Source: an uncultured archaeon
Lineage (GTDB): Archaea > Aenigmatarchaeota > Aenigmatarchaeia > QMZP01 > QMZT01
Direction of reading: 5' to 3'
Assembly: GCA_964441265.1 (NCBI GenBank)
Contig: CAYYKJ010000003.1
Location: 23,428 to 87,427 of the forward strand
Length of the DNA stretch: 64,000 nt
Shown here: positions 1 to 64,000 of the stretch, piece after piece
How the letters are laid out: every line of letters begins with the position of its first letter
Numbering within the stretch: the first letter of the stretch is position 1
Position numbers and translations under genes: made by a program
The notes under the pieces: generated by a model
What the model was told of the DNA's origin: nothing
Database searches by the model: none
Seen by the model: only the letters and a program-made list of their open reading frames with translations

Positions 1-1834
1 AAACCCCTATGGTCTGGGAAGTGTGGATTTCGGTCAGCGGCGTTCCGGAGTCGGTTGTATAACTGGTGTTGCCGGTGAAGTTGTACGTGTCTCCGGTGGT
101 CATGCTAGAATGGGATATGCAGTCGTATGTCAGCTTTATCAGCTCGTTGCTGTCCCTGGCGCCGAGGGAATCGCCCACCGTTCCCCCTCCGCTTAAATCG
201 GCCGCGGAGAAGTCCGGTATGGTGATGTTCACGAGTCCATCTGAGGTCCCGTCACCGGCGGGATCGGTCACCGTGACCGATATGTCCGTGTCGGATGTGT
301 CCAGTTCGTAAGAGCCGGTGTTGTTCACGAAGTAAAGCTGCACAGAGCTCGTATTGGCGTCGAAAGCGCCGTGGAAAAGCCCCGCCGTCGTGTTCGCCGG
401 GACGACCGAAAGCAACACCACCTTTTCGGCGGCGGCGGAGGTGCTTCCCATGTGCGTGGAGTTGTCGTTTATGGTGATTACATCGCCTCCGCTATCCGGG
501 TTTATGGTACCGGATATGGATTTGACGTTGGCCATGTCCACCTTGTAGAGTATGGGCATGTCCAGGGTGGTGTTCACGAAGCCATGGTAGTTGTCCGAAC
601 CGGTGTCGTTCCACTCAGCGTGCCATGCCAAATATACAGTGAAATACGGCTTGCTCGTGGAGCCGGTATTGAACCAGGAGGTGTTCGAAGACCTGTCCTT
701 CTCGGTGGTGTATATCCTCCCGTCTGAGGGCGTCAGAAGCTCGTCGTTGGCGCTCTGGTTGAACTTCCCGCTCTGGTTCGCGGTACCGTAAGGCGCCCCT
801 GTGGAGGGATTTATCTCGTATATCCTCCATTCCGTGACATTGTACGTCAGGGAATGCCCGCTGGAAGGGCTTTCGTTGGCCATGTTCCTCATGAATCCCC
901 TCACCGACCACTCGTTGCTGGAATCCTGGGACATGTCTATGCCCTGCCTCACCGGTCCCTTGGCCGACTTGCTGGAAATGGTGAGCCCGGTCAGAGTTCC
1001 TGACTGGGAATAATCCGCGCTCACTCCGGCCCCCGCCGAATCCGTGTCAATGCTGTTGACGCCAAGACCTATGTGAGTCCCTTCCTCCAGTGTGGCATTC
1101 CAGGTGACGTAGACGATCGATCCCGCGTTCAGGTCTCCTGTCCATACGATCCTGTCGTCGTCAGAGTCTCCTCCGTCTGAGTTGGATACCACGGTCGAGC
1201 CGCTGGTCGAGGAATTGGTGTCTGTATCTATGGACATCACATCATTCGAGCCGCTCGTGTCGGTGCTGAACTGGATCGTGACCTGGGAACTGGGAAGATC
1301 GACAGAAGAGCTTGGGTTCTCGAGGCTCAGGTTGAACTCCAGAGTGTTTTCACTGTTCCCCATGTTATCCGCGTCGAAAATGTCATACCCTCCCTCGCTG
1401 TTGTTGTATATCATCTTAAGCTTTATGACTGGGGCGGCGGTGGTGTTGGTGACATTGTAATAATCGCCGTCGGTCGTTTTGTTGCAAGTAAGCTTGCTCC
1501 TGGAATAGGCGGTGGGATAAGAAGTTATCACGTTCTTGTATGCAGTGGCGTCCTCAAGGTTGGTTTCGTCCGTGGAGGAAAGTGTCACCCTTACCTGCTG
1601 GAGGGTGTCCCAGTCGTTGGGAACGGAAGCCTCCACGTATCCGTAGCGGCAGGGGTTCGCCGCAGGACTGCATTCGGAATACGTGTTGGCGCCCTCTGAC
1701 CCCCATGTACTGTAATTCGCCTTTACCTGCTCCACCACGAAGGCCCTGGGCCCCCAGGCGGCGGAAGAAAAATTAGCCATCAAAATCAAACTTATAACGA
1801 AAACTAGAACACCACAAACGACATTCAACCTCAT
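1..1834 (-). CDS. Secreted or surface glycoprotein-like protein, partial (continues beyond the window start). N-terminal signal/TM segment followed by a long Asn/Ser/Thr-rich region with many N-x-S/T sequons.
   Basis: Manual translation of the minus strand from the ATG at 1834..1832 gives MRLNVVCGVLVFVISLILMANFSSAAWGPRAFVVEQVKANYSTWGSEGANTYSECSPAANPCRYGYVEASVPNDWDTLQQVRVTLSSTDE... as one open frame for the first ~106 codons; beyond that the open frame was not verified codon by codon. Only short plus-strand ORFs are listed for 66..1776. The ORF track does not list it, presumably because it is partial. Confidence 0.5.
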   Translation of the reverse strand, partial: MRLNVVCGVLVFVISLILMANFSSAAWGPRAFVVEQVKANYSTWGSEGANTYSECSPAANPCRYGYVEASVPNDWDTLQQVRVTLSSTDETNLEDATAYKNVITSYPTAYSRSKLTCNKTTDGDYYNVTNTTAAPVIKLKMIYNNSEGGYDIFDADNMGNSENTLEFNLSLENPSSSVDLPSSQVTIQFSTDTSGSNDVMSIDTDTNSSTSGSTVVSNSDGGDSDDDRIVWTGDLNAGSIVYVTWNATLEEGTHIGLGVNSIDTDSAGAGVSADYSQSGTLTGLTISSKSAKGPVRQGIDMSQDSSNEWSVRGFMRNMANESPSSGHSLTYNVTEWRIYEINPSTGAPYGTANQSGKFNQSANDELLTPSDGRIYTTEKDRSSNTSWFNTGSTSKPYFTVYLAWHAEWNDTGSDNYHGFVNTTLDMPILYKVDMANVKSISGTINPDSGGDVITINDNSTHMGSTSAAAEKVVLLSVVPANTTAGLFHGAFDANTSSVQLYFVNNTGSYELDTSDTDISVTVTDPAGDGTSDGLVNITIPDFSAADLSGGGTVGDSLGARDSNELIKLTYDCISHSSMTTGDTYNFTGNTSYTTDSGTPLTEIHTSQTIGV

Positions 1835-1927
1835 AAGCCACCCCAAATATTCATAGGCCGAAAAACGACCGGAATACATTCAAACATTTATATAGAATAA
1901 TTGGAGCATTAGCTATAAAAATATTCA

Positions 1928-2854
1928 TTGTCTCAAAAGCACCCTCCGGGCCACAAAGGCGGGGAAAATCATATTTATATGTCCTTCGCACAAAAGATTT
2001 CCATGGCACCTGGCATCGAGACTCTGCTGCAGACCGTGTATGCATGGATAATGGGCTTCATTGAGGGCTTTCTGCCCAAATATGTTCTGCCCAACCTGCA
2101 GCTCATAATACAGATAATACTGATACTTCTGGTAGGGTACATAATAGGTAAGGCGGCCAAGGCGATCGCCAGGAAGATACTCAACGTGGCCGGTCTCAAG
2201 CGCATAACCTCCAAGAGCCTGACGGAAGATATACTGAAGATAACCGGATACAAGGGAAACATAGTGGAGCTGATAGGTGACCTGGTCAAATGGACCATAT
2301 ACATAATCACGCTCGCAGTGGTGGTCCAGGTCCTCGGATTCACCACCGTCTCCCTCATATTCAACCAGATACTCATCATAGTTCCCAGGTTCATAGTGGC
2401 CATACTGGTCATCGTCATAGGGTTCATAATAGCCGATTTCTTCAGCAAGATATTCGAGGAGGCCGCCTCGAGGATGCTGGGAGAGGAAACCCTGAGCAAG
2501 TTCTCCGGGGGGCTGATAAAATACAGCGTCTCCATGATAGCCATAGTAATCGCCCTGGCCCTGATAGGGCTGGACATCACCGCCATCGTCATACTCTTCG
2601 GGGCCATACTGGTGATAGTGATAATCATAACCACCTTCGGAATGAAGGACCTCATCCCCAACTTCACCGCAGGGCTTTCCCTGAGGGGGGACTTCAGGGT
2701 GGGCGAAAAGGTAAAGATCAGAAACTGCTCCGGGAAGCTGGTGAAGATCGGCCCGTATTCGGCCGAGCTTACGGACGGGAAGAGGACTTTCAGGGTGCCG
2801 AATTCGGTCCTCTACAACGAGATATCCGAAAAGGGTGTCAGCGGAAAGGAATAG
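1928..2854 (+). CDS. MscS-family small-conductance mechanosensitive channel
   Basis: 308 aa with three N-terminal TM helices and the MscS-like core ...LSLRGDFRVGEKVKIRNCSGKLVKIGPYSAELTDGKRTFRVPNSVLYNEIS (beta-domain pattern). Confidence 0.7.
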   Translation: MSQKHPPGHKGGENHIYMSFAQKISMAPGIETLLQTVYAWIMGFIEGFLPKYVLPNLQLIIQIILILLVGYIIGKAAKAIARKILNVAGLKRITSKSLTEDILKITGYKGNIVELIGDLVKWTIYIITLAVVVQVLGFTTVSLIFNQILIIVPRFIVAILVIVIGFIIADFFSKIFEEAASRMLGEETLSKFSGGLIKYSVSMIAIVIALALIGLDITAIVILFGAILVIVIIITTFGMKDLIPNFTAGLSLRGDFRVGEKVKIRNCSGKLVKIGPYSAELTDGKRTFRVPNSVLYNEISEKGVSGKE

Positions 2855-3112
2855 ATTCGCCCCGCAAAGAAAATCCTATTTCTTCTTGAGTAATTTGTCA
2901 AGCTTCTTGTCTATCCGGTTCATCCTTTCCTTCATGTCATCCCACGCCTCCAGCATTATCCGTGGGGCGGCTTGGGCCGGAACCTCGCAGGGACGGGCTT
3001 CCTGTCCCTCAGAAAATGGACGATCTCCCTGTTTATCAGCCTGTAATATTTCTTCCCCTGCTTCCATTCGGATTCCACGAGGCCTATTTCCTGAAGGAGA
3101 TTCAGGTGAAAG

Positions 3113-3532
3113 TCAATCGTCTGCGGTCTCTTTCCCCGTTCTATCGTAGTATTGCAGATTTTTTATGACATTTTCGGCACAACCCCGTATGAGTTCCCTT
3201 GCTATTCTCAACCTCTTCCCGTGATCGGTGTAATGCCCCACTTGCTTTATCAAAAGATCCCCCGACAAAAGCTTTTCGCGGGGATAATAACTGCCTTCGT
3301 AATTTTCATACTTGCCAAAAAAATGTATGGGCACGCCATGCTTTGAGAGGTACGAAACGACACCAGAGGAAAAACTCAGTCGACCATGGGCATATATTGA
3401 ATATATCTTCTCTATGGGGAGGATTCTCCTTTCCATCTTCCCCTCTTCGTTGTTTCTGACAAAATAAACTGTGTTCTGCTTTCTTTTGAGTATGCCGTCC
3501 TTTGTTATGAAAAAATTGACCTTCATTTCCAT
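3113..3532 (-). pseudogene. cas1: cas1 N-terminal fragment, 139 aa, truncated before the catalytic domain
   Basis: YFVRNNEEGKMERRILPIEKIYSIYAHGRLSFSSGVVSYLSKHGVPIHFFGKYENYEGSYYP...LLIKQVGHYTDHGKRLRIARELIRGCAENVIKNL matches the Cas1 N-terminal beta-sandwich domain and the first helices. The ORF stops about 190 aa short of a full Cas1, and no cas2 follows. Confidence 0.7.
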
Positions 3533-3551
3533 ACCACCGATTATGTGACAA

Positions 3552-4952
3552 CTAAAGCTTATCCATAGCTATTATTTCTACCCCGAACTTCTCTCCGGCT
3601 TTCCCGGGCCCATCAAAACCAGAGCACACTATTATGAATTTCTCCGAGAAGTTTAAGCTGGCATTTATTTTTGATGATTTCTCCTTAAGGGATTTGGATA
3701 TCCTTTCAATGTCCCTGTCTTTGAGGCGACCAAGTTTGGCTTCGCCAATCAGAAGCTTCCTGCCTATCCTGTCTATGCCCAGTATGTCCACCTCAGACTT
3801 CCTGTCCCACCAGCGGCCGAATATGTAGTCCTTATATTTGTCCATATGAACAAGTTCAGATATTGCTACTTCTTCAAACGCATGCCCTGCGAATGAACCG
3901 AGTTCCATTAATATCTTATTATCCACAAGGTTTTCCTGCCGGCCCTGTTCGACATATTCCAGATTTTCAAAAACAAACCTGAACCAGAATCTGAAGAAGT
4001 TGTCCTTTATGACATATATGCCATTCCTCGAGCGGGAAGCGTTTTTTTCTGTTACCGGAACCCTTCTTTCAATAATGTGTAGGTTTGACAGCGTATCCAA
4101 ATATTTGTTGACAAAAGACTTCTCAAAGCCCGTGTCGTTAACTATCTGGCCGGGCCTTGTATTTCCCTTTGATATCGAGTATAATATGGAGAAATAGTTT
4201 TTTGGCTCTTTCAGTTCCTCTCTCAGGGTGAAGAGGACGTCCTGGAAAAGGAACCTGTTTTTCATCAGTACATTCCGAAGGATATTCTCCCTTATGCCTT
4301 TGTCGAAGTTAAACTCAAGCAGGTATGCCGGCATGCCGCCGAGCACGGCGTAATTCATCACCTTTTCCCTGAAGGGCATTCTTTCCGGGAAAAAGCGGCA
4401 CGCGTCCCTGAAATTAAGCGGCTCCAGCAGCATCTGCTCAGTTCTCCTGCCATATATGGGGCTTTTATGTCCGAGGAGCCTCTCCATCATCGACATTGAC
4501 GAGCCGCACAGCACGATAAATGCATTTTTTTCCGAAAGGTTATTATCCCAATGGTCCTGAAGTATGGAAGTCACCTTCTTCGAGGACTGTACCATGTAGG
4601 GAAATTCATCGAAAACAACCGGCATCCTGGGTTTTGACGCAATATAAGCGAAAAGTGCGTCCCAACTGGAGAAGGGGCTCAGCCTGAGCACGTCATCATT
4701 GAAAAACTCCGCCACCGAGCGACTGGCGCTCCTCAGTTGTTCCCTCTCTGATTCCTGCCTGGCAAGTATGTACAGCCCTTTATGTTTTTTGAGGAATTCC
4801 TTCAAGAGTTCTGTCTTCCCGACCCTTCTTCTCCCGTAAAGTATTATGAGCTTTGGGGCACCTTTTTCATAAAGTCCGTTCAAAAGCTTCAGTTCAGATA
4901 CCCTGTTTTTGAAATTTGCGCCCTTTGCTCTGTTGGATTTAGTATACTTCAT
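3552..4952 (-). CDS. AAA+ ATPase of the archaeal-ATPase type with a C-terminal DUF234-like PD-(D/E)xK nuclease-fold domain
   Basis: Walker A motif LILYGRRRVGKTELL. The C-terminus ...SEVDILGIDRIGRKLLIGEAKLG... shows a D...EAK nuclease-like motif. It lies 40 bp downstream of cas4 and 20 bp upstream of the cas1 fragment. Confidence 0.7.
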   Translation of the reverse strand: MKYTKSNRAKGANFKNRVSELKLLNGLYEKGAPKLIILYGRRRVGKTELLKEFLKKHKGLYILARQESEREQLRSASRSVAEFFNDDVLRLSPFSSWDALFAYIASKPRMPVVFDEFPYMVQSSKKVTSILQDHWDNNLSEKNAFIVLCGSSMSMMERLLGHKSPIYGRRTEQMLLEPLNFRDACRFFPERMPFREKVMNYAVLGGMPAYLLEFNFDKGIRENILRNVLMKNRFLFQDVLFTLREELKEPKNYFSILYSISKGNTRPGQIVNDTGFEKSFVNKYLDTLSNLHIIERRVPVTEKNASRSRNGIYVIKDNFFRFWFRFVFENLEYVEQGRQENLVDNKILMELGSFAGHAFEEVAISELVHMDKYKDYIFGRWWDRKSEVDILGIDRIGRKLLIGEAKLGRLKDRDIERISKSLKEKSSKINASLNFSEKFIIVCSGFDGPGKAGEKFGVEIIAMDKL

Positions 4953-4991
4953 AGTAGTATAATGTATAATATACTATTTAAAGGTTTTTCC

Positions 4992-5543
4992 TCACTTCAC
5001 CCAGCAAAATTCAAAATAGCTGCATTTTCTACACATTTTCCTCTTTTCTGGTTCCGGTGGCTTCTCCATTGAAACTATATCACTTATATTTCTCAGGATG
5101 TCTTTTATTCTAGTTTCATTGTCCTCGGTAAGAATGATGGATTTTGTCTTCCTTAATTTGGGGTAATCTATCACCCCCTCAGCATCTACGCCTTTCTGTT
5201 TGAGATAATAAAGGTAATACAGGAGCTGGCAGACGTGGGCGTCTTCCATCTTGTTTGACTTCTTGATGTCGTGGAGCAACAGCTTGCCGCCTCTTTTCAT
5301 GAAATCTATGGATATCCTGGAATCTATCATTATTTCTTTCTTGGCGCCGGCATAGCTTGCTTCATGAATCACCCTGCCCATGGCCACGGCATCGGATTCG
5401 CGCTCCTGCCTTATGAAATGCGAGAAATACCAGAGTTTGGTGGGGCATATCACGTAATAGTTTACCTGCGTCCCTGTGAAGACACATTGCTTCGAAATCA
5501 TACGAATGGCCTCAGAACTCAAGAATCTCATCAACAAATGCAC
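4992..5543 (-). CDS. cas4: Cas4 RecB-like nuclease, apparently intact
   Basis: N-terminal FTGTQVNYYVICPTKLW, a QLLYYLYYLKQKG (QxxxY) motif, an IDF...LLHDIKK (D...DxK) motif, and a C-terminal CRKCSYFEFC cysteine cluster. All four Fe-S cluster cysteines are present. Confidence 0.8.
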   Translation of the reverse strand: MHLLMRFLSSEAIRMISKQCVFTGTQVNYYVICPTKLWYFSHFIRQERESDAVAMGRVIHEASYAGAKKEIMIDSRISIDFMKRGGKLLLHDIKKSNKMEDAHVCQLLYYLYYLKQKGVDAEGVIDYPKLRKTKSIILTEDNETRIKDILRNISDIVSMEKPPEPEKRKMCRKCSYFEFCWVK

Positions 5544-6882
5544 AGAAGACCAATGCAGGAATCAGCATTATATTGATGTTCTTGTCTTTAACTATCCTGA
5601 AATCGCTCTTTGTTATTATGAATCCACTGCTGCATCCGATCTTCCTCATCTCTTCTTTTACTTTCTTGATGTCCTTTTTTGTTACCCTTTCCCTGTATTT
5701 GACCTCGATTAACGTCGTCTTTTCGCCTTTGACCACAAAATCTATCTCACCGTTGCTTCTGAGATACGTCATCCTCTTTCCATGCTTCGAACAACTGATG
5801 AAACAGTGAACTCCCACTATGTTTTCAATGACAAACCCTTCGTTGTCTTCCTTTATCTCATAGTCCCTGAGCAATGAGTTCCTTATGCCCTGGTCCACGC
5901 ACAGGAATTTCTTTTTGGATTTCAGCTGCTCCTTAACCGTTTTGGCAAGCTTCAGTATTTCGATTATGAGATAGGATGATTTCAAATACTCTATATAATT
6001 TGTGAGTATCTCATGCTTCAGCCTTGCCGCCTCGTTTATTTTTTCATAGCTTAATATCCTTGACTGGTTTGCAATGATGAAAACGAAAATCTGCTCCAGA
6101 ATCTTTGCATTCCTTATTCTGAAAGTAGTCGTTATGTCCTCGTATATCGCCTTGTTTGAAATTGAGTTTTTCAGTATTCTGAACCAGTCCCTGAAGTCTT
6201 TCACCTCAAAGAATTCGGGAAATCCTCCTGCAAGCATGTACTGCCTGAAATCCTTTTTGTACGCATCAAGGATTTTATCAACCGAAACGGCATCTGTTTT
6301 AAAATGAGTGACCTCCGTCCCCTTAAGCTCCATGAACTGCCTGAAGGACAAGGGCCATACCTCATGCAGAATGTATCTGCCCCTCAGGTACCTGTTGGCT
6401 TCTTTTTGCAGGGTCAGGCTTGACGAACCCGAAATGAATATCTTTATGTCTTTGTGTCTGTCGTATGCAACCTTAAGCCATTTGTACCACTCACTAACAA
6501 AATGTACCTCATCGAAAAACACGTATTTTTTACCTTCTTCCGCTATATTTTCCAGCCAGTAATCAAAAATGTCCTTGATAAGGTTATCAGAATATATCTT
6601 AAGATATGGATCCTCAAGAGAATAGTACAGAATGTTCCTGGGCTTTGCTCCCTGCTTGATGAGCCTCGCCATGATGTGCTTCATCAGGACGCTCTTGCCA
6701 ACCCTCCTCGGCCCGGTAATTATGGATATCTTTTTCAGCCGGGCGTCGCTGTGAATCTCCTCGACCTCGTCCCTCTCCAGGGGGTAATCCTCCTTCTCCT
6801 CAACCTTCCCGGTAAGCCAGAACCTGTTCGCCTTCTCAAGCTCCTGCCTGAAGACCCCCCTGTCCTTTATCATATTAACCAT
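5512..6882 (-). CDS. AAA ATPase of the AAA_14/DUF4143 type with a C-terminal PD-(D/E)xK-like domain
   Basis: Walker A motif ISIITGPRRVGKSVLMKHI, Walker B motif VFFDEVH, and a C-terminal GEIDFVVKGEKTTLIEVKYRE nuclease-like motif. Its 3' end overlaps the cas4 start, which suggests an operon. Confidence 0.7.
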   Translation of the reverse strand: MVNMIKDRGVFRQELEKANRFWLTGKVEEKEDYPLERDEVEEIHSDARLKKISIITGPRRVGKSVLMKHIMARLIKQGAKPRNILYYSLEDPYLKIYSDNLIKDIFDYWLENIAEEGKKYVFFDEVHFVSEWYKWLKVAYDRHKDIKIFISGSSSLTLQKEANRYLRGRYILHEVWPLSFRQFMELKGTEVTHFKTDAVSVDKILDAYKKDFRQYMLAGGFPEFFEVKDFRDWFRILKNSISNKAIYEDITTTFRIRNAKILEQIFVFIIANQSRILSYEKINEAARLKHEILTNYIEYLKSSYLIIEILKLAKTVKEQLKSKKKFLCVDQGIRNSLLRDYEIKEDNEGFVIENIVGVHCFISCSKHGKRMTYLRSNGEIDFVVKGEKTTLIEVKYRERVTKKDIKKVKEEMRKIGCSSGFIITKSDFRIVKDKNINIMLIPALVFCAFVDEILEF

Positions 6883-6984
6883 TATAGTGGAACATATTTA
6901 TATATTTTTATGCCAGTATAGTGGGAGAAAAGAAAAAGCAACGTCGAGCTCAAGACTTATAACTTTTGGTGATTTTTTAAGAAA

Positions 6985-7066
6985 GCCTGACCGGGCATAC
7001 AATGTAATGATTTACATGGGTTCCTGTGAAGAGATATTCCTTCGCCAGTAGGTCTTGCATAATACC
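6985..7066 (-). pseudogene. cas4: Remnant of a second cas4 gene (N-terminal 27 codons, then a stop)
   Basis: The minus strand translates to MQDLLAKEYLFTGTHVNHYIVCPVRLS*. Compare the intact Cas4 KQCVFTGTQVNYYVICPTKLW. DNA identity with the 5457..5489 region is about 75%. Confidence 0.5.
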
Positions 7067-7288
7067 TCACACAAGCAATAAAAATAACCAGGCAGGAACA
7101 AACATAATCCTTTTTTGTTTAACTCTTTTTTCTTCCAACCTTTCCCGCGTTCATAACGTATTTTATTTGTATTATGGCACAAGTAACCTTTAAGTCTACT
7201 TGTAGAATCATATAAGTAAATTTTGGCGAGTTTTTGGCACGGCTGTTAGGAAAGCGGGTTTAAGACGGGATCTGATTCGGGTTTTGGG

Positions 7289-8506
7289 TTAGATGATGTT
7301 ATTTCCAAATTGATTTATTTCCTCTTTGTCTATATCTTTTATAACATCGATTCCCTTTTCTCTTATACTGTCCATGGTTTCTTTTTTCTGCTTTTTCATG
7401 ACAAAAAATCCTTTGAATTCATGGGAGACTAATCCCCACTTAAGCCAGGGCTTTGCCAGATAAAATTCTGGCAAATTCACTGAATATTCATACAGTATTT
7501 TCTTTAATTTCCATCTTAGGTTTTTTCTTTCTTGATTATTCTCACTTATTTCGATTCCATCTTTTTGTAACTTGTCTAGTATCTCATTCCAAGAAATATT
7601 ATTATTTTCTCTATCATTAATTATTTTAGCAAATGTTTTTCTCAATTTCACATCATCCTCCTCTTTTTCATTTTCTTCTTGCTCTTCAATCTCCATCAAT
7701 TGAGGAATAACCATTTGCATTCCACCAAGTCTTCTGAAAATTCTTTGGGCGTCACTTCTTTTTTCAGCTGTAAGGTACTTTAAATAATCTAGATTTTTCT
7801 TTATCTCTAGTATGTATTTTGAAGTTAGCGAATTTCCATCCTCCTCCTTTCCAAAAACATCATCGATCAGCTCTCTTTCTTTTTCATAATTGAGCGGTTG
7901 ATTCTCAAATTTCTTTAGAATTTTCACAGTGGATTCCATTACTTCTTCATCATAAATTGCCTTGCTTCCCCTGTCTTTACTGAAATTTGAAAAGACAATT
8001 ATGTTTGGTTCAACGACTTTATTTTCCTTATTCCTATTTATTCTCCCCCATCTCTGAATTTGGCTATCAATAGGGGAAACCTCCGTGATCATAAAATCGA
8101 AGTCTACATCTACAGATGCCTCAACCATCTGAGTAGATACCAAGATTACTTTTTTGCCTTCATCCAACCTCTCTTTAATTTTCTCTATTCTTTTACCTTT
8201 TACTTTCTCTGTTAGCCGTGAATTTAGCAAGAAAAAGCCGTCTTCTTCATTTTTTCCAAATTTTTCATAAAGTTCTATTGATTTTTTTACATTGTTTACT
8301 ATTATCATGGTACTGACTTCGTTTTCTTTAAAATCCTTCACCGGGAATATATTGGAAAAGCAGAAGTATTTGTATGTCCTTTTGTCGTGAAGCTCATCAT
8401 AGGCACTGCCCTTCAATAATTTATAGAAAAAACCCTGCAATTTTTTATAATACAACATATCATAAACACAATCCTTCTCAACATTGAAATTCAGGAGAAT
8501 TCTCAT
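7289..8506 (-). pseudogene. cas3: In-frame fusion of a Cas6 N-terminus (about 58 aa) to the Cas3 helicase C-terminal half. This is a remnant of a type I-B-like cas operon.
   Basis: The N-terminus MRILLNFNVEKDCVYDMLYYKKLQGFFYKLLKGSAYDELHDKRTYKYFCFSNIFP looks like a Cas6 N-terminus with the F-x-F-S motif. It is followed by MIIVNNVKKSIELYEKFG...FFLLNSRLTEKVKGKRIEKIKERLDEGKKVILVSTQMVEASVDVDFDFMITEVSPIDSQIQRWGRINR, which matches Cas3 helicase motifs IV to VI plus the Cas3 C-terminal domain. The HD domain, Walker A and DEAH motifs are absent. Confidence 0.65.
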
Positions 8507-8619
8507 TCAATCGCTTGATTTTTGGATTATTATTATAAAAGTTTTCTATGGGAAAAACAGAAATATTACGGCGCCGTATTATTTCGAAATACAGCCCGCA
8601 AATAAACGTTAGTTGCCGC

Positions 8620-9918
8620 CTATCCCTTCAGCCTCTTCATCAGTTCCCCGGCCGGGAGCATCTCTTCCCTTCCCGACTTCATGTCCCTGAGCTTGACCTT
8701 GTTTTTCTTCAGCTCCTTCTCCCCCAGAAGGATCACGTAAGGGATTCCCAGGGAATTGGCGTAGCTCAGGTTCTTTGATATTCCCCTTCCCATCAGGTCG
8801 ATTTCGCAGGGTATGCCGCCCTCCCTGATCTTCCCGGCAACCGGAAGGGCCTTTTCGAACGTGTCACCGATAGGGATCACCAGAACCCTGCTGACGGTCC
8901 TACCTTCCCCGGCCCTCTTCTCCAGCTTGAGGGCCTCGAATATGGGCTCTATCCCGAAGGAGACGCCCGTTGCCGGGAAATCTCCCTTACCCAGGTACAT
9001 TCCGATCATCCTGTCGTATCTCCCCCCGCCGGCGAGGGACGAGGTGATCCTGGACTTCCTGAGATAGACCTCGAAGACGGGCCCCGTATAATACTCCAGC
9101 CCTCTCGCCAGGGAGACGTCCAGCTCTATGTTATCTATCCCCATTTTCTTACAGTATCCGAGCAGCTCCTCCAGCTCCCCGATGCCCTCCTTTCCTTCAC
9201 CGCTTTTGACGTATTTCTTTATCTTTGAAAGTATCTCGGAGTTCTTCCCTTTGATCTTCAGAATTTCGAAGACCTTGTCCACCTCTTCCTTCTCAAACCC
9301 CAGCGTCAGTAGCTCCTCGCGTACCCCCATCGTGCCTATCTTCGATAGCTTGTCCACGGCCAGTATGGCCTTCATCTTGTACTCCCCGAACCCGGCGTAA
9401 TCCATTATGCCGTTCAATAACTTTCGGGAGTTGACCTTTATCACGAAATCGAACCCAAGCTCCCTGAATGCAGTATCTACCACCGAAAGTATCTCGGCAT
9501 CCGCGACCATGGACCTTACCCCGACCACGTCGACGTCGCACTGGAGAAACTCCCTGTATCTGCCCAGCTTTATGGGCCCGTCCCTCCAGACCGGCTGTAT
9601 CTGGTAGCGGCGGAATGGCTTGGGGAGGTTGGGATTCATGCCCACCACCTTGCACATGGGGACGGTGAGATCATAACGGAGCCCGAGCTTCCTGTCGCCC
9701 TGGTCACTGAAGCTGAATATCTCCTTCATTATCTCCTCCCCGCCGGCGAACTTGGCCGCCAGAACGTCCATGCGCTCGACCGCAGGGGTCTCCAGCGGGG
9801 AATAGCCGTAGGTCTCGAATATCCTCCGGAGCGTATCCACTATCATTTTCCTGGGGATCTCCTCCTCCGGGAGGAAGTCCCTCACTCCCTTCGCGTTCAT
9901 CAGCCTGACATCTGCCAT
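8620..9918 (-). CDS. hisS: Histidyl-tRNA synthetase
   Basis: 432 aa class II aaRS with HisRS-type motifs (FRRYQIQPVWR, GGGRYD) and a C-terminal anticodon-binding domain. Confidence 0.85.
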   Translation of the reverse strand: MADVRLMNAKGVRDFLPEEEIPRKMIVDTLRRIFETYGYSPLETPAVERMDVLAAKFAGGEEIMKEIFSFSDQGDRKLGLRYDLTVPMCKVVGMNPNLPKPFRRYQIQPVWRDGPIKLGRYREFLQCDVDVVGVRSMVADAEILSVVDTAFRELGFDFVIKVNSRKLLNGIMDYAGFGEYKMKAILAVDKLSKIGTMGVREELLTLGFEKEEVDKVFEILKIKGKNSEILSKIKKYVKSGEGKEGIGELEELLGYCKKMGIDNIELDVSLARGLEYYTGPVFEVYLRKSRITSSLAGGGRYDRMIGMYLGKGDFPATGVSFGIEPIFEALKLEKRAGEGRTVSRVLVIPIGDTFEKALPVAGKIREGGIPCEIDLMGRGISKNLSYANSLGIPYVILLGEKELKKNKVKLRDMKSGREEMLPAGELMKRLKG

Positions 9919-9950
9919 TCTATCACTTTAATATTGTTTTACCTGTTATT

Positions 9951-10661
9951 TTAATTTCCGTCTCCGGACATAACCCGGTTAACCGATGCCTCCGCAAGTA
10001 TTTTTATCGTATTGAGTGTTTTTATTCCGAAATCCTCCTCCTTAACAAGTACAGGCAAATCAGTACATCCAAGTATAATGCATCCCGCCCCTTCTTTCAT
10101 AAATCTTTCAGCGATTTTCATTATTCTTCTTTTATCATCCGGCTCCTTTTCTCCGTTCAGTATTTTCATTATTGCTCCTGAAACCTCTCTCATTTCGTTT
10201 TTATCGGGTTTTACAATTCCTATTCCGTATTTTTCCAGATATTTACCATATAATCCGCTTTTTATCAGCGTTTCAGTCGCCAGCAGACCAACTTTCTTGA
10301 AACCTAAAGACTCTATTTTCTTTTCGGTTTCCTTTATTATATTCAGAACCGGGACGGAAACGGCTCCCTGAATAGAATCGAAAAACAAATTCACGGTATT
10401 GCAGGGAACCGCTATGAAATCCGCTCCCAGCCATTCGAGTTTTTTCGAGGTAACTGACAGCATTTCCCTGATCCTCCCGCTATCATTAATGCCTTTTACT
10501 ATGTCGGGAATTGGGAAATTGCATATCCACATTTCCGGATAATCGGAATCGTATTTGGCTCCGTATTCCTCCTGGAATATCCTTATTATTTCCTTGTAGA
10601 ACATTACAGTGGATTCCGGTCCCATTCCTCCGATAATTCCGATTTTTTTCATCCGGATCAT
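9951..10661 (-). CDS. Aspartate/glutamate racemase family protein
   Basis: 236 aa with MKKIGIIGGMGPEST and two conserved Cys regions typical of Asp/Glu racemases. Confidence 0.75.
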   Translation of the reverse strand: MIRMKKIGIIGGMGPESTVMFYKEIIRIFQEEYGAKYDSDYPEMWICNFPIPDIVKGINDSGRIREMLSVTSKKLEWLGADFIAVPCNTVNLFFDSIQGAVSVPVLNIIKETEKKIESLGFKKVGLLATETLIKSGLYGKYLEKYGIGIVKPDKNEMREVSGAIMKILNGEKEPDDKRRIMKIAERFMKEGAGCIILGCTDLPVLVKEEDFGIKTLNTIKILAEASVNRVMSGDGN

Positions 10662-10894
10662 CCCCCAGTCTCACAATGTCGGATACCTTCCCCGAAATTC
10701 TCGGGAACGAGGATCAGGCAGTTTTCCTTCAGGTTGAAAACAAGACTTATATCTGACTCTTTACCCATGTTAAAGTTCTTCCGTATTTCCGAGGGTATCG
10801 AAATCCTCCCTTTGGAGTCTATTCTTACTTTCCTGGATTTGAACTCTTTTCCAAAAATAGTCTCAGGGCTGACATTGGAGATGAACTGCATCAC
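10658..10894 (-). CDS. AbrB/SpoVT/MazE-family swapped-hairpin DNA-binding protein
   Basis: KVRIDSKGRISIPSEIRKNFNM is a SpoVT/AbrB-like motif. 78 aa, overlaps the racemase start by 4 nt. Confidence 0.5.
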   Translation of the reverse strand: MMQFISNVSPETIFGKEFKSRKVRIDSKGRISIPSEIRKNFNMGKESDISLVFNLKENCLILVPENFGEGIRHCETGG

Positions 10895-11043
10895 CGATGA
10901 ACGTATTCACCCTTCATCTTGATCACTTAAAGATAGTCATTTAATGTTATATAAAGATTCGGTGGGACGGAGGAGATTTTATTTCTGGGAACCGGGAAAA
11001 TATAATAAATTCTTATTTAAATTCTTATTTACTATCAATATTC

Positions 11044-11664
11044 ATGTTCGCAATAATCGCTCTTGGGGACAGCATCACCTTCGGGAAGGGGGCTGAACCG
11101 GGGAAGGGATGGGCCGACCGGATGAGGGCATTTTTCGAGCCGAAGGGGGAAAACAACGCGCTTTATAATCTGGGGATTCCCGGAAATTCTTCGACGGAAC
11201 TGCTGGAGAGGGCCGGGAAGGAGCTGGAGGCAAGGGTAAGTTACGTTTATCCGGAAGACAGATTCGTCATACTCATCGCGATCGGCACGAACGACTCGAG
11301 GGGACTGGGGAGCCCGGAAAACATCCAGACAAAACCGGAAAAATACAGGGAGAACATCGAAAGGATAATTGATCTCGCGAAGGATCACACAGAGCACGTC
11401 GTCCTCATAGGGCTGACCCCGGCCGATGAAGGTCTCATGCCTTTCGAGGACACGTATTTCAACAAACAGACAATCGAAAAATTCAACGGAATCCTGAAAG
11501 GCATCGCAAAGGACAAGGATGTCCCGTACTGCGAAATATACGAAGAATTCTCCCGGAATGATCACAGGAAACTGCTCGCGGACGGGCTGCACCCGAATAA
11601 TAAGGGCCACGAACTGATTTACGAAAAAATCAGGGATTTTCTGAACACTGAAAGACTTATGTAA
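11044..11664 (+). CDS. SGNH/GDSL hydrolase family protein
   Basis: N-terminal IIALGDSITFG (GDSL block I), a GxND block, and a C-terminal DGLHP block. The overlapping minus-strand ORF is judged spurious. Confidence 0.7.
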   Translation: MFAIIALGDSITFGKGAEPGKGWADRMRAFFEPKGENNALYNLGIPGNSSTELLERAGKELEARVSYVYPEDRFVILIAIGTNDSRGLGSPENIQTKPEKYRENIERIIDLAKDHTEHVVLIGLTPADEGLMPFEDTYFNKQTIEKFNGILKGIAKDKDVPYCEIYEEFSRNDHRKLLADGLHPNNKGHELIYEKIRDFLNTERLM

Positions 11665-11681
11665 ACACCTTCCGCCCGGAC

Positions 11682-12290
11682 TCACACCTTTATCTCCTTC
11701 ACCGATCTCTTCGGGAGGGTGACCATGTATGCCCTCCTCCTCTCCACCACGGCGGCGTTGATGAAAAGCGTCCTGCCGTGCTCCAGCACCCCCGCTGATT
11801 CGTGGATGTGGCCGAAGACGTGGAGTACCGGGCCCTTGGTCTCGGCGAACTCCCGGAACTCGAGGAGTCCTGCATTGTTCCCGAAAAAGGACAGGTCCAG
11901 TATCCCGTAGGGCGGCTCGTGGGTGATCAGGATCAGTTTCTTGGGGTCGATATCCTTGGTTATCTCATACATTTCCTTGCCCAGGAAATACCTGGAGTCC
12001 ACCCCCAGGAAATGGTATCCTCCGTATTCCTCCATCATGTTGTTCATTACGGTGACCTTCCCGTTTTTGGTCTTCAGGTTCACGTCCCAGTTCCCGTGGA
12101 CGAAGAATGTCTTTATGTTCGCTCTGTCGAATGCTTTCCTGGCGTCCCCCCTGTCCATGAAGTCGCCGGCGTTGATCAGGACGTCAGGCTTGTGCTTTTT
12201 CACGGCGGATTCTATGTTCTCCCATATCTCCTTCTCCTGGTGGATGTCCGCGACGCAGAGTATTTTCAGTGCCATTTTCAACAACTTCAC
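11682..12290 (-). CDS. Calcineurin-like metallophosphoesterase
   Basis: ILCVADIH...GDFMDRG...GNWD...HEPP...GHIH metallophosphoesterase motifs. Confidence 0.75.
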   Translation of the reverse strand: MKLLKMALKILCVADIHQEKEIWENIESAVKKHKPDVLINAGDFMDRGDARKAFDRANIKTFFVHGNWDVNLKTKNGKVTVMNNMMEEYGGYHFLGVDSRYFLGKEMYEITKDIDPKKLILITHEPPYGILDLSFFGNNAGLLEFREFAETKGPVLHVFGHIHESAGVLEHGRTLFINAAVVERRRAYMVTLPKRSVKEIKV

Positions 12291-12502
12291 AGGTTTTTAT
12301 CAATGAGGCCGTCCAGAAGATCGGACATGATCTCTCCCTTCTCCTTCGAACTCCTTTTTAACTTATTCACATTCGCTCTTTTTAAGGTAAAGCTGCGCCT
12401 GATCTTTTCCAGGGGGAACTCCCCTGTCCTTTCGTATTCCTCCAGCATATCCGTATATTTCTTGTTCTCTCTCATTATTCTCTCAATGTCCTTCAATCGC
12501 AT
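12287..12502 (-). CDS. Small hypothetical protein immediately downstream of the Doc-like gene (possible partner)
   Basis: 71 aa, no recognisable motif. A 4-nt overlap with the metallophosphoesterase start suggests co-transcription. Confidence 0.3.
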   Translation of the reverse strand: MRLKDIERIMRENKKYTDMLEEYERTGEFPLEKIRRSFTLKRANVNKLKRSSKEKGEIMSDLLDGLIDKNL

Positions 12503-12525
12503 ACCTCACCAACCTCTCTATTCTG

Positions 12526-12804
12526 TTAATCTCGGTTATGTTTTCGGATGATATTTTCGTTTGCGGCCATCTTGGAATTTCCAAGAATGGTCAGTGCAAC
12601 CACAAGCGCCGTTCTTTTGTTAACATCCGTGAATGGGTGTCCCGAGAGTATGGACCTCCACAAATATGCAATCTTCCTGTATACTGACTTTCCTTTGCCC
12701 GTATCCAAAGCAGTTTCGATTTCCGCATCGGTTCTCAGACTCCCGCCGTATTTATCGTTTATCCATTTTATTCTTTCCTTTCCTATGACATATTCCGAAT
12801 TCAT
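12526..12804 (-). CDS. Fic/Doc-family protein (Doc toxin-like)
   Basis: GHPFTDVNKRTALVVALTIL matches the Doc-type H-x-F-x-D-x-N-K-R motif. At 92 aa it is shorter than P1 Doc. Confidence 0.6.
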   Translation of the reverse strand: MNSEYVIGKERIKWINDKYGGSLRTDAEIETALDTGKGKSVYRKIAYLWRSILSGHPFTDVNKRTALVVALTILGNSKMAANENIIRKHNRD

Positions 12805-12847
12805 ATGTATTATTTTGTAGATTTCCGAACACGGAGGTATCGAAAAA

Positions 12848-14008
12848 TCATGCCAAAAGCTCTTCCGAGGTCATGCAGAAAATCTTGGCGAGGTCGAGCA
12901 GATCCCGGACATCCACGCATTCATTGGCCTTGTGGGCCATTTCCTTTCCCGGGGAAAACATCGCTGTTACTATCCCGTGCTCTGCGAGGGGCTTGGCGAC
13001 CGTCGTGGCGGGAGAACCGTACGTCTCCGGTGTGATTCCCCTCACTTTATTGAAGCTCTTCCGAAGGGAACTTACAAGCTCGTTCTTCCTTTTTTGTATG
13101 AATGGTCTCTGGTCATCTATGATCTCTGTCTCGAACCTGGCATTTTTGTTCCTCTTTTTGACCCTCTCCAGCATCCCCTTCACGTCCTTCAATATCTTTT
13201 CCATGTTCATGGAGGGAAGGTAGCGGAAATCTATGGCGCACTCACACCTGGCGGGGACAGTGTTCACCGAGGATCCTCCCTTTATGGTACCTATGTTCCT
13301 GGTGGGGTCCGAGAACATCGGATTCGGGCTGTAGTTGTATCTGTACTTCCTGAATTCTTGCAGAAAATCCAGCATGTTCTCGATGGCGTTGACCCCCTTG
13401 TGGGGCCTTGAGCCGTGCGCCTGCTTCCCGTGGGAGATGACCCTGAGGAAGAGCAGCCCCTTCTCTCCGACGGATATCCTCTTCATGTCCGTTTCCACGT
13501 CAGGGACTATTGCATAATCCCCGGATATCTTCTTTTCGTCCAGGAGATATCTCAGTCCAAATTTAGATCCCAGCTCTTCATCAGCAACGCAGGCAATCAC
13601 CAGGGATCCCTTCATCTCCCTTTCCATGGATTTCATGATCTTGCCGCAGATCAGGGCAGAGGCCAGCTGACCCTTGTTGTCCATGACCCCCCTCCCGAAG
13701 GCCTTCCCGTCCCTGACGACCATTCTGAAGGGATCGGTCTTCCAGCCCTCTCCCGGAGGGACGACATCCATGTGAACCGCTATTATCACGGAAGGATTAC
13801 CCTTTCCTATGTATCCTATGACGTTCGTTCTTCCCTTCTCCCTCTCGAAAACTCGGTACCTGATGCCATTTTCCCGGAAAAAGCGCTTTATCACCTCCGC
13901 GGCCATGTGTTCGTTGCCGGGAGGGTTGGTGGTGTCCTTTTCCACCAGTTTGCCCAGAACCGATAAAAGTTCGTTCTTCTCCTTTTCGACATCAGCAGAA
14001 AAATCCAT
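12848..14008 (-). CDS. M20 family metallopeptidase (ArgE/DapE-like deacylase)
   Basis: HMDVVPPGEGW, GRGVMDNKGQ and DEELGS motifs. 386 aa. Confidence 0.75.
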   Translation of the reverse strand: MDFSADVEKEKNELLSVLGKLVEKDTTNPPGNEHMAAEVIKRFFRENGIRYRVFEREKGRTNVIGYIGKGNPSVIIAVHMDVVPPGEGWKTDPFRMVVRDGKAFGRGVMDNKGQLASALICGKIMKSMEREMKGSLVIACVADEELGSKFGLRYLLDEKKISGDYAIVPDVETDMKRISVGEKGLLFLRVISHGKQAHGSRPHKGVNAIENMLDFLQEFRKYRYNYSPNPMFSDPTRNIGTIKGGSSVNTVPARCECAIDFRYLPSMNMEKILKDVKGMLERVKKRNKNARFETEIIDDQRPFIQKRKNELVSSLRKSFNKVRGITPETYGSPATTVAKPLAEHGIVTAMFSPGKEMAHKANECVDVRDLLDLAKIFCMTSEELLA

Positions 14009-14041
14009 AATAAATTTTAAACCCGCATCTAATTAATTGTT

Positions 14042-14458
14042 ATGATCGAGCACGAGACCATCCGGGTCTCCACCAGGGGGCACTGCGATATAATAAACAT
14101 AACACCCCAGGTGGAGGGAATCCTCTCCAAATCCAAGATCAAGGAAGGTCTGGTAAACGTATTCATCTCCGGTTCCACCGCCTCCGTATCGACCATAGAG
14201 TACGAGCCCAATCTGGTGAAGGACATGCAGGAGGCACTGGAGAAGATCGCCCCGGAGGACAAGGCGTACCACCACAAGGAGACCTGGAACGACGACAACG
14301 GATTCTCCCACGTGAGGGCGACACTGATGAAGCCCGGAATCACGGTGCCCTTCAGGAACAAAAAACCCTTACTGGGGACATGGCAGCAGATCGCCTTCCT
14401 GGATTTCGACAACAGACCCAGGGACAGGGAGATAAAGGTGACTGTGAGCGGGGAATGA
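14042..14458 (+). CDS. YjbQ/UPF0047 family protein
   Basis: 138 aa with GHCDIINIT...FISGSTASVST...HHKETWNDDNGFSHVRATL, typical of the YjbQ family. Confidence 0.7.
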   Translation: MIEHETIRVSTRGHCDIINITPQVEGILSKSKIKEGLVNVFISGSTASVSTIEYEPNLVKDMQEALEKIAPEDKAYHHKETWNDDNGFSHVRATLMKPGITVPFRNKKPLLGTWQQIAFLDFDNRPRDREIKVTVSGE

Positions 14459-14460
14459 AG

Positions 14461-15270
14461 TCATTCCGAATACTTCCACAGGAGATTGAACCATTTGACG
14501 TAGGAATCCGCGATTTTCCTGTTTATTATCATGAAACAGGTAGGATTGTCGCCATCCCACAGGACGTTCACTACCCTGTCGGCATAGATGTTGATTATGG
14601 CAGGCGTGGAGAACTCCTTCGGCAGGAACTTCACTTCCATGAGTTTGAGTCTGGATATGTTCTTCCCCTTCACCTCGTGATCGTACAAAACCCTCCATTT
14701 GATGTTGTTCTTTATCCTCTCCCGGTTGAAGCCGGGGAAGAAGTATTTCAGGAATCTGTCCTCCTTCCCCACTCCCCCTATCAGGTATATGTCCTCCCCC
14801 TGCCGTAGTATGTCCCTCCGTACTGCCTTGAACCCATCCTTCCCCGCAAAAACGTGCGCCTCTGAGCGGTGTCTCCTGGCAGACGGCATTTTCTCGAGTT
14901 CGGGTATGATTTTTTTGATCTTTTTCTTCTTTTCCTCCAGCTTCTCCTTCTCCTCCTCGATGTATAACACAAGATTGTTGGGATCGGACGCCTCGAAGAA
15001 TTTGACGTTTTTCACTATCACGTATGAAACCAGTCCCTTGTCGGAAAGCTTGTTCACCGCCTCGTACACCCTGCTCCGGTGAAGCCCGACCTCCTTGGTC
15101 AGCTCGCCTATCTTCGTGGATCCCGTCCGTATCAGCGCCAGATATACCTCGACCTCGCTCTTTGTGAGGTTGGTGTTTTCGAGCACGCCCGGACTGAGGG
15201 GCAGTTCTTCGGATTCCATGACCATTAAAGGCGACAAATCTTGGATCCTTCGATTCCATGCTTTTTTCAA
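14461..15270 (-). CDS. TrmB-family transcriptional regulator
   Basis: N-terminal wHTH LTKSEVEVYLALIRTGSTKIGELTKEVGLHRSRVYEAVNKLSDKGLV, a coiled-coil linker, and a C-terminal TrmB-like sugar-sensor domain. Confidence 0.65.
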   Translation of the reverse strand: MKKAWNRRIQDLSPLMVMESEELPLSPGVLENTNLTKSEVEVYLALIRTGSTKIGELTKEVGLHRSRVYEAVNKLSDKGLVSYVIVKNVKFFEASDPNNLVLYIEEEKEKLEEKKKKIKKIIPELEKMPSARRHRSEAHVFAGKDGFKAVRRDILRQGEDIYLIGGVGKEDRFLKYFFPGFNRERIKNNIKWRVLYDHEVKGKNISRLKLMEVKFLPKEFSTPAIINIYADRVVNVLWDGDNPTCFMIINRKIADSYVKWFNLLWKYSE

Positions 15271-15411
15271 AATGGGATCTCGTCACGTTATTTCCTTTGA
15301 GCGTCAGCGGTTTTATGCCATTCTTTTCAGCTTTTTTAATAATTTTTCTGCTCCATCTGCTTGCATACTGAACGGTGGAATCAGAATTGGGTAACGTTAT
15401 CAACATGTTCT

Positions 15412-15779
15412 TCACTGTTTTTTAAATGATCTCAAATAAGAAAGCTGCATTTCGATTATACTTTCCCCTATGGAATCACCTTTCCTGACGTGTTCTATTA
15501 ACTCGTCCCTGCTCATCGGCTTGCCTGAAAATCCAATAGAAAGCAAAGCGTTATCGGGTATTGCCCTCAGACGGGCGATAACAAGCTCGATCTCGTCTTT
15601 CCCCATATTGATCATATTATCCCAAGTTTTATAAGTTTTTCAATTATTTTCTTTCCCTTCTCAGTTTTGTGATTGATTTCCTTATACGCGACGTTCCAGC
15701 TAACGGGTTCTCCGTCGATGACAACTACTATTTCCTGCCTTGTCTTTAATGGCAAATTAGAATAAACCCGCATGAACCT
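15412..15779 (-). CDS. Two small overlapping ORFs of 54 aa and 67 aa. The upstream ORF's stop (ATAATATGA) overlaps the downstream ATG. Function unknown.
   Basis: Upstream ORF MRVYSNLPLKTRQEIVVVIDGEPVSWNVAYKEINHKTEKGKKIIEKLIKLGII (15618..15779). Downstream ORF MINMGKDEIELVIARLRAIPDNALLSIGFSGKPMSRDELIEHVRKGDSIGESIIEMQLSYLRSFKKQ (15412..15615). Confidence 0.3.
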
Positions 15780-15861
15780 TGACGTGCTCATATCAAACCA
15801 CAGGGATTCCTGTAATATATAATTATCACCGGTGTGATAAAAAGTTGTTCGTGTTTCTTTG

Positions 15862-16278
15862 TTATCCGTCCAGAATATCCATTACGTCGTCTTTCATCTT
15901 CTTCAGAAGATGGATTTTAAGGCCCTTCTCGATCCTCCTGAGCGTCTTGTCGTCCGGGCGGAAACCCTGGGACTCGATCCTCCTGAGCACTGATTCCTGT
16001 ATGCCGATCTTACTGGCAGCGTCCTTCTGCCTGAGACCGAGCTTTTCCCTGGCGCACCTGACCCTTCCGGCCAGATCGGAGACCACTTCCCTCTCCTCTA
16101 TTTCGGGGATGAAATCCCCCTTCGGGACATGGTGGGGGACATTGACCCCCCTCCTTTGTATCTCCTCGCCCAGGGAGGAGCATTCACTGCACACCTCAAG
16201 CTCGCTCCTGCCCATCCTGATCCTCCGGGTTTCAGAAACCTCTTTCCCGCAAATCTCGCACTCGGGCATGCCAATCAC
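15862..16278 (-). CDS. mbf1: Archaeal multiprotein-bridging factor 1 (Zn-ribbon plus HTH XRE)
   Basis: N-terminal CEICGKE...CSEC zinc ribbon and a C-terminal HTH LRQKDAASKIGIQESVLRRIE. Confidence 0.7.
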   Translation of the reverse strand: MIGMPECEICGKEVSETRRIRMGRSELEVCSECSSLGEEIQRRGVNVPHHVPKGDFIPEIEEREVVSDLAGRVRCAREKLGLRQKDAASKIGIQESVLRRIESQGFRPDDKTLRRIEKGLKIHLLKKMKDDVMDILDG

Positions 16279-16292
16279 TCAGAATTCTATAA

Positions 16293-17429
16293 TCAAAATA
16301 TGGTCATGTTGACCTCGGATATGTCCCAGCTACCGCTTCCCATGAAGGAGACGGTATTGCCCCCTTCAACGAGGTCGGATTTCTCGAAGGAAACCGTGTT
16401 GTTACCCTCCCTCACCGACTGGACACCCATCTCGTTGCCGTTGATCCTTATCTTCAGTATACCGTCCTTGTGTATCTCATCGACTATGAAGATTATGTTT
16501 CCCTCTGTGAAAGCGTCCATGTCTTCCTGCGTGACCTGGAAATCCTTCTCCTGCACCACGTCGTTGGTGGAGAGGTAAAGCTCAAGAACCGCGTTGTCCA
16601 CGGCGAAAACGTCGTTGGACTTGAAGGCGAGTATGTTATTCCCCACCTTCATTGTGTCGGAGATGTCCGAGTATTCGAGCTCTATGGTCTCCAGGTTCTC
16701 GGGATCGGTCTCGCTGTATATCTCCCTGCCGTTAAGGAGTATGGTCATTTTACCCTCCTGGCTGGTGGTGGTGTAGAATTTCAGCCTCCCCATATCCCAT
16801 GACTCCAGCTCGTTGGAATATATGTCGAAAGCGAGCAGCTTCTCCGGTCCGTATTCCGCGGTGACCTCCATGTCGTCCAGGGTGTACATGGTGTTCCAGC
16901 CCCAGCAGGTGATGGGCGGGGTACCTCCCAGGAACTCCAGGGTGTTGGAGGTCTTTACGTAATCGGGTTCCACGGCCACGTCGTAATGATAAAGCTTGGG
17001 GACCTTGCTGAAGAACGACCTGTCGTTCCACCTCATTATCAGGTTGGAACACTCGGACATCTTGCCCGGATCGTCGTTTATGTTGAATCCCACGTTCACC
17101 TTCCTGAGGCCGCTCAGTATTCCCTGGTCCACGTCAATCCTGAATTTCTTGGAGTCCTCTCCCCCCAGAAGGGAAGTGCTCACGGTGAAAGAGGGCATGG
17201 TCTCAAGGGTCTGGGTGTTGGTCTCCCCCACGGCGAAGGATCCGAAGGTTATGGTCCTGGAGACCTCGTCGGCCTCGGCCAGCCCCACCCTTCCCAGGGA
17301 TTCGAAGTGGGCGATCTGGTTGTCCGCCGGCTGGAGCACGCCCGTCCACTCCCCGAGGGGGATACCTACGAGGAGCATGACCCCCACTATAACAATCCCG
17401 GCTATCAGGACCAGAAGGAATTCGTCCAT
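16293..17429 (-). CDS. Membrane-anchored extracellular protein of unknown function
   Basis: N-terminal TM segment LLVLIAGIVIVGVMLLVGI, then 350 aa of acidic, Thr/Ser/Asn-rich sequence with no recognisable catalytic motif. Confidence 0.45.
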   Translation of the reverse strand: MDEFLLVLIAGIVIVGVMLLVGIPLGEWTGVLQPADNQIAHFESLGRVGLAEADEVSRTITFGSFAVGETNTQTLETMPSFTVSTSLLGGEDSKKFRIDVDQGILSGLRKVNVGFNINDDPGKMSECSNLIMRWNDRSFFSKVPKLYHYDVAVEPDYVKTSNTLEFLGGTPPITCWGWNTMYTLDDMEVTAEYGPEKLLAFDIYSNELESWDMGRLKFYTTTSQEGKMTILLNGREIYSETDPENLETIELEYSDISDTMKVGNNILAFKSNDVFAVDNAVLELYLSTNDVVQEKDFQVTQEDMDAFTEGNIIFIVDEIHKDGILKIRINGNEMGVQSVREGNNTVSFEKSDLVEGGNTVSFMGSGSWDISEVNMTIF

Positions 17430-17490
17430 ATTTAATTTATCTCGGAGCTAAATTTTATATGTATAGGTTAAACAAGGCATAAAACCGGAT

Positions 17491-18516
17491 TTGAACGGAT
17501 TCGAGGCGATAAACTTGAAAATGCTCAGAAAGGACCTGAAGAACGACACGGTGAAAATATTAGTCGAATCTCCGGATGATTTATGGCACCTCTCCAACAT
17601 AATCGGGAAGGGAGACCTGGTCAGACTGAGGACCTTCCGGAAGGTCATAGTCAAATCCGGCGGGGACTTCAAGTACGGGGATAAGAAGCCCATGGTTCTT
17701 ACATTAAGGACAGACACGGCGGATTTCCAGAAGGATACGGGAGTTTTCAGGCTGGGAGGGGAGATAGTCGAGGGCCCGGACTCGGCAAAGAAATCCGCCC
17801 ATCACTACGTGAACTTGGAGGAGGGGACACGGCTCTCCATAATCAAGAAATGGAAACCTTACCACCTGGAAAGGATAAAGAAGGCGGGAAAGAGGAAGCC
17901 CGCCCTTTTGGTGTGCGTTATAGACAGAGATGAGGCAGACCTAGCCGCCGTGATGGAATCCGGTGTGGAAATGAAGACCAGCATAGTCAATCAGGACGCT
18001 GAGAGGATGGAGGAGTTCTATGACAGGGTCATCAAGTGCATGGAAGGAGAGAAGGGATACGAGAGGATAATCCTTGCCGGTCCCGGTTTCGAGAGGGAGA
18101 ACCTCCTGAAATACATGAAGCAGAAGAAATCCCTTCTGGTAAAGGACATCATACTCGAGAAATCATCCTCCACCGGCATAAACGGAGTGAACGAAGTGAT
18201 CAGGAGCTCCTCGGTTCGCATCCTGAAGGATACCAGAATATCAAAGGAGAGCAGGCTGGTGGAGGACGTTCTGGGACGGATAAAGAGCGGAGGGATGGCA
18301 GTCTACGGCCCCGAGGAGACCAGGAAAGCGGTGAAGTCCGGGGCGGTGGAGAAACTCATGGTCTCGGATAAGAAGGTCTACGAGAACGAGGGGCTCATGG
18401 AGGAAGCCGAGAAGCAGGCCGGAGAGGTGGTCATAATCGGCTCGGACCACGAGAAGGGCGAGCAGTTCCTCCACCTGGGAGGGATCGCCGCGTTCACCAG
18501 GTACAAGCTGGATTAG
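17491..18516 (+). CDS. pelA: Pelota (Dom34) mRNA surveillance protein
   Basis: 341 aa with the eRF1-like three-domain pattern of aPelota, including the central-domain motif LAGPGFERENLLKY. Confidence 0.8.
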   Translation: MNGFEAINLKMLRKDLKNDTVKILVESPDDLWHLSNIIGKGDLVRLRTFRKVIVKSGGDFKYGDKKPMVLTLRTDTADFQKDTGVFRLGGEIVEGPDSAKKSAHHYVNLEEGTRLSIIKKWKPYHLERIKKAGKRKPALLVCVIDRDEADLAAVMESGVEMKTSIVNQDAERMEEFYDRVIKCMEGEKGYERIILAGPGFERENLLKYMKQKKSLLVKDIILEKSSSTGINGVNEVIRSSSVRILKDTRISKESRLVEDVLGRIKSGGMAVYGPEETRKAVKSGAVEKLMVSDKKVYENEGLMEEAEKQAGEVVIIGSDHEKGEQFLHLGGIAAFTRYKLD

Positions 18517-19157
18517 AGTCTCTTCTTGCAGAATCCTTCCAGCGGGCATTCGCCGCAGAGGGGCCTAGGCCTGCACACGTCTTTTCCCAGTTCGACTATG
18601 AGGGCGTGGAACTCCTTATAAATCCCGATGTCTCCCGGAATCCTCTTCTCGAAAAATCCCCTTATTTTCTCATAACCGATATCCTTTCCAAACAGACCCA
18701 TCCTGGAGAATATCCTCCTTGTGTAGGTGTCGGCCACGAATAACGGCCTACCTGCGGCATAAAGGAGTATCGAATCCGCCGTCTCGGGTCCGATACCGTT
18801 CACTTTCAGCAAAAGGTCTCTTTCTATCTTTTTCAGGAAATTGTTTACACCACCATAACCCTTCACAAAATTCGCGAATCCCCTCAGCTTGACCGCTTTC
18901 TGGTTGTAATAACCGCTGGGCCTGATCAGTTCCGCCAGTTTGTTTTCATTCATCTCAAGAAGTTTTTCGAGGTCGGTTATTTTTTCCCTTTTCAGGTTCT
19001 CAAGGGCCCTCTCCACGTTCTTCCAGCTGGTGTTCTGGGTCAAAATCGCCCCTATACAGACTTCCCATTCCTTAGGGACGAACCCACCTTCCATGGGCCA
19101 CCATTCCTGCGGTCCGAAATGATTAAGAAGCTTGCGGTAAACCTCGATGATTCTCAT
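18513..19157 (-). CDS. nth: Endonuclease III-like HhH-GPD DNA glycosylase with a 4Fe-4S cluster
   Basis: GAILTQNTSWKNVERAL (HhH-GPD) and a C-terminal CRPRPLCGECPLEGFC cysteine cluster. Confidence 0.75.
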   Translation of the reverse strand: MRIIEVYRKLLNHFGPQEWWPMEGGFVPKEWEVCIGAILTQNTSWKNVERALENLKREKITDLEKLLEMNENKLAELIRPSGYYNQKAVKLRGFANFVKGYGGVNNFLKKIERDLLLKVNGIGPETADSILLYAAGRPLFVADTYTRRIFSRMGLFGKDIGYEKIRGFFEKRIPGDIGIYKEFHALIVELGKDVCRPRPLCGECPLEGFCKKRL

Positions 19158-19186
19158 AAGATTATTAAGAAAACAATGATTAAAAA

Positions 19187-19501
19187 TCAGTCTCCCGGGG
19201 GGAAATCCGGAATGACGCTGTCAAAGAATTTCCTGACGGGCTCAAGTTTCACTTCGACCACTTTTCCCGTGTAATGCCGTTTGATGGCCTGCCTCAGTCC
19301 GTTGAGGCTTTTGTATCCGAACTCGCTGGGATGATAGCCTGTCTTGCTCTCGTGTCCTTTCTCTCCTATTATTTTAACCATGACATAACGGGGCGTCAGT
19401 GAAGTCTCAAATCTTTTGGGATTGTGTCCGTGACGTTCAATAAAACCGTCCCATGGCCGATCAAGACTTTCATATAAGCCCGGTTCTTTTCCTTTTCCCA
19501 T
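19187..19501 (-). CDS. Hypothetical protein, 104 aa
   Basis: ORF only, no recognised motif. Confidence 0.3.
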   Translation of the reverse strand: MGKGKEPGLYESLDRPWDGFIERHGHNPKRFETSLTPRYVMVKIIGEKGHESKTGYHPSEFGYKSLNGLRQAIKRHYTGKVVEVKLEPVRKFFDSVIPDFPPGD

Positions 19502-19548
19502 GAACAGGATTTGTCCGTGAGCTTTTTAAAAACTGTCTTTCCCGAAAA

Positions 19549-20949
19549 TCAGACCCGCTTCCACTTGAAGGACTTGGCGAGGGTGTAGACAAGGACCAGG
19601 AAGGGAAGTATCTCCAGCCGGCCCAGCAGCATGCAGACCATGAGCACGACCTTGCCGGCCAGCGGGACCAGGGCGACGTCGATGGTGGTGAGCCCCACCG
19701 TCCCTTCCGCGGAGGCGGAGACGAAAAGCGAATCCACCGGGGCGTATCCCATGGCGCTGAAGATCAGTGTGGAAAGCACCAGTATGAGTATGTAAATGAA
19801 CGAGAACAGGGATATGATGGTGAGCTCCTCCTGCTGTATGGCCTTGCCGTGGAACTTGAAGGGCAGAACCGCGGACAGCGGATAGGTTATCTTCTTGGAG
19901 AGCCAGGGTATTGCCTTGGCTATTATCCCCACCCTCACCAGCTTGATGCCCCCGGCAGTCGAGCCCGCGAATCCCCCCACGGTCATGAGTATTATTATCA
20001 GTATCTTTGAGACCGCTGGCATCTCCATGCCCATGGTCGTGAACCCGGTGGTGGTGATGGCGGAGAAGGCGTGAAATATACCGATCCTGAAAGGCTCGAG
20101 CGTGCCAAGGAATGAAAGGGAGAGGAACAGGGAAAAAACTATCGCTATTATCCAGAACAGCTGGGTCTCCCCGTTCTTCAGGTATTCCACGAATTTCTTC
20201 TTGAACATCTTGTCATGCACGAAAAAGGAGGTGGCTCCCAGAACCATGAGCAGCACTATCACTGCCTCTATCCCGACGTTCGAATACGAACCTATGGAGC
20301 CCGCCGCAGGGGAAAAGCCTCCCGTGGAAAGGGAGGTGAAGGTGTGGAGTACGGAATCGAAAACCGGCATGCCCGCCAGGGAAAGGAGGAGGAATCCCGC
20401 GAATGTATATATACCGTATATCATGAATATCCTCTTGACCGTGTGGTGTATGCCTGCCTCGATCCTCTGGGACCGTCCTTCCGCCTTGTAGATATAATAT
20501 GAGGACATACCGGGCGAGGAGAGGAGCAGGAGGAATATGACCAGTATCCCGACCCCCCCTATCCACTGGGTGAAGGACCGCCAGAACAGTATGGAATTGG
20601 GCAGTGTCTCGGGATTTACCACGGAAAGTCCGGTGGTGGTGAATCCGGAAACGGATTCGAACAGGGCGTCAGCCGGGGCCATGTGGTCCAGATAGGCGAC
20701 CGACCCGAAGGCGGATATCACTATGAAGGTGACCGCGGAAAGCACCATGGCGGACCCCAGGGAAAGCGGGGACCTCTGGAACCTCCTATCCAGCAGGAAT
20801 CCTATGACGAGGGAAACCGACGCCATGGTGAAGAACGGGATGTACACCGCCTCCTGAAAGGCCCAGGAAACTATGAGCGGAATGAGTGACAATATGCCGA
20901 ATATCTCCAGTATGAGCCCAAGGTAGGAAAGCAACGAACGAAACTCCAT
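19549..20949 (-). CDS. trkH: TrkH/KtrB-family K+ transporter. The start was moved to MEFRSLLSYL, so the 92-aa low-complexity extension in the ORF track is not counted.
   Basis: Multiple TM helices and selectivity-filter-like GFTTTG/GFSPAAGS/TTTGFT motifs. ATG at 20949. Confidence 0.8.
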   Translation of the reverse strand: MEFRSLLSYLGLILEIFGILSLIPLIVSWAFQEAVYIPFFTMASVSLVIGFLLDRRFQRSPLSLGSAMVLSAVTFIVISAFGSVAYLDHMAPADALFESVSGFTTTGLSVVNPETLPNSILFWRSFTQWIGGVGILVIFLLLLSSPGMSSYYIYKAEGRSQRIEAGIHHTVKRIFMIYGIYTFAGFLLLSLAGMPVFDSVLHTFTSLSTGGFSPAAGSIGSYSNVGIEAVIVLLMVLGATSFFVHDKMFKKKFVEYLKNGETQLFWIIAIVFSLFLSLSFLGTLEPFRIGIFHAFSAITTTGFTTMGMEMPAVSKILIIILMTVGGFAGSTAGGIKLVRVGIIAKAIPWLSKKITYPLSAVLPFKFHGKAIQQEELTIISLFSFIYILILVLSTLIFSAMGYAPVDSLFVSASAEGTVGLTTIDVALVPLAGKVVLMVCMLLGRLEILPFLVLVYTLAKSFKWKRV

Positions 20950-21022
20950 ATCTTTTATAATAATATTATTTAATATAAAATCAGGTGTTGCAGCCTTCTT
21001 CCGGTCAGCGGGTGTCTTTGAA

Positions 21023-22072
21023 ATGAAAAAAGGATTCATGCACATAATAGAGATCGTACTGGTGACTCTCCTCCTCTTCTTCATATTCTCACAGTTCGTC
21101 AGCATACCCAAGACGGCGACGGACTGGCCGGAAACCAAGCTTTTCCTGATGGCGAGGGACGTACTTGAGGTACTCGACGAAAGGGATGTGGACTGGCTCA
21201 ATGAGACCGAGGTCAAAGGCAACATAACCGAACTTCAGGACAAGGGGATGATACCGGGCAACATCATATATTCCCTCAGGGCAGAGAACGTGATTAAGCC
21301 GGATATGAGGGTCGCCTGTGCCGGGTGCACTGAGGAGGACTACGGGAACCTGACCTCCGTGCTGGAGGGCTTTGAATGGAACGGGAAGGAGATCAACTTC
21401 ACGGTCCAGAGGGAAGAGAACTTCGGGAGCTCCTTCTATCCGTATTACGACGTGGTTGTGATCATGGACGGATCGCTCCCCCAGGACACGGATAGCATGG
21501 AGAATTTCCTGGGGATGGACAAGGGAATCGTTGGTATATTCGAGCCTTCCTTCACCCCCTCACAGGAGAAGTACTTCGGAGTGATGGAAGGCGGCACGAC
21601 GGCGGGCACAGGCGAAGTGCGGTTCTCCCCCGAGGCCAGGAGGGCGGGAAGCCAGATATACGGAATATACAAGGTCTTCACCAACATGGGAGCGGACGGG
21701 GAGGAATTCCCACTGGAATACGGATTCAGCAACACCGAACGGGATTTTCTTGAATCTGGAGAAAAAACTATATGGGACGAGGGAAGGAGCGAGGTGGTTC
21801 TAATCCAAGAAGGGAGCGGAGTTGCCGCCTGCATCTCCAGATATTACGTATCTGACGGCAAGGGCAGAATCGCTTGGGTCTCCGGGGGAAACTTCTCCAG
21901 AACGGATTACTCCTCGCTGGTGAAATCCCTGGTGTGCTGGGCGGCCGGGGACGAGGTTAATGTCATTGAATCAAAGATATCCGAACCCGTTTCCGCCTCC
22001 ATATACAGGAGCATGAACCAGGACGCCTTCCAGGGGGCCAGGATAACGCTAACCGTGGGATACCCTTTTTAA
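21023..22072 (+). CDS. Membrane-anchored protein with a type IV pilin-like (class III) signal peptide. Function unknown.
   Basis: MKKGFMHIIEIVLVTLLLFF resembles prepilin leaders (KG|F followed by a hydrophobic stretch with Glu). The rest is a soluble domain of about 320 aa. Confidence 0.4.
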   Translation: MKKGFMHIIEIVLVTLLLFFIFSQFVSIPKTATDWPETKLFLMARDVLEVLDERDVDWLNETEVKGNITELQDKGMIPGNIIYSLRAENVIKPDMRVACAGCTEEDYGNLTSVLEGFEWNGKEINFTVQREENFGSSFYPYYDVVVIMDGSLPQDTDSMENFLGMDKGIVGIFEPSFTPSQEKYFGVMEGGTTAGTGEVRFSPEARRAGSQIYGIYKVFTNMGADGEEFPLEYGFSNTERDFLESGEKTIWDEGRSEVVLIQEGSGVAACISRYYVSDGKGRIAWVSGGNFSRTDYSSLVKSLVCWAAGDEVNVIESKISEPVSASIYRSMNQDAFQGARITLTVGYPF

Positions 22073-22094
22073 TATTCCCCTTCAATCTTATTGT

Positions 22095-22388
22095 ATGGAA
22101 CACAACCAGGAAATAGTGAGGGTAAGGACCCCCAGGGGAAGAGAGGTAATCGGAGTGATAGAAGAGATGCTCGGGGGCGGAAGGTTCAGGGTCAGCTGTA
22201 CGGACAACAACAGCAGGATATGCAAGGCAGCGGGGAGATTCAAGAGGAAGCGCTGGATAAAGCCCGGGAACGTCGTCATAATCGAACCGTGGGAAATCGA
22301 GAGCGACGAGAAAGGGAACATAATATGGAAATACACCAAGGCCCAGACCAGATGGCTGCAAAAAAAGGGATTTCTTGAAGGGCTCTGA
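22095..22388 (+). CDS. eif1a: Translation initiation factor aIF-1A
   Basis: 97 aa with an OB fold: RVRTPRGREVIGVIEEMLGGGRFRVSCTDNNSRICKAAGRFKRKRWIKPGNVV. Confidence 0.8.
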   Translation: MEHNQEIVRVRTPRGREVIGVIEEMLGGGRFRVSCTDNNSRICKAAGRFKRKRWIKPGNVVIIEPWEIESDEKGNIIWKYTKAQTRWLQKKGFLEGL

Positions 22389-22452
22389 TGCCCGGATTCA
22401 AACTATATTTAAGTTTTCAGCCAACTTATAATATAACCCGGGGGATCTTCTC

Positions 22453-22935
22453 ATGGATATCGTAAACATACCGGAAAGAAGAAAGGGCGTGCTGATTGGA
22501 AAGGACGGGAAAGTCAAAAGGGGCATAGAAAAGGCCACCGGCACGACCATAGAGATAAACAGCGGTGTCGAGATCGAGGGAAATAGTCTCGGCGTGCTGA
22601 AAGCCAGGGATATAGTAAAGGCGATAGGAAGGGGATTCTCTCCGGAAAAGGCGATGCTCCTTCTGAAAGAGGAGAACCGGCTGATAATAATATCCATGGA
22701 GGGGAAGAGCAGGAAGACCATAAAGAGGCTCTTCGCCAGGGTCATAGGGACCAATGGAAGGACGAAGAGGATAATAGAGAGGAACACGCATACCTGCCTG
22801 TCCGTGTTCGGGAAGACGGTCTCTGTTATAGGAAAATGGGACTCCGCGGAAAGGGCGGAGGAGGCAGTGGAGATGCTGCTTCAGGGAAAAACCCATACCT
22901 ACGTCTATAAATTCCTTGAAGGAGGGAAAAAATGA
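22453..22935 (+). CDS. KH-domain RNA-binding protein
   Basis: VLIGKDGKVKRGIEKATGTTIEI and a second KH-like repeat (GxxG loops). Confidence 0.65.
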   Translation: MDIVNIPERRKGVLIGKDGKVKRGIEKATGTTIEINSGVEIEGNSLGVLKARDIVKAIGRGFSPEKAMLLLKEENRLIIISMEGKSRKTIKRLFARVIGTNGRTKRIIERNTHTCLSVFGKTVSVIGKWDSAERAEEAVEMLLQGKTHTYVYKFLEGGKK

Positions 22936-24626
22936 GGGCTGAGGACCTCGCGAAAAGGCAGAGATCAATAAGCATTTCCGAATTCTTCGAGAAGAACCGC
23001 CATCTGCTCGGTTACGACAACAAGACCAAGGCGCTGCTGGTTATAGTCAAGGAAGGGGTGGACAACGCCCTGGACGCCGCGGAAGAGTCGGAAATACTAC
23101 CTGAGATCTACGTGAGGGTGTCGGAGGCCGGAGAGGAAAAATACGAAATCGTCATCAGGGACAACGGCCCGGGTATCGTCAGAAAGCAGATACCCCGGAT
23201 ATTCGGCAAGCTACTTTACGGGTCGAAGTTCCACCGTCTGAAGCAGAGCAGGGGCCAGCAGGGCATAGGCATCTCAGCGGCGACACTTTATTCCCAGCTG
23301 ACCACGGGAAATCCTCTGAAAATCACGACATCCACCGGGAACGGAAAGACCCATGTTTACAGCATAAAGATAGACGTGAAAAAGAACGAGCCTATAATTC
23401 ACGAAAGCGAAACGAGGGAGGGAGAGCAATGGCACGGCGTCGAGCTCAGGTTCCTTGTGGAGGGATTATACAGGGAGCACAGGCAGTCAATACTGGAGTA
23501 CCTGAAAGAGACCGCCATATCCAACCCCCACGCAAACATAGTCTTCTCTTCTCCCAACGGGAAGCACGAGTTCAGGAGGGGTGTGGATGTTCTCCCCAAG
23601 GAACCGAGGGAAATAAAGCCGCATCTGGAAGGCATCGAGATGGGCATACTCCTGAGGATGATGAGGGACACAAAGGCCAAGACACTGTCCGGCTTCCTGA
23701 CAACCGAATTCACAAAGGTGGGCAGGAAGAGCGCCAAGGAGATATGCAGAATCGCCGAAATAAAGGAAAGTACCAGGCCGAAAAGGACAAAGGACGAGGA
23801 GGCAAAAAGGATATTGGATGCCGTCAAGAAGGTCAAGCTCCTAAAGCCTCCGCTGGACTGCCTCTCACCGCTGGGCAGTGATTTCATATCCAAGGGAATG
23901 GAAAAGGAGCTGAACCCGGAATGGGTCGGGGCGGTTACCAGGCCCCCGGCCGTTTACAGGGGATGGCCGTTCCAGATTGAAGTAGGAATAGCGTACGGGG
24001 GATCAATAGAGTCCTCAAAATTGATGAGGTTCGCCAACAGGGTGCCACTGCTCTACCAGGCAGGGGACTGCGCCATAACCAAATCGGTCAACGGGACCGA
24101 ATGGAGAAGGTACGGGCTCAGCAAGAAGCTCGAGGAAGACCCGGTGGTCATGTTCGTTCACATGGTTTCCGTATGGGTTCCCTTCACCTCCGAATCCAAG
24201 GAGGCTATCGCCTCCTATCCGGTGATAGTCAAGGAGATGAAGCTGGCGCTCCAGGAATGCGCCAGGAAGCTCTCCAGATTCCTTTCCGGTAAGAGGAAGG
24301 AAGCCCACCGAAAGGAGAGGATCAGGATATTCGACAAATACGCTGAAGAGACCGTCGACGCCCTCTCCGAACTCACCGGAAGGGAGAGGACAGAGGTGGA
24401 GAGGGAAATGAAGAAGCTCATAGAAAAAATGAAGGGCGGGACCGGTAATAAAAATCAGGCAAAGGATTACGAGATAATAACCACAGGAGAAGGAGAGGAT
24501 TCGAATGGAGAAGAGGGAAGAGGGAAAGCTGAAGGGAATGGGCCGGAAGGTTCTGGAACAGATATCAAAGGAAAAGAACCCAAAGATAGACCTTCCCATC
24601 AGGTCACTCTCAAACATCTACTTTGA
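22932..24626 (+). CDS. top6B: DNA topoisomerase VI subunit B
   Basis: GHKL ATPase N-box VKEGVDNALDAAEE, G-boxes DNGPGI and GQQGIGIS, H2TH and transducer domains. Confidence 0.9.
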   Translation: MRAEDLAKRQRSISISEFFEKNRHLLGYDNKTKALLVIVKEGVDNALDAAEESEILPEIYVRVSEAGEEKYEIVIRDNGPGIVRKQIPRIFGKLLYGSKFHRLKQSRGQQGIGISAATLYSQLTTGNPLKITTSTGNGKTHVYSIKIDVKKNEPIIHESETREGEQWHGVELRFLVEGLYREHRQSILEYLKETAISNPHANIVFSSPNGKHEFRRGVDVLPKEPREIKPHLEGIEMGILLRMMRDTKAKTLSGFLTTEFTKVGRKSAKEICRIAEIKESTRPKRTKDEEAKRILDAVKKVKLLKPPLDCLSPLGSDFISKGMEKELNPEWVGAVTRPPAVYRGWPFQIEVGIAYGGSIESSKLMRFANRVPLLYQAGDCAITKSVNGTEWRRYGLSKKLEEDPVVMFVHMVSVWVPFTSESKEAIASYPVIVKEMKLALQECARKLSRFLSGKRKEAHRKERIRIFDKYAEETVDALSELTGRERTEVEREMKKLIEKMKGGTGNKNQAKDYEIITTGEGEDSNGEEGRGKAEGNGPEGSGTDIKGKEPKDRPSHQVTLKHLL

Positions 24627-25590
24627 CGAGAAAAAGGGACTCATAAAGCTGGGAGACAAGTCCAGCCAGAGGTATTACTTCAACACCGCCCACACCAAGA
24701 AGTTCATGCAGACGCTCATGGTGGCGGCGGAGTGCAAGAAGATAATGGATCAGAAGGTAACCACATCCATCAGGGACCTTTATTACGCCCTTAAGAGGAC
24801 GCTCGCGGGAACCAAGGAGAACACCTTCGACGAGCAGAGCGAATCAGACCCGATAATCGAGGACGTCGAGGCGGCCCTCAACATGATAAGGGAAAAGCTC
24901 CACCTGAAGGCGGACAGGAAGGGGTACATGGCCGGCGACATAATCATAAGGGACTCCGGCGACCGAATCGATTGCTCCATGATGGGCTCGAGTGGGTGGG
25001 CCATACCCAGCAACGTGGAGCCCGAAGTGATAGAATTCGAAAAGGTGGATACCGATTTCGTGCTGGTCATAGAGAAGGACGCGGTGTGGCAGCGCCTGAA
25101 CGAGGACAAATTCTGGAAGAAGCAGAACTGCATCATACTCACGGGAAAGGGACAGCCTGCGAGGGGCTGCAGGAGGCTGATAAACAGGCTGCACAAAGAG
25201 CGGGGGCTTCCCGTATACGTCCTGGCGGACGCGGATCCGTGGGGGTATTACATCTATTCCGTGATCAAGCAGGGATCGATAACCCTCTCCTTCCTATCCG
25301 ACAGACTGGGGACACCGGATGCGAAGTTCATAGGCCTGACCACCAGGGACGTGGATAAGTTCGGGGTAAGCAGAAACGTGACCATCCGGCTGAGCGACAA
25401 GGACAAGAAGCGCGCAAAGGAGATGATGAAATACAGGTGGTTCAAACCCAAGGAATGGCAACGCGAAATCAAGCACATGCTCAAGATGGGTTACAAGCTC
25501 GAACTGGAGGCCCTTTCCTCCAAGGGAATCAGGTTCATCTCCGAAGAGTACCTCCCGAAGAAGCTGGCCGAGAAGGATTTCCTGGGATGA
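24505..25590 (+). CDS. top6A: DNA topoisomerase VI subunit A (Spo11-like)
   Basis: Winged-helix region with catalytic Tyr (YYALKR) and a Toprim domain (VLADADPWGYYI). Overlaps the top6B 3' end. Confidence 0.9.
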   Translation: MEKREEGKLKGMGRKVLEQISKEKNPKIDLPIRSLSNIYFDEKKGLIKLGDKSSQRYYFNTAHTKKFMQTLMVAAECKKIMDQKVTTSIRDLYYALKRTLAGTKENTFDEQSESDPIIEDVEAALNMIREKLHLKADRKGYMAGDIIIRDSGDRIDCSMMGSSGWAIPSNVEPEVIEFEKVDTDFVLVIEKDAVWQRLNEDKFWKKQNCIILTGKGQPARGCRRLINRLHKERGLPVYVLADADPWGYYIYSVIKQGSITLSFLSDRLGTPDAKFIGLTTRDVDKFGVSRNVTIRLSDKDKKRAKEMMKYRWFKPKEWQREIKHMLKMGYKLELEALSSKGIRFISEEYLPKKLAEKDFLG

Positions 25591-25625
25591 TCCAAGGTTT
25601 TATTTCTTTCCGGGAAAACCTAAAC

Positions 25626-26135
25626 ATGAAGATCCATGGAGCCGAAGAAAGGGCCAGGAAAATCATTAATTATATAGGTTCGCAGGACTCCTCCGTTAGA
25701 AGCATAAGTATATCATACGATGAGTTGAACAATGAAGTCTGGAAATCACAAATAGAATACAAAATCATTTACGAAAACAATTATCTCCAAAAGGAGGCAT
25801 TCCCATTTAACAAAAAAATGAAGAAGGTAAAGGTCCTGAAGAATGAGCTTTCAGCCCTTAAGAAGATTCTGTCGGAAAAGATGAAATATTCCGGTTCCTT
25901 TAACCTCAATGTATTCAAAGGTTCCGAAAACGAATTTGTGAAAATATCCTTCTGCCCGGAGAAGGTCGAACCCGATTATGAGAAGCTGAGGAAAACGTTC
26001 AGGGTTGATTACGGAAATGCCGACACGGACGGGTGGAGGAAGAAATACGTTCCCCATACATCACCAGAGATGAAGGTCGTAAGAACGAACAAAAATGACC
26101 ACGAGATCACGGACGGGAAAGAGCAATTTATTTAA
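25626..26135 (+). CDS. Hypothetical protein (start adjusted to MKIHGAEE)
   Basis: ORF only. Confidence 0.3.
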   Translation: MKIHGAEERARKIINYIGSQDSSVRSISISYDELNNEVWKSQIEYKIIYENNYLQKEAFPFNKKMKKVKVLKNELSALKKILSEKMKYSGSFNLNVFKGSENEFVKISFCPEKVEPDYEKLRKTFRVDYGNADTDGWRKKYVPHTSPEMKVVRTNKNDHEITDGKEQFI

Positions 26136-26160
26136 ATTACTGCAGTATAATTAAGCTTAT

Positions 26161-26394
26161 GCCCCGGTAGCTCAGTGGTAACCTTTTTACCCAAAAAGGT
26201 CAATCAAACCAGCAGCTAACGCTTGCGGAGGTTACTAAAGAGCGCTCGGCTGTTAATGAAGGACAACAAGACCAGATGAGTAGCAGGCACCGAAAGGCCG
26301 CACGCGGGATGGGAAACCAATCCGTGGGCCAAAGGTTCAAAGGAGTATTTGACGCAGATTTTATCCGCGTCCTTTGAAATTCCTGCCCGGGGCG
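26161..26394 (+). tRNA. Heavily interrupted tRNA-like gene, 234 nt. The 5' part is a canonical tRNA-Asn(GUU)-like sequence with a 59-nt D-loop insertion. The 3' structure is unresolved.
   Basis: GCCCCGG-TA-GCTC-AGTGGTA-[59 nt]-GAGC-G-CTCGG-CTGTTAA... The 3' end ...GAAAT-T-CCTGC-CCGGGGC-G complements the acceptor stem, with a T-stem partner GCAGG at 26283, followed by a T-tract. No 3' anticodon-stem strand (CCGAG) was found, so the gene may have several introns or be a pseudogene. Confidence 0.4.
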
Positions 26395-26406
26395 CTTTTT
26401 TATTTT
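26395..26406 (+). terminator. T-tract (CTTTTTTATTTT) immediately after the tRNA-like gene
   Basis: Archaeal oligo-T terminator signal seen in the sequence. Confidence 0.4.
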
Positions 26407-26428
26407 AAGCAACTCGCCAAAAATAATC

Positions 26429-27448
26429 ATGGGATTAACGAGGAAGGAAAGCGAAATACTCGATTCGATAAAGGTGCCCTCTGAAGACAACCCGGAAATG
26501 CCAGAGTTTCCCCCGGGAAACCCCGAATGGCCTTCAACTCCCATAAAAAAGATAGATGTGAAGGGATTTCCTAACGTCTTTCTCAAGGATGAGAGCGTCA
26601 ATCCGACGGGTACCCACAAGGACAGGATGGCATGGGAAATAATAGTCACATACAGGCAGCTTCTGCTTTCGAAGAAACGGGGCAATCTCAAAAAATTACC
26701 CCAGATGTCGATAATATCCTCAGGTTCTGCGGCATTCGCCATCCAGACCCTCCTAAAAAAACATGGCCTGCCTAATCTCAAGGTGCTGGTTGATCATAAT
26801 CTGGACGGGTCCGTCAAGAAATCCCTCGAACGGATAGGATGTGAACTGTATGAAACCGATCTTTCGAAAAAGGAGCTTTTCACCGATGACATACTTAAAC
26901 TTACTAATAATGCGGACGGGATCGATATCACGTCTGATGACTCCCTGGGACCATTCACTGTGTTTTACGACTGGATGGCTTATGACATCATCAACCAGAG
27001 CGCGGATTACGTTTTCATTCCATACGGGACAGGCCATCTGTATGAAAACATAGTGAACGTCGCGGTCAGAGAAGGAAAGACAAAGAACCACGACAAAAGA
27101 TTCAGCGGCAATCCTAAAAAAATCAGGAAATGCAATTTCATCGGGGCAACCACGAACAACCCTCTCACAAAGGCGGACAAACTCTATTCTCCTCACCTGC
27201 CTTTCGTGCATTTCGATAAAAAATGGATAAAAATGGCCATAAGTAACGGTTTCATAGGCCCGAAATCGGACGTGTGTGTCGTGAGGGAGAGATTCCTCGG
27301 GAAAGCGATGAAAACAGCTGAAAGCAACGGGATAGATTGCGAAGCTTCTGGGATAGCCGGACTGGCGATGATGCTCCAGATGAGGGGGCAGATCAACAGG
27401 AACAAAAAGATGCTTATAATAAACACGGGAAAAACAAAATACAGATAA
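26429..27448 (+). CDS. PLP-dependent fold-type II enzyme (threonine synthase/cysteine synthase-like)
   Basis: LKDESVNPTGTHKDRMA PLP-lysine motif and ISSGSAAFA. 339 aa. Confidence 0.65.
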   Translation: MGLTRKESEILDSIKVPSEDNPEMPEFPPGNPEWPSTPIKKIDVKGFPNVFLKDESVNPTGTHKDRMAWEIIVTYRQLLLSKKRGNLKKLPQMSIISSGSAAFAIQTLLKKHGLPNLKVLVDHNLDGSVKKSLERIGCELYETDLSKKELFTDDILKLTNNADGIDITSDDSLGPFTVFYDWMAYDIINQSADYVFIPYGTGHLYENIVNVAVREGKTKNHDKRFSGNPKKIRKCNFIGATTNNPLTKADKLYSPHLPFVHFDKKWIKMAISNGFIGPKSDVCVVRERFLGKAMKTAESNGIDCEASGIAGLAMMLQMRGQINRNKKMLIINTGKTKYR

Positions 27449-27482
27449 GTATTATTTTAAACAAAGCTATGAATAATTTATC

Positions 27483-28277
27483 ATGGTCTTAGACGCCGCC
27501 CTTTTCGGGATAATCCAGGGGATTTTCGAATGGCTGCCCGTATCCAGCCAGGGCAACCTCGTGCTCCTGATGGTCTCCCTGTTCGGCTATTCCTCCGGAG
27601 AGGCGGTATCATATTCAATCTTCCTGCATACCGGAACCATGCTGGCGGCGTTGGTCTACTTGAGGAAGGACGTGAGAAATATACTGGAATCGCTGCCAAG
27701 ATACAGGGTAAACTACGAGGGAAAGAACGGCCTGGTCAGCTTCCTGATCATGGCGACCGTAATAACGGGGATAGTGGGTTATCCGATATATATTTATCTG
27801 GAAGCGAGCCCCTTCGCGGGAGAAATGTTCATAGGATTGGTAGGGGCGGCCCTCATATTCACCGGTCTGGTCCAGAGGACGGTCAAGGGGTCGGGGAGCA
27901 AGACCGGAAAAGACCTGAACCTGAAGGACACCGTCCTCCTGGGTATAGCACAGGGTCTTTCCGTCATCCCGGGGGTCTCCAGATCCGGTATAACGACATC
28001 CTCCTTCCTGTTCAGAAATTATGACTCCTCGAGCGCCCTGAAGCTCTCGTTCCTGATGAGCATACCGGCCATCATCATCGCCGAGATAGGGATGGGCCTG
28101 ACCGGGGGGATCCCTTCCATTGGGATTGCAGATGCGCTTACTGGAATTGCCTTTTCATTCGCATTCGGTATGCTGACCATTCACGCGCTGATAAGGATAG
28201 CGAGAAGGTTCGCCTTCTGGAAATTCTGCATAATACTGGGTATTATCGCTTTGGTTCCGCTCGCCTTTTACGCCTGA
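27483..28277 (+). CDS. uppP: Undecaprenyl-diphosphatase (UppP/BacA family)
   Basis: GIIQGIFEWLPVSSQGNL and PGVSRSGITT motifs. 8 TM helices. Confidence 0.75.
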   Translation: MVLDAALFGIIQGIFEWLPVSSQGNLVLLMVSLFGYSSGEAVSYSIFLHTGTMLAALVYLRKDVRNILESLPRYRVNYEGKNGLVSFLIMATVITGIVGYPIYIYLEASPFAGEMFIGLVGAALIFTGLVQRTVKGSGSKTGKDLNLKDTVLLGIAQGLSVIPGVSRSGITTSSFLFRNYDSSSALKLSFLMSIPAIIIAEIGMGLTGGIPSIGIADALTGIAFSFAFGMLTIHALIRIARRFAFWKFCIILGIIALVPLAFYA

Positions 28278-29142
28278 TCTTCCTCTTTCTGACCTCCTTC
28301 TCCACCATCAGGTTCGCTATGATGAGCAGCACGCCCCCCGCGAACACATGGGGGGTTATGACCTCGGAGAGGACCAGCCACGCCAGAACGACTGCAGTGA
28401 CCGGCTCGGCGATGAGTAGTATTATTGGTGCGTTGTGGGCACGTACTGTCTTGAGACCCAAGGCATAGAACGTGTACATGAGAAAGCTCGAAACCACCAG
28501 GCAGGAAACGAAGAGAAGGACGGGACCGTCCGGCAAAAAGACGACCGGCTCCAGGGGTATGAACAATATGCTGATCAGCCCGCCGATGAAGAACACCCAG
28601 AAAACGACCTTCCAGTACGGCTCCCCGTGCCTCTCGAAATATCTTGTGGTGACCATGAAGCTCGCGTAGAAAAGGCCCGAAAGCAGTGCCAGCACGTTTC
28701 CGAGCATGTGCCCGCCGGCGAATTCGAACCCGTATATTATCCACACACCGGCTACCGCCAGCACTATGGCGAACGCCTCCCATTTCTTTATTCTCTCCTT
28801 CAGAAAGAACCAGGAAAGCACAGCGGCGAAAACTGGATAGAAATACAGGAGTATGACCACATTTGAAACGGGGGCGAGAGTCATTGCCTTGACGTAAGAG
28901 ATGATGCTCAGTGTCCCTCCCAGGAATCCCGCCGCGAGGAAGGGCAGGACCTCTTTCCTCTTTATCATGAGTTTTTCGATGTCTCGCCTGAAGGCTACCA
29001 GAAAGAACATGAGCACCGCCACGAAGAATATTCTGAAGAAGGAGAGGAGATAAGGGGAAACGCCGCCCCCTATAAGCTTGACCCATATGCCGATTGTCCC
29101 GGCGAAGAATCCCCCCAGAACTAGGTAGGTGAAGCCCTTCAT
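28243..29142 (-). CDS. EamA/DMT-superfamily transporter
   Basis: Ten TM helices with two EamA-like repeats. 299 aa. Confidence 0.7.
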   Translation of the reverse strand: MKGFTYLVLGGFFAGTIGIWVKLIGGGVSPYLLSFFRIFFVAVLMFFLVAFRRDIEKLMIKRKEVLPFLAAGFLGGTLSIISYVKAMTLAPVSNVVILLYFYPVFAAVLSWFFLKERIKKWEAFAIVLAVAGVWIIYGFEFAGGHMLGNVLALLSGLFYASFMVTTRYFERHGEPYWKVVFWVFFIGGLISILFIPLEPVVFLPDGPVLLFVSCLVVSSFLMYTFYALGLKTVRAHNAPIILLIAEPVTAVVLAWLVLSEVITPHVFAGGVLLIIANLMVEKEVRKRKIRRKRRAEPKR

Positions 29143-29204
29143 GGATAACTCTTGTTTCCGCTAGTATAAATCCTGTTTAAAAATATGGAATACAAACCAT
29201 TCAC

Positions 29205-29477
29205 ATGAACATTCTCGAGGTCCTCCCGGAATACGAGGTGAGGAGAATGAGGTCCAGATGCAACTACGGGAACTGCCGGAAGAAGCCCGGAAAGAAGCTC
29301 ACCCTGTTCGAGAAGGACCGCATATCCGGGGAGGAGAGGGATCTCATATCCCTTTTCCTCTGCACAGAACACTACAGGAAGACCATAGATGAACTCCCGA
29401 AGAGGATGGAGCCCATAAGGGATGGCAGGAAATCAATAAAGGGTAGGGTCGCCAACACAGGAATGGTGACACACTGA
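29205..29477 (+). CDS. Small hypothetical protein with a Cys/His cluster
   Basis: RCNYGNC...LCTEHY. 90 aa. Confidence 0.3.
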   Translation: MNILEVLPEYEVRRMRSRCNYGNCRKKPGKKLTLFEKDRISGEERDLISLFLCTEHYRKTIDELPKRMEPIRDGRKSIKGRVANTGMVTH

Positions 29478-29537
29478 CGGAAAACCTATTTAAATTATTA
29501 AAGACAATAGCAAAAATAATCTCATGGCCGCCTGAAC

Positions 29538-29647
29538 GGGACGGTAGCTCAGTTCGGGAGAGCACATGGCTGAAGACCATGGAGTCGTGGGTTCAAAAAC
29601 GCTTGAAGCCGAATGGTCGGCTTCCGTCGAAATTCCCACCCGTCCCA
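29538..29647 (+). tRNA. tRNA-Phe(GAA) with a roughly 36-nt intron in the T-loop at position 59/60
   Basis: GGGACGG-TA-GCTC-AGTTCGGGA-GAGC-A-CATGG-CTGAAGA-CCATG-GAGTC-GTGGG-TTCAAA-[intron 29598..29633]-T-CCCAC-CCGTCCC-A. All stems pair, and a T-tract follows. Confidence 0.7.
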
Positions 29648-29681
29648 CTACATTTTTTAATCATCGGGCTCAATTAGTAGT

Positions 29682-30818
29682 ATGCTTTCTGAAAGAGCGA
29701 AAAACTGCAGTCCTTCCCCGACACTCGCCATTTCCGCGAAGGCTAAGGCCCTGAAGTCTCGGGGGGAGGATGTGGTCGACCTGGGGGCAGGCCAGCCGGA
29801 TTTCGACACTCCGGAACACGTAAAGAGGGCAGCCATAAGGGCAATACAGGAGGGGTTCAACAAATATACCTCCGCCTCGGGCATGCCGGAACTGAAGAAG
29901 GTCATATGCGAGAAATTCAGAAGGGACAACGGGATATCCTACAGGCCGGAGCAGATAGTGGTATCCTGCGGGGCGAAGCATTCCATACACAACATCATCC
30001 AGGCAATGATAGGTCCCGGAGACGAGGTAATGATTCCCAGACCATACTGGGTCACTTACCCGGAGCAGGTCCGACTGGCGGGAGGGAAACCAGTAGTCAT
30101 CGAAACCGGTGAGGATTTCAAGCTGAGATCCGAAAACGTGAAAGACGGTATAACCAACAAAACGAAACTGCTTCTGATGAACTCACCTAACAACCCCACG
30201 GGAGCGGTTTACGAGAAGGGGGAGATGATGAAGATAGCAGAGATCGCCCTGGAAAACGACTTCATGATAATTTCAGACGAGGTGTACGAGAACATAATCT
30301 TCGATGCTGAGCACTTCAGCGTGGCATCCATGGGGAACAAGATAAAGAACATCACCTTTACAGTGAATGCGATAAGCAAGACCTACTGCGTGACCGGTTG
30401 GAGGCTGGGATATACTGCAGGTCCTGCGAAGGTAATGAAAGCTATAGGAAACATCCAGAGCCACACCACCTCCAATCCCGCATCCATGGTCCAGAAGGCA
30501 GCCCTGGAAGCGATTTCCGGGCCGCAGGACTTTCTGAAAGGCATGAAAGATAGATTCAGGGAAAGGAGAGACTACATACTCAAGAGGATGGACGAGATGG
30601 GGCTGGAATGCCCCGAACCGGAGGGCGCTTTCTACGTCTTCCCCGGAATCCCCGACAATTCCAGCAAGTTCTCAGAAGAGCTCCTGGACACCGAAAGGGT
30701 GGGAGTTGTTCCGGGTATCGGATTCGGCATGGAAGGTCACATCAGAATCAGTTACGCAGCTTCTCTGGAAAGGATAAGGGAAGGCATGGACAGGATGGAG
30801 AGGTTCCTGAAGAAATAA
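29682..30818 (+). CDS. aspC: Aspartate aminotransferase (class I aminotransferase)
   Basis: 378 aa with the PLP-lysine region SKTYCVTGWRLGY and class-I aminotransferase blocks. Confidence 0.8.
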   Translation: MLSERAKNCSPSPTLAISAKAKALKSRGEDVVDLGAGQPDFDTPEHVKRAAIRAIQEGFNKYTSASGMPELKKVICEKFRRDNGISYRPEQIVVSCGAKHSIHNIIQAMIGPGDEVMIPRPYWVTYPEQVRLAGGKPVVIETGEDFKLRSENVKDGITNKTKLLLMNSPNNPTGAVYEKGEMMKIAEIALENDFMIISDEVYENIIFDAEHFSVASMGNKIKNITFTVNAISKTYCVTGWRLGYTAGPAKVMKAIGNIQSHTTSNPASMVQKAALEAISGPQDFLKGMKDRFRERRDYILKRMDEMGLECPEPEGAFYVFPGIPDNSSKFSEELLDTERVGVVPGIGFGMEGHIRISYAASLERIREGMDRMERFLKK

Positions 30819-30819
30819 T

Positions 30820-32286
30820 TCATCCCAGAAATCCGCGTATCCAAGCGGCCTGGGTCACATGGTCCTTTATGGATTCCATGCGGTTCTTCCCGAGATCGGA
30901 TATTATCTCCCCGGTGACCTTCCTGTGTTTTTCGTTTTCGCTGAACTCGACCAGCTCCAGGGACCTTTTCATGTTCTTCTCCAGGCCCGGAGGGAGGATT
31001 TTGAAAACCTCCTTGTTGAAGTAGGGGAACGAGCATTTCAGGTCGTTGTCAAACCCCCTATATACTTCCCTCACATATTCCAGATCCTTCTCGCTGAGGG
31101 CGTGGAGTCCCAGCATCTCCGGGGGTAGGCCTATCGAATAAAGGGAGGCGCAGAATTTGATTGCCCTCGGAAGGGAAATCCCCTTCGTGCTCCTTGAATA
31201 GCCGAAAAGTCCTATATGGAGCTTCCTCTTCCTTCTGGGGGGCACATTTCTCGAGACCATGTTTATGAGGGGGGCGAGTGCCTGTATCTGTTTCTGATAC
31301 TCTCCTGAAACCTTGTCTATTATTGCCCTGCATCTATCGACGTCCATCATCGTGGGCCTGCCCCTGTTCGTGGAGTTGAGCGTATCGATCGCCCTGGTCA
31401 CGTCCCTTTCCGCGTGATCGTACTTGAAGGAGGACTGGGCGGAAAAGGTCTGGACGCTGGGGTATTCCCTGAGGGTGTTGTTGAGATTGGGAGGATTGAA
31501 GTTTCCCCTGAAAGGAACGGAACCCACCCCTATTACAGGGAGAATCGGGATTGACAGCTCCTCCTCCAGGGAATGCAGCTTGCTGAGAGCTATCTTGTTG
31601 ATCAGGACCGCGTTCATGAGACCGTAGTTGAGCGCGGGATCGCTTCTGGCCAGGAACACCCTCTGATAGTCGGGATCCTTCCCCTCAAGATATTTCCTTA
31701 CCAGGTCGTCCGAGTTTATCATGCTCTCCCTGTTTTCCACCAGGGGAGTCACTTTGATCTCTTCGGGTCTGAAATCCCCTATCCATTCGGAAATGCGCTT
31801 CCCGCCCGGAAGCGATTTCTGCTTCTTCCCGACCACGAAATCCCTGTAGTAATTGTATATCATCTCCAGCGACTCGTAGTTTGTGGTCATTGGCAGGAAC
31901 ACCTCGAATATGGGAGGTATGTCGTCTCCGTAGAATAACTTCGCTATGTCATAGCTCCTGGGTATGCTTTCCAGCGTTTCCAGGAGTATCTTGGCCTCGG
32001 GCTTCTCGACCTCCGGGTTGGGAACCCTCAGTGTGAGGAAGAAATCCCTGCCCAGTATGTTTTTTCGGAAGAACGACTCGTACTTGGAGACCAGCTTCTT
32101 CACAACGAAGGAATCCACTTCCTTCCCCTCGGCGTCCCACATCTGCTCCCTGGCTCCCAGATGGGAGAAAACGAAGAATGCCTCCTTTATCTCGTCCTCC
32201 CCTCCCATGACCTCGTTCTCCGCGAAGAAGGGCGTGTTCACGTTGTCCGGGTGCTGGGTGCTCATGACCCGTGATACCTTGATCAT
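30820..32286 (-). CDS. ppcA: Archaeal-type phosphoenolpyruvate carboxylase (start adjusted to MIKVSRVMSTQHPDN)
   Basis: VMSTQHPDN, the N-terminal hallmark of archaeal-type PEPC. About 489 aa. Confidence 0.7.
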   Translation of the reverse strand: MIKVSRVMSTQHPDNVNTPFFAENEVMGGEDEIKEAFFVFSHLGAREQMWDAEGKEVDSFVVKKLVSKYESFFRKNILGRDFFLTLRVPNPEVEKPEAKILLETLESIPRSYDIAKLFYGDDIPPIFEVFLPMTTNYESLEMIYNYYRDFVVGKKQKSLPGGKRISEWIGDFRPEEIKVTPLVENRESMINSDDLVRKYLEGKDPDYQRVFLARSDPALNYGLMNAVLINKIALSKLHSLEEELSIPILPVIGVGSVPFRGNFNPPNLNNTLREYPSVQTFSAQSSFKYDHAERDVTRAIDTLNSTNRGRPTMMDVDRCRAIIDKVSGEYQKQIQALAPLINMVSRNVPPRRKRKLHIGLFGYSRSTKGISLPRAIKFCASLYSIGLPPEMLGLHALSEKDLEYVREVYRGFDNDLKCSFPYFNKEVFKILPPGLEKNMKRSLELVEFSENEKHRKVTGEIISDLGKNRMESIKDHVTQAAWIRGFLG

Positions 32287-32329
32287 ATCATTCGCCTTGG
32301 AGTTATATTGCAAGAAAAGCAATAAAAAG

Positions 32330-33427
32330 ATGAAATATTCATTTAAACCCATGAGAAAAACCAGAGAGGGCGGGGTAGAATTCTTCGTGCCCGATGAATC
32401 TCTGACCAGGAAGTCAAGGGTTTTCTACAACCCCGCCATGGAATACCAGAGGGACGTGACCATATCCTGCCTGAAGGTCTCGAAGCCCTCGGAAGCTCTC
32501 CTCCCTCTGGCAGCCTCCGGGGTCCGGGGGATCAGGATACTGAAGGAGGTCCCGGATGCTGAAAAGGTCACCTTCAACGACGCCAACCCCAGCGCATGCA
32601 GGCTGGCGGAGAGGAATCTCATGCTGAACAGGATCCCGAAGAAATCCTTCGATATAAGGAATGAAGACGCCCGGAAAGTGTTGCTGGAGGGGAGATACGA
32701 CTACGTGGACATCGATCCCTTCGGGTCGCCGATAGACTTCCTCAGAAATGTGGGATCGTGTGTGAAGGACGGGTCGCTTCTCGGGGTCACGGCCACCGAT
32801 TCCGGCGCCCTCGCGGGTAAATTCACCAAAGCCTGTCTCCGCAGATACGGTGTCAGGGTGATCAGGACGGATTTCCCCAAGGAGCTGGGCGTGCGGGTAC
32901 TCATAACCTCAATAATGCAGAATCTATCCTCCAGCGACATGACCTTCATCCCCCTTTATTCCCACGGGAACCATTACTTCAGGGTGATCGGGAGGATTGA
33001 GAGGGGAGCAAAAAAATCAGACCGGGACCTGAAAAAAATACGGATGGTGTCCTACTGTCCCAAATGCATGAGGAGAGAGATAGGGATCAGGGAAACATGC
33101 GATTGCGGATCCCCTTATTCGCACATAGGGCCCATATGGACCGGGCCCACGAAGAGCACGGATTTCGTGAAAAAGGCATTGCAGGAATTCCTGAACTCCG
33201 GTTTCAGAAAACCGAAGGAACTGCAGACCTGCTCCGAGGAGATCGACCAGCCGTTCTATTATGATCTCCACTCAATATCCAAGAAACTGAGAAAGGGACC
33301 GCCCAAGCTGGACCACCTCATGTCGGAACTGAAAAACAAGGGCTTCAAATGCTCAAGGACCAGGTTCCTACTGAACGGCTTCAGAACGGATGCTGGCATC
33401 GGGACGATAAATAAGATAATAGGATGA
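32330..33427 (+). CDS. trm1: tRNA (guanine26-N2)-dimethyltransferase Trm1 (start adjusted to MKYSFKPMRK)
   Basis: FYNPAMEYQRD...DPFGSP motifs and a C-terminal Cys4 zinc finger. Confidence 0.8.
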   Translation: MKYSFKPMRKTREGGVEFFVPDESLTRKSRVFYNPAMEYQRDVTISCLKVSKPSEALLPLAASGVRGIRILKEVPDAEKVTFNDANPSACRLAERNLMLNRIPKKSFDIRNEDARKVLLEGRYDYVDIDPFGSPIDFLRNVGSCVKDGSLLGVTATDSGALAGKFTKACLRRYGVRVIRTDFPKELGVRVLITSIMQNLSSSDMTFIPLYSHGNHYFRVIGRIERGAKKSDRDLKKIRMVSYCPKCMRREIGIRETCDCGSPYSHIGPIWTGPTKSTDFVKKALQEFLNSGFRKPKELQTCSEEIDQPFYYDLHSISKKLRKGPPKLDHLMSELKNKGFKCSRTRFLLNGFRTDAGIGTINKIIG

Positions 33428-33432
33428 GGAAT

Positions 33433-34395
33433 TCACTCTTTTATTTCCTCTTCGTCTTCCTTGACCTTTTCCTCGACCTCGTCCTTTATCCCCAGCTTCT
33501 CCACCACCTCTTTGTACCTGTTGCGGATGGTGACCTCGGTGACGCCTATGGCGTCCGCCACCTCCCTCTGGGTCTTCTTCTTTCCCTCGAGGACGGCAGA
33601 TATGTAAAGTGCAGCGGCCGCGACCCCGATCGGACCCTTTCCGGAGGTCACGTCATAGCTGGTGGCCTTGTCGAGTATCTTTACAGCCCTGACCTGGACC
33701 TTTTCGTCCAGACCGAGCAGCGAACCGAATCTAGGGATGTAATCCTGGGGCTTTGCGGGCAGTATCCTTATGCCCAGCTTTCTCGCTATGTATCTGTATG
33801 TCTTGCCTATGTCCCTCTTGGATATACCGGATGCGTTGGAAATCTCGTCCAGCGTCCTGGGAGCTCCCTCCTCCCTGCAGGTGGTATAAAGCAGGGCGGC
33901 AATTATGGACTCGGTCGATCTTCCCCTCACCAGACCCCTTTCCACTGCCTTTTCGTAGAGCTTGGCCACCCTCTCGTGTATGGCCTGGGAAAGGTTGAGA
34001 TAGGATATGAGCCTCTGAAGTTCTGAGAATGCGAATGAAAGGTTTCTGTCTTTTGATTTTATGAGCCTCTTGTGCCACTTGGAGAGCCTGTAATACTGGG
34101 CCCTTTTCTTGGCGGCTACCTTGAAGAGTTCACCCCGTCCCTTTCCGATCTCGGTGGTGATCCCCTGGTCGTGCTTGGTGACGGTCAAGGGGGCTCCTGT
34201 CCGGACCCTTCTCGACCTCTGGTTGTCGTCGAAGGCCCTCCATTCCTGGCTTGTGTCTATTACCGACTGGTTTATGACCAGCCCGCACTTGGAGCAGACC
34301 ATCTCCCCCCTCGAAGAATCATAACGTATGTTTTCGCTCTTGCATTCCGGACAAACTGTCTTTCTTTCCTCTTTCTTTTTGATTTTTTGGGTCAT
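33433..34395 (-). CDS. tfb: Transcription initiation factor TFB
   Basis: N-terminal Zn ribbon CPECKSENIRYDSSRGEMVCSKCG and two cyclin-like repeats. 320 aa. Confidence 0.9.
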   Translation of the reverse strand: MTQKIKKKEERKTVCPECKSENIRYDSSRGEMVCSKCGLVINQSVIDTSQEWRAFDDNQRSRRVRTGAPLTVTKHDQGITTEIGKGRGELFKVAAKKRAQYYRLSKWHKRLIKSKDRNLSFAFSELQRLISYLNLSQAIHERVAKLYEKAVERGLVRGRSTESIIAALLYTTCREEGAPRTLDEISNASGISKRDIGKTYRYIARKLGIRILPAKPQDYIPRFGSLLGLDEKVQVRAVKILDKATSYDVTSGKGPIGVAAAALYISAVLEGKKKTQREVADAIGVTEVTIRNRYKEVVEKLGIKDEVEEKVKEDEEEIKE

Positions 34396-34595
34396 TTTAC
34401 CCCCTTTTAGTGATTATAAACTCGTAAACGTTAATATAAATTTGCATAAGTTATATATAAAGATTTCTATACTCAAGTAGCGGTTTGGGACGGGCAGGAA
34501 AAACGGAACAAATCATGAAGGAACAAAACCCTTTATTAATCACCATGACAAATTACTAAGATAAGGATTTTCTCAACCAGAAACTGCTGATCACC

Positions 34596-34985
34596 ATGGC
34601 GAACAAAGTTGGCGAAATAAAGGATCTGAAACCGGGGGCTTACGTCATGATGGACGGGGAGCCCTGTAGGGTGACCAAGATCACCAAATCGAAGCCGGGA
34701 AAGCACGGCTCCACCAAGGCCAGGGTCGAGGCCGTGGGCATCTTCGACGACAAGAAGAGAACCCTGCTGAAGCCGACTTCCGCATCATGCCAGATACCAA
34801 TCATACTCAAGAAGGGCGCCCAGGTTGTCAGCATAAGCGGAGGGACAGCCCAGCTGATGGACCTCGAGGACTACTCCATGTTCGACACGGTCATCCCGGA
34901 AGGGCTCAAGAGCAAGATAGCGGCCGGGAAGGAAGTGGAATACTGGAAGATCGGTGACAGGGTAATGATAAAGACGGCCAAGTAG
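34596..34985 (+). CDS. eif5a: Translation initiation factor aIF-5A
   Basis: Hypusination loop TKSKPGKHGSTKARV. 129 aa. Confidence 0.85.
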   Translation: MANKVGEIKDLKPGAYVMMDGEPCRVTKITKSKPGKHGSTKARVEAVGIFDDKKRTLLKPTSASCQIPIILKKGAQVVSISGGTAQLMDLEDYSMFDTVIPEGLKSKIAAGKEVEYWKIGDRVMIKTAK

Positions 34986-35281
34986 AACGAATTTCTAAAT
35001 TTGCGTAATCCCCAGTTTCTCGCGATAAATTTTATCGGTCATGGCTTTCGATGCCGATTGAAAAAGGATTTCCATCGGATCCTTCCCGGTCTTTTCGCAT
35101 GGTGTTTTGAAATGCTCGACATAAGTGGGCCAGAGGGTGCCGCCCCATGCCTTTATATCTTTTTCCATGAGATAATTTTTTCCGATTTTTAAGGCATCCT
35201 CCAAAAGCTGCTGCATCGAATGTTCCGGGGTATAATTCCTGTTTCCCATGAAAAAAGAAAGAATCTAAATGTTTTAAATCA

Positions 35282-36106
35282 TTGTTTTATCCTAAATCTA
35301 TGCTCTACAGCAAAAAGACCTTCGAATACGAACATCCCCCGGAAGAGGCGGATGTCGTTCTTATCGGGATTCCATGGGACTTCTCCCAGACCGGCTACCC
35401 GACCAGGTACGGCCCGCTTTTCATCCGGGAGGCGATCAGGGGAATGATCGGGTATGACCCGGAGACCGGGACCAGCATATTCAAGAAATACAAATTCGCT
35501 GATCTGGGTGATGTGGAGGTTGTCCCGGGAAACTGGAAGCTCACAGAGGAGAGGATACTGGATACTGTCAAATCAGTTTTCGAAAAAAACCCGAAAATAT
35601 TCCCTGTTTTTCTCGGAGGTGACCATCTCATCACTCTGGGAATACTCAATGCAATGAAAGACACAGTGAAGGATAAAATCACGGTCGTGGATTTCGACGC
35701 CCACAGGGACCTTCTCCCGGAATTCATGGGGGAGAAATTCTCCCACGTCACCTGGATCAGCCACGCCCTGAAGCATTCCGACGTGGTCCAGATAGGGACG
35801 AGGGCATGGTCGGAGGAGGAGAACGGGATCCTCAAAGGATCGGGGATAAAGGACGGCTTCGAAAAGACCGACAGGCCAGTTTACCTGACCGTGGACATGG
35901 ACGTCTTCGATCCGGGTATCGCCCCGGAGGTCGGAACCCCGGAGCCCAATGGAATGGATCTCAAGGGTTTTCTGAAGATTCTCAGAAGGGTGGCCGGTTC
36001 AAACGTGATCGGTATGGACATAACGGAATGCGGCTCCACCGGAGTCAACTCGCCGACAGCGACGCTGGCGGCAAACATTTTCAAGAAGTTCTTCTGTTAT
36101 AAATGA
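35282..36106 (+). CDS. speB: Agmatinase (arginase/ureohydrolase family)
   Basis: GGDHLIT, DFDAHRD and VDMDVFDP Mn-binding motifs. Confidence 0.8.
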   Translation: MFYPKSMLYSKKTFEYEHPPEEADVVLIGIPWDFSQTGYPTRYGPLFIREAIRGMIGYDPETGTSIFKKYKFADLGDVEVVPGNWKLTEERILDTVKSVFEKNPKIFPVFLGGDHLITLGILNAMKDTVKDKITVVDFDAHRDLLPEFMGEKFSHVTWISHALKHSDVVQIGTRAWSEEENGILKGSGIKDGFEKTDRPVYLTVDMDVFDPGIAPEVGTPEPNGMDLKGFLKILRRVAGSNVIGMDITECGSTGVNSPTATLAANIFKKFFCYK

Positions 36107-36483
36107 AGCCCGCTGTTCCCCGGCATGAAAGGTCTGTGAAGCCGAAAATACATATAGGAAGAAGCTCCCGGGGCATTGCTTCAGCCTCAGCTCACAGGGA
36201 ACAGCCAACTTCAAAGGAATCCCGCCGAAAAGTGTGGTCATCCAGCCGGTTCGCACCGGACAGGGAATCATCCCAACAGACAAGACTTCATCCTGACTGT
36301 CGAGACGGTGAGATAGCTGACAATATCCCAGAAATTGCACGCCCAAACATGGATATTGCTTTTCATGCTATCCCAATCCATATTTTGTCAGGGATTTTTA
36401 TATATCTGATCTCCAGATTTTTCCGGAGTAAAATCCCTTATTTAAACCAATCTTTCAAAATAAAAACATGAAGAAAACAAGGA

Positions 36484-36642
36484 TGGTCCTGTGCCCTCAC
36501 TGCGATCAGGAGCAGAGGGTCAAACTCAACGCATCAAAGGTGAAATGCAAGAAATGCGGGAAGACCTTCCAAGCGGGCAAGGAGGAGTACAAGCACCCCA
36601 ATCACTTCTGGCACAACCCGGACACTTCTCACCATTTCTAGA
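36484..36642 (+). CDS. Small zinc-ribbon protein, 52 aa
   Basis: MVLCPHCDQEQRVKLNASKVKCKKCGKTF... (Cys4 ribbon). GGA-rich RBS-like sequence upstream. Below the ORF-track size cutoff. Confidence 0.35.
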
Positions 36643-36660
36643 GAAACATAATCACGATCA

Positions 36661-37065
36661 TCATTTCTTTTTACTGAGAATTTTGCTCACCGAATAGCCC
36701 TTCTTCCTTCTTCTGAGCCTGACCACCCTGCAGATCAGTCTCCTTTTCCTGAGCTCTTCCTCAAGCCTCTTCTTGCTCATCTTCTGGTCCTTGCCGAGAA
36801 CGATCACATCGGGGTCCTCCCTCTCCACCACTTTCATGAAGTCAGTGTCGTCCCCCATCACCACCTTGTCGGCGATTCCGGTCTTCTCCAGGGCCTTCTT
36901 CCTCTTCTCCGCGGAGAACAGGGGATAGGTCTTGGTCAGCACCGCGGTCCTGTCGCTGGCCACAACCACCACCAGCTTGTCCCCGCGCTTCCTGGCCTCC
37001 TTCAGGAAGAAAAGGTGGCCCGCATGGACTATGTTGAACACACCTCCGACAAGTACCTTGGTCAT
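36661..37065 (-). CDS. Cytidylyltransferase-like nucleotidyltransferase (RibL/FAD-synthase-like)
   Basis: GGVFNIVHAGH (HxGH motif). 134 aa. Confidence 0.55.
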   Translation of the reverse strand: MTKVLVGGVFNIVHAGHLFFLKEARKRGDKLVVVVASDRTAVLTKTYPLFSAEKRKKALEKTGIADKVVMGDDTDFMKVVEREDPDVIVLGKDQKMSKKRLEEELRKRRLICRVVRLRRRKKGYSVSKILSKKK

Positions 37066-37142
37066 GAATAGATTTGGGAACGAATGAATATATTTTTAAG
37101 ACAAAAACATAACAATAATTATAAAAGAAAGGCGGTGATCTT

Positions 37143-38081
37143 TTGATTAAAAACATTGGATACGGAAAGACTATACTTTTCGGTGAGCATTTCGTGGTTT
37201 ACGGGCTGCCAGGTATAGCAGCCGCACTGGAAGACTACAATGTTGCTAAAATCGAGAAGGGAGAAGGAAGCGGGTTCGTCCTTGTTGACAACAGGAAGGA
37301 GACCCCGGGATACAAGGAGAAGAAGAAAGATGAAATCCATAAAGCGATTGATCTCATGATAAAATTTCTGAAAATCGACACTGAAAAGAATCCGATAAAG
37401 ATCACTCTTGAGGGCACGCTCCTCTGCACGAGCGGGAACGGCTCCTCCTCTGCGATGTCGACTGCCATTGCCCGTGCCCTCTCGGAATATTTCGGCCTCG
37501 GGCTGGACGAAGACCAGATAAACGAGGTTTCCTACGAGGGAGAGAAGGCGTCCGCGGGAACGCCCTCCGGGATCGACAACTCCTGCGCCACATACGGGGG
37601 AATCATCATCTTCAAAAAGAACCTAAAAGTCGGCCCCAATTTCATCGACCAGTTCAAGATAAAGGAGCCGTTAAGTATCGTGCTCGCAAATACGGGAATA
37701 ACACAGAGCACCGCGGAGGTCGTGGGGGACGTGAGGAAGGAAAAGGAGGCGAATCCGGAGAAATACGAAAGGATATTCAGGGAATACAATGAGATGTTCG
37801 AGAGAGGAAAGAAGGCACTTGAGGATTACGACCTGGAAGAAATCGGAAAACAGATGGAAAAGAACCAGGATCTCCTCAGGGAAATCACGGTGTCCTGCCC
37901 TGAAATCGAGAAAGTGATCAAGGTTGCCAAGGCCAATGGCGCGATAGCAGCAAAACTGACCGGTACAGGAAGGGGCGGCAACGTCCTGATTCTTGTCAGG
38001 GACGGCGAAACCCAGGACAGGGTGGCGGAATCGATTGAAGGGGAAGGGTTCAAGACGGTTAAGACAAGGATAGGGGTTTAA
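37143..38081 (+). CDS. mvk: Mevalonate kinase
   Basis: GKTILFGEHFVVYG and GNGSSSAMSTAIARAL GHMP-kinase motifs. Confidence 0.8.
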   Translation: MIKNIGYGKTILFGEHFVVYGLPGIAAALEDYNVAKIEKGEGSGFVLVDNRKETPGYKEKKKDEIHKAIDLMIKFLKIDTEKNPIKITLEGTLLCTSGNGSSSAMSTAIARALSEYFGLGLDEDQINEVSYEGEKASAGTPSGIDNSCATYGGIIIFKKNLKVGPNFIDQFKIKEPLSIVLANTGITQSTAEVVGDVRKEKEANPEKYERIFREYNEMFERGKKALEDYDLEEIGKQMEKNQDLLREITVSCPEIEKVIKVAKANGAIAAKLTGTGRGGNVLILVRDGETQDRVAESIEGEGFKTVKTRIGV

Positions 38082-39193
38082 ACGACCCCTTTCTTCGCCA
38101 TTTTGACGTCCAGCAGGTGTATTCCCTGCTCTTCCCAGGAATTCCTGATTTTTCCGGCGGTTTCCTCGTCAAAGCATATCGCTATTCCGCAATCCCCTCC
38201 GCCGGCTCCGGAGAGCTTTCCTGCACCGCCGTTGTCCTTTGCGAGTTCGCTGAGTTTTCTGAGGTCATCGGTTTCGATATTGACTCCTGTTTTTTCACCC
38301 AATTCCCTCAGGTAATCCTCGTTCCTGCTCAGTAGTTCGAGTATTTTTTCCTTATTCCTCTTCTTCCAATCAGTAATCAAGTCTCTGACAAGGTTAGCGA
38401 TCTGTTCGAAGAGGCGATTGTATTCCTCCCGGTTGTCCTCTGCCCATGCATTGAGCTGCTTGACCATGGCAGAGGTGGACGCGGATTTCTTTGTCCATCC
38501 GACGAGCATTATCAGGTCGTCAGAAACTTCAAGCTCCTCGACCATGTAACTCGGCCATTCCTGTTCAGCGACCTCTTTCACCGATGCTCCGCTTTCCAGC
38601 CTCTCCATTAGCCACTTCGGATCGAAACGCTGGTAGACGAATACCCCTCCGAACGTGGAAGCGGCTACGTCGAAGGCCGAGCCGACCTTTCCCTGCGCGA
38701 AATAATGGGTCATTGCGGAGAGCTTGTATATCAGGTCCTTGGTCTCCCTCTTGGAAATGTCCCTTCCTTGGAATGCAAGGATCCCGGAAACTGCAGCCAC
38801 GACCGCCGCAGCAGAGCTCCCGAAACCGATCTTCCTCATTTCCCCGTCAACCTCTATCTGGGACATCTCGCCCCAGGAACGGATCGAAAATGGCATGAAA
38901 TCCCCCAGATATCGAAGGGTGGTCTCGATGGAACCCTTGACGAATTTCAGGTATTCCTTTTCCTCTTCGGATATATCTCTTGACCATTTGAGCTCCGATC
39001 CGTCGAACTCACCCTCCAGATTCTCGATCTTGAAATCATCCAGAGTTATCCGTATCTTATCGCTTTCCTCGACCTTTGCGTGGACCCTCTTGTCCACCGC
39101 AGTAACTATTCCGGGGTTCCCTACCTCCAGAACGCTCCATTCCCCAGAAAGGAACAGCTTCCCCGGGGCGCTTACCTCAACCATCCATAACAC
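38078..39193 (-). CDS. pmk: Phosphomevalonate kinase, ERG8/bacterial-type GHMP kinase
   Basis: APGKLFLSGEWSVLE, GFGSSAAAVVAAV, LVGWTKKSASTSAMV and KLSGAGGGDCGIAICFD match bacterial PMK block for block. Confidence 0.75.
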   Translation of the reverse strand: MLWMVEVSAPGKLFLSGEWSVLEVGNPGIVTAVDKRVHAKVEESDKIRITLDDFKIENLEGEFDGSELKWSRDISEEEKEYLKFVKGSIETTLRYLGDFMPFSIRSWGEMSQIEVDGEMRKIGFGSSAAAVVAAVSGILAFQGRDISKRETKDLIYKLSAMTHYFAQGKVGSAFDVAASTFGGVFVYQRFDPKWLMERLESGASVKEVAEQEWPSYMVEELEVSDDLIMLVGWTKKSASTSAMVKQLNAWAEDNREEYNRLFEQIANLVRDLITDWKKRNKEKILELLSRNEDYLRELGEKTGVNIETDDLRKLSELAKDNGGAGKLSGAGGGDCGIAICFDEETAGKIRNSWEEQGIHLLDVKMAKKGVV

Positions 39194-39196
39194 CTC

Positions 39197-39724
39197 CTAT
39201 TTACGGCCCTTTGCTTTCAAGTATTCATTCAATGATCTCTCGAAATGCTCTGTCAGCTTCATCTCACCGGATTTCTCCTTTTCGAGCAGTTCTTCCATGG
39301 GGATGAATTTCGCCTCGTCCGCCTCCTTCCTGTCAACCCTGAAAGGTCCCTCTTGCCTCGCTTCCATCACAGCGACGAATTCCCTCTCGTCGAACGTCTC
39401 TAACATGTATTTGGTCACGAAAATCGGATTGATCTCGACTCCCAGTTCCTCCCTGCACTCCTTTTCCGTCGCCTGTTCATAAGTATCCCCGGACTTGACG
39501 TGGCCTGCGGCAGAGGACTGCCAGTAACCGGGCCGCTGCTTTCTCTTCATGGACCTCCTCTGCACGAATATCTCACCCTTTGAATTGAATACGAGCACAT
39601 GGATCTTACGGTGGATTTTCTTTTTTCCTGTATGGGCCTCGCCCCTCCTCATTTTACCGATCACTTCATCATTCTCATCCACCACGTCGAACATCTCTTC
39701 CGGGTTGTCAACCTTCTCTTTCAT
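39197..39724 (-). CDS. Nudix hydrolase
   Basis: Nudix box GHVKSGDTYEQATEKECREELGV. No IDI-1 catalytic Cys is present. Confidence 0.65.
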   Translation of the reverse strand: MKEKVDNPEEMFDVVDENDEVIGKMRRGEAHTGKKKIHRKIHVLVFNSKGEIFVQRRSMKRKQRPGYWQSSAAGHVKSGDTYEQATEKECREELGVEINPIFVTKYMLETFDEREFVAVMEARQEGPFRVDRKEADEAKFIPMEELLEKEKSGEMKLTEHFERSLNEYLKAKGRK

Positions 39725-40464
39725 ATCAATTCCATCAACTGCTGCTTTAAATTATTCAGGGAAAGCAAACGGATTCCTATCTCCTTGGCCTTCATTCGCT
39801 GCTCTTCAGTCGAATAACCCCAGTCCGCGAACAGAATGTTGGCGCCTGAATTGAGGACGGATTCGATCTGGAAGAAAACATCATCGATGAAGTAAATGTT
39901 CTCCATTGGGACGTTGAATCTCTTTGAAAACTCACTCAGGTGTTCGTTCTTGTCGGTAGAAAAGTCCTTGTCCAGGACCCTTTCTTCGGGCATCTTCACG
40001 CCGTGCTTTTCCAAGAATAAGATTGTCGCTTCCCGGTTCTTTGCCGTGCTTATGGCGACCACACACCTTTTCTGAAGGCTCTTAATCAGATCGATCAGAC
40101 AGGGATAAACCTTTATAAGACTAAATAATCTGGAATAGTTCTTTTCTGTGATCATCTTCCTCGTTTCGAAAAATATGTCCCGGAACTCCTCTGCTTTCCC
40201 CCCTGATTCCGAAATCAAAAGATTGAGATCCTTTGCTCCCATGACCCGAAAATCTTTTCCTTCCAGTATGGTTTTAATTAAAACATAAATATCCTGGGCC
40301 ATCCTCACGTAGGGTCTTGCATCAATCAATTTTTGGTAAAAATCCTTATCTACTGAAAGGTCTCTGCCCTCCATTCTGTCGAAGGCTTCCAGTGCCACAT
40401 GATATGTCTCGTGCTTGGTATCAGCTATAACACCGTCAAAATCGAAAACGAACATCTTCATCAC
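39721..40464 (-). CDS. HAD-superfamily hydrolase
   Basis: Motif I FVFDFDGVIADT, and FIDDV toward the C-terminus. Confidence 0.65.
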   Translation of the reverse strand: MMKMFVFDFDGVIADTKHETYHVALEAFDRMEGRDLSVDKDFYQKLIDARPYVRMAQDIYVLIKTILEGKDFRVMGAKDLNLLISESGGKAEEFRDIFFETRKMITEKNYSRLFSLIKVYPCLIDLIKSLQKRCVVAISTAKNREATILFLEKHGVKMPEERVLDKDFSTDKNEHLSEFSKRFNVPMENIYFIDDVFFQIESVLNSGANILFADWGYSTEEQRMKAKEIGIRLLSLNNLKQQLMELI

Positions 40465-40470
40465 ACCACT

Positions 40471-41463
40471 TCAGAAAAGGTGTTCATCCGTCATTTTCGC
40501 CGGCCCGCCGACCTTGCAGATGTGGGTGTCCTCCACTACCCCGAGGTCTTTCAGCCGCTTCTCGATTTCTTCCGAATCCTTGGACCAGCAAAGCACCTTT
40601 ACCTGGGGACCTCCATCTATGGTGAAATAGCATTCCAGACCACCGTCCCTCCATTCCATTACCGAATGTATTATCTTTATCGTGGAGGGGTTCCAGTATA
40701 TTATAGGCGGTGTCGTGGTCATCATTACCGCGTGCATCTTCAGGCAGTTCATTTCAACCGTTTCCCCGAGAAGCTTGAAATCCTTCTCGGTGATCGCCTT
40801 CCTCACGTTTTCGATGTCCTTCCCGCACTCTTCTACCCATTTCCGGTAATATGGGCAGTTATCCACGCTCATGGCCATACCGGCCCTGCTCTTGATTTTC
40901 TTCTCCTCCTTGGTTGTCACCGCAACGACCATGTCGAGGTCCCAGTGATCAGGAGAAGCGATCTGCTCCGCAAAGGAGTCGGTACCGTCCTCCTTCTCCC
41001 CCCGGTGCCACCATACGAAGCCGCCTGCTATGGACCTGGATGCGGATCCCGATCCCCTTCTGGAGAGCATGGACAGCTCTTTCTCGCCGAGATCGAGGCC
41101 GGCGGCCTTCGCACCTGCCATGCTCAGGGCAGCAAATCCTGAAGCGGAAGATGCCAGCCCGGCGGCCGTGGGAAAATTATTCACCGACATCACCTTGGCC
41201 TTCTCGGATATTCCTGCCATCTCCCTGATCAGGTCGATGTGCTTGATCACCTTGGAGAGCTCCTTTCCCTCTGTCAGCTCCTCCCCGTTCAGAATTACAA
41301 TGTCCTCATCATACTTTGAATCGAATTCCACCGTGGTGGTGGTTGTCATCCCGTCCAGAGTCATGGACGTGCTCCCGGCCTGCGGGAGCATGAGCTTCTT
41401 GTCTCTCTTGCCCCAATATTTGGTGAGGGCAATGTTAGCATTGGCAATGGCTGTCGCCTTCAT
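40471..41463 (-). CDS. mvaD: Diphosphomevalonate decarboxylase family protein
   Basis: NIALTKYWGKRD, AAGLASSASGFAAL and RRGSGSASRS motifs. Confidence 0.75.
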   Translation of the reverse strand: MKATAIANANIALTKYWGKRDKKLMLPQAGSTSMTLDGMTTTTTVEFDSKYDEDIVILNGEELTEGKELSKVIKHIDLIREMAGISEKAKVMSVNNFPTAAGLASSASGFAALSMAGAKAAGLDLGEKELSMLSRRGSGSASRSIAGGFVWWHRGEKEDGTDSFAEQIASPDHWDLDMVVAVTTKEEKKIKSRAGMAMSVDNCPYYRKWVEECGKDIENVRKAITEKDFKLLGETVEMNCLKMHAVMMTTTPPIIYWNPSTIKIIHSVMEWRDGGLECYFTIDGGPQVKVLCWSKDSEEIEKRLKDLGVVEDTHICKVGGPAKMTDEHLF

Positions 41464-41518
41464 GGAAAATCACCTCAGGATTTTATAATCTAAGAATTGG
41501 AAGGGAAATATAAAAAGA

Positions 41519-42706
41519 CTAGAGTGCCTCTTTCATCAAACCGTCAAGAATCTTAACGTCTTTAATTGTTTCGCCGCTATTGTATTGCTCTTCAAATGTC
41601 TTCCTATGTCTATCGGCCTCTTTCGGATCTATTATTGTGACATTATGCGCGATCTTGCTTTTTTGTTCCTTGTCCCTCACGGAATAAACCACACCTATAT
41701 CTCCGACTAGTGTCGCCTTTCTCATCCTCGGGTCCTGTTCGCCCAGTCTGATCTCGAAACTCTTTCCCAGATCGATATAACCTCTGAGTATGTCTTTTGC
41801 CGCCTCCAGCAGCTGTGGGTATGCCTGCAGATTTTTTGCGGTTCCCTTCCTGTTCGCTGAATATCTCCGCTTTCTTTCGGGATCCAGATCTATAGCATGC
41901 CTGAGCATCTCGAAATAGGTCGGCCGGAGAAGATTTTTCTTCAGTATATCCACGCTGTCCTTGTACTTCAACGGATCGGCCTCGGTAGGAAGAATTACTC
42001 CGGGAGACGTGGATGTCACATCCACAGTCTTGTTTGAAGGGAACAAATGAAATATCCCGAAAAGTTCATATGCCTGGGTAGAACCGACCGCGGGATAAGC
42101 GGATTCGATCTGCGCCGCATCTTCACCGATTTCACCGAGCAGTCTGAACCTTTCAATGAGCTCTGCGGGATCTTTCAGAATGTCCGACGCCTGTGCAAAA
42201 TAGATATCCCGGAGCTCTTTCAGCTCATCCGGTGAGTATTGAAGCAAATTGGGATCAGTGTAAATAGCCAACTCTTCAGTATCTGTCGGATAATTTTCGA
42301 TATAACCGTCAATCATTCTCGGTATCGTGAACATTCTCGCTAAAATGTGATTGAAAGGTCCGATGATTTTTTTCCCGTCCTCTGCTCCAATCATTTTGAA
42401 GAACCCGGTCTTTAGCTTATCCTTGGGCGCTTCAACACAGGAATCAATCATGTCTCTGTGATCAGTAACATCGTGCATGCTGTCAGGCACGGGCATGCGC
42501 AGAGGATAAACATCTTGTTTCTCCATATAATACTGAGAAAGCCTTCCCGCTTCCTCCACAATTGAATCACTATACAAACCGGAAAAGAGTTCCGTGACTT
42601 TATCCCCGAATTTTTTCATCAGCATCACTTCTTTTGCGTTATTATTCGGTGAAAGACATTTATCTCTTCTGGGCGAATCCAGGAGGAAAATTATCATCCA
42701 AAACAT
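41519..42706 (-). CDS. Hypothetical protein embedded in the mevalonate cluster. The start may be the internal MLMKKFGDK.
   Basis: 395-aa ORF with no recognisable motif. Confidence 0.35.
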   Translation of the reverse strand: MFWMIIFLLDSPRRDKCLSPNNNAKEVMLMKKFGDKVTELFSGLYSDSIVEEAGRLSQYYMEKQDVYPLRMPVPDSMHDVTDHRDMIDSCVEAPKDKLKTGFFKMIGAEDGKKIIGPFNHILARMFTIPRMIDGYIENYPTDTEELAIYTDPNLLQYSPDELKELRDIYFAQASDILKDPAELIERFRLLGEIGEDAAQIESAYPAVGSTQAYELFGIFHLFPSNKTVDVTSTSPGVILPTEADPLKYKDSVDILKKNLLRPTYFEMLRHAIDLDPERKRRYSANRKGTAKNLQAYPQLLEAAKDILRGYIDLGKSFEIRLGEQDPRMRKATLVGDIGVVYSVRDKEQKSKIAHNVTIIDPKEADRHRKTFEEQYNSGETIKDVKILDGLMKEAL

Positions 42707-42758
42707 TTAAATACCCATTAAATAACTACTATTAGATAACAAAATAATTAGTGATTAT

Positions 42759-43898
42759 ATGACATTGTACATACCAAAATTCGATGTAAAGGGGATTCCA
42801 GCAGCTTTCCCTTTATACAGGGTTCCGCTTCAAGAAACCGGTAAATGGGGAATCAGATATGATAACGCAAGTGATCTGAAGAAGCTTCTGGAGATGGACA
42901 GGAGTCTTTACAAAAAGGAATGGGAAATGGGGAAAGGTGCCCAGATGGACAATGTGACAAAGGCTTCTGAAGAGGCCGGGTTCGGACCCATGACAAAGGT
43001 CCTGCAGAAGGCAGGCGGTGCGCTGTGTTCATATTTATGTGATAAGATCGACGGTGAAATCGTAATACTGGACAACGGAGCGGGTCCCGGTCAGTCAGCG
43101 AGGAAAGTAGCTGATTCACTGACCAATAGGGAAAAATCAAGGGTCAAGATCCTTCTTCTGGACCCATCGGGAGAGAAGCTCGCTGAAGCGAAAAGGGCAT
43201 TGGGAACCGAAATAGAATATGAAGCTCTTCCCCCATGCAGTGATTACGAGGCTCTGGAAAAAACCAATTTAAAACCGGGGGAAGTCGACATCGTGCTCAA
43301 CGTGGCCGGGGGGAAACATCACAACATGCTGGCCCCATGGGGTTTGTACAAAGACATATTGAAACAAAACGGTTACTTTGTCGACATAGACTGGAACACC
43401 GACTGCTGGAGGCCGGCGATAGTATACGACATGATGGATTCCTGGGAGTGGGAAGACAAGGAGGAAATCCTGAAAGGATTCGCTGACATGTTCATACCTG
43501 AACTGACGGGAAACAAAGAGATGGATCTGGAACTGGCAAGAAAAAGGGATTACTCCGAGAACGAACTGGACGCACAGGCAGTGAAGGACATGATTTCTTT
43601 CTGGACCGGTTACGGACGGTTTGAACTGAAGAGCGGTGCCCAGGGAAAACACGCAATCTTCTGGCCGGAAGGCCACATGAACAGCAAAAAGATATTGGAA
43701 TATATGACTACAGCAGGGCTTAACCCCAATTCCGATGATTTGAAAAGAATGAAATCCGAGGGGCTGGAGATAGACTACAGCGTCATAAGGGGCGGGAGTT
43801 TGAAAGAGGGAAAGACGAAAATAAAGGATTTCCCCCACAACATATGTCCTGACACATCGCTCTGGTCTATAAACATCGGTCAGAAAGAATCGAAATGA
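42759..43898 (+). CDS. Putative class I SAM-dependent methyltransferase-like protein
   Basis: VILDNGAGPGQSA (motif I-like) and DIVLNVAGGKHH. Confidence 0.45.
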   Translation: MTLYIPKFDVKGIPAAFPLYRVPLQETGKWGIRYDNASDLKKLLEMDRSLYKKEWEMGKGAQMDNVTKASEEAGFGPMTKVLQKAGGALCSYLCDKIDGEIVILDNGAGPGQSARKVADSLTNREKSRVKILLLDPSGEKLAEAKRALGTEIEYEALPPCSDYEALEKTNLKPGEVDIVLNVAGGKHHNMLAPWGLYKDILKQNGYFVDIDWNTDCWRPAIVYDMMDSWEWEDKEEILKGFADMFIPELTGNKEMDLELARKRDYSENELDAQAVKDMISFWTGYGRFELKSGAQGKHAIFWPEGHMNSKKILEYMTTAGLNPNSDDLKRMKSEGLEIDYSVIRGGSLKEGKTKIKDFPHNICPDTSLWSINIGQKESK

Positions 43899-43946
43899 AA
43901 TATCCCCTTCCAGCTTTTTATATGATCCGTTTCAATACTTATCATT

Positions 43947-44957
43947 ATGCAGGGAAAGATCACCGGTTCCAGGAAGGCTGATCACATAGACATCTGCCTC
44001 GGGAAGGACGTTGAGTACTCCAAGAGCAACGGCTTCGGGAGGTATGACCTTCCCCACAGGGCTCTGCCCGAGGTTGATCTTCAGGAGATAGACTGCTCGT
44101 GCAAGTTCTTCGGGAAGAAGCTGGGCTATCCATTGTTTGTGACTGGGATGACCGGAGGGACCGACCGGGCACTGGAGATAAACAGGAACATAGCCAGGGC
44201 AGCGGAGGTGCTGGGGATCGGCTTCGGAGTGGGTTCCCAGAGGGCAATGCTGGAGAATCCCTCGCTGACAAGAACTTACAAGGTCCGCAAGCTGGCGCCC
44301 AACGTCCTTTTTCTGGGCAACATAGGGGCGGGCCAGCTCCAAGAATATGACCCGGGGAAGATAAAGCTCATGGTGGAGAAGATCGAGGCGGACGGGCTGG
44401 CCCTGCACCTGAACCCCGCGCAGGAGATGGCCCAGGACGAGGGGGATTATTCATGGTCGGGGGTGCTGGACATGATAAAGAAACTTACCAGGTCAGTTGA
44501 TTTCCCGGTGATGGCGAAGGAGGTCGGGACGGGAATATCGGGAGACGTCGCCAGGATGCTTGCGGGTGCCGGCGTGAAAGCCATAGACGTGTCCGGGGCA
44601 GGCGGGACCTCCTGGATAAAGGTGGACTCCTACAGGAGCGGAAGGGAGATGGATTCCTTTTTGGAATGGGGCATCCCGACCGCGGAGGCCCTGAAAGATA
44701 CGGTTTCCAAGGTAAGGGTCCCGGTGATGGCGAGCGGGGGCATAAGGAACGGCATAGAGGCGGCGAAGGCCATTGCTATGGGCGCCTCTCTCGCGGGTTT
44801 CGCGCTCCCGGTGCTGGAGCCCGCCACGAGGGGATGGGAAGCGGTGAAGGAGAGGATGGAAAGGATCATCTTCGAGCTGAAGACTGCCATGTTCCTTTCG
44901 GGGGCGAAAAACCTCGCGGAGCTGCGAAGAAACAGGCTAACAGAAAGATATAAGTGA
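43947..44957 (+). CDS. fni: Isopentenyl-diphosphate isomerase type 2 (FMN-dependent)
   Basis: KADHIDICL...FVTGMTGG...MASGGIRNGIEAAKAIAMGA TIM-barrel IDI-2 pattern. Confidence 0.8.
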   Translation: MQGKITGSRKADHIDICLGKDVEYSKSNGFGRYDLPHRALPEVDLQEIDCSCKFFGKKLGYPLFVTGMTGGTDRALEINRNIARAAEVLGIGFGVGSQRAMLENPSLTRTYKVRKLAPNVLFLGNIGAGQLQEYDPGKIKLMVEKIEADGLALHLNPAQEMAQDEGDYSWSGVLDMIKKLTRSVDFPVMAKEVGTGISGDVARMLAGAGVKAIDVSGAGGTSWIKVDSYRSGREMDSFLEWGIPTAEALKDTVSKVRVPVMASGGIRNGIEAAKAIAMGASLAGFALPVLEPATRGWEAVKERMERIIFELKTAMFLSGAKNLAELRRNRLTERYK

Positions 44958-44976
44958 GCCCTTCCAATTATGAAAC

Positions 44977-45600
44977 ATGGTCAACAAGGAGCTTTTTGAC
45001 TACATAAAATCCCAGCTTGAGTCAGGGCAGAATCCGGACGAGGTCAGGAAGATCCTCCTCCAGGCGGGATGGACTTCAAACGACATCAGAGAAGCCGCCG
45101 AAACCGTCAGGAAGGTAATAGAGAACCAGAGAATCGCCAGGGAGAAAATGGCAGAGCAGAAGAAATCCGGGGAGAAGCGTCCTTCAGAAAGTAATTACAC
45201 ATATGGGCTTCTGCTTTCCATGCTGGGAGGCATGCTGATACTCATAAACGGCGTATACACCTCGGTCTTCAGGACAATGTCAATGGATTTCTTCTCAAGC
45301 ATCGGAATGGGTTTCTACCTGTTCTCAAACGAGGCCTCCGCCAACACGATTTTCGGGATAACAGGGGCGGTGATAGGGCTGATAATAATGGCTGTGAACA
45401 TCCATAAAATGAAACCGGGGGGTTCGCAGGGCGTGCACAGGAGGATAATAGACAGGATAGAGAACCTGCTGGAAGGCAGGACCGGATTCAGCGGATTGAT
45501 CACCTTCCTGCTATCGGTGCTGGGGTTGCTCTTCGGAGGACTTTACATCGGGCCGGCCATAGGGGTTATCGGCGGAATTCTCCGGTACCTCGGGAAATAA
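44977..45600 (+). CDS. Membrane protein of unknown function
   Basis: Soluble N-terminal part of 60 aa followed by four TM helices. Confidence 0.4.
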   Translation: MVNKELFDYIKSQLESGQNPDEVRKILLQAGWTSNDIREAAETVRKVIENQRIAREKMAEQKKSGEKRPSESNYTYGLLLSMLGGMLILINGVYTSVFRTMSMDFFSSIGMGFYLFSNEASANTIFGITGAVIGLIIMAVNIHKMKPGGSQGVHRRIIDRIENLLEGRTGFSGLITFLLSVLGLLFGGLYIGPAIGVIGGILRYLGK

Positions 45601-45875
45601 AATCTAGAGCGGATTCTCTATTTTGTCCCTGAAATATTCGCATTTGCCGCAGTAACTGCCGTCTCCCAGATTAGCAAGCACTCCCCGGGGGCAGGGCGAA
45701 AAAGTCTTCAATCCGCTCAGGGCTATAACATCCGGACTGCTGCAGAATATCCCGTCTGTGGGAAAATCCTCCCCGTGTTCTTTCGGGCGGTTTCCCCATA
45801 CGCATCTTTTATACGTCTGTGCCTGCGCTCCCATGGATTAGAATAGTGAGGAAAATCTTATAAGCGAGAGCGGGG

Positions 45876-46271
45876 TCATCTCATGCTGAAAGAATACCTT
45901 CCGGGAGCCCATTTACCTCCCGAGGCCCGGTAGCCACATTTGGGGCATTTAGCTCCGGATACGAGCTTACGGCCCTTCAGGTTCTTGGTGTAGAATCTTC
46001 GGAGGCCGTGGCCGCAGGAGGGGCATTTTTTTCGGGACTTTCCTTTTTTCGTGCGGATGATGACCCTGATTCCGCTGGCTTTCAGGCAGATTTTCCTTAT
46101 CCTGGAACCGGAAATGGTATATCTCGGCTCGACCTTCTTGAGGTCGGCATTCACCATCTCGCCCAGCTTCTTCTGTGAATCCACTTCCCTCTTCTTCAGG
46201 ATCTTTCTGAGAATGAAGACCACCACGTCCTCCTTGGGACGCTTGGAACCCTTAACTTTCGCCCTGGGCAT
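45876..46271 (-). CDS. Basic zinc-ribbon protein (putative nucleic-acid binding)
   Basis: C-terminal CPSCGH...CPKCGY ribbon. Lys/Arg-rich. Confidence 0.4.
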   Translation of the reverse strand: MPRAKVKGSKRPKEDVVVFILRKILKKREVDSQKKLGEMVNADLKKVEPRYTISGSRIRKICLKASGIRVIIRTKKGKSRKKCPSCGHGLRRFYTKNLKGRKLVSGAKCPKCGYRASGGKWAPGRYSFSMR

Positions 46272-46308
46272 GATTAAGATTTAAATCGCGGATTTTTAAG
46301 TAAAATTT

Positions 46309-46611
46309 ATGGGCTTTGATTCGGAAGTGATGTTCCTTGTCAAGAAAATACCCAGGGGGAAGGTCACCACATACAAGGAGATGGGCAGGGCGCTCGGCAG
46401 CAGGGGCTACCGCTCGGTGGGGCAGGCGCTGAAAAGGAACCCGAGGCCGGTGGTGATACCCTGCCACAGGGTCGTTAATTCAGACGGCAGTATAGGGGGG
46501 TACCACGGAAAATCTGACAGCGATGAAAAGGAGAGAATCCTCAGGGAGGAAGGGGTGGAGATAAGACAGGGAAAAATAAACCTCAAAAAACACTTCTTCC
46601 GGATGGTTTAG
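46309..46611 (+). CDS. ogt: MGMT-family (O6-alkylguanine-DNA alkyltransferase C-domain) protein
   Basis: Active-site IPCHRVV motif. 100 aa. Confidence 0.65.
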   Translation: MGFDSEVMFLVKKIPRGKVTTYKEMGRALGSRGYRSVGQALKRNPRPVVIPCHRVVNSDGSIGGYHGKSDSDEKERILREEGVEIRQGKINLKKHFFRMV

Positions 46612-46769
46612 GTCCAGAGTTCGGCCTTCTCCTCGTCTGTTTCTGTCTCCAGGATAAGGCCGTATCTGCTGAAAAAAGTGGAGCACTTGGGACACATGAA
46701 AGCCTCCGGCCTTCTGTTCCAGAGCTTCCCCACAGTACCGCAAACAGGACATTTATTAGTGCAAATCAT
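46608..46769 (-). CDS. Small zinc-ribbon protein, 53 aa
   Basis: MICTNKCPVCGTVGKLWNRRPEAFMCPKCSTFFSRYGLILETETDEEKAELWT. Its stop codon overlaps the stop codon of the convergent MGMT gene. Confidence 0.35.
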   Translation of the reverse strand: MICTNKCPVCGTVGKLWNRRPEAFMCPKCSTFFSRYGLILETETDEEKAELWT

Positions 46770-46788
46770 GAAAAGACACCAGTGATAT

Positions 46789-47157
46789 TTATTTGTTCTT
46801 GACTCTTATATCCCTTTTTTCGGCGTTCTCGAGAATTTCGAGCCTTTTCTTCTTCCCGACGGTTCCGGAAATAACCGCGATTTCTTCGTCTTTTTTTATT
46901 CCTTCCAGTCCGGAGGGGTTGTACACGAGGACCTCTTTCATGCCTTCCCTGTCGAGCCCCCTAACACCGGAAGGGCTTCCGTAACCGGGATTTGGCGGGC
47001 TGGATTTGCCCTTGAGCCGCATCCTCATCTTGGAGCGTATTCCCCTGGGCTTCCTCCACTTGTCCTTGAGTCCCTTCCTCTTGTATTCCTGCCTCTTGAA
47101 CCGGGGCTTCTTCTTCTTTATCTCTTTCCTTATCTCAATCTTTTCCTTCATTTTCAT
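46789..47157 (-). CDS. rpl32e: Ribosomal protein L32e
   Basis: RQEYKRKGLKDKWRKPRGIRSKMR...GYGSPSGVRGL...EVLVYNPSGLE...VGKKKRLEIL. Confidence 0.7.
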   Translation of the reverse strand: MKMKEKIEIRKEIKKKKPRFKRQEYKRKGLKDKWRKPRGIRSKMRMRLKGKSSPPNPGYGSPSGVRGLDREGMKEVLVYNPSGLEGIKKDEEIAVISGTVGKKKRLEILENAEKRDIRVKNK

Positions 47158-47683
47158 CCTCTGTGTATGGCTTTCTGACTATGTAGCATCCGTCCTGGAA
47201 CACCCTCTTGTCGTATCCCTTTATTTTGGTGCTGTGTTCTATCCTGGCGCACAGCTGGCCCACCCTTTCCTTGTCAGTCCCTGACACACGGATGGTGCTC
47301 TTGTCTATGTCAACCTTCAGGTCTTCCGGTATGGAAACGTACCTGGGATTCTTCTGCCCCAGGAAGTTTTCTATCACCAGCTTCCCCTGATCGGACTTCA
47401 TCTTGACCGGGAAATGGGAATAGACCATCTTCACTTCCCCATTCCATCCCTTGGTCACGCCGAGAATCATGTTGTTTATGACCGCCTTCCAGGTTCCCAT
47501 GACAGCCCTGACTTTTTTCCTCTCGTTTTTCGAGGAAAGGGTTATCTTGCCGTTTTCTATTTTCACCTCTACGAACGGGTTGGAGAACCTCCTGGAGAGT
47601 TCTCCCTTGCTGCCGCTGATTTTAAGATTTCCGTTTTCTTCTTTCACATCGGCCCCTTCAGGGATCTCGATTTCATGCATCAT
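47135..47683 (-). CDS. rpl6: Ribosomal protein L6 (uL6)
   Basis: Two-domain L6 pattern with C-terminal RVGQLCARIEHSTKIKGYDKRVFQDGCYIVRKP. Confidence 0.75.
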   Translation of the reverse strand: MMHEIEIPEGADVKEENGNLKISGSKGELSRRFSNPFVEVKIENGKITLSSKNERKKVRAVMGTWKAVINNMILGVTKGWNGEVKMVYSHFPVKMKSDQGKLVIENFLGQKNPRYVSIPEDLKVDIDKSTIRVSGTDKERVGQLCARIEHSTKIKGYDKRVFQDGCYIVRKPYTEDENEGKD

Positions 47684-47758
47684 GATTTACCTTCCGGAAT
47701 CAAACGCGTAATAGTGAAATTGTTATTAAAGGTATTTAAAAGTTTCAGAACGCAGGTT

Positions 47759-50590
47759 TTACTTCTTTCCTCTCTTTTTCTTTCCCGATTTTTTCCCGGA
47801 TTTCTTCTTCTTTGTGGTACCTTTCTTGCCAGCGGATTTTGTTTTCCCGGTCTTCTCCCCGGTTTTACTGCCGGCCTTCTTTCCGGAAGACTTCTTTTTC
47901 TCGGATTTTGTCCTGGCTGATTTCTCTCTCTTGGACTTCTTTGTTTTCTTCCTGCCGGAGGACTTGGGTTCCCCGGCCTTCTTTTTCGTTTTCTTTTCAG
48001 TTTTTTTCTTCTTGCTTCTCTTTCCGGAGCCCGGCCCCTTCATACCCTTCATTCCGCTTATCTTCCCGCTTTCCTCCGGTTTCTCCCTTTCTTCTCTGGG
48101 AATCTGCTCCCCGGGGAACCTTCCGATCAGCCTGAAAGCCCCTGTCCCCAGGGGTATGACCTGATTCATTATTATGTTCTCCACCTGCCCTCGAAGGGAA
48201 TCCCTTTCACCGTTTATTGAGGCGTTGATTATGTGCTTTTTTGTCTCCTCAAAAGACATCCTGGCGATCACAGAGGGCTTGCTCCCTGCGATTCCGTACC
48301 TCCCAATCCCCATTATATTACCCGAATACGTCATCAGGTCGGCCAGAAGGGAGACGTATCTCGGGTCGACCCCCAGCCCCTGCTCCTCTATGGTGTGGAC
48401 GGCCTCCTGTATTATCGCATTCCTGGCCGCCTCTATGCCGAGAACACTACATATCTCAAATATGTTGTTGCAGGTGGTCTTTGTCGGATCCACCCCTTCC
48501 ACAGCCAGTATCTTCTTGAGGTTGGAACCGAGGGTGCTTATTATCCATCCCTCATCCTCTTTGCTCACAATAACGTGGGAAATGCCCTTTACTCCCTCTA
48601 TATGGGACTCCATGACCTTGTATTTCAGCTTGTGGAGGTTGATGTTCTCGGTCTTCTTGGAGGTCACGGATATCTCGGAACCCTGGACATCGACATCCAC
48701 GTTCTTTATCTTTATGTGCTTCTTCAGGTCTTCCACGTCCAGATTGAAATCCCTGAGCTTTTTCTTGTTGAGCTTGAGCCTTATGACCAGGTTTATGAGA
48801 TCTATAACGTCACCCACCACGAAGTCCCTGAGCTTGACCTCCTTTATTTTCTTTGCTACCTTGAGCGCCTTTTCCTCGCTCTGGTAGTCCTTCATAAGGT
48901 GTATGGTCATGCTGGGCGTTTCCGGCTTTTTCTTCGCGTCGTATATCTCGATTAGACGTGGCAGACCCAGGGTTACCTGTATGCCTGCGACCCCTGCGAA
49001 ATGGTAAGTCCGCATCGTATTGTGGGTTACGATCCCGTCGAAAGTAGTGAACGTTTCCGTCCCCTCCACGGTGAAATCATATACATAATCATTGGACGGC
49101 CTTACGCGGGAAATCTCGGTTATCTTATCCCAGACCACGTCCGAATTGAGCATTGTCTTCATGACCTTCAGTTCATTTTCTATGTCGATGCCCTTTGATT
49201 CGGAGAGTCTTTCAAAAATACCCACGTATTTGGCAAGGGTCGATCTTCCTATTCTCTGTCTCCCGGTGAAATTGTTGACATATCTCGTGGGGTAGCCCAG
49301 CTTTTTCGCCGTCCTTAGGAACAAATCCCCGAATCCTCCCACCATGTCGGTGAAGTCCTGGAATTTACCATTCTTCCCAAAAAACCCGCATAGCCTCTCG
49401 AGTCTCTCCTTCTTTTCGTCAACGGAAAATCCTATATTCTCCCTGAACAGACCGGCATATTTATAGGGTATCGCCAAATTGAACTGTTTGTCAATGCTCT
49501 TGTTTGCAAATATCCCGAACCTTGTCAGCAAGAGCTTGATACCGTCAATGAGCTCCTCCGAATTGGACGATGCCCTTATCATCCCCCTGTCCACTGAGAC
49601 ATTGCCGTCCCCGTCGAAATACCCCTTCAGCAGCCCGGACACGAACTCCTTCTTTGCGCCATATGAGAAATATGGAACCCTTTTCGAGCCCGAGCCGGTA
49701 CCGCAAACCGCCTTCATCAGTCTGCTCAGGATAATGGAGTTTATCCTTATGTCATGTCCCTTTGAGAAACCGCGGAAATTGTCATATTCATTGAAGGTGA
49801 ATCCGTGCGATCTGGCGAACTTCCTGATTTTTGAAAGGAATTCACTGTCTACGTTGGAGAAGGAAACGTAATATTTCGTGGATTGACCTTCGGAAAGGTA
49901 TGCCCCGAAAATCCATCCCAGGGACTTGTCAAGGTCGATTTTTTCGGGGAGGGGCTTCCTAATGAAAGAATCGGTTTCCCCTATGGCATCCTTCAAATCA
50001 AGGGACTGGAGACAATTTTCAGACAGAAATTTCATAGAGGGAATCCTGCTACCGATTTTCAGTTGTTTTCCAGATATCGGGACTATTTTGTTGTTTTCCC
50101 TGACAACGAAAGAATGGGAATCGGTGGCCGTTATTTCTCTTCCTGAAAGGGTTCTGATTTTTATCAGTTCTTCGGGTGCCTTGTGCCTGCTGCATGAAGA
50201 AACCCTTTTCCACTCAATCTTCTCCTTGCCAGTTATGCTGGGGACAAAAACTTCCCCATCAGAAAAATCGAATATCTCCCAGCCGTTCTCTTCTTTCTTC
50301 CCGAAGACATCCATAACACTGTCCACGAATTCCCCGATTTTAGGTGTTATTATGCATCCATTATTCTTCAGTATTACCCTTTCGTTGTGATCTAGGGACA
50401 TCTGGGTGGCCGGCTCGGATAGCGACTGGGCCGCAACGACGCCCATGGCCTCCTCCGGATAATAGAGCGCCTTGTTGTAAAGCACCCTGACCCTTCCGAT
50501 CAGTTCTGCGGAGTCCATGCCATTCTCTTTGGCGTATTCCTCCACTTCCTTCCTTATCTTCAAAGGCAGTTCTCTCATTTTATCATCCAT
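47759..50590 (-). CDS. rpoA2: DNA-directed RNA polymerase subunit A'' carrying an intein and a C-terminal Lys-rich tail
   Basis: Exteins ...VVAAQSLSEPATQM | TMRTYHFAGVAGIQVTLGLPRLIEI... match conserved A'' blocks. The 943 aa total breaks down to a normal A'' of about 360 aa, a 460-aa intein, and a tail of about 120 aa. Confidence 0.9.
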   Translation of the reverse strand: MDDKMRELPLKIRKEVEEYAKENGMDSAELIGRVRVLYNKALYYPEEAMGVVAAQSLSEPATQMSLDHNERVILKNNGCIITPKIGEFVDSVMDVFGKKEENGWEIFDFSDGEVFVPSITGKEKIEWKRVSSCSRHKAPEELIKIRTLSGREITATDSHSFVVRENNKIVPISGKQLKIGSRIPSMKFLSENCLQSLDLKDAIGETDSFIRKPLPEKIDLDKSLGWIFGAYLSEGQSTKYYVSFSNVDSEFLSKIRKFARSHGFTFNEYDNFRGFSKGHDIRINSIILSRLMKAVCGTGSGSKRVPYFSYGAKKEFVSGLLKGYFDGDGNVSVDRGMIRASSNSEELIDGIKLLLTRFGIFANKSIDKQFNLAIPYKYAGLFRENIGFSVDEKKERLERLCGFFGKNGKFQDFTDMVGGFGDLFLRTAKKLGYPTRYVNNFTGRQRIGRSTLAKYVGIFERLSESKGIDIENELKVMKTMLNSDVVWDKITEISRVRPSNDYVYDFTVEGTETFTTFDGIVTHNTMRTYHFAGVAGIQVTLGLPRLIEIYDAKKKPETPSMTIHLMKDYQSEEKALKVAKKIKEVKLRDFVVGDVIDLINLVIRLKLNKKKLRDFNLDVEDLKKHIKIKNVDVDVQGSEISVTSKKTENINLHKLKYKVMESHIEGVKGISHVIVSKEDEGWIISTLGSNLKKILAVEGVDPTKTTCNNIFEICSVLGIEAARNAIIQEAVHTIEEQGLGVDPRYVSLLADLMTYSGNIMGIGRYGIAGSKPSVIARMSFEETKKHIINASINGERDSLRGQVENIIMNQVIPLGTGAFRLIGRFPGEQIPREEREKPEESGKISGMKGMKGPGSGKRSKKKKTEKKTKKKAGEPKSSGRKKTKKSKREKSARTKSEKKKSSGKKAGSKTGEKTGKTKSAGKKGTTKKKKSGKKSGKKKRGKK
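49019..50398 (-). mobile_element. Intein with a LAGLIDADG homing-endonuclease domain inserted in rpoA''
   Basis: Begins SLDHNERVIL right after TQM and ends ...FDGIVTHN followed by the extein T. Two LAGLIDADG motifs (LGWIFGAYLSEGQS and LLKGYFDGDGNVS). Confidence 0.8.
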
Positions 50591-53076
50591 TAAATATTCA
50601 TCTTCCAGTTGAGTTGTCCCCAGTCGGTCTTCGATGGGTCCATCCCGTCCTCGCCAGCAAAGAACTGTATGACATTGTTATTGGAATCCCTGACCGCCAT
50701 GTCCTCGCAGACCTTGAGGTCCTGAAGAGAATTCATGAGCCTTCTCTGCATGTAACCGGACTTTCTGGTACGGAGCGACTTGTCCATGAGCCCCTCCCTG
50801 CCGTTCATCACGTTCCAGAAGAACTCGAAAGGGGTGAGCCCCTGTTTGAATCCCCTCGAAACGAAGCCGTGCGCCTCTGCCGAAAGGTCTCCCTTGGCGA
50901 AATGGGGAAGTATCCTATCCATGTAGCCTCTCTCTATCCTCTGACCAAGTATGGTTTCCGATCCGACGCAGGCGGACATCTGGGTAGTGTTTATGTTAGA
51001 ACCCTTGGCTCCGGAAGAGGACATCACGAGTATGTCGCTGGGGCTTATCTTCTCAACCATTATCTCGCTGACCCTGTTCAGCCCCTCCGCAAGCGCGGAG
51101 AGTATCTGGGTCTCCAGTGACTCCTTGGGGGTCATCCCGGGAAGCACTTTTATCTTCTTATTCTTGTATTCCCCGATGAGCCTGTCCGCATCCACCTTCG
51201 ACTTGTCTATTTCCTTTTTTATGTCCGAGAGAGTCCTCTTGGGAAGGTCAAGGTCTGTCAATCCTATGGAAAATCCCCTTTCCATGAGATAGGAAACCGA
51301 AATTCTTCCGAGATGGTCTATGAAATTCTTGAGTTCCTCGTTGTTGACGTTCCTCCTCACCTTGTTTATCATCTTCCCCTTGAAGGCTCCCACTGCAGAA
51401 CTGTCCAGAACTCCGCTGACAAGCTCCCCGTTCTTGATTGACACCCATGCATCATAGGGACATTTTTCCCTCGTACACTTTTCGCATTCCCTGCATATCC
51501 CCGCCTTGTATTCCATGTTGAGCCCCTTCGGCAACAGGAGGCTTATGACTTCTTTCCCGGTGAACTTCTCCTTGTCGGGAATCTCGGCTTCAATTCTCGC
51601 CCGGGCGAAGAGTTCAGATGCCTCCTCTTTCGTGAAAACATTTCCCTTCTGGCTAAGCAGGAATATTCCTGATATCTGGTCCAGGTCCAGCCCCACCAGG
51701 GGCCCCCCGAATCTGGGTGATATTATATTGTTCTTGACGTCCATGAGCTCCAGTGCCTCCACCTGGGCCTCTTCGGACTGCAGGGCATGTATGTTCATCT
51801 CGTCCCCGTCGAAATCCGCGTTGTAAGGGGCACAGACGCTCGGGTTCAGCCTGAATGTCCTGTGGGGAGTCACCTTTACACGATGGGCCATTATGGACAT
51901 CCTATGAAGGGAGGGTTGCCTGTTGAACAGAACCACGTCCATGTCCTTCAGCTGCCGGTCTATTATCCATCCTTTCTCGAGAGAGGAAAGTATTTCCTTC
52001 TTGTTTTCCTCGGTCACCTTTATCTTCCTGCCATCGAGCCTGGTGACGTAGTTGACCTTGCCGTCTTTCAGCATGCTCTTGACGTCCTTCATGTTTAGCG
52101 AGGTTATGGTCTGGGGTATGGTCAGCTCGCTGGCCACTATGTCCGGTATGCCCACCTCGTTTATGGAGAGCGTAGGGTCGGGGCTGATAACGGTCCTTGA
52201 CGAATAATTCACCCTCTTTCCGAGAAGGTTGCCCCTGATCCTTCCCTCCTTGGCCTTGAGCCTCTGTATCATTCCCTTCAGCGGCCTCCCTGACCTGTGT
52301 CTTGCCTGGGGAACACCCGTCAGCTGGTTGTCGAAATAGGTGGCCACGTGATACTGGGAAAGCTCCCATAGGTCATTGAGTATGAATTCGGGCGCTCCTA
52401 TGTCTATGTTCTCCTTCAGGGACTGGTTTATCCTCACTATGTCCACCAGCTTGTGTGTCAGGTCGTCCTCTGACCTCTCCCCCGTCTCCAGCGTGATGCT
52501 GGGCCTCATGGTCACGGGGGGTATCGGGAACAGCGTGAGTATGAGCCACTCCGGCCTGCCTCCCCGGAAACCCAGCTTCTCCAGGTCATCTTTGGATATC
52601 CTTTCCATCCATTCCCGGATAAATATGGGATTGAGCTCCTCTTTTCCGGCGTAATAGGTGAATGGCTTGGAAAACTTTATCTTCTTCTGTTGCTTGCCGC
52701 AGTGGGGACACCTCTTGGTAGCGCTCTTGGAGGCCTGCTTGAGGGAGACCGGATTCTTGGATAGTATCTTACCGCACTTCATACAGGTCGCCTTCATGAG
52801 CTGGTAAATCTGCTTCGTGTAAAGTACGTGGACCACCGGCCTGGCCAGTTCCAGATAACCGAAATGCCCGGGGCAGTCCCCTATGCTTGCCCCGCATGTC
52901 CTGCACCTTATACCGGGATCAACGACTCCCATCCTCGGGTCCATCACTCCGCCGTCTACGGGGTAACCGTCCGCATCGTAAAGGTCGGAAGTGACGATCC
53001 TGACGGTAGCCAGCGATTTGATTATTTCCGGGGACAATATTCCGAAACCCATGGCTTCTATTTTTGCAGTGTTCAT
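50590..53076 (-). CDS. rpoA1: DNA-directed RNA polymerase subunit A'
   Basis: N-terminal Zn motifs (CRTCGASIGDCPGHFG), NADFDGDEMN and other RNAP largest-subunit blocks. 828 aa. Confidence 0.9.
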   Translation of the reverse strand: MNTAKIEAMGFGILSPEIIKSLATVRIVTSDLYDADGYPVDGGVMDPRMGVVDPGIRCRTCGASIGDCPGHFGYLELARPVVHVLYTKQIYQLMKATCMKCGKILSKNPVSLKQASKSATKRCPHCGKQQKKIKFSKPFTYYAGKEELNPIFIREWMERISKDDLEKLGFRGGRPEWLILTLFPIPPVTMRPSITLETGERSEDDLTHKLVDIVRINQSLKENIDIGAPEFILNDLWELSQYHVATYFDNQLTGVPQARHRSGRPLKGMIQRLKAKEGRIRGNLLGKRVNYSSRTVISPDPTLSINEVGIPDIVASELTIPQTITSLNMKDVKSMLKDGKVNYVTRLDGRKIKVTEENKKEILSSLEKGWIIDRQLKDMDVVLFNRQPSLHRMSIMAHRVKVTPHRTFRLNPSVCAPYNADFDGDEMNIHALQSEEAQVEALELMDVKNNIISPRFGGPLVGLDLDQISGIFLLSQKGNVFTKEEASELFARARIEAEIPDKEKFTGKEVISLLLPKGLNMEYKAGICRECEKCTREKCPYDAWVSIKNGELVSGVLDSSAVGAFKGKMINKVRRNVNNEELKNFIDHLGRISVSYLMERGFSIGLTDLDLPKRTLSDIKKEIDKSKVDADRLIGEYKNKKIKVLPGMTPKESLETQILSALAEGLNRVSEIMVEKISPSDILVMSSSGAKGSNINTTQMSACVGSETILGQRIERGYMDRILPHFAKGDLSAEAHGFVSRGFKQGLTPFEFFWNVMNGREGLMDKSLRTRKSGYMQRRLMNSLQDLKVCEDMAVRDSNNNVIQFFAGEDGMDPSKTDWGQLNWKMNI

Positions 53077-54884
53077 ATCTCATCAACCGTAAGTCTGGGG
53101 TATACCCCCATGGACTTGAACTCGTCAAGTGTGAGCTTGAAAGCATAAGATGTGTTGACCCAGAGGACCTTTGAGTTTTTGCAAAGCAGGCAACGGGCCG
53201 AATTCTTTGCCCTGTCGTAAATGGCTATCAGGCCGCATTTCTGGCATATGGGAATGACAGTCTCGTCCGAGCTGAACCTCTCCTTCAGCGTCATCGCGGC
53301 TCCGTGCCCCACCAGGCACTGCTGCTCCATCTCTCCCAGACGAAGGCCTCCCCTCTTGGAGCGCCCTTCCGTGGGCTGCCTCGTAAGTAGGGTCACGGGT
53401 CCCTTCGACCGGGCGTGTATCTTGTCAGCGACCATGTGGTCGAGCTTCATGTAATAGGTTATACCGGTAAATATCATGACTTCATATTTCTTTCCACTCC
53501 TCCCGTCGTAGAGGGTCTCCTTCCCGTCATCTCTGAAGCCGAGCTTGAGCATCTCTTTCCTTATGTCATCTTCCTTCGCGCCTGAGAACGTGGATCCGTC
53601 GACTATCTCCCCGGAGTAAGCGGAATACTTCCCGGTGAGCACCTCCATCAGCTGGCTCACGGTCATCCTGGAGGGTATGCCGTGGGGATTGAAGACCACG
53701 TCAGGGACCACGCCGTCCTTGGTGAAGGGCATGTCCTCGTGGGGCACCAGAAGAGAGGTGACCCCCTTCTGCCCGTGCCTGGTGGCGAACTTGTCACCGA
53801 GTTCCGGAATCCTCTGGTCCCTTATCCTCACCTTGAGCATGTGCTCTCCGTTTGTGGTTTCGCTTATGAGGACCTTGTCAACTACTCCCCTTTCCCCGTG
53901 CCTCACCGTGACGGAGGACTCCCGCTTGTTCTCTATGTCCATGGTGAAATCCCCCCCGGTCAGGAACCTGAGAGGAGAAACCTTACCCACGATTATGGAA
54001 TCAGATTCAACCGGGGTCTCGACGTTTATTATCCCGTCCTCGGCCAGGTCTTCGTAGGCATCGTCCCCCCTGTATCCCTTTATGCCTGGCTCGGGAACAC
54101 AGATGCTGTCCTCCTGGCCGCCCCAGTACCTTTTCTTTGAAGTCTGATATGTCCTGAAGTAAAAAGACCGGAACATTCCCCTCTCCACTGAACTCCTGTT
54201 CAGAACCACGGCGTCGTTCATATTGAAGCCGTCCCAGCACATTATAGCTATCACAACGTTCTGGCCGTAGGGATGATATTTGAGTATGTCGTCCGTTTTG
54301 GTCCTGACCAGCGGACGCTGAGGATAGGAAAGCACGTTGAACTTCGTGTCGCTCCTTATGAGGAAGTTGTCCACCGGGGCGCCTATCGCCTGCCCCACCA
54401 TCTTGGCGCCGTAGTTTACCCTGTCGCCCCTGTTATACTCCGAATACGGAGTCAGGCTTGCGGATATTCCCAGGACAAGTATGGGATTGAGCTCCAGGTG
54501 GGTGTGGTCCTTGGTGACCTCAGAGGGGTCAATCGCTATGTATGCGTTCTCCTCCTCCTCCGCGTCCAGGTATTCTATTATCCCGTGCTTTATCAGGTAT
54601 GTCCAGGTGATCTTGCCTGACATGAGCTTTTTTACCAAGGAATCGGTAAGTTTGGGCTTCCCGTTGCTGACTATTATTAGCGGCCTCCTTGCCCTACCGG
54701 AGTCGCAGTTTACCCGTATTTCGGAGAACCTTTCGTTGTACGCAACGTTTATCTGGTCCGGCAGTATGCTGTGCCTTCTCCTTTTCTTTATGTTGCCTAT
54801 GAAGGCCGAGGCGTCCCTTACAGAACCCATGTAATTGCCGTTGAAATACACGTCTACCGGTTCCCTCGAAGATTTTTTCGTCAT
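53073..54884 (-). CDS. rpoB1: DNA-directed RNA polymerase subunit B' (C-terminal part of a split RpoB)
   Basis: GDKFATRHGQKG...PSRMTVSQL and a C-terminal Zn motif CQKCG...CLLC. 603 aa. Confidence 0.9.
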   Translation of the reverse strand: MTKKSSREPVDVYFNGNYMGSVRDASAFIGNIKKRRRHSILPDQINVAYNERFSEIRVNCDSGRARRPLIIVSNGKPKLTDSLVKKLMSGKITWTYLIKHGIIEYLDAEEEENAYIAIDPSEVTKDHTHLELNPILVLGISASLTPYSEYNRGDRVNYGAKMVGQAIGAPVDNFLIRSDTKFNVLSYPQRPLVRTKTDDILKYHPYGQNVVIAIMCWDGFNMNDAVVLNRSSVERGMFRSFYFRTYQTSKKRYWGGQEDSICVPEPGIKGYRGDDAYEDLAEDGIINVETPVESDSIIVGKVSPLRFLTGGDFTMDIENKRESSVTVRHGERGVVDKVLISETTNGEHMLKVRIRDQRIPELGDKFATRHGQKGVTSLLVPHEDMPFTKDGVVPDVVFNPHGIPSRMTVSQLMEVLTGKYSAYSGEIVDGSTFSGAKEDDIRKEMLKLGFRDDGKETLYDGRSGKKYEVMIFTGITYYMKLDHMVADKIHARSKGPVTLLTRQPTEGRSKRGGLRLGEMEQQCLVGHGAAMTLKERFSSDETVIPICQKCGLIAIYDRAKNSARCLLCKNSKVLWVNTSYAFKLTLDEFKSMGVYPRLTVDEI

Positions 54885-56350
54885 TTCACGCCCATCTCCT
54901 TTATGCTGCCCAGCAGGTCTTCTTCGTCCTTGGCGGAAAGGCCGGAGGTGATTTCCGTCAGAAGCGCCAGGTGCTTTCTGAGGCCTATCGAGGATCCCTC
55001 AGGGGTCTCGGCGGGGCAAAGCCTCCCCCACTCCGTGGGATGTACCTGCCTTGCCTTGAAATGCTCCTGAGTGGAAGTCAGCGGCGAGAGCACGGATCTC
55101 AGGTGAGAGACCGATTTTATGAATGAGCTCCTGTCCAGCCTCTGGGACACCCCCGTTCTCCCTCCTATCCAGGCCCCCGTAGCCAGTGAGGAGAGTATCT
55201 GTTTGGTTACCGTATTGGCCTCTATAATGGACTGGACTGAAGGGAATTTTCCCCTCTTGACCAACTTCTGGTAATTATAAGTCATCTTGGCTATCAGGCC
55301 CCATCTCCCCAGGAGTATGGATCTGAATAACTGCTCGAAAAGTTCCCCGGACATGAGAAGTCTCTTGTTGGAATAGTGATCTATGTCGTCGTCGGGGGAG
55401 ATGCCCAGCTTAACCGCTATGCATTTCCTTATCACCCTTGCCAGGTATTTGTCCTTCTTGGGCCTGTCACCTATCTCCTGGCCCAGATGAGGGAAAAGGT
55501 ACCTGTCCAATATCTGGTTTACCCTCTCTTCCACGTAATCCTTGCTGACCTTGAGCTTCCTGCCCATGAAAGCCTTGGCTTCCTCTGTGGTTATGACGTC
55601 CGTCTCGTAGAGGTTGGTGTAGAATTCGTTGAGTATCTTGCTGTCGTTGGAAATCATGGAGCAAAGCTCCTTGTCGTTCTCCTGTCCGAGCGCCTTCAGA
55701 AGAACCACTATGGGAAGGCGCTTTATGTTGGCGAAAGATATGGTAAGCTCGCCGTCGGGCTTCATCTCGATGAGGTGCCTCTGCTTGAAACCCGATTTTT
55801 CGGAATTTATCCTTATCATCACCCCGTCATCCGGGGTCTTCTCGAATATGGGCTTGTTGGAGGTGATTTCTTCTATGAGCACGAGCACCCTCTCCGTGCC
55901 GTTTACTATGAAATATCCACCGGGATCCATGGGATCCTCGCCCACCTCCACCATATCCTTGTCATCGAGGTCTGAAAGGTTGCAGACCTTCGAGCGGACC
56001 ATTATGGGAAGGTTTCCTATGTGGACCCTCTCTACCTTCTCCTGGACGCCGTTGAAAATGGGGATTATGTTAACGTAAAGAGGGGCCATGTAAGTGAGGT
56101 CGCGTATCCTTGACTCGTTGGGGTAGATCGTCCTGGTGGAGCCGTCCGCCTCGTGTATTGTGGGGACACCCACCTCGACCTTGCCGAACTTCAGCTTCAG
56201 ATCCTCCGCCTCCTGGATGACCCTGACGGTTCCCACCTCGTCTATTATTTTCTGGAGGCCGAAATCTATGAAATTGTTGAATGACTCGATCTGGTATTTG
56301 ACCCATTCCTTTTCCTTCTCGAAGCCCTTGACTAGAGACACGAATGACAT
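54881..56350 (-). CDS. rpoB2: DNA-directed RNA polymerase subunit B'' (N-terminal part of a split RpoB)
   Basis: 489 aa matching the N-terminal protrusion/lobe blocks of RpoB. A 4-nt overlap with B' confirms the split. Confidence 0.9.
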   Translation of the reverse strand: MSFVSLVKGFEKEKEWVKYQIESFNNFIDFGLQKIIDEVGTVRVIQEAEDLKLKFGKVEVGVPTIHEADGSTRTIYPNESRIRDLTYMAPLYVNIIPIFNGVQEKVERVHIGNLPIMVRSKVCNLSDLDDKDMVEVGEDPMDPGGYFIVNGTERVLVLIEEITSNKPIFEKTPDDGVMIRINSEKSGFKQRHLIEMKPDGELTISFANIKRLPIVVLLKALGQENDKELCSMISNDSKILNEFYTNLYETDVITTEEAKAFMGRKLKVSKDYVEERVNQILDRYLFPHLGQEIGDRPKKDKYLARVIRKCIAVKLGISPDDDIDHYSNKRLLMSGELFEQLFRSILLGRWGLIAKMTYNYQKLVKRGKFPSVQSIIEANTVTKQILSSLATGAWIGGRTGVSQRLDRSSFIKSVSHLRSVLSPLTSTQEHFKARQVHPTEWGRLCPAETPEGSSIGLRKHLALLTEITSGLSAKDEEDLLGSIKEMGVK

Positions 56351-56359
56351 TTCAAAACC

Positions 56360-56605
56360 TCACACCACAATCCTGTAATAAACCGATTCCCCGGCCATGG
56401 GAGAACGCCTCATGATTTCCAAAAGGTCGCCTGGTTTCGCTTTCAGTATTTTTACGACCGGGTCGTCAGACAGTATCTTCGGGAGTTTGTCTTCGGTGGT
56501 ATTGAACTTTTCAATGACCTGATTCTTTTCTTCTTCCGATAGAATTCGGAACTTCGGTACGAGTTCATGTATTAGTTTTTCAATCGATTTGATCACCTTT
56601 GACAA
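56360..56605 (-). CDS. rpoH: RNA polymerase subunit H (Rpb5-like)
   Basis: 81 aa ending ...KPGDLLEIMRRSPMAGESVYYRIVV. Confidence 0.8.
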   Translation of the reverse strand: MSKVIKSIEKLIHELVPKFRILSEEEKNQVIEKFNTTEDKLPKILSDDPVVKILKAKPGDLLEIMRRSPMAGESVYYRIVV

Positions 56606-56685
56606 CTCTCGTGGCTAAACAGCCCAACGGAGTCGTTAGGCCCTTTCCGGCGGGATTTCCACAGATAATAATCACGGGCGTTAAC

Positions 56686-56695
56686 ATAACTATAT
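56686..56695 (-). promoter_or_regulatory. Candidate TATA box (TTTAAATAC on the minus strand) for the rpoH-B-A operon
   Basis: Archaeal box-A-like TTTAAATA located about 80-90 bp upstream of the rpoH ATG. Confidence 0.3.
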
Positions 56696-56828
56696 CTAAA
56701 TTAAGTATTTAAAGTTTATGGTTGAGACGGTATAAATATCCGTTTTAAAGCTATTTTTTTAGTATTTTGACGAAAAAAACACTAAAAAGGACATGATGAG
56801 AGAAGAAAAACCGGATGGAGATCGCATT

Positions 56829-56940
56829 TCCCTTTTGGTCCCACGCTTTTGTCGGGAAAAGGAAAAGCGTGGAGTGGAAGCGGTCAGCTCCCTTTTGGTC
56901 CCACGCTTTTGTCGGGAAAAGGAAAAGCGTGGAGTGGAAG
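56829..56940. repeat. Two identical tandem copies of a 52-bp unit (period 60 bp, 8-bp spacer). Each unit contains a 10-bp-stem hairpin.
   Basis: tcccttttggtcccacgcttttgtcgggaaaaggaaaagcgtggagtggaag occurs twice. The internal palindrome is CCACGCTTTT/AAAAGCGTGG. Confidence 0.6.
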
Positions 56941-56946
56941 AATGAA

Positions 56947-57181
56947 TGGGCCCGACGGGAATTCCGAACAGCGGATCCCTTCTTTTGGGATCTCCTTCCT
57001 TTCGGAAGGGCTGATTCGAACCCGCGACTCCCGGATGTCTTTCTGTCATCCGCCCGTGAGGGCGTCAGCATACTTTTATGCCCAGATAAAAGTTTCACAC
57101 GTCCAGGAAAAACCCGAGTTTCCTTGGAAACCGGTGCTCTAATCCCCATCCTCGGGGGATTCCAGGCTGAGCTACGAGCCC
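56947..57181 (-). tRNA. tRNA-Trp(CCA)-like gene, 235 nt, with predicted introns in the D-loop (20 nt), the anticodon loop (about 90 nt) and the T-loop (about 53 nt)
   Basis: GGGCTCG-TA-GCTC-AGCCTGG[AATCCCCCGAGGATGGGGAT]TA-GAGC-A-CCGGT-TTCCAA|...|TCCGG-GAGTC-GCGGG-TTCGAAT|...|CCCGT-CGGGCCC-A. Removing the 20 nt restores a canonical D-arm. The T-stem pairs GCGGG/CCCGU. The acceptor pairs GGGCTCG/CGGGCCC. The 31:39 pair is U-U, so the anticodon-stem junction is uncertain. Confidence 0.4.
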
Positions 57182-57183
57182 AA

Positions 57184-57255
57184 CGCCTCGGCCGGGATTT
57201 GAACCCGGGTCCTGGGAGTGACAGTCCCAGATGATAACCACTACACTACCGAAGC
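57184..57255 (-). tRNA. tRNA-Asp(GUC), 72 nt, no encoded CCA
   Basis: GCTTCGG-TA-GTGT-AGTGGTTA-TCAT-C-TGGGA-CTGTCAC-TCCCA-GGAC-CCGGG-TTCAAAT-CCCGG-CCGAGGC-G. Only 2 nt separate it from the downstream Trp-like gene. The D-stem has one mismatch. Confidence 0.75.
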
Positions 57256-57327
57256 ATTAATTCCGGACTGACTGATGTCTTCTTTATTTATTTACAAATT
57301 TAAATATATTCTTATTCGTGGTTTCTT

Positions 57328-57678
57328 ATGGAAGACAGGCTGGAGACGATGTTCAGGGAACAGGAAAAACTGGACGATTACATAAGAAAATCAAGGGAAA
57401 AGCAGGGATCAGGATACCAGTATTCGGAGAAGGAATGGATAGACAGGCTCACCACCGCCATGATAGAGGAAGCGATGGAGATAAAGGAACATTCCGACTG
57501 GAAATGGTGGAAGAAGCCCATGGATTTCAGCAGGGAGGATCTCAAGGAGGAACTGGCCGATCTCCTCCATTTCTGGCTGTCCCTGTGCCTGAAGCTGGGA
57601 TTGACCCCCGAAGAAATGTTCGAGAAGTACATGAAAAAGAACCGCAAGAACGCCGAGAGGCAGGACAGGGGGTATTGA
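57328..57678 (+). CDS. MazG-like nucleotide pyrophosphohydrolase (dimeric dUTPase-like)
   Basis: EEAMEIKE...E...EELADLLHF all-alpha NTP-PPase motifs. 116 aa. Confidence 0.65.
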   Translation: MEDRLETMFREQEKLDDYIRKSREKQGSGYQYSEKEWIDRLTTAMIEEAMEIKEHSDWKWWKKPMDFSREDLKEELADLLHFWLSLCLKLGLTPEEMFEKYMKKNRKNAERQDRGY

Positions 57679-57712
57679 CAATATCTCTTGGTTCACGAAG
57701 ATATTTATCAAA

Positions 57713-59434
57713 TTATCCGTGTTTTTCGTGCTTTGGGTGCTCATGTTTCATTTTGGTTCTCGTTTTCAAATGATTGATGTGATTCGTTTTCTCTTTAAGA
57801 AATCCATTTAAATTCATACCGTACTTGGATATAAGCGTTGAAGCATGCTGACCTCCTAAAAAATACGGCATTAAAACGTACGTTGCCCCGTTTTCGTACA
57901 ATTTAAGTGCCTCGTCAATTTGATGGCACACGATTATTACTATTGAGTCTTTGTTGGATTCTCTCACCTTTTTTATCAGCAGCAAACTGGTTTCAACGTC
58001 GGGGATTGTTGAAATTATCATTTTTGTTCTTGAGAAATCCAGTTTATTCAACAAATCTATGTCATTAGCATCGCCATATCTGCATTCATAACCCTCACTC
58101 GCAAGCTTGGTGATCACTTCGGGATCATAATCGACAATGAGAAACTTCTTCTTGAGATTCTTGATGGAACCCAGCAGGCTGAAACCTATCCTGTCATATC
58201 CGAACAAAATGATGTTATATTTTTTGCCCTCGTGGTGAATATGTTCATCGATTTTTCTTCCTCTTCTTTCAAAAATACCAAGATATTTGGAAATATGAGA
58301 ATATAATTTGTTTGAGTGCATTATCATATATGTGGAGCCAAGGATTGTCATCAGTCCTATCGCAGTCACCATCGACAGTATTTCATTTGAAACATGGCCC
58401 ATTTTCACTCCCAGGGCCACCACTATGAGGGAAAACTCGCTTATTTGGGCCACGGTCAATCCGGCCATAAACCCGTTCCGTTTCGTGTATTTGAGCAGGC
58501 CCATCAGAATCATCACTATGAGCGGGTTTCCCACCAGAACGAATGCTGAAAAAACCGCAACAGGGAGCAGAAACTCTGAAATGTTCACGAAAATCATCTG
58601 GGACCCGAGCAAAACAAAAAAGAAAAGGATGAAGAAGTCCCTGAGCACGTTCATTTTTAATTTAATTTCATAGTGGTAGGGAGATATGGACAGTGATATT
58701 CCCGCAAGCAACGCCCCGATTTCTATTGACAGGTTCAAATAATCGAAAGCAACAGCCAGCAATAACAGCCATCCTATAGAAAAGAGTAATAAAAATTCCT
58801 GATATCTGCTGATTGCTTCAGTAATTCTGGGCAAGACAAAAATGCTGAACACTGAAATGAATGCCAATATCCCTGCTCCGATGAAAATATTCTCTACGGT
58901 AAGCGTTAGAATATCAAATCCGCTTGTGAAAGAGGATATCATCATTAAAATTATTATTGCGGTCACATCCTGCACAATGAGAAAACCCACTGATATCCTG
59001 CCGTAAAGGGTCTGCAGATCGCCTTTGTCCGAAAGGAGTTTCACGATAATTATAGTGCTGCTGAAGGTCAGAGCTATAGCAACATAGAGGGCAGTGATAT
59101 CAGAAAAACCAAAGAATTTTGAAATAAAAAAACCTATAATGGTGGTGAATAATATTTGACCTACTCCCGTTATGAGAGAAACCTTTCCAACGTTCTTCAT
59201 CACCTTCGGGTTCAGGCTGAGCCCTGCAATAAACAAAAGGAAAACCACCCCGAACTGGGAAAGAGTCGCTACTATGTCAGCGGACTTGACAATATTCAGA
59301 AACAGGGGCCCCGCAACAATACCTGTGATTATGTAACCTACTATGAGGGGTTGTCTAAGCAGTTTCATAAGTCCGGAGACAAAAACAGCAAGAATGATAA
59401 TTAAGCTTATCTCGATAAACATGCTTTCAATCAT
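57713..59434 (-). CDS. CPA2-family K+/H+ antiporter (Kef-type) with a C-terminal RCK/KTN domain
   Basis: About 12 TM helices and a TrkA-N-like domain (ILFGYDRIGFSL...DANDIDLLNKL). Confidence 0.75.
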   Translation of the reverse strand: MIESMFIEISLIIILAVFVSGLMKLLRQPLIVGYIITGIVAGPLFLNIVKSADIVATLSQFGVVFLLFIAGLSLNPKVMKNVGKVSLITGVGQILFTTIIGFFISKFFGFSDITALYVAIALTFSSTIIIVKLLSDKGDLQTLYGRISVGFLIVQDVTAIIILMMISSFTSGFDILTLTVENIFIGAGILAFISVFSIFVLPRITEAISRYQEFLLLFSIGWLLLLAVAFDYLNLSIEIGALLAGISLSISPYHYEIKLKMNVLRDFFILFFFVLLGSQMIFVNISEFLLPVAVFSAFVLVGNPLIVMILMGLLKYTKRNGFMAGLTVAQISEFSLIVVALGVKMGHVSNEILSMVTAIGLMTILGSTYMIMHSNKLYSHISKYLGIFERRGRKIDEHIHHEGKKYNIILFGYDRIGFSLLGSIKNLKKKFLIVDYDPEVITKLASEGYECRYGDANDIDLLNKLDFSRTKMIISTIPDVETSLLLIKKVRESNKDSIVIIVCHQIDEALKLYENGATYVLMPYFLGGQHASTLISKYGMNLNGFLKEKTNHINHLKTRTKMKHEHPKHEKHG

Positions 59435-59448
59435 TCACAAACCTCAAA

Positions 59449-59868
59449 TTACTTTTTTGCTTTAACCAGTCCGTACACCAATTCGAATGCATCAAGCTCA
59501 CCGACAAGTTTCCCCTTTTCGCACACAGGTATGTCCTGAATCTTGAAAACCTTGGCTACCCTCAGAGCGTCCTCCAGATCATCATCCAGCGTTACAGTTT
59601 CAGGCTCAATCATCACATCTTTTGCCGTTTTTATGGCCTTCTTTCCGAGAAAAAAAATAATCTTATTCGGACCTATGTCAGGTCTTACGCATTTAAATAT
59701 TTCATTGGTCGTTATTACGCCGATTAGTTTATTGGAATTGCCCACTACGTATACGTTTCTCCTTCCTCTGTCTTTAATGAAAATATCTATAACTTTGTCT
59801 ATTGGTTTGTCCGGATTTACTGTTTTTACTTTATCTGAAAACGCCCTATAAACATCCCCCACTTTCAT
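59449..59868 (-). CDS. CBS-pair domain protein
   Basis: Two CBS motifs (VYVVGNSNKLIGVIT...; VCEKGKLVGELD). 139 aa. Confidence 0.7.
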   Translation of the reverse strand: MKVGDVYRAFSDKVKTVNPDKPIDKVIDIFIKDRGRRNVYVVGNSNKLIGVITTNEIFKCVRPDIGPNKIIFFLGKKAIKTAKDVMIEPETVTLDDDLEDALRVAKVFKIQDIPVCEKGKLVGELDAFELVYGLVKAKK

Positions 59869-60504
59869 ATTTTTTTCTCCCCTAAGGTATGATTTATTAT
59901 TTGAAGGCGTCTGTATATAAGTTTACGAGTTTCCCGATTGTCCAATTAAGAAATACCGAACATCCGCAGAAAATGTCATATAACTTTCAAACAAAATATC
60001 GTTGTGTCAGATGAAAAATTTGCCAGGGCAATGAGAACATAATTGAGAGGGGATGTTCTGCACACACTGGATGAAAAAGGATCCGTTTCGGTGCATGAAA
60101 TAAAAAATGAACTGGGAATAGCAGAATCCCGTCATCAAGAAATCTTAAATTTCTCCATGATCTGGGTTCAGCGTATTTTGGAAAAAACATCCTGAAAAGC
60201 TCTACTCCCTGAAGCTTAAAGAAATCGGTGAATTGTTCAGGGTTTTATGACAAAATTGCTGAAAGAATGGAAAATAAACAAAGCTGCGTTTTAAATCAAC
60301 GATGATCATCACAAAAAAACCCAAAACAATAATAACATGGTGATTTGTCACCGGAACCGGTCACACGGTCACAATTACATCCGTTACCAAAACAGTCACA
60401 GAGATACTGTTTTTTTTATCGCTGTCGGGAACAGAAAATAGTCTAGATGAATTTTGGATTTTATTCCCACTCAAGCATGGAACAAAATACCACGTTAAGC
60501 TGTT

Positions 60505-60534
60505 TGAAAACTAAAATGAAGCGGGTAACCCCGC
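60505..60534 (-). terminator. Hairpin (GCGGG-GUUA-CCCGC) plus U-tract downstream of the 5S rRNA
   Basis: The minus strand reads ...CAGGCGGGGUUACCCGCUUCAUUUUAGUUUUC immediately after the 5S 3' end. Confidence 0.45.
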
Positions 60535-60544
60535 CTGAAAATTA

Positions 60545-60712
60545 GGGAGCAGCGTTCTGGATTTCCCACCTATCACCGCCGAAAGAAACAGGCACGCCTG
60601 TTTCCTGCGAAACCCGAAACCTCCGGTTTCGGCAGTAATTCCCAGACCGCGGGGAGTCTTAACTTCTGTGTTCGAAATGGGAACAGGTGATCCCTCCCGC
60701 TTTGGCCGCTCG
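60545..60712 (-). rRNA. rrf: 5S rRNA, orphan gene, with an extended helix IV region (about 165-170 nt)
   Basis: Minus strand GAGCGGCCAAAGCGGGAGGGAUCACCUGUUCCCAUUUCGAACACAGAAGUUAAGACUCCCCGCGGUCUGGGAAUUACUGCC... aligns to archaeal 5S helices I-III, loop C and loop E (compare GCGGCCAUAGCGG...CCCAUCCCGAACACGGAAGAUAAGCC...AGUACUG). Helix V closes as GCGGUCUGG/CCAGAACGC and helix I as GAGCGGC/GCUGCUC. About 45 extra nt lie between the loop E strands. Confidence 0.6.
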
Positions 60713-60734
60713 ATATTCTAATTGCCGGGCAAGG

Positions 60735-60742
60735 TTTATAAA
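60735..60742 (-). promoter_or_regulatory. TATA box (TTTATAAA) about 25 bp upstream of the 5S rRNA 5' end
   Basis: Seen in the sequence and correctly spaced for an archaeal promoter. Confidence 0.45.
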
Positions 60743-61344
60743 TCTTATTCCTCCATCAGAAGAGCGGCCTTCATGGTCCCCTGTGGCATGAATCCATCGC
60801 GGAGTTATAGGTCTTGAAGTCGATTTCATCCATCCCGATGGTACCGGGATTGGGTCTGAAAGAGCTTCCGTATATGTTTTTTTCGATTTGGGACTCGAAT
60901 CCGCGATTCCAGATTCCCCCCACGTAGCTTTTCTTTGTTACTGTCATTTTTTTCACCTCCTTTTTTCGAAACACGTTTGCAGGGAGATCATACCGGATCT
61001 AGAATCAGCGCCCCTCCAGACCCGGGTAACCCCCTGGATCTAGATGAGCAGTATGATAACGACTAGGATAAGCAGGAGCAGCATCACCGGGATTTCTTTT
61101 ACTTGATCCATAGCCGTTACCTCTTGAGAGCAGAAGAGAAACCGTAGAATTCCAATCCGCGGCATCCCTTCCGCGGATTTATGCGAGCAGTATGATGCCG
61201 AGGACAGGGCTGGCCATGACATCTTCAAAATGCATGTTTAGCGAACCGTCCCCGCGCATGATTACCTGAAAAACATTACGTTGCGCACTTATTTAAACAT
61301 TTTCTCCAGAAAAAACTGGACATTCCGGGGGAAATTAACAAAAA

Positions 61345-62067
61345 ATGTTTTTAGATATATTTTTTAAGGTTTTGCATAGAAGACTATTAATGGTACAGGT
61401 GGCCGTGAAAAAACGTGCCGGTAAGGCGGAAACGGGAATGGAACACTTGACCCGGAGAATAAGCTACCTCAGGGGAACGGAGATCGGCAACATAATTTCT
61501 GAGCGAATGAATCATTTCAGGGAGAAGAGCGAAAAGGAGAACGAGGAATGGTTCTCCGAGATGTGCTTCTGCCTTCTAACTGCCAACTCCACCGCCAGGC
61601 TGGGAATATCCATACAGAACGACATCGGTTTCGACGGGTTCTTCCACATGCCCCAGGGACACCTTTCATCCTATCTGAAGGGAAGGGGCCACAGGTTCTG
61701 GGGGAAGAGGGCGGAATTCATCGGGTGCGCCAGGGAGCACAGGAACGTGAAGGACACCCTCAGCGAAATGAACGATCCAGTAATGATGAGGGACTGGGTG
61801 GTCCAGAACGTCAAGGGACTCGGATTCAAGGAAGCGAGCCATTTCCTGAGAAATGTGGGACAGAAGGATCTCGCCATAATAGACAGGCACGTCCTCGACG
61901 TTATGCAAGGATTCGGGATGATAGAGGAGAAGCCAAAGACGCTGACCCCGAAAAGGTACGTTGAATTAGAAAACAAGCTCAAGGTCCTCGCCGAAAAGGT
62001 GGGAATGAGCATGGCGGAACTTGATCTCTATTTGTGGTACATGAAAACCGGAGAAATACTGAAATAA
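61345..62067 (+). CDS. ogg: HhH-GPD N-glycosylase/DNA lyase (archaeal Ogg2-like 8-oxoguanine glycosylase). The true start is probably the internal Met MEHLTRRI.
   Basis: VKGLGFKEASHFLRNVG...IIDRHV helix-hairpin-helix plus the catalytic Lys/Asp pattern. Confidence 0.55.
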   Translation: MFLDIFFKVLHRRLLMVQVAVKKRAGKAETGMEHLTRRISYLRGTEIGNIISERMNHFREKSEKENEEWFSEMCFCLLTANSTARLGISIQNDIGFDGFFHMPQGHLSSYLKGRGHRFWGKRAEFIGCAREHRNVKDTLSEMNDPVMMRDWVVQNVKGLGFKEASHFLRNVGQKDLAIIDRHVLDVMQGFGMIEEKPKTLTPKRYVELENKLKVLAEKVGMSMAELDLYLWYMKTGEILK

Positions 62068-62075
62068 TAAAAAAT

Positions 62076-63557
62076 CTATCTGAGGAACTCGGCCAGTAGG
62101 CGCACACCGAAGCCGGTCGCGTTCTTGGGCTGATAGCTCCTCTGTTTCTCATACCATGCGGTCCCGGCTATGTCCAGGTGAACCCACTTCTTTGATTTTA
62201 TGAACTTCTTCAGGAACATTCCGGCGGTTATCATCCCCCCGTATCTGCCCCTCTTGTAGCCGAGGTTCTTGACATCGGCTATTTCCCCCTTCATCTCGTC
62301 CGAATATTCCTTGTAAGAGGGCATCCTCCATACCCTCTCGTAGGTCTCCTCTCCTGCCTTGGACATTTTCTCCGCGATTCCGTCGTCATTTGATAGCATC
62401 CCGGCAGCATATTCCCCGAAGGAAACCATGCAGGATCCGGTCAGCGTGGCCATGTCTATTATGGTATCCGCCTTCATGTCTTTCTCCGCATAGGCCATTG
62501 CATCCGCGAGTATGAGCCTCCCTTCCGCATCGGTATCGACTATCTGGACCGTTTTCCCCGAATAGGACTTGATCACGCTGCCCTGCTTGAACGACTTGGG
62601 CCCCACCATGTTCTCCGCCAGGGGCATCAGGCCTATCACGTTCTTCCTGATCTTCAGATCGGCTACGGTCTTCATTATGCCGAGTACTGTGATAGCTCCG
62701 GCCTTGTCCATGCGCATGTTCTCCATGTAGGGAGACGGCTTTATGTCCAGGCCGCCGGAATCGAAGGTGACCCCCTTGCCGACCAGAGCTGTCTTCTTTT
62801 TAGTCTTTGATCCGGTGTACTCAAGGACCACCAGCTTGGTCCCGTATCTGGAGCCCTTGCCGACCGCAAGCAGAAGGTTCATACCCTTTTTTCTCAGTTT
62901 TTTCTCGTCGAGTATGCTTATCCTGAGCTTTGTCTTCCCGGCCAGTCCTTCCGCTATCCTGGCTATCCTGTCCGGGTTCATGACGTCGCTGCCCTCGTTC
63001 ACCATGTCCCTGACCCAGTTCGTGTTCTCGCATGTTACCTTGGCGTCACGAGCGGCCTTCTTGACCCTCTCTATGTCCGGAAAGTTGTAGTATATTGTGA
63101 ACTCCTTGATATCTTTCTTTTTCTTCTTCTCCTCCTTCTTGTATTTGTCGAAGGAGTAATCTCCCAGGATTATTCCCTCCACAATCGCGGTTACTGCGCT
63201 CTTCTTCTGTATCTTACCGGACTTCTCGAAGAATACGGAAAAACCGTTCAGCTTGAGGGATTTTGCGACTCCCAAGGCAAGACAGGAGATTTTGCGTATG
63301 ACTTCCGGATCGAGCTTCTTTTCCTTTCCCAGCCCGATCAGAAGTATCCTCTTCTTACCGCCGACGTTTCTGAGAAGCGCGGTTTTCCCCTCCTCCCCGG
63401 TGAAGTCCTTTGAATTGACCAGATCGGAAATCTCCTTGTACTGGTGGCTCTTGTCCTTCATCTTCTTCACCTCTTCCTCGGTGAAGAAGAGAGCAAGCAT
63501 GCCGGATCTTATTCTGGAAAGACTCTGTTTCTCTATGAACATCCTCATGGAAATCAC
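62076..63557 (-). CDS. pepA: Leucyl aminopeptidase (M17 family)
   Basis: NTDAEGRL and VGKGVTFDSGG motifs. Confidence 0.85.
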   Translation of the reverse strand: MISMRMFIEKQSLSRIRSGMLALFFTEEEVKKMKDKSHQYKEISDLVNSKDFTGEEGKTALLRNVGGKKRILLIGLGKEKKLDPEVIRKISCLALGVAKSLKLNGFSVFFEKSGKIQKKSAVTAIVEGIILGDYSFDKYKKEEKKKKKDIKEFTIYYNFPDIERVKKAARDAKVTCENTNWVRDMVNEGSDVMNPDRIARIAEGLAGKTKLRISILDEKKLRKKGMNLLLAVGKGSRYGTKLVVLEYTGSKTKKKTALVGKGVTFDSGGLDIKPSPYMENMRMDKAGAITVLGIMKTVADLKIRKNVIGLMPLAENMVGPKSFKQGSVIKSYSGKTVQIVDTDAEGRLILADAMAYAEKDMKADTIIDMATLTGSCMVSFGEYAAGMLSNDDGIAEKMSKAGEETYERVWRMPSYKEYSDEMKGEIADVKNLGYKRGRYGGMITAGMFLKKFIKSKKWVHLDIAGTAWYEKQRSYQPKNATGFGVRLLAEFLR

Positions 63558-63698
63558 ACGTTATTTCGGAAGACGGCTTTGTCCAATCGGTTCAATCCGC
63601 CACCTGCTATTTCGGAAGACGGCTTAATGCACCCGGTTCAGGCCGTCATGCGCTACGTTATATTATAATATTCTTTTTGGAATATTAATGTTCCTGCA

Positions 63699-64000
63699 TC
63701 AGCCACCCATTTTCCTGAATTTATTCTGCATGAGAATTGCGTCCTGCTCTATGTTCGGGCTCTCGGAAATGACGACTCCCCTTATCCCGAATTCCTTCCA
63801 GGCCCTGAGCATCTCCATGTAATTTAATCCCGAATCCCCGAGGGGAAGGTGGTTCCTTTCACCCTTAGGTCCGTACCTTATTCCCGACATGTGGATGTGC
63901 ATATTGCGTATCGCCTCTTTTCCGAGACCCCTTTCTATTTTCCCGAGCACCCCGCAAAAACCATCGTAACTGTTGATCTTCCCTGTGCTCCTCGCGTGGA
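63699..64000 (-). CDS. nfo: Endonuclease IV (Nfo, AP endonuclease family 2), C-terminal part. The gene continues beyond the window end.
   Basis: ...HARSTGKINSYDGFCGVLGKIERGLGKEAIRNMHIHMSGIRYGPKGERNHLPLGDSGLNYMEML... The frame stays open to position 64000. Confidence 0.6.
   Translation of the reverse strand, partial: HARSTGKINSYDGFCGVLGKIERGLGKEAIRNMHIHMSGIRYGPKGERNHLPLGDSGLNYMEMLRAWKEFGIRGVVISESPNIEQDAILMQNKFRKMGG

Follow-up and report, generated by a model that had tools for sequence, protein, structure and literature searches.

The highest published number of introns in one tRNA gene is three (PMC8450103, 2021). In the Thermoproteales (Pyrobaculum, Thermofilum) and the Thaumarchaeota, which belong to the TACK archaea, protein-spliced introns are found at the canonical site 37/38 as well as in the D-loop, the anticodon stem and the T-loop, relaxed splice motifs are used, and the presence of introns varies among related species. 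In multi-intron archaeal tRNAs the introns can be so close to each other that one of them must be removed before the motif of the next one forms (PMC8450103). Disrupted tRNA genes are also known in ARMAN-2/Micrarchaeota, Nanoarchaeum and Woese-/Pacearchaeota, and the non-canonical or multiple introns of DPANN archaea have been tied to endonuclease variants that accept relaxed motifs, namely the broad-specificity epsilon2 enzymes or alpha4 enzymes with an L3 loop (PMC5829648, PMC3239211). The genome survey of PMC5829648 included no Aenigmatarchaeota, and in the literature searched neither a tRNA gene with four introns nor tRNA introns in Aenigmatarchaeota were reported. Outside the Archaea, nuclear tRNAs of the red alga Cyanidioschyzon merolae include up to three bulge-helix-bulge introns (D-arm, 37/38 and T-loop), whose ordered removal was observed by RT-PCR (PMC3728597). 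A different role has been described for the 37/38 intron of euryarchaeal pre-tRNA-Trp, which includes a sequence antisense to its own anticodon arm beside a box D-like element capable of forming a K-turn (PMC11408192, PMC4090602).

The locus described here lies in a 64,000-nucleotide stretch of DNA (the window) and includes two tRNA genes followed downstream by the rpoH-rpoB''-rpoB'-rpoA' operon of a Candidatus Aenigmatarchaeota (DPANN) host. It can be considered an intronless tRNA-Asp(GUC) gene followed by a tRNA-Lys(UUU) gene composed of five exons and four protein-spliced introns of the bulge-helix-bulge type, a reading to which we assign a probability of about 80%. The four introns predicted for the tRNA-Lys gene are one above the published maximum that we found. 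The gene shares the intron sites, the relaxed motifs and the variable intron presence of the Thermoproteales and Thaumarchaeota genes; while those have at most three introns, four are predicted in the window gene and in no fewer than seven orthologues, and, unlike in those genes, the whole anticodon is located on a 7-nt exon. The superphylum is the same as that of the other DPANN archaea with disrupted tRNA genes, but no split or permuted arrangement was seen. The C. merolae genes differ in belonging to a eukaryote, in their maximum of three introns and in having no anticodon-stem intron that generates a micro-exon.

The tRNA-Asp and tRNA-Lys genes and their orthologues

The tRNA-Asp gene was identified by ARAGORN and by Rfam (RF00005, 60.9 bits, E 1e-10), and its length of 72 nt agrees with that given in the original prediction. 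A spacer of 2 nt, as also predicted, separates it from a 235-nt tRNA-like gene (57181-56947), whose acceptor strands GGGCUCG and CGGGCCC pair; the spacer reads TT, and all features are on the minus strand. Orthologue L001 has a 2-nt spacer too, whereas in other orthologues about 30-80 nt separate the two genes. The TATA-like element upstream of tRNA-Asp lies within 38 nt, ATATATTTAAATTTGTAAATAAATAAAGAAGACATCAG, shared unchanged with L001. This element is a putative promoter shared by both genes, which are probably part of one transcript. The features of the locus are listed in Table 1.

Table 1. Features of the tRNA-Asp/tRNA-Lys locus (positions in the window; nt, tRNA position numbers)
Feature	Coordinates	Strand	Description	Basis
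TATA-like element	57298..57308	-	TATATTTAAAT, some 48 nt before the 5' end of tRNA-Asp; putative promoter	read directly
tRNA-Asp(GUC)	57184..57255	-	72 nt, intronless, no encoded CCA	ARAGORN and Rfam
Spacer	57182..57183	-	UU, 2 nt, from tRNA-Asp nt 73 to tRNA-Lys nt 1	
tRNA-Lys exon 1	57162..57181	-	20 nt; nt 1-19, acceptor and D-stem 5' strands, D-loop to G19	base-by-base parse, spliced alignment
Intron 1	57142..57161	-	20 nt; D-loop, 19/20	relaxed bulge-helix-bulge; orthologue comparison
tRNA-Lys exon 2	57131..57141	-	11 nt; nt 20-30	parse, spliced alignment
Intron 2	57094..57130	-	37 nt; anticodon stem 5' strand, 30/31	relaxed bulge-helix-bulge; orthologue comparison
tRNA-Lys exon 3	57087..57093	-	7-nt micro-exon ACUUUUA; nt 31-37, anticodon UUU	parse, alignment, conservation
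Intron 3	57037..57086	-	50 nt; canonical, 37/38	strict hBHBh'
Antisense element in intron 3	57072..57079	-	AUAAAAGU	pairs with A31-A37 and the first intron nucleotide, 8 bp
K-turn-like (box D'/C'-like) module in intron 3	57046..57068	-	CUGA, stem CGCCC/GGGCG, loop UCAC, GAU-GA	
tRNA-Lys exon 4	57015..57036	-	22 nt; nt 38-59	parse, spliced alignment
Intron 4	56961..57014	-	54 nt; T-loop, 59/60	relaxed on 5' side; orthologue comparison
tRNA-Lys exon 5	56947..56960	-	14 nt; nt 60-73, discriminator A73	parse

Analysis of the raw window revealed only the tRNA-Asp gene, both with ARAGORN (default settings, or introns of up to 300 nt with lowered thresholds) and with Rfam (gathering threshold, or E up to 10). 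The predicted spliced product of the second gene is a 74-mer that ARAGORN identifies as tRNA-Lys(ttt) with a perfect anticodon stem; no CCA is encoded at its 3' end, where UUC comes next. Folding of the 235-nt precursor was better than that of 200 of 200 shuffled sequences (z = -4.29).

Loci for comparison were collected by searching genome contigs with the RpoB'' protein, which yielded 74 loci (L-numbers) with 61-89% identity to RpoB'' of the window; almost all of those with a named taxon belong to Aenigmatarchaeota. The tRNA gene has 37 syntenic orthologues upstream of rpoH in Aenigmatarchaeota genomes, a set that counts the window gene itself among its four-intron members. A spliced alignment of the 37 genes assigned one intron to 6 of them, two to 10, three to 13 and four to 8 (the window, L002, L003, L031, L049, L052, L064 and L070). 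The four sites and the synteny recur in eight species-level genomes, and some orthologues are without one or more of the introns at 19/20, 30/31 and 59/60, with matching junctions. The mean identity of the exons is 91% across 24 species, 99.4% of the cells of the spliced cloverleaf are paired, and eight pairs changed on both sides, a number reached by none of 500 shuffles. ARAGORN named the spliced products of 36 of the 37 orthologues Lys(ttt). The alignment was built on a Lys(UUU) template and as a consequence the finding of exons is biased toward Lys, while the pairing statistics are free of that bias. The fit of L044 is not a clean one.

Two 60-nt tandem repeats are located downstream of tRNA-Lys (56821-56940), the only two copies in the 64 kb. 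They were considered as a mobile element that seeds introns and rejected, with no further copies in the 64 kb and one or two weak matches in the 74 loci. The motif CAAAAGGAGC...GCUUCC recurs inside introns of L028 and L036.

Splice motifs and proposed processing

Removal of the four introns restores the cloverleaf, and the splice sites have strict or relaxed bulge-helix-bulge geometry, as in archaeal tRNA introns of this type. The central helices of introns 1 to 4 have 3, 3, 4 and 4 of their four pairs, respectively, and the outer helices have 4-5 bp. Bulge-helix-bulge folding at the junctions is strict (hBHBh') at 37/38 only; the motifs at 19/20, 30/31 and 59/60 are relaxed or imperfect. In the 97 orthologous introns, a central helix and an outer helix of at least 3 bp each were found in 77%, against 3.5% of random placements, and a perfect central helix in 65%, against 4%.

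At intron 1 the central helix is GCCU/GGGG with a G.G mismatch, the bulges are GG↓A and AU↓U (the arrow marks the junction), the inner helix is AUCC/GGAU, and the D-stem provides the outer helix after an A.A mismatch. Intron 2 has the central helix CACC (nt 25-28)/UGUG with a C28.U mismatch, bulges GG↓U and AA↓A31, and an outer helix of four pairs between nt 21-24 and 32-35. The 30/31 intron is present in 22 orthologues, 18 of them with a perfect 4-bp central helix, which is CACC/GGUG in the perfect cases inspected by eye; it is absent from L008, L010, L011, L016 and L044. The outer helix of intron 3, CCGGA/UCCGG, has 5 bp once intron 2 is removed, its central helix is CUUU/AAAG, and the bulges UA↓U and AC↓A are followed by a 3-bp inner helix, CUG/CAG. 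A 37/38 intron was found in all 37 orthologues, with four pairs in the central helix of 24. The 5-bp T-stem is the outer helix of intron 4, whose central helix is UUCG/CGGA and whose 3' bulge is AU↓U; a 2-nt offset of the inner helix CAGC/GCUG places the 5' site of this intron, AA↓U, in an internal loop. The T-arm had been described as split by about 53 nt, and indeed GCGGG-UUCGAA↓U-CCCGU is parted by 54 nt. T-arm introns are found in 27 orthologues, where most converge on 59/60 after a boundary shift and three are at 53/54, and the same T-arm is uninterrupted in L001, L016, L050 and L062.

These features are consistent with a pathway in which tRNA-Asp and tRNA-Lys would be transcribed from the TATA-like promoter and parted by RNase P and tRNase Z. 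The splicing endonuclease EndA would then cut pre-tRNA-Lys at eight sites, the exons would be joined by an RtcB-type ligase, and CCA would be added after joining. Since the anticodon stem, which is the 5-bp outer helix of the 37/38 intron, is contiguous only without the 30/31 intron, the introns are probably removed in order. The three relaxed motifs suggest that the endonuclease must have a broad specificity. A six-frame scan of the 64-kb window for the RtcB motif HSGSR gave no match.

Identity of the gene and alternative readings

The anticodon loop of the spliced product is CUUUUAA, with the anticodon UUU and the stem CCGGA/UCCGG, which identifies the gene as that of a tRNA-Lys(UUU). The sequence [A/G]CUUUUA is invariant in 38/38 orthologues, and pair 31:39 is 100% paired and covaries (G-C in 18, A-U in 6). 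Genes without the 30/31 intron read GAGC-A-CCAGA-CUUUUA↓intron↓A-UCUGG, and the single-intron orthologues L008, L010, L011, L016 and L069 are called tRNA-Lys(ttt) by ARAGORN; L008 and L010 match the full-length tRNA of Rfam with 59.5 and 57.0 bits. In addition, the 5' half of the window gene is nearly identical to an intronless tRNA-Lys(CUU) at L044:101-177. The conserved C-U-UUU-A-A loop, the 5-bp stem and the body of the molecule are thus those of a tRNA-Lys, its aminoacylation identity being predicted.

The original prediction had recognized a multi-intron tRNA beside tRNA-Asp and placed introns in the D- and T-loops correctly, but considered it a tRNA-Trp(CCA) with three introns: 20 nt in the D-loop, 87 nt (about 90 nt in its own words) at 37/38 after the loop UUCCAA, and about 53 nt in the T-loop. 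Both the identity and the number of introns had to be revised. ARAGORN in intron mode gives the same result, tRNA-Trp(cca) i(39,87), for the sequence without the D- and T-loop introns, so the assignment was a reasonable error; the program also takes the fully spliced 74-mer as Trp, and UCCA follows CCGGU(U/A) in three of the four closest genes (the window, L002 and L003). We nevertheless consider the Trp reading highly improbable. It leaves a U.U mismatch at pair 31:39, which disappears in the Lys parse, and its 87-nt intron has no bulge-helix-bulge motif (central helix UUCC/AAAG with 2/4 pairs, an adjoining U.U and no inner helix). A conserved Y-U-CCA-R-N loop on a 5-bp stem was not found: in the window clade the loop is UUCCAAG (window), UUCCUUA (L001, with CCU and U37), UUCCAUU (L002, CCA with U37) or AUCCAAU (L003), and its CC is part of a hairpin whose stem, UUUCC/GGAAA, is conserved and whose loop is variable (AA, UUAG or AUUU). 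The proposed Trp loop is the variable loop of a hairpin inside intron 2, and its long intron resolves into the remainder of the 37-nt intron at 30/31, which is the additional, fourth insertion, the 7-nt exon and the 50-nt intron. In orthologues without the segment (L008, L010, L011 and L016) CUUUUA is the only loop, and the call is Lys. The Trp reading would also leave unexplained ACUUUUA, which is invariant in the clade like its partner in the intron, and the perfect CUUU/AAAG motif. The choice between Lys and Trp, as predicted identities, is resolved by comparative evidence only. Alternative splicing of one gene into either tRNA-Lys(UUU) or tRNA-Trp(CCA) would account for the acceptance of both products by ARAGORN and for L044, which the program calls Trp and in which a Lys-type loop is accompanied by CUCCAAA, a perfect Trp-type loop immediately next to the 3' strand of the anticodon stem. 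This is extremely improbable, as CCA is neither conserved in the window clade nor accompanied by a splice motif, a loop-like Y-U-NNN-R heptamer is expected by chance about once in 16, and neither reading of L044 has a clean one-step motif; a trial of every splice-site pair of L044 yielded no clean motif for either Lys or Trp. In the window the Trp-like loop is at the 5' end of intron 2, whereas that of L044 is at the 3' end of its intron 3; the two are therefore not homologous.

With the gene read as tRNA-Lys(UUU), two further alternatives concern whether all four insertions are removed and whether the gene is active. The motif of intron 1 is the weakest of the four, D-arm introns had the lowest scores in the orthologue survey (central helix of at most 2 bp in 5 of 11), and the most stable fold of intron 1 is a plain 7-bp hairpin, AAUCCCC/GGGGAUU, that competes with the bulge-helix-bulge. 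The mature tRNA might thus keep the 20-nt hairpin as an expansion of the D-loop, with three true introns. This is highly unlikely: an insertion between G19 and U20 would result in a 29-nt D-loop, against 8-10 nt in orthologues; L001 and L003 have homologous insertions (60 and 48 nt) at the same site with a perfect central helix, GCCU/GGGC; and removal of the hairpin, already predicted to restore the D-arm, gives GCUC-AGCCUGGUA-GAGC, the sequence that L037 and L057 have as an uninterrupted D-arm. A decaying pseudogene that accumulated insertions, generates no working tRNA and was replaced by an intact tRNA-Lys(UUU) elsewhere would agree with the imperfect motifs at three of the four introns and with the failure of ARAGORN and Rfam to recognize the raw gene. 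We regard it as very unlikely, since the conservation of the exons, the cloverleaf pairing with its eight compensated pairs, the recurrence of synteny and intron sites in eight species-level genomes, the splice geometry far above chance and the covariation inside the introns argue against it; pseudogenes maintain none of these properties. The reading as a tRNA-Lys(UUU) with four spliced introns is followed below.

The canonical intron as a candidate guide RNA

Intron 3 includes an antisense element that can form a hairpin with nt 31-37, an alternative fold that is mutually exclusive with the splicing fold. The pairing covaries: the partner of nt 31 forms G-C in 32 and A-U in 6 sequences, and that of the first intron nucleotide A-U in 28 and U-A in 8. 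The K-turn-like module starts 3 nt after the antisense element, and the fifth nucleotide upstream of its CUGA pairs with C32. A stem abutting both the NNNA box and NNU-GA has a mean length of 5.2 bp, against 1.8 bp in shuffles, and reaches at least 5 bp in 63% of the sequences, against 6% of the shuffles; it covaries, and its sequence differs widely between species. In introns of relatives an 8-nt guide is followed by 1 nt and an NNGA box in tRNA-Tyr (3/3) and tRNA-Lys(CUU) (4/4), and in all seven position 39 is paired with the fifth nucleotide before the box, a clean fit to the targeting rule of box C/D guides.

Intron 3 may therefore be a box C/D-like guide for 2'-O-methylation of C32, acting before or after its excision, a speculative role that we hold as a possibility somewhat short of even odds. 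The wider proposal that the canonical introns of the Lys-UUU, Lys-CUU and Tyr tRNAs of Aenigmatarchaeota are box C/D-like guides for their own host tRNA is equally tentative. In such a model C32 (or U34) of Lys(UUU) and position 39 of Lys(CUU) and Tyr would be the sites to which the D-like box guides fibrillarin. Several features depart from a standard guide. The window gene has one K-turn-like motif (CUGA, 5-bp stem, GAU-GA) and no second C'/D' motif. Owing to the 3-nt linker the guide duplex begins only at N4, with N5 paired to C32; most Lys(UUU) introns have this linker length, but in five orthologues it is 1 nt, and for these the predicted target moves from C32 to U34. Many species have a degenerate D'-like box, with G at 2n in only about 13/38, and in L057 the GA takes part in the splicing fold, covarying with the hairpin loop. 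The intron matched no Rfam C/D family at E up to 10, and a motif scan of the 64-kb window revealed no fibrillarin, Nop5 or L7Ae motifs. A full C/D RNA across introns 2 and 3 (C-like GUGAAG/GUGAUGG, D', C' and D) was also considered, and since no box D was found only the single D'/C'-like module was retained. A K-turn in intron 2 of many orthologues (G30-A, hairpin, GGU-GA) was rejected as a by-product of the splice motif, because GGUG pairs with C25-C28, the A residues are the bulge, and the feature is absent from the window clade. As in euryarchaeal pre-tRNA-Trp, the guide and splicing folds of intron 3 exclude each other. The differences from that system are the host tRNA (Lys, and Tyr in relatives), the single D'-stem-C' motif in place of C/D plus C'/D', the predicted target C32, the 3-nt linker between duplex and box, and the lack of an Rfam C/D match.

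If the canonical introns have this function, intron-borne guides would go from a single known case, the euryarchaeal pre-tRNA-Trp intron, to a phylum-wide strategy in an archaeon with a reduced genome, and they would be a second, independent example of introns that modify their own tRNA. A guide role would be a selective reason for the canonical intron and would explain that the 37/38 intron was never lost in 37 orthologues while the other three vary.

The predicted 74-nt RNA interrupted by four introns, with one exon of 7 nt, is beyond the stated limit of three, and to mature an essential tRNA, organisms whose genomes are thought to be minimal would have to make eight cuts and four ligations. 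Since the raw gene is missed by the tools used and ARAGORN gives Trp after partial removal of introns, annotations of Aenigmatarchaeota could lack or misname tRNA-Lys(UUU). Missing or misnamed genes, perhaps in other DPANN archaea too, would bias any estimate of how complete a genome is and of its decoding capacity. The clear presence and absence of introns across the family bears on the gain and loss of tRNA introns, and its 37 orthologues, with one to four introns at fixed sites, may be used to test which substrates the splicing endonucleases of DPANN archaea accept and in which order they cleave the sites.

Organization of the tRNA pair

An intronless tRNA-Asp(GUC) gene, on which ARAGORN and Rfam are concordant (60.9 bits), is followed after two bases (UU) by an interrupted tRNA gene that begins with a perfect tRNA start, GGGCUCG-UA-GCUC-AGCCUGG, and ends with CCCGU-CGGGCCC-A; CCA is not encoded. 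The exon/intron parse of the latter was checked base by base, and its predicted 74-nt spliced product is identified by ARAGORN as tRNA-Lys(ttt). Most sequence observations of the original prediction, including the coordinates, the tRNA ends, the two-base gap and the tRNA-Asp, were correct. The interrupted gene was not called in the raw window by ARAGORN, with or without introns, or by Rfam down to E = 10. The 235-nt stretch folds at -102.3 kcal/mol (z = -4.29), which none of 200 shuffles equaled, and its minimum-energy fold includes the acceptor stem, the D-stem and the T-stem.

The genes rpoH, split rpoB (B'' and B') and rpoA' are located downstream of the tRNA pair on the same strand. A search of a species-representative genome collection with the B'' protein returned 74 loci (designated by L numbers) at 61-89% identity; the taxa named in their titles are nearly all Candidatus Aenigmatarchaeota (DPANN). 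Of the 75 sequences examined (the 74 loci plus the window), 43 contain a homolog of the interrupted tRNA, which lies upstream of rpoH in the inspected loci and is preceded by tRNA-Asp wherever the latter was detected. A TATA-like element is found inside a 38-nt block that is identical in L001, and the 2-nt gap has no room for a promoter; the two tRNAs are therefore probably co-transcribed, in which case RNase P and tRNase Z would separate them.

Features of the window and of related loci (L numbers); 19/20, 30/31 and the like are standard tRNA positions
Feature	Location	Strand	Remarks
TATA-like element	57308-57298	(-)	
tRNA-Asp(GUC)	57255-57184	(-)	72 nt
Exon 1	57181-57162	(-)	nt 1-19
Intron 1	57161-57142	(-)	20 nt, D-loop 19/20
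Exon 2	57141-57131	(-)	nt 20-30
Intron 2	57130-57094	(-)	37 nt, 30/31
Exon 3	57093-57087	(-)	ACUUUUA, nt 31-37
Intron 3	57086-57037	(-)	50 nt, 37/38
Antisense segment of intron 3	57079-57072	(-)	eight bases
CUGA, stem, GAU-GA	57068-57046	(-)	in intron 3
Exon 4	57036-57015	(-)	nt 38-59
Intron 4	57014-56961	(-)	54 nt, 59/60
Exon 5	56960-56947	(-)	nt 60-73
Tandem 60-nt units	56821-56940	(-)	60 nt, then 52 nt identical
Three ORFs	57328-59868		
139-aa ORF	59449-59868		
Weak sR3 match	59560-59620	(-)	probably chance
5S rRNA gene	60602-60713	(-)	46.4 bits
tRNA-Asp with T-loop intron	L001:1943-2052		
tRNA-Asp with T-loop intron	L002:3109-3215		
tRNA-Asp with long insertion	L003:~2174-2330		after anticodon
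tRNA-Lys with ~500-nt T-loop intron	L043:2439-3132		
tRNA with Trp-type loop	L044:523-660		CP070801.1
tRNA-Tyr introns, guide-like	L008:2144-2285, L009:1934-2107, L014:449-589		
tRNA-Lys(CUU) introns, guide-like	L004:2804-3073, L005:3396-3583, L012:3230-3490, L017:2236-2445		

The 5S rRNA gene is isolated in the window, set apart from tRNA-Asp by about 3.3 kb with three ORFs; in L008, L010 and L014 it precedes tRNA-Asp at a distance of about 90-130 nt. A weak match to sR3, an archaeal C/D-box family (22.8 bits, E = 0.12; gathering score 41), falls within the 139-aa ORF. The tRNA-Asp genes of the closest relatives, L001 and L002, are interrupted in the T-loop and that of L003 after the anticodon; such differences between genomes with 85-89% RpoB'' identity indicate that intron content changes quickly.

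Two tandem units occupy the region between the tRNA-Lys 3' end and a T-rich stretch upstream of rpoH, each consisting of a 10-bp hairpin, CCACGCUUUU...AAAAGCGUGG, followed by CCAAAAGGGAGCUGACCGCUUCC. No further copy exists in the 64 kb. A related hairpin lies directly downstream of tRNA-Lys in L006, and the motif CAAAAGGAGC...GCUUCC was found again within the T-loop introns of L028 and L036. Possible readings of this repeat are a 3' trailer element, a terminator and a module derived from an intron.

Identity of the interrupted tRNA

The original prediction took the gene for a tRNA-Trp with three introns. The Lys and Trp readings are indistinguishable to a single-sequence tool, and ARAGORN returns Trp(cca) if the insertions in the D- and T-loops, and no others, are taken out. 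Four intron-poor orthologs (L008, L010, L011 and L016) read GAGC-A-CCAGA-CUUUUA|intron|A-UCUGG, with nothing else inserted from the D-arm to the anticodon loop; ARAGORN in intron mode assigns these and L069 to tRNA-Lys(ttt), each with one intron at the canonical site, and L008 and L010 are recognized by Rfam as full-length tRNAs (59.5 and 57.0 bits). ACUUUUA and the same intron after it are also found in the window gene, with 37 additional bases between G30 and A31. The presumed Trp loop, UUCCAAG, caps a hairpin, UUUCC..GGAAA, within these bases, and the hairpin loop varies between the window (AA) and its closest relatives L001 (UUAG) and L002 (AUUU), so that the putative anticodon position would read CCA, CCU, and CCA followed by U37, respectively. 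The Trp reading requires an 87-nt intron, for which no splice motif was found (central helix 2/4, inner helix 0). The gene therefore reads as tRNA-Lys. Excision of the 37 bases also converts the U31-U39 mismatch, previously seen as a difficulty, to A31-U39; this position is paired in 24 of 24 distinct spliced orthologs and covaries (G-C in 18, A-U in 6). The multi-intron tRNA adjoining tRNA-Asp thus stands, with lysine in place of tryptophan and four predicted introns in place of three, and the feature is real and more extreme than had been described.

A separate case is the ortholog L044, on a complete chromosome, where a Lys-type loop and the guide-like element of the intron are present and the intron ends in ...GGUGUG-CUCCAAA, immediately ahead of the anticodon-stem 3' strand, which makes a perfect loop of the Trp type. 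A one-step Lys splice motif does not form there and ARAGORN reports Trp(cca), which could reflect chance, a nested intron or a change of identity.

Intron structure and predicted splicing

Three of the insertion sites are unbroken in some relatives: the D-loop AGCCUGGUA in L037 and L057, position 30/31 in L008, L010, L011 and L016, and the T-arm GCGGGUUCGAAUCCCGU in L001, L016, L050 and L062. Intron 3 is found in all 37 orthologs. In the window it forms a strict bulge-helix-bulge motif (hBHBh') with outer (CCGGA/UCCGG), central (CUUU/AAAG) and inner (CUG/CAG) helices and bulges UA|U and AC|A. The outer helix of intron 4 is the T-stem, its central helix (UUCG/CGGA) is 4/4 and its 3' bulge is clean, the 5' site being within an internal loop. 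For both intron 1 and intron 2 the central helix is 3/4 and the outer helix 4 bp long. Across 97 introns of 37 genes, central and outer helices of at least 3 bp each were found in 77%, as opposed to 3.5% of random placements of matched lengths, and a perfect central helix in 65% versus 4%. Insertion points cluster at 19/20 (also 15/16, 20/21 and 22/23), 30/31, 37/38 and 59/60 (also 53/54). The spliced orthologs have a mean exon identity of 91%; pairing holds in 99.4% of cloverleaf cells, and eight cloverleaf pairs changed on both sides, a covariation reached by 0 of 500 shuffles; since the template-guided alignment scores sequence and not pairing, the exon finding leans to Lys and the pairing statistics do not. 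On this comparative evidence we take the insertions to be protein-spliced archaeal tRNA introns.

Their removal would need eight cuts by the splicing endonuclease and, as the motif is relaxed at three of the four introns, an enzyme of broad specificity is expected. The outer helix of intron 3 has 1 bp while intron 2 is present and 5 bp once it is gone, which implies an order of splicing. The outer helix of intron 2 would take nt 21-24, in competition with the D-stem.

Intron 3 and intron number in the family

The intron 3 segment AUAAAAGU pairs with A31-A37 and the first intron base, forming a hairpin mutually exclusive with the splicing fold. Its partners covary across species, both at position 31 (G-C 32, A-U 6) and at the first intron base (A-U 28, U-A 8). 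Three bases beyond it lie CUGA, a 5-bp stem and GAU-GA, an arrangement like that of a box D'/C' K-turn preceded by a guide. In the family, a stem that directly adjoins an NNNA box on one side and NNU-GA on the other has a mean length of 5.2 bp, versus 1.8 bp in shuffles, with very different sequences between species, and its 100% pairing is partly circular because stems were chosen by pairing. It is possible, if rather doubtful, that intron 3 is a box C/D-like methylation guide; by the fifth-nucleotide rule its predicted target would be C32. Against this idea are the single K-turn-like motif, the degenerate boxes, a linker of variable length that places the target at C32 or U34, a GA in L057 that covaries as part of the splice fold, the lack of a match to any Rfam C/D family, and a motif scan of the 64-kb window in which the RNP proteins fibrillarin, Nop5 and L7Ae were not found.

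The design is cleaner in other introns of the relatives. In three tRNA-Tyr introns, a terminal stem and a C-like box (GGUGAUU/UGUGACU) are followed by a putative guide of 8 nt, which 1 nt separates from an NNGA box. Four tRNA-Lys(CUU) introns show the same succession of 8-nt guide, 1-nt spacer and NNGA box, continued by a stem and UGU-GA. Each 8-nt stretch can base-pair with nt ~36-43 of the pre-tRNA that carries it, and the fifth nucleotide upstream of the NNGA box pairs with position 39 in all seven. Judged from these sequences, the canonical Tyr and Lys(CUU) introns look like self-targeting box C/D guides; the sole published precedent found is the pre-tRNA-Trp intron guiding Cm34 and Um39 (PMC11408192, PMC4090602).

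Short hairpin modules (such as GACGCAUA...UAUGCGUC and GAAGCUUYCAAAAAGCUUC) recur in introns and intergenic spacers of different genomes, namely in introns and the Asp-Lys spacer (L003, L010, L012) and in intron 3 of L058, L059 and L072, inserted in the loop of the antisense hairpin. This suggests that they are mobile and populate tRNA introns. The T-loop intron of the L043 tRNA-Lys, with internal repeats (GCCCCCUUAAAGCAUUAUUCCCCG twice), far exceeds the usual length of a protein-spliced tRNA intron.

The 37 orthologs carry one (6 genes), two (10), three (13) or four introns (8: the window, L002, L003, L031, L049, L052, L064 and L070), and L058 is probably a ninth four-intron gene. Archaeal tRNA genes are described in the tRNAscan-SE 2.0 paper as containing up to three introns (PMC8450103), which is likewise the red-alga maximum (PMC3728597); in the literature searched, neither a tRNA gene with four introns nor any account of tRNA introns from Aenigmatarchaeota came up. 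In a survey of 2018, DPANN genomes whose alpha4 endonucleases bear an additional loop were associated with a larger number of disrupted tRNA genes, and incomplete DPANN tRNA sets were noted (PMC5829648). The gene is notable for its intron count, its micro-exon, the lineage in which it occurs and the guide, possibly self-targeting, that it may contain.

Follow-up and report, generated by a model that had tools for sequence, protein, structure and literature searches.

A probable bulge-helix-bulge intron in the 5S rRNA gene of a Candidatus Aenigmatarchaeota archaeon

The 64-kb stretch of DNA analyzed here (the window) contains a 5S rRNA gene on its minus strand, and all features of the gene given below are on that strand. 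The region is matched by the Rfam model RF00001 at 46.4 bits in a cmscan search (gathering score 38; E = 1.8e-6), and because the score lies above the gathering score, the original call of a 5S rRNA stands. The match spans 60713..60602 (-), with the model's 3' end falling inside an insert and helix I mismatched. Direct reading gives a helix I of 7 bp, formed by G60711-C60705 with G60553-C60547, and the true extent of the gene is therefore 60713..60545 (-). This precursor form, of approximately 169 nt with the insert, is also what alignment to orthologues indicates, and it is very close to the ends 60712..60545 proposed originally. Helix I closes the molecule, the motifs of loop C and loop E are both present, and, once the insert is removed, the gene is collinear with its orthologues.

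The flanks of the gene are likewise much as described previously. A TATA box, TTTATAAA, is located at 60735..60742, approximately 25 nt upstream of the first 5S base, and in the relatives L125, L123, L129 and L130 the sequence TTTATAAACC or TTTTTAAACC occurs at an equal distance from the 5S gene. Downstream, a terminator-like element at 60507..60536 consists of a G+C-rich hairpin (60536..60519; 7 bp, 5/7 of them G-C) followed by T-tracts; an equivalent hairpin is found just 3' of the L125 5S gene. Rfam identifies no 16S or 23S rRNA and no second 5S gene in the 64-kb window, in agreement with the claim that the gene is unlinked, and the sole other match is a tRNA-Asp at 57184..57255. The 5S gene adjoins an OGG glycosylase gene and lies upstream of dUTPase_2-tRNA-Asp-rpoH-rpoB'', which is the orthologous slot, and its promoter is the same as that of the intron-free orthologues; hence this is the organism's regular 5S gene and no stray copy. 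A Thermoplasmata-like source had been suggested from the unlinked arrangement; instead, among RpoB'' homologues with a named organism, most are labelled Candidatus Aenigmatarchaeota (DPANN). Among other relatives by RpoB'', no 5S gene was found near rpoB'' in L128 or L131-L134.

When the gene is aligned to the orthologous 5S genes, the extra sequence corresponds to one gap of 55 columns, flanked by ...CUGCCGAA and UAGGUGG... and located in loop D, the terminal loop of helix IV. The original prediction was thus correct in placing additional sequence in helix IV, and both hairpin stretches that it quoted are present, but the insert measures 55 nt and not about 45, and its site is loop D. The insert, ACCGGAGGUUUCGGGUUUCGCAGGAAACAGGCGUGCCUGUUUCUUUCGGCGGUGA, occupies 60573..60627. 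It is preceded by an exon 1 of 86 nt (60628..60713, ending in ...CUGCCGAA), which contains helices I-III, loop C, the 5' strands of helix V, loop E and helix IV, and the first three bases of loop D. Exon 2, of 28 nt (60545..60572), holds the last two loop D bases (UA), the helix IV 3' strand GGUGG, and the 3' strands of loop E, helix V and helix I. These limits follow from the alignment and the spliced product and, for exon 1, from the motif scan described below as well. The possibility of an assembly artefact, raised with the original prediction, is ruled out because two independent Logan assemblies (SRR7048220 and SRR7048218) carry the identical insert, with 100% identity over 601 nt spanning the gene.

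Homologous inserts are present at the same site in two other species, from two further projects: L129 (GCA_964516855.1) has one of 55 nt and L127 (SRR21285597) one of 25 nt. Three close relatives, L123, L125 and L130, lack the insert. The six species-level relatives thus form a series from no intron, through a minimal intron of 25 nt, to an intron of 55 nt.

Two other kinds of RNA element were considered for the insert and rejected. A C/D-box guide RNA does not fit, as the 55 nt read directly contain neither C nor D boxes. For group I and group II self-splicing introns, there is no Rfam catalytic-intron match in 56500..60900 with E up to 1, the matches there being only the 5S, the tRNA and a sub-threshold C/D-box match; we moreover consider a length of 55 nt too short for a catalytic intron core.

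Introns bounded by the bulge-helix-bulge (BHB) motif are known from tRNA genes, genes for 16S and 23S rRNA, and a small number of mRNAs. By definition, the hBHBh' form of the motif has 3-nt bulges, a 4-bp central helix, and outer helices that each contain 2 or more Watson-Crick pairs (PMC7714728; PMC5829648), and the window insert and those of L129 and L127 all have this structure in each of its parts (bulges, 4-bp helix, h and h'). The BHB scan reports GCCG / AAA / CGGU / GAU for the window (h = 2, h' = 7, 55 nt), GCCG / AAA / CGGC / UUU for L129 (h = 2, h' = 7, 55 nt) and GCCG / AAA / CGGC / AUU for L127 (h = 2, h' = 7, 25 nt). In the window, the central helix pairs the exon strand GCCG (60630..60633) with the intron strand CGGU (60575..60578; CGGC in the other two species) through G60633-U60575, C60632-G60576, C60631-G60577 and G60630-C60578. 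The 5' bulge is AAA (60627..60629) and the 3' bulge GAU (60572..60574; UUU in L129, AUU in L127). On the exon side, helix h joins CU (60634..60635) to AG (60570..60571) by the pairs U60634-A60571 and C60635-G60570; these are exactly 2 Watson-Crick pairs, the minimum of the definition, and their register differs from that of native helix IV. On the intron side, helix h' has 7 bp, between CCGGAGG (60620..60626) and CUUUCGG (60579..60585); its counterparts are CCGAAGG/CUUUCGG in L129 and CCGAAUU/AAUUCGG in L127.

The register of the motif is of particular importance. Under the cut rule of two bases into each bulge, the predicted cuts fall between A60628 and A60627 and between A60573 and U60572, and would excise exactly 60627..60573, the segment that forms the alignment gap. 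The product, CUGCCGAAUAGGUGG, exactly matches the intron-free sequences of L123 and L130 around the junction. The spliced window gene is 114 nt long and has no indels relative to its orthologues (identity 94.7% to L123 and 93.9% to L125), and its minimum-energy fold contains helix I, helix V and a helix IV with the loop GAAUA. When the inserts were shuffled, an in-register motif with h' of at least 7 bp arose in 93/1e6 trials for the window, 68/1e6 for L129 and 4/1e6 for L127; a chance origin of the motif is therefore unlikely, the register being reached in at most 1e-4 of trials. Low-stringency BHB-like matches are common in any sequence, and the scan lists dozens, so that the argument rests on register and conservation rather than on the mere presence of a motif. 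Alternative BHB registers at precursor positions 84 and 85 were discarded, since neither of the other two species conserves them and they would not restore the orthologous sequence.

For a positive control, tRNA-Asp was examined with the scanner and cut rule unchanged. The tRNA-Asp of the window has no intron, while tRNA-Asp genes of the lineage contain introns in the T-loop and at 37/38; these introns were recovered in L123, L125, L108, L112, L130 and L129, and each excision restores exactly the intron-free window sequence, either GGGUUCAAA followed by UCCCGG or the anticodon loop. The lineage is thus intron-rich, with presence/absence polymorphism. The strict scan did not resolve the introns of a second tRNA gene adjoining tRNA-Asp, a gene that ARAGORN and Rfam both miss.

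Comparison of the three inserts indicates which parts are maintained. In the BHB register, 43/43 countable cells are standard pairs, compared with 34-68% for slid partners. Two pairs are altered on one side, from G-U to G-C and from G-U to A-U. Direct reading of h' in L127 reveals two pairs changed on both sides (GG/CU to UU/AA); the tool-counted alignment registers no both-sided change, as MAFFT gaps hide the L127 pairs. Covariation support is accordingly thin, coming from three related intron-bearing sequences. The central helix, the AAA bulge and h' also emerge unprompted from RNAalifold, which prefers a different outer register, with a shifted 4-bp h and a 3' bulge of 4 nt. Between L129 and L127, whose RpoB'' proteins are 97% identical, the interior has been replaced and the length differs (55 vs 25 nt), with only the BHB pairs kept. 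A motif that is preserved around an interior free to vary would fit an intron, as far as three sequences allow. Taken with the register, these observations lead us to conclude, with considerable confidence, that the 5S rRNA gene of the window is unlinked and of single-copy type, belongs to an archaeon of Candidatus Aenigmatarchaeota (DPANN), and has a BHB intron in loop D.

The insert had originally been regarded as a structural expansion of the mature 5S rRNA, and a version of that idea deserves consideration: the 55 nt might remain in the mature molecule as a branched extension of helix IV, either protruding from the ribosome or accommodated by a remodelled DPANN ribosome. Expanded 5S rRNAs that are retained in ribosomes are known in Halococcus, other Halobacteriales and several bacteria (PMC7812874; PMC7530397), the insert is highly structured, and in the RNAalifold structure it prolongs helix IV almost without a break. 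Against this, the boundaries of the insert coincide with a canonical splicing motif whose register is the one that would give back the intron-free sequence, the motif is conserved, sister species lack any insert, and the length falls from 55 to 25 nt, with retention of the BHB pairs only, between genomes as close as L129 and L127. Nor does the insert behave as an independent module, since it pairs with the 5S core, including GCCG. When the unspliced RNA is folded, the structure of minimum energy pairs AUUACUGCC with the insert, an interaction that would displace loop E, and the best folds shift or displace the register of loop E and helix IV. Described expansion segments have no complementarity to the core (PMC7812874). 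They fold independently, at sites from which they can extend away from the ribosome; the present insert pairs with the core instead, and a large insert is described as clashing in the docking cavity of helix IV (steric point from PMC7812874). The BHB conformer itself is not the most stable fold in the window (-30.0 vs -37.7 kcal/mol for the minimum-energy fold) or in L129 (-31.0 vs -34.7 kcal/mol), and approaches the minimum only in L127. On balance, we consider permanent retention of the insert improbable, and the 55 extra bases are most likely an intron cut out by the tRNA-splicing enzyme.

Still less probable is that the gene is decaying, i.e., that the insertion inactivated this copy and a normal 5S gene elsewhere in the genome serves the ribosome. 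Pseudogenes of 5S with inserts have been described by Stepanov and Fox, who suspect that one bacterial helix IV insertion led to loss of function (PMC7812874), and our inspection covered 64 kb of the genome. Yet the gene is at its orthologous locus with a conserved promoter, its exons are 94-95% identical to functional-looking orthologues without indels, the insert is maintained with intact pairing in at least three species, and the 64-kb window has no second 5S gene. An analogy can also be drawn with Nanobdellota, another DPANN phylum, in which 203/208 complete genomes have a single 16S-23S-5S operon (preprint 10.64898/2026.05.13.725050).

If the insert is an intron, splicing could proceed as follows. 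Transcription from the gene's own TATA promoter would yield the precursor of approximately 169 nt, presumably beginning and ending at the positions given above, in which the helix IV exon bases GCCG pair with the intron bases CGGU to form the BHB. EndA, the archaeal RNA-splicing endonuclease, would then cut at the two predicted sites, and a ligase of the RtcB type would join the exons, creating the junction CUGCCGAA to UAGGUGG (extended, CUGCCGAA to UAGGUGGGAAAU). The intron would be released, probably as a circle of 55 nt with the back-splice junction GGCGGUGA to ACCGGAGG. Because the exon-side helix is not native to the mature RNA, helix IV must refold after ligation, and it would adopt the native CUGCC-GAAUA-GGUGG in a normal 5S rRNA with a predicted mature length of 114 nt. 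The genome would be expected to encode both enzymes; a Pfam scan finds neither EndA nor RtcB among 30 scanned proteins of the window, and they are likewise absent from the Pfam calls of L120 and L122. To our knowledge, EndA is present in all archaeal genomes. The EndA types of DPANN archaea have been tied to heavy disruption of tRNA genes (PMC5829648).

A further aspect of the intron is the possible origin of its interior. The core of the intron (60581..60612, 32 nt), within which GGAAACAGGCGUGCCUGUUUC forms a hairpin at 60605..60585, shows homology to a hairpin 3' of the intron-free 5S genes in L123 (27/32 identical) and L125 (23/31), and none of 2000 shuffles reached the core similarity score of either. 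This terminator-like hairpin lies just 3' of the 5S gene in these two closest relatives, and the intron-bearing genes lack it in their 3' flanks. A 32-nt element that can occupy more than one place might suggest that the insert is a small mobile or palindromic (MITE-like) element inserted at the DNA level, or a chimera of assembly, and has no significance for RNA processing. We give this explanation very little credence: there are no other copies of the hairpin in the 64-kb window or among 130 fetched loci, on which ground a dispersed repeat was rejected; direct reading of the boundaries reveals no terminal inverted repeats or target-site duplication; the insert is identical in two independent assemblies and present in other projects; and the exact register of the BHB motif would be left unexplained.

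Returning to a spliced intron, we suggest, tentatively, that the locus and its counterparts in sister species may show a BHB intron being born or dying, with a link to the 3' trailer of the gene itself. The element could have moved by recombination involving an RNA copy that had been processed or ligated aberrantly, or a proto-BHB could have captured the trailer hairpin. If one event moved the element between the trailer and loop D, the relatives would preserve a rare before-and-after record of the gain or loss of a protein-spliced intron, in the one rRNA for which we found no intron reported. The series of no intron, 25-nt intron and 55-nt intron, together with the hairpin in its two locations, is a compact natural system for studying intron gain, loss and turnover.

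The predicted intron may be compared with several known systems. Archaeal BHB introns occur in rRNA genes of DPANN genomes (PMC6125680; PMC5829648), and the 16S and 23S rRNA introns of Thermoproteales, Desulfurococcales and several DPANN lineages share with the present case an hBHBh' junction, a presumed reliance on EndA for excision and on RtcB for ligation, and a patchy distribution among close relatives. The present case differs in its host, a 5S rRNA, in its very short length (55 or 25 nt) and in its lack of an open reading frame, and the 55-nt intron consequently encodes no homing endonuclease. BHB introns at non-canonical positions of tRNA genes in DPANN and Thermoproteales have the same motif, cut register and gain/loss polymorphism, as do those in the tRNA-Asp of the same lineage (L123, L125, L129 and L130); unlike them, the intron here has an rRNA host and an exon-side helix that is foreign to the mature RNA.

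Among 5S rRNAs, the closest parallels are the expanded genes of Halococcus, Halalkalicoccus, Halomarina and Halodesulfurarchaeum (108-109 nt) and of several bacteria, which are similarly oversized, poorly annotated by models and endowed with a structured insert (PMC7812874). RNA sequencing and cryo-EM have demonstrated that the Halococcus insert is retained in the ribosome (PMC7530397). In the halobacterial genes, the inserts lie either in the stretch from loop E to the three-way junction or elsewhere at exposed positions, fold independently and have no BHB bracket, whereas the insert described here is in loop D, pairs with the core and is bracketed by a BHB. The 69-nt insertion of Desulfitobacterium dichloroeliminans is, like ours, within 5S helix IV (PMC7812874), but it is bacterial, with no BHB splicing system, and coexists with normal 5S copies; its authors suspect that it is non-functional owing to a steric clash (PMC7812874).

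A phrase search of about 8 million full texts gave no previous description of an intron in a gene for 5S rRNA. Should splicing be confirmed, the present intron would be the first in 5S rRNA that we could find reported, and 5S rRNA would join the substrates of the archaeal splicing endonuclease. There is also a practical implication. Missing 5S genes are sometimes reported in DPANN genomes. Two intron-free orthologues score 58.9 and 55.2 bits with RF00001, the interrupted gene is approximately 10 bits below them, and the Rfam alignment misplaces its 3' half, ending incorrectly within the intron and truncating the gene. Because of the lower score and the wrong 3' end, interrupted 5S genes may be mis-annotated or missed in DPANN.

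Several surveys for related genes were conducted. A scan of viral contigs for the exon-intron junction gave 42 matches, all 42 by chance and lacking 5S similarity. A metagenome scan for the clade's 5' half with a helix IV gap of 40-70 nt gave 0 matches under GTTAAG and TTT requirements that would miss genes of the L129 type. A scan of genome contigs with a loop C 24-mer gave at least 119 loci, mostly bacterial, and the window's own genome does not figure among those listed. An nhmmer screen of these for interrupted 5S genes flagged mainly divergent bacterial genes, the flagged archaeal cases being of normal length, and a screen by helix-I complementarity was too noisy. The loop C matches listed include three DPANN 5S genes of normal length followed by tRNA-Asp. 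Finally, a second metagenome scan recovered one contig, from the same species as L125, in which the 5S gene is intron-free.

Rfam cmscan found two RNAs in the 64-kb window, a tRNA-Asp (57184..57255, minus strand) and a 5S rRNA (model match at 60713..60602, minus strand; 46.4 bits, above the gathering score of 38; E = 1.8e-6), which bears out the original prediction of a genuine 5S rRNA gene. The alignment to the model is good over helices I-III, loop C and the 5′ strand of loop E, and stops within the extra sequence, at a mismatched pseudo-helix I. By direct reading, the real helix I is GAGCGGC (60711-60705) paired with GCUGCUC (60553-60547), and the gene therefore spans 60713..60545, in agreement with the extent first proposed. 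Also as predicted, a TATA box, TTTATAAA, lies about 25 nt upstream (60742..60735), a G+C-rich 7-bp hairpin followed by T-tracts lies downstream (60536..60519), both on the minus strand, and the gene is unlinked to 16S and 23S rRNA, neither of which was detected by cmscan in the 64 kb. Over 601 nt across the gene, the window is 100% identical to two independent Logan assemblies (SRR7048220 and SRR7048218), which disposes of an assembly artefact; that the extra sequence reflects an assembly chimera, or a mobile element, is hardly credible.

The gene for RpoB'' lies 4.2 kb from the 5S gene, and the homologues of its product are 65-89% identical to it. Where an organism name is attached, the label is mostly Candidatus Aenigmatarchaeota/Aenigmarchaeota, a phylum within the DPANN kingdom Nanobdellati, and the initial guess of a Thermoplasmata-like genome was thus mistaken. 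In this clade the 5S gene occupies a conserved slot, adjoining a gene for an OGG-type glycosylase and upstream of dUTPase_2, tRNA-Asp, rpoH and rpoB'', so that orthologous 5S genes can be reached through RpoB'' homologues. Only in the present genome do a CBS-domain gene and a Na+/H+ exchanger/TrkA_N gene (57713-59868, minus strand) lie between 5S and dUTPase_2; in the relatives, dUTPase_2 directly adjoins the 5S gene or a UbiA gene intervenes. Within the CBS-domain gene there is a match to the Rfam C/D-box sRNA sR3 (59560-59620, minus strand), in which UGAUGA and CUGA boxes can be made out; its 22.8 bits (E = 0.008) fall short of the gathering score of 41, and it is probably due to chance.

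In the related loci L123/L124 (GCA_016932215.1), L125/L126 (GCA_964447525.1) and L130 (ERZ27247977), the 5S gene is normal, at ~115 nt, with helix IV and loop D reading CUGCC-GAAUA-GGUGG (GAACA in L125). L129 (GCA_964516855.1) carries a 55-nt insert homologous to that of the window, and L127 (SRR21285597) a 25-nt insert at the same site. Aligned with MAFFT, the uninterrupted genes have a gap of 55 columns, rather than the ~45 nt originally estimated, exactly between CUGCCGAA and UAGGUGG. In a neighbour-joining tree of RpoB'', (window,(L123,L125)) is sister to ((L127,L129),(P0008,L130)); the insert is therefore patchy among very close relatives, a distribution explicable only by two or more losses or by lateral transfer.

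We consider it likely, from comparative sequence evidence, that the 55-nt insert is an intron of the archaeal bulge-helix-bulge (BHB) type. The three insert-bearing 5S genes were scanned for a 4-bp helix that two 3-nt bulges, one per strand, separate from an outer and an inner helix; cuts were placed two bases into each bulge. A single candidate is common to the window, L129 and L127, and it lies exactly at the insert boundaries. Its central helix is GCCG/CGGU in the window, with CGGC as the intron strand in L129 and L127; the bulges are AAA and GAU (window), UUU (L129) or AUU (L127); and an exon-side helix of 2 bp (CU/AG) and an intron-side helix of 7 bp complete the canonical hBHBh′ motif (PMC7714728; PMC5829648). 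The predicted cuts, between A60628 and A60627 and between A60573 and U60572, delimit a putative intron at 60627..60573 (minus strand). The exons so joined, CUGCCGAA to UAGGUGG, are the same in the window, L129 and L127 as in the intron-free L123 and L130. Spliced in silico, the window 5S is 114 nt long, has no indel relative to its orthologues, is 94.7% identical to L123 and 93.9% to L125, and folds at minimum energy into helices I and V and a helix IV of 5 bp capped by a GAAUA loop; that it is a dying gene copy is very improbable. In the unspliced RNAs of the window, L129 and L127, the BHB conformer is less stable than the minimum-energy fold by 3-8 kcal/mol.

Because BHB-like matches are common at low stringency (dozens in the insert-bearing genes), the argument rests on register and conservation. 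When each insert was shuffled 1e6 times, 93 (window), 68 (L129) and 4 (L127) shuffles placed the motif in the register needed, its inner helix being 7 bp or longer. In the alignment the 13 BHB pairs give 43 countable cells, all of which are standard pairs, as against 34-68% with partners slid by 1-3 columns. Two changes are one-sided, one in the central helix (G-U to G-C) and one in h′, the intron-side helix (G-U to A-U), and two h′ pairs are changed on both sides, as read directly from CCGAAUU/AAUUCGG in L127 versus CCGAAGG/CUUUCGG in L129; the latter are missing from the tool count because MAFFT gaps hide them. RNAalifold, given the three local sequences alone, arrives at the same central helix, AAA bulge and 7-bp inner helix; its preferred outer helix is shifted and the 3′ bulge is 4 nt, which leaves the cut unmoved because the cut is measured from the central helix. 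Although RpoB'' is 97% identical between L127 and L129, their inserts are 25 and 55 nt long and differ in their interiors, with the motif alone kept; this is the pattern of an intron and not of a structural rRNA element.

The original prediction was of an expanded helix IV, in which the insert would stay in the mature 5S rRNA. The extra sequence does lie in helix IV/loop D, but the BHB motif at its boundaries speaks against a retained expansion, which we regard as unlikely. The best fold of the unspliced RNA pairs AUUACUGCC, including loop E bases, with the insert, and in the RNAalifold consensus helix IV is three bases out of register, whereas described 5S expansion segments fold alone, without complementarity to the core, and an insertion in helix IV would, in the authors' judgement, probably clash in the docking cavity (PMC7812874). 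Known archaeal expansions occur only in Halobacteriales, beside loop E and the three-way junction, unlike the helix IV/loop D position of the window insert.

If the insert is an intron, transcription from the TATA box would yield a precursor of ~169 nt, in which exon-intron pairing would form the computed BHB structure. The splicing endonuclease EndA would cut both bulges, and the ligase RtcB would join the exons and, by the known pathway, probably circularise the 55-mer, whereupon helix IV would return to its native register. Neither EndA nor RtcB turned up among 30 window proteins scanned against Pfam. A 32-nt core of the putative intron (60612..60581, minus strand), including a hairpin at 60605..60585, shows homology to a hairpin that flanks the intron-free 5S genes on their 3′ side in L123 (27/32; positions 546-577) and L125 (23/31; 4033-4063), and 0 of 2000 shuffles reached either score. 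In the window and L129 the element is inside the intron, whereas the two closest intron-free relatives have it in the 3′ flank. Neither the flanks of the intron-bearing 5S genes nor the 25-nt L127 intron contain it, and no other copies were found in the window or fetched loci; it may be a trace of the intron's origin or loss, and that loss and the element's relocation may have been one event.

As a positive control, the same script and cut rule were applied to tRNA-Asp genes of the lineage, most of whose interrupted copies are overlooked by ARAGORN. T-loop introns were recovered in L123, L125, L108, L112 and L130, and 37/38 introns in L130 and L129; each predicted excision leaves exactly the intron-free tRNA-Asp sequence of the window. 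BHB introns are therefore abundant in these genomes and are gained and lost between close relatives; heavy tRNA gene disruption has been linked to DPANN endonuclease variants (PMC5829648). Across L123, L125, L127, L129, L130, L108, L112 and L102, tRNA-Asp has 0-3 introns by genome (T-loop, anticodon 37/38 and D-loop; the window copy has 0), a compact illustration of how rapidly close Aenigmatarchaeota relatives gain and lose introns. Directly after tRNA-Asp in the window is a second tRNA gene of ~245 nt (~57181..56937, minus strand), missed by both ARAGORN and Rfam, with paired acceptor strands (GGGCUCG...CGGGCCC), D-arm and T-arm sequences, and long inserts in the D-loop (~21 nt relative to L130), anticodon region and T-loop; the L130 orthologue is without the D-loop and T-loop inserts. 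Not all of its junctions were resolved by the strict BHB scan, so some motifs may be relaxed. Between this gene and rpoH are two perfect 52-nt direct repeats (56829-56880 and 56889-56940), 60 nt apart and absent from Tandem Repeats Finder output, each including the inverted repeat ACGCUUUU...AAAAGCGU.

Among ~8 million papers searched in full text, none contained "5S rRNA intron" or any of six variants of that phrase. Neither a DPANN case nor an intron figures in a systematic survey of oversized prokaryotic 5S rRNAs (PMC7812874), none of 645 5S genes in a CPR survey had an insertion of at least 100 bp (PMC11270868), and reviews place BHB introns in tRNA, 16S and 23S rRNA, and mRNA only (PMC5829648; PMC6125680). 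We therefore class the insert as a putative BHB intron of canonical form, in a gene that had not so far been reported as a host.

Elsewhere, a Candidatus Methanoperedens MAG (L017:4368-4451, minus strand) has a second, divergent 5S-like sequence with an altered loop C region, ~700 nt from its regular 5S, which may be a paralogue or pseudogene. The RNA polymerase A'' gene of the window (~47759-50590, minus strand; 6269-9100 in locus L122) encodes a 943-aa product that includes an intein bearing a LAGLIDADG homing-endonuclease domain; orthologues in L123, L125, L127 and L128 are 424-440 aa without an intein, and L134 has one. Finally, a defence-like cluster (3552-8506, minus strand) encodes an archaeal ATPase_2/DUF234 protein, Cas4, an AAA_14/DUF4143 ATPase and a protein with a Cas3-like C-terminal helicase domain.
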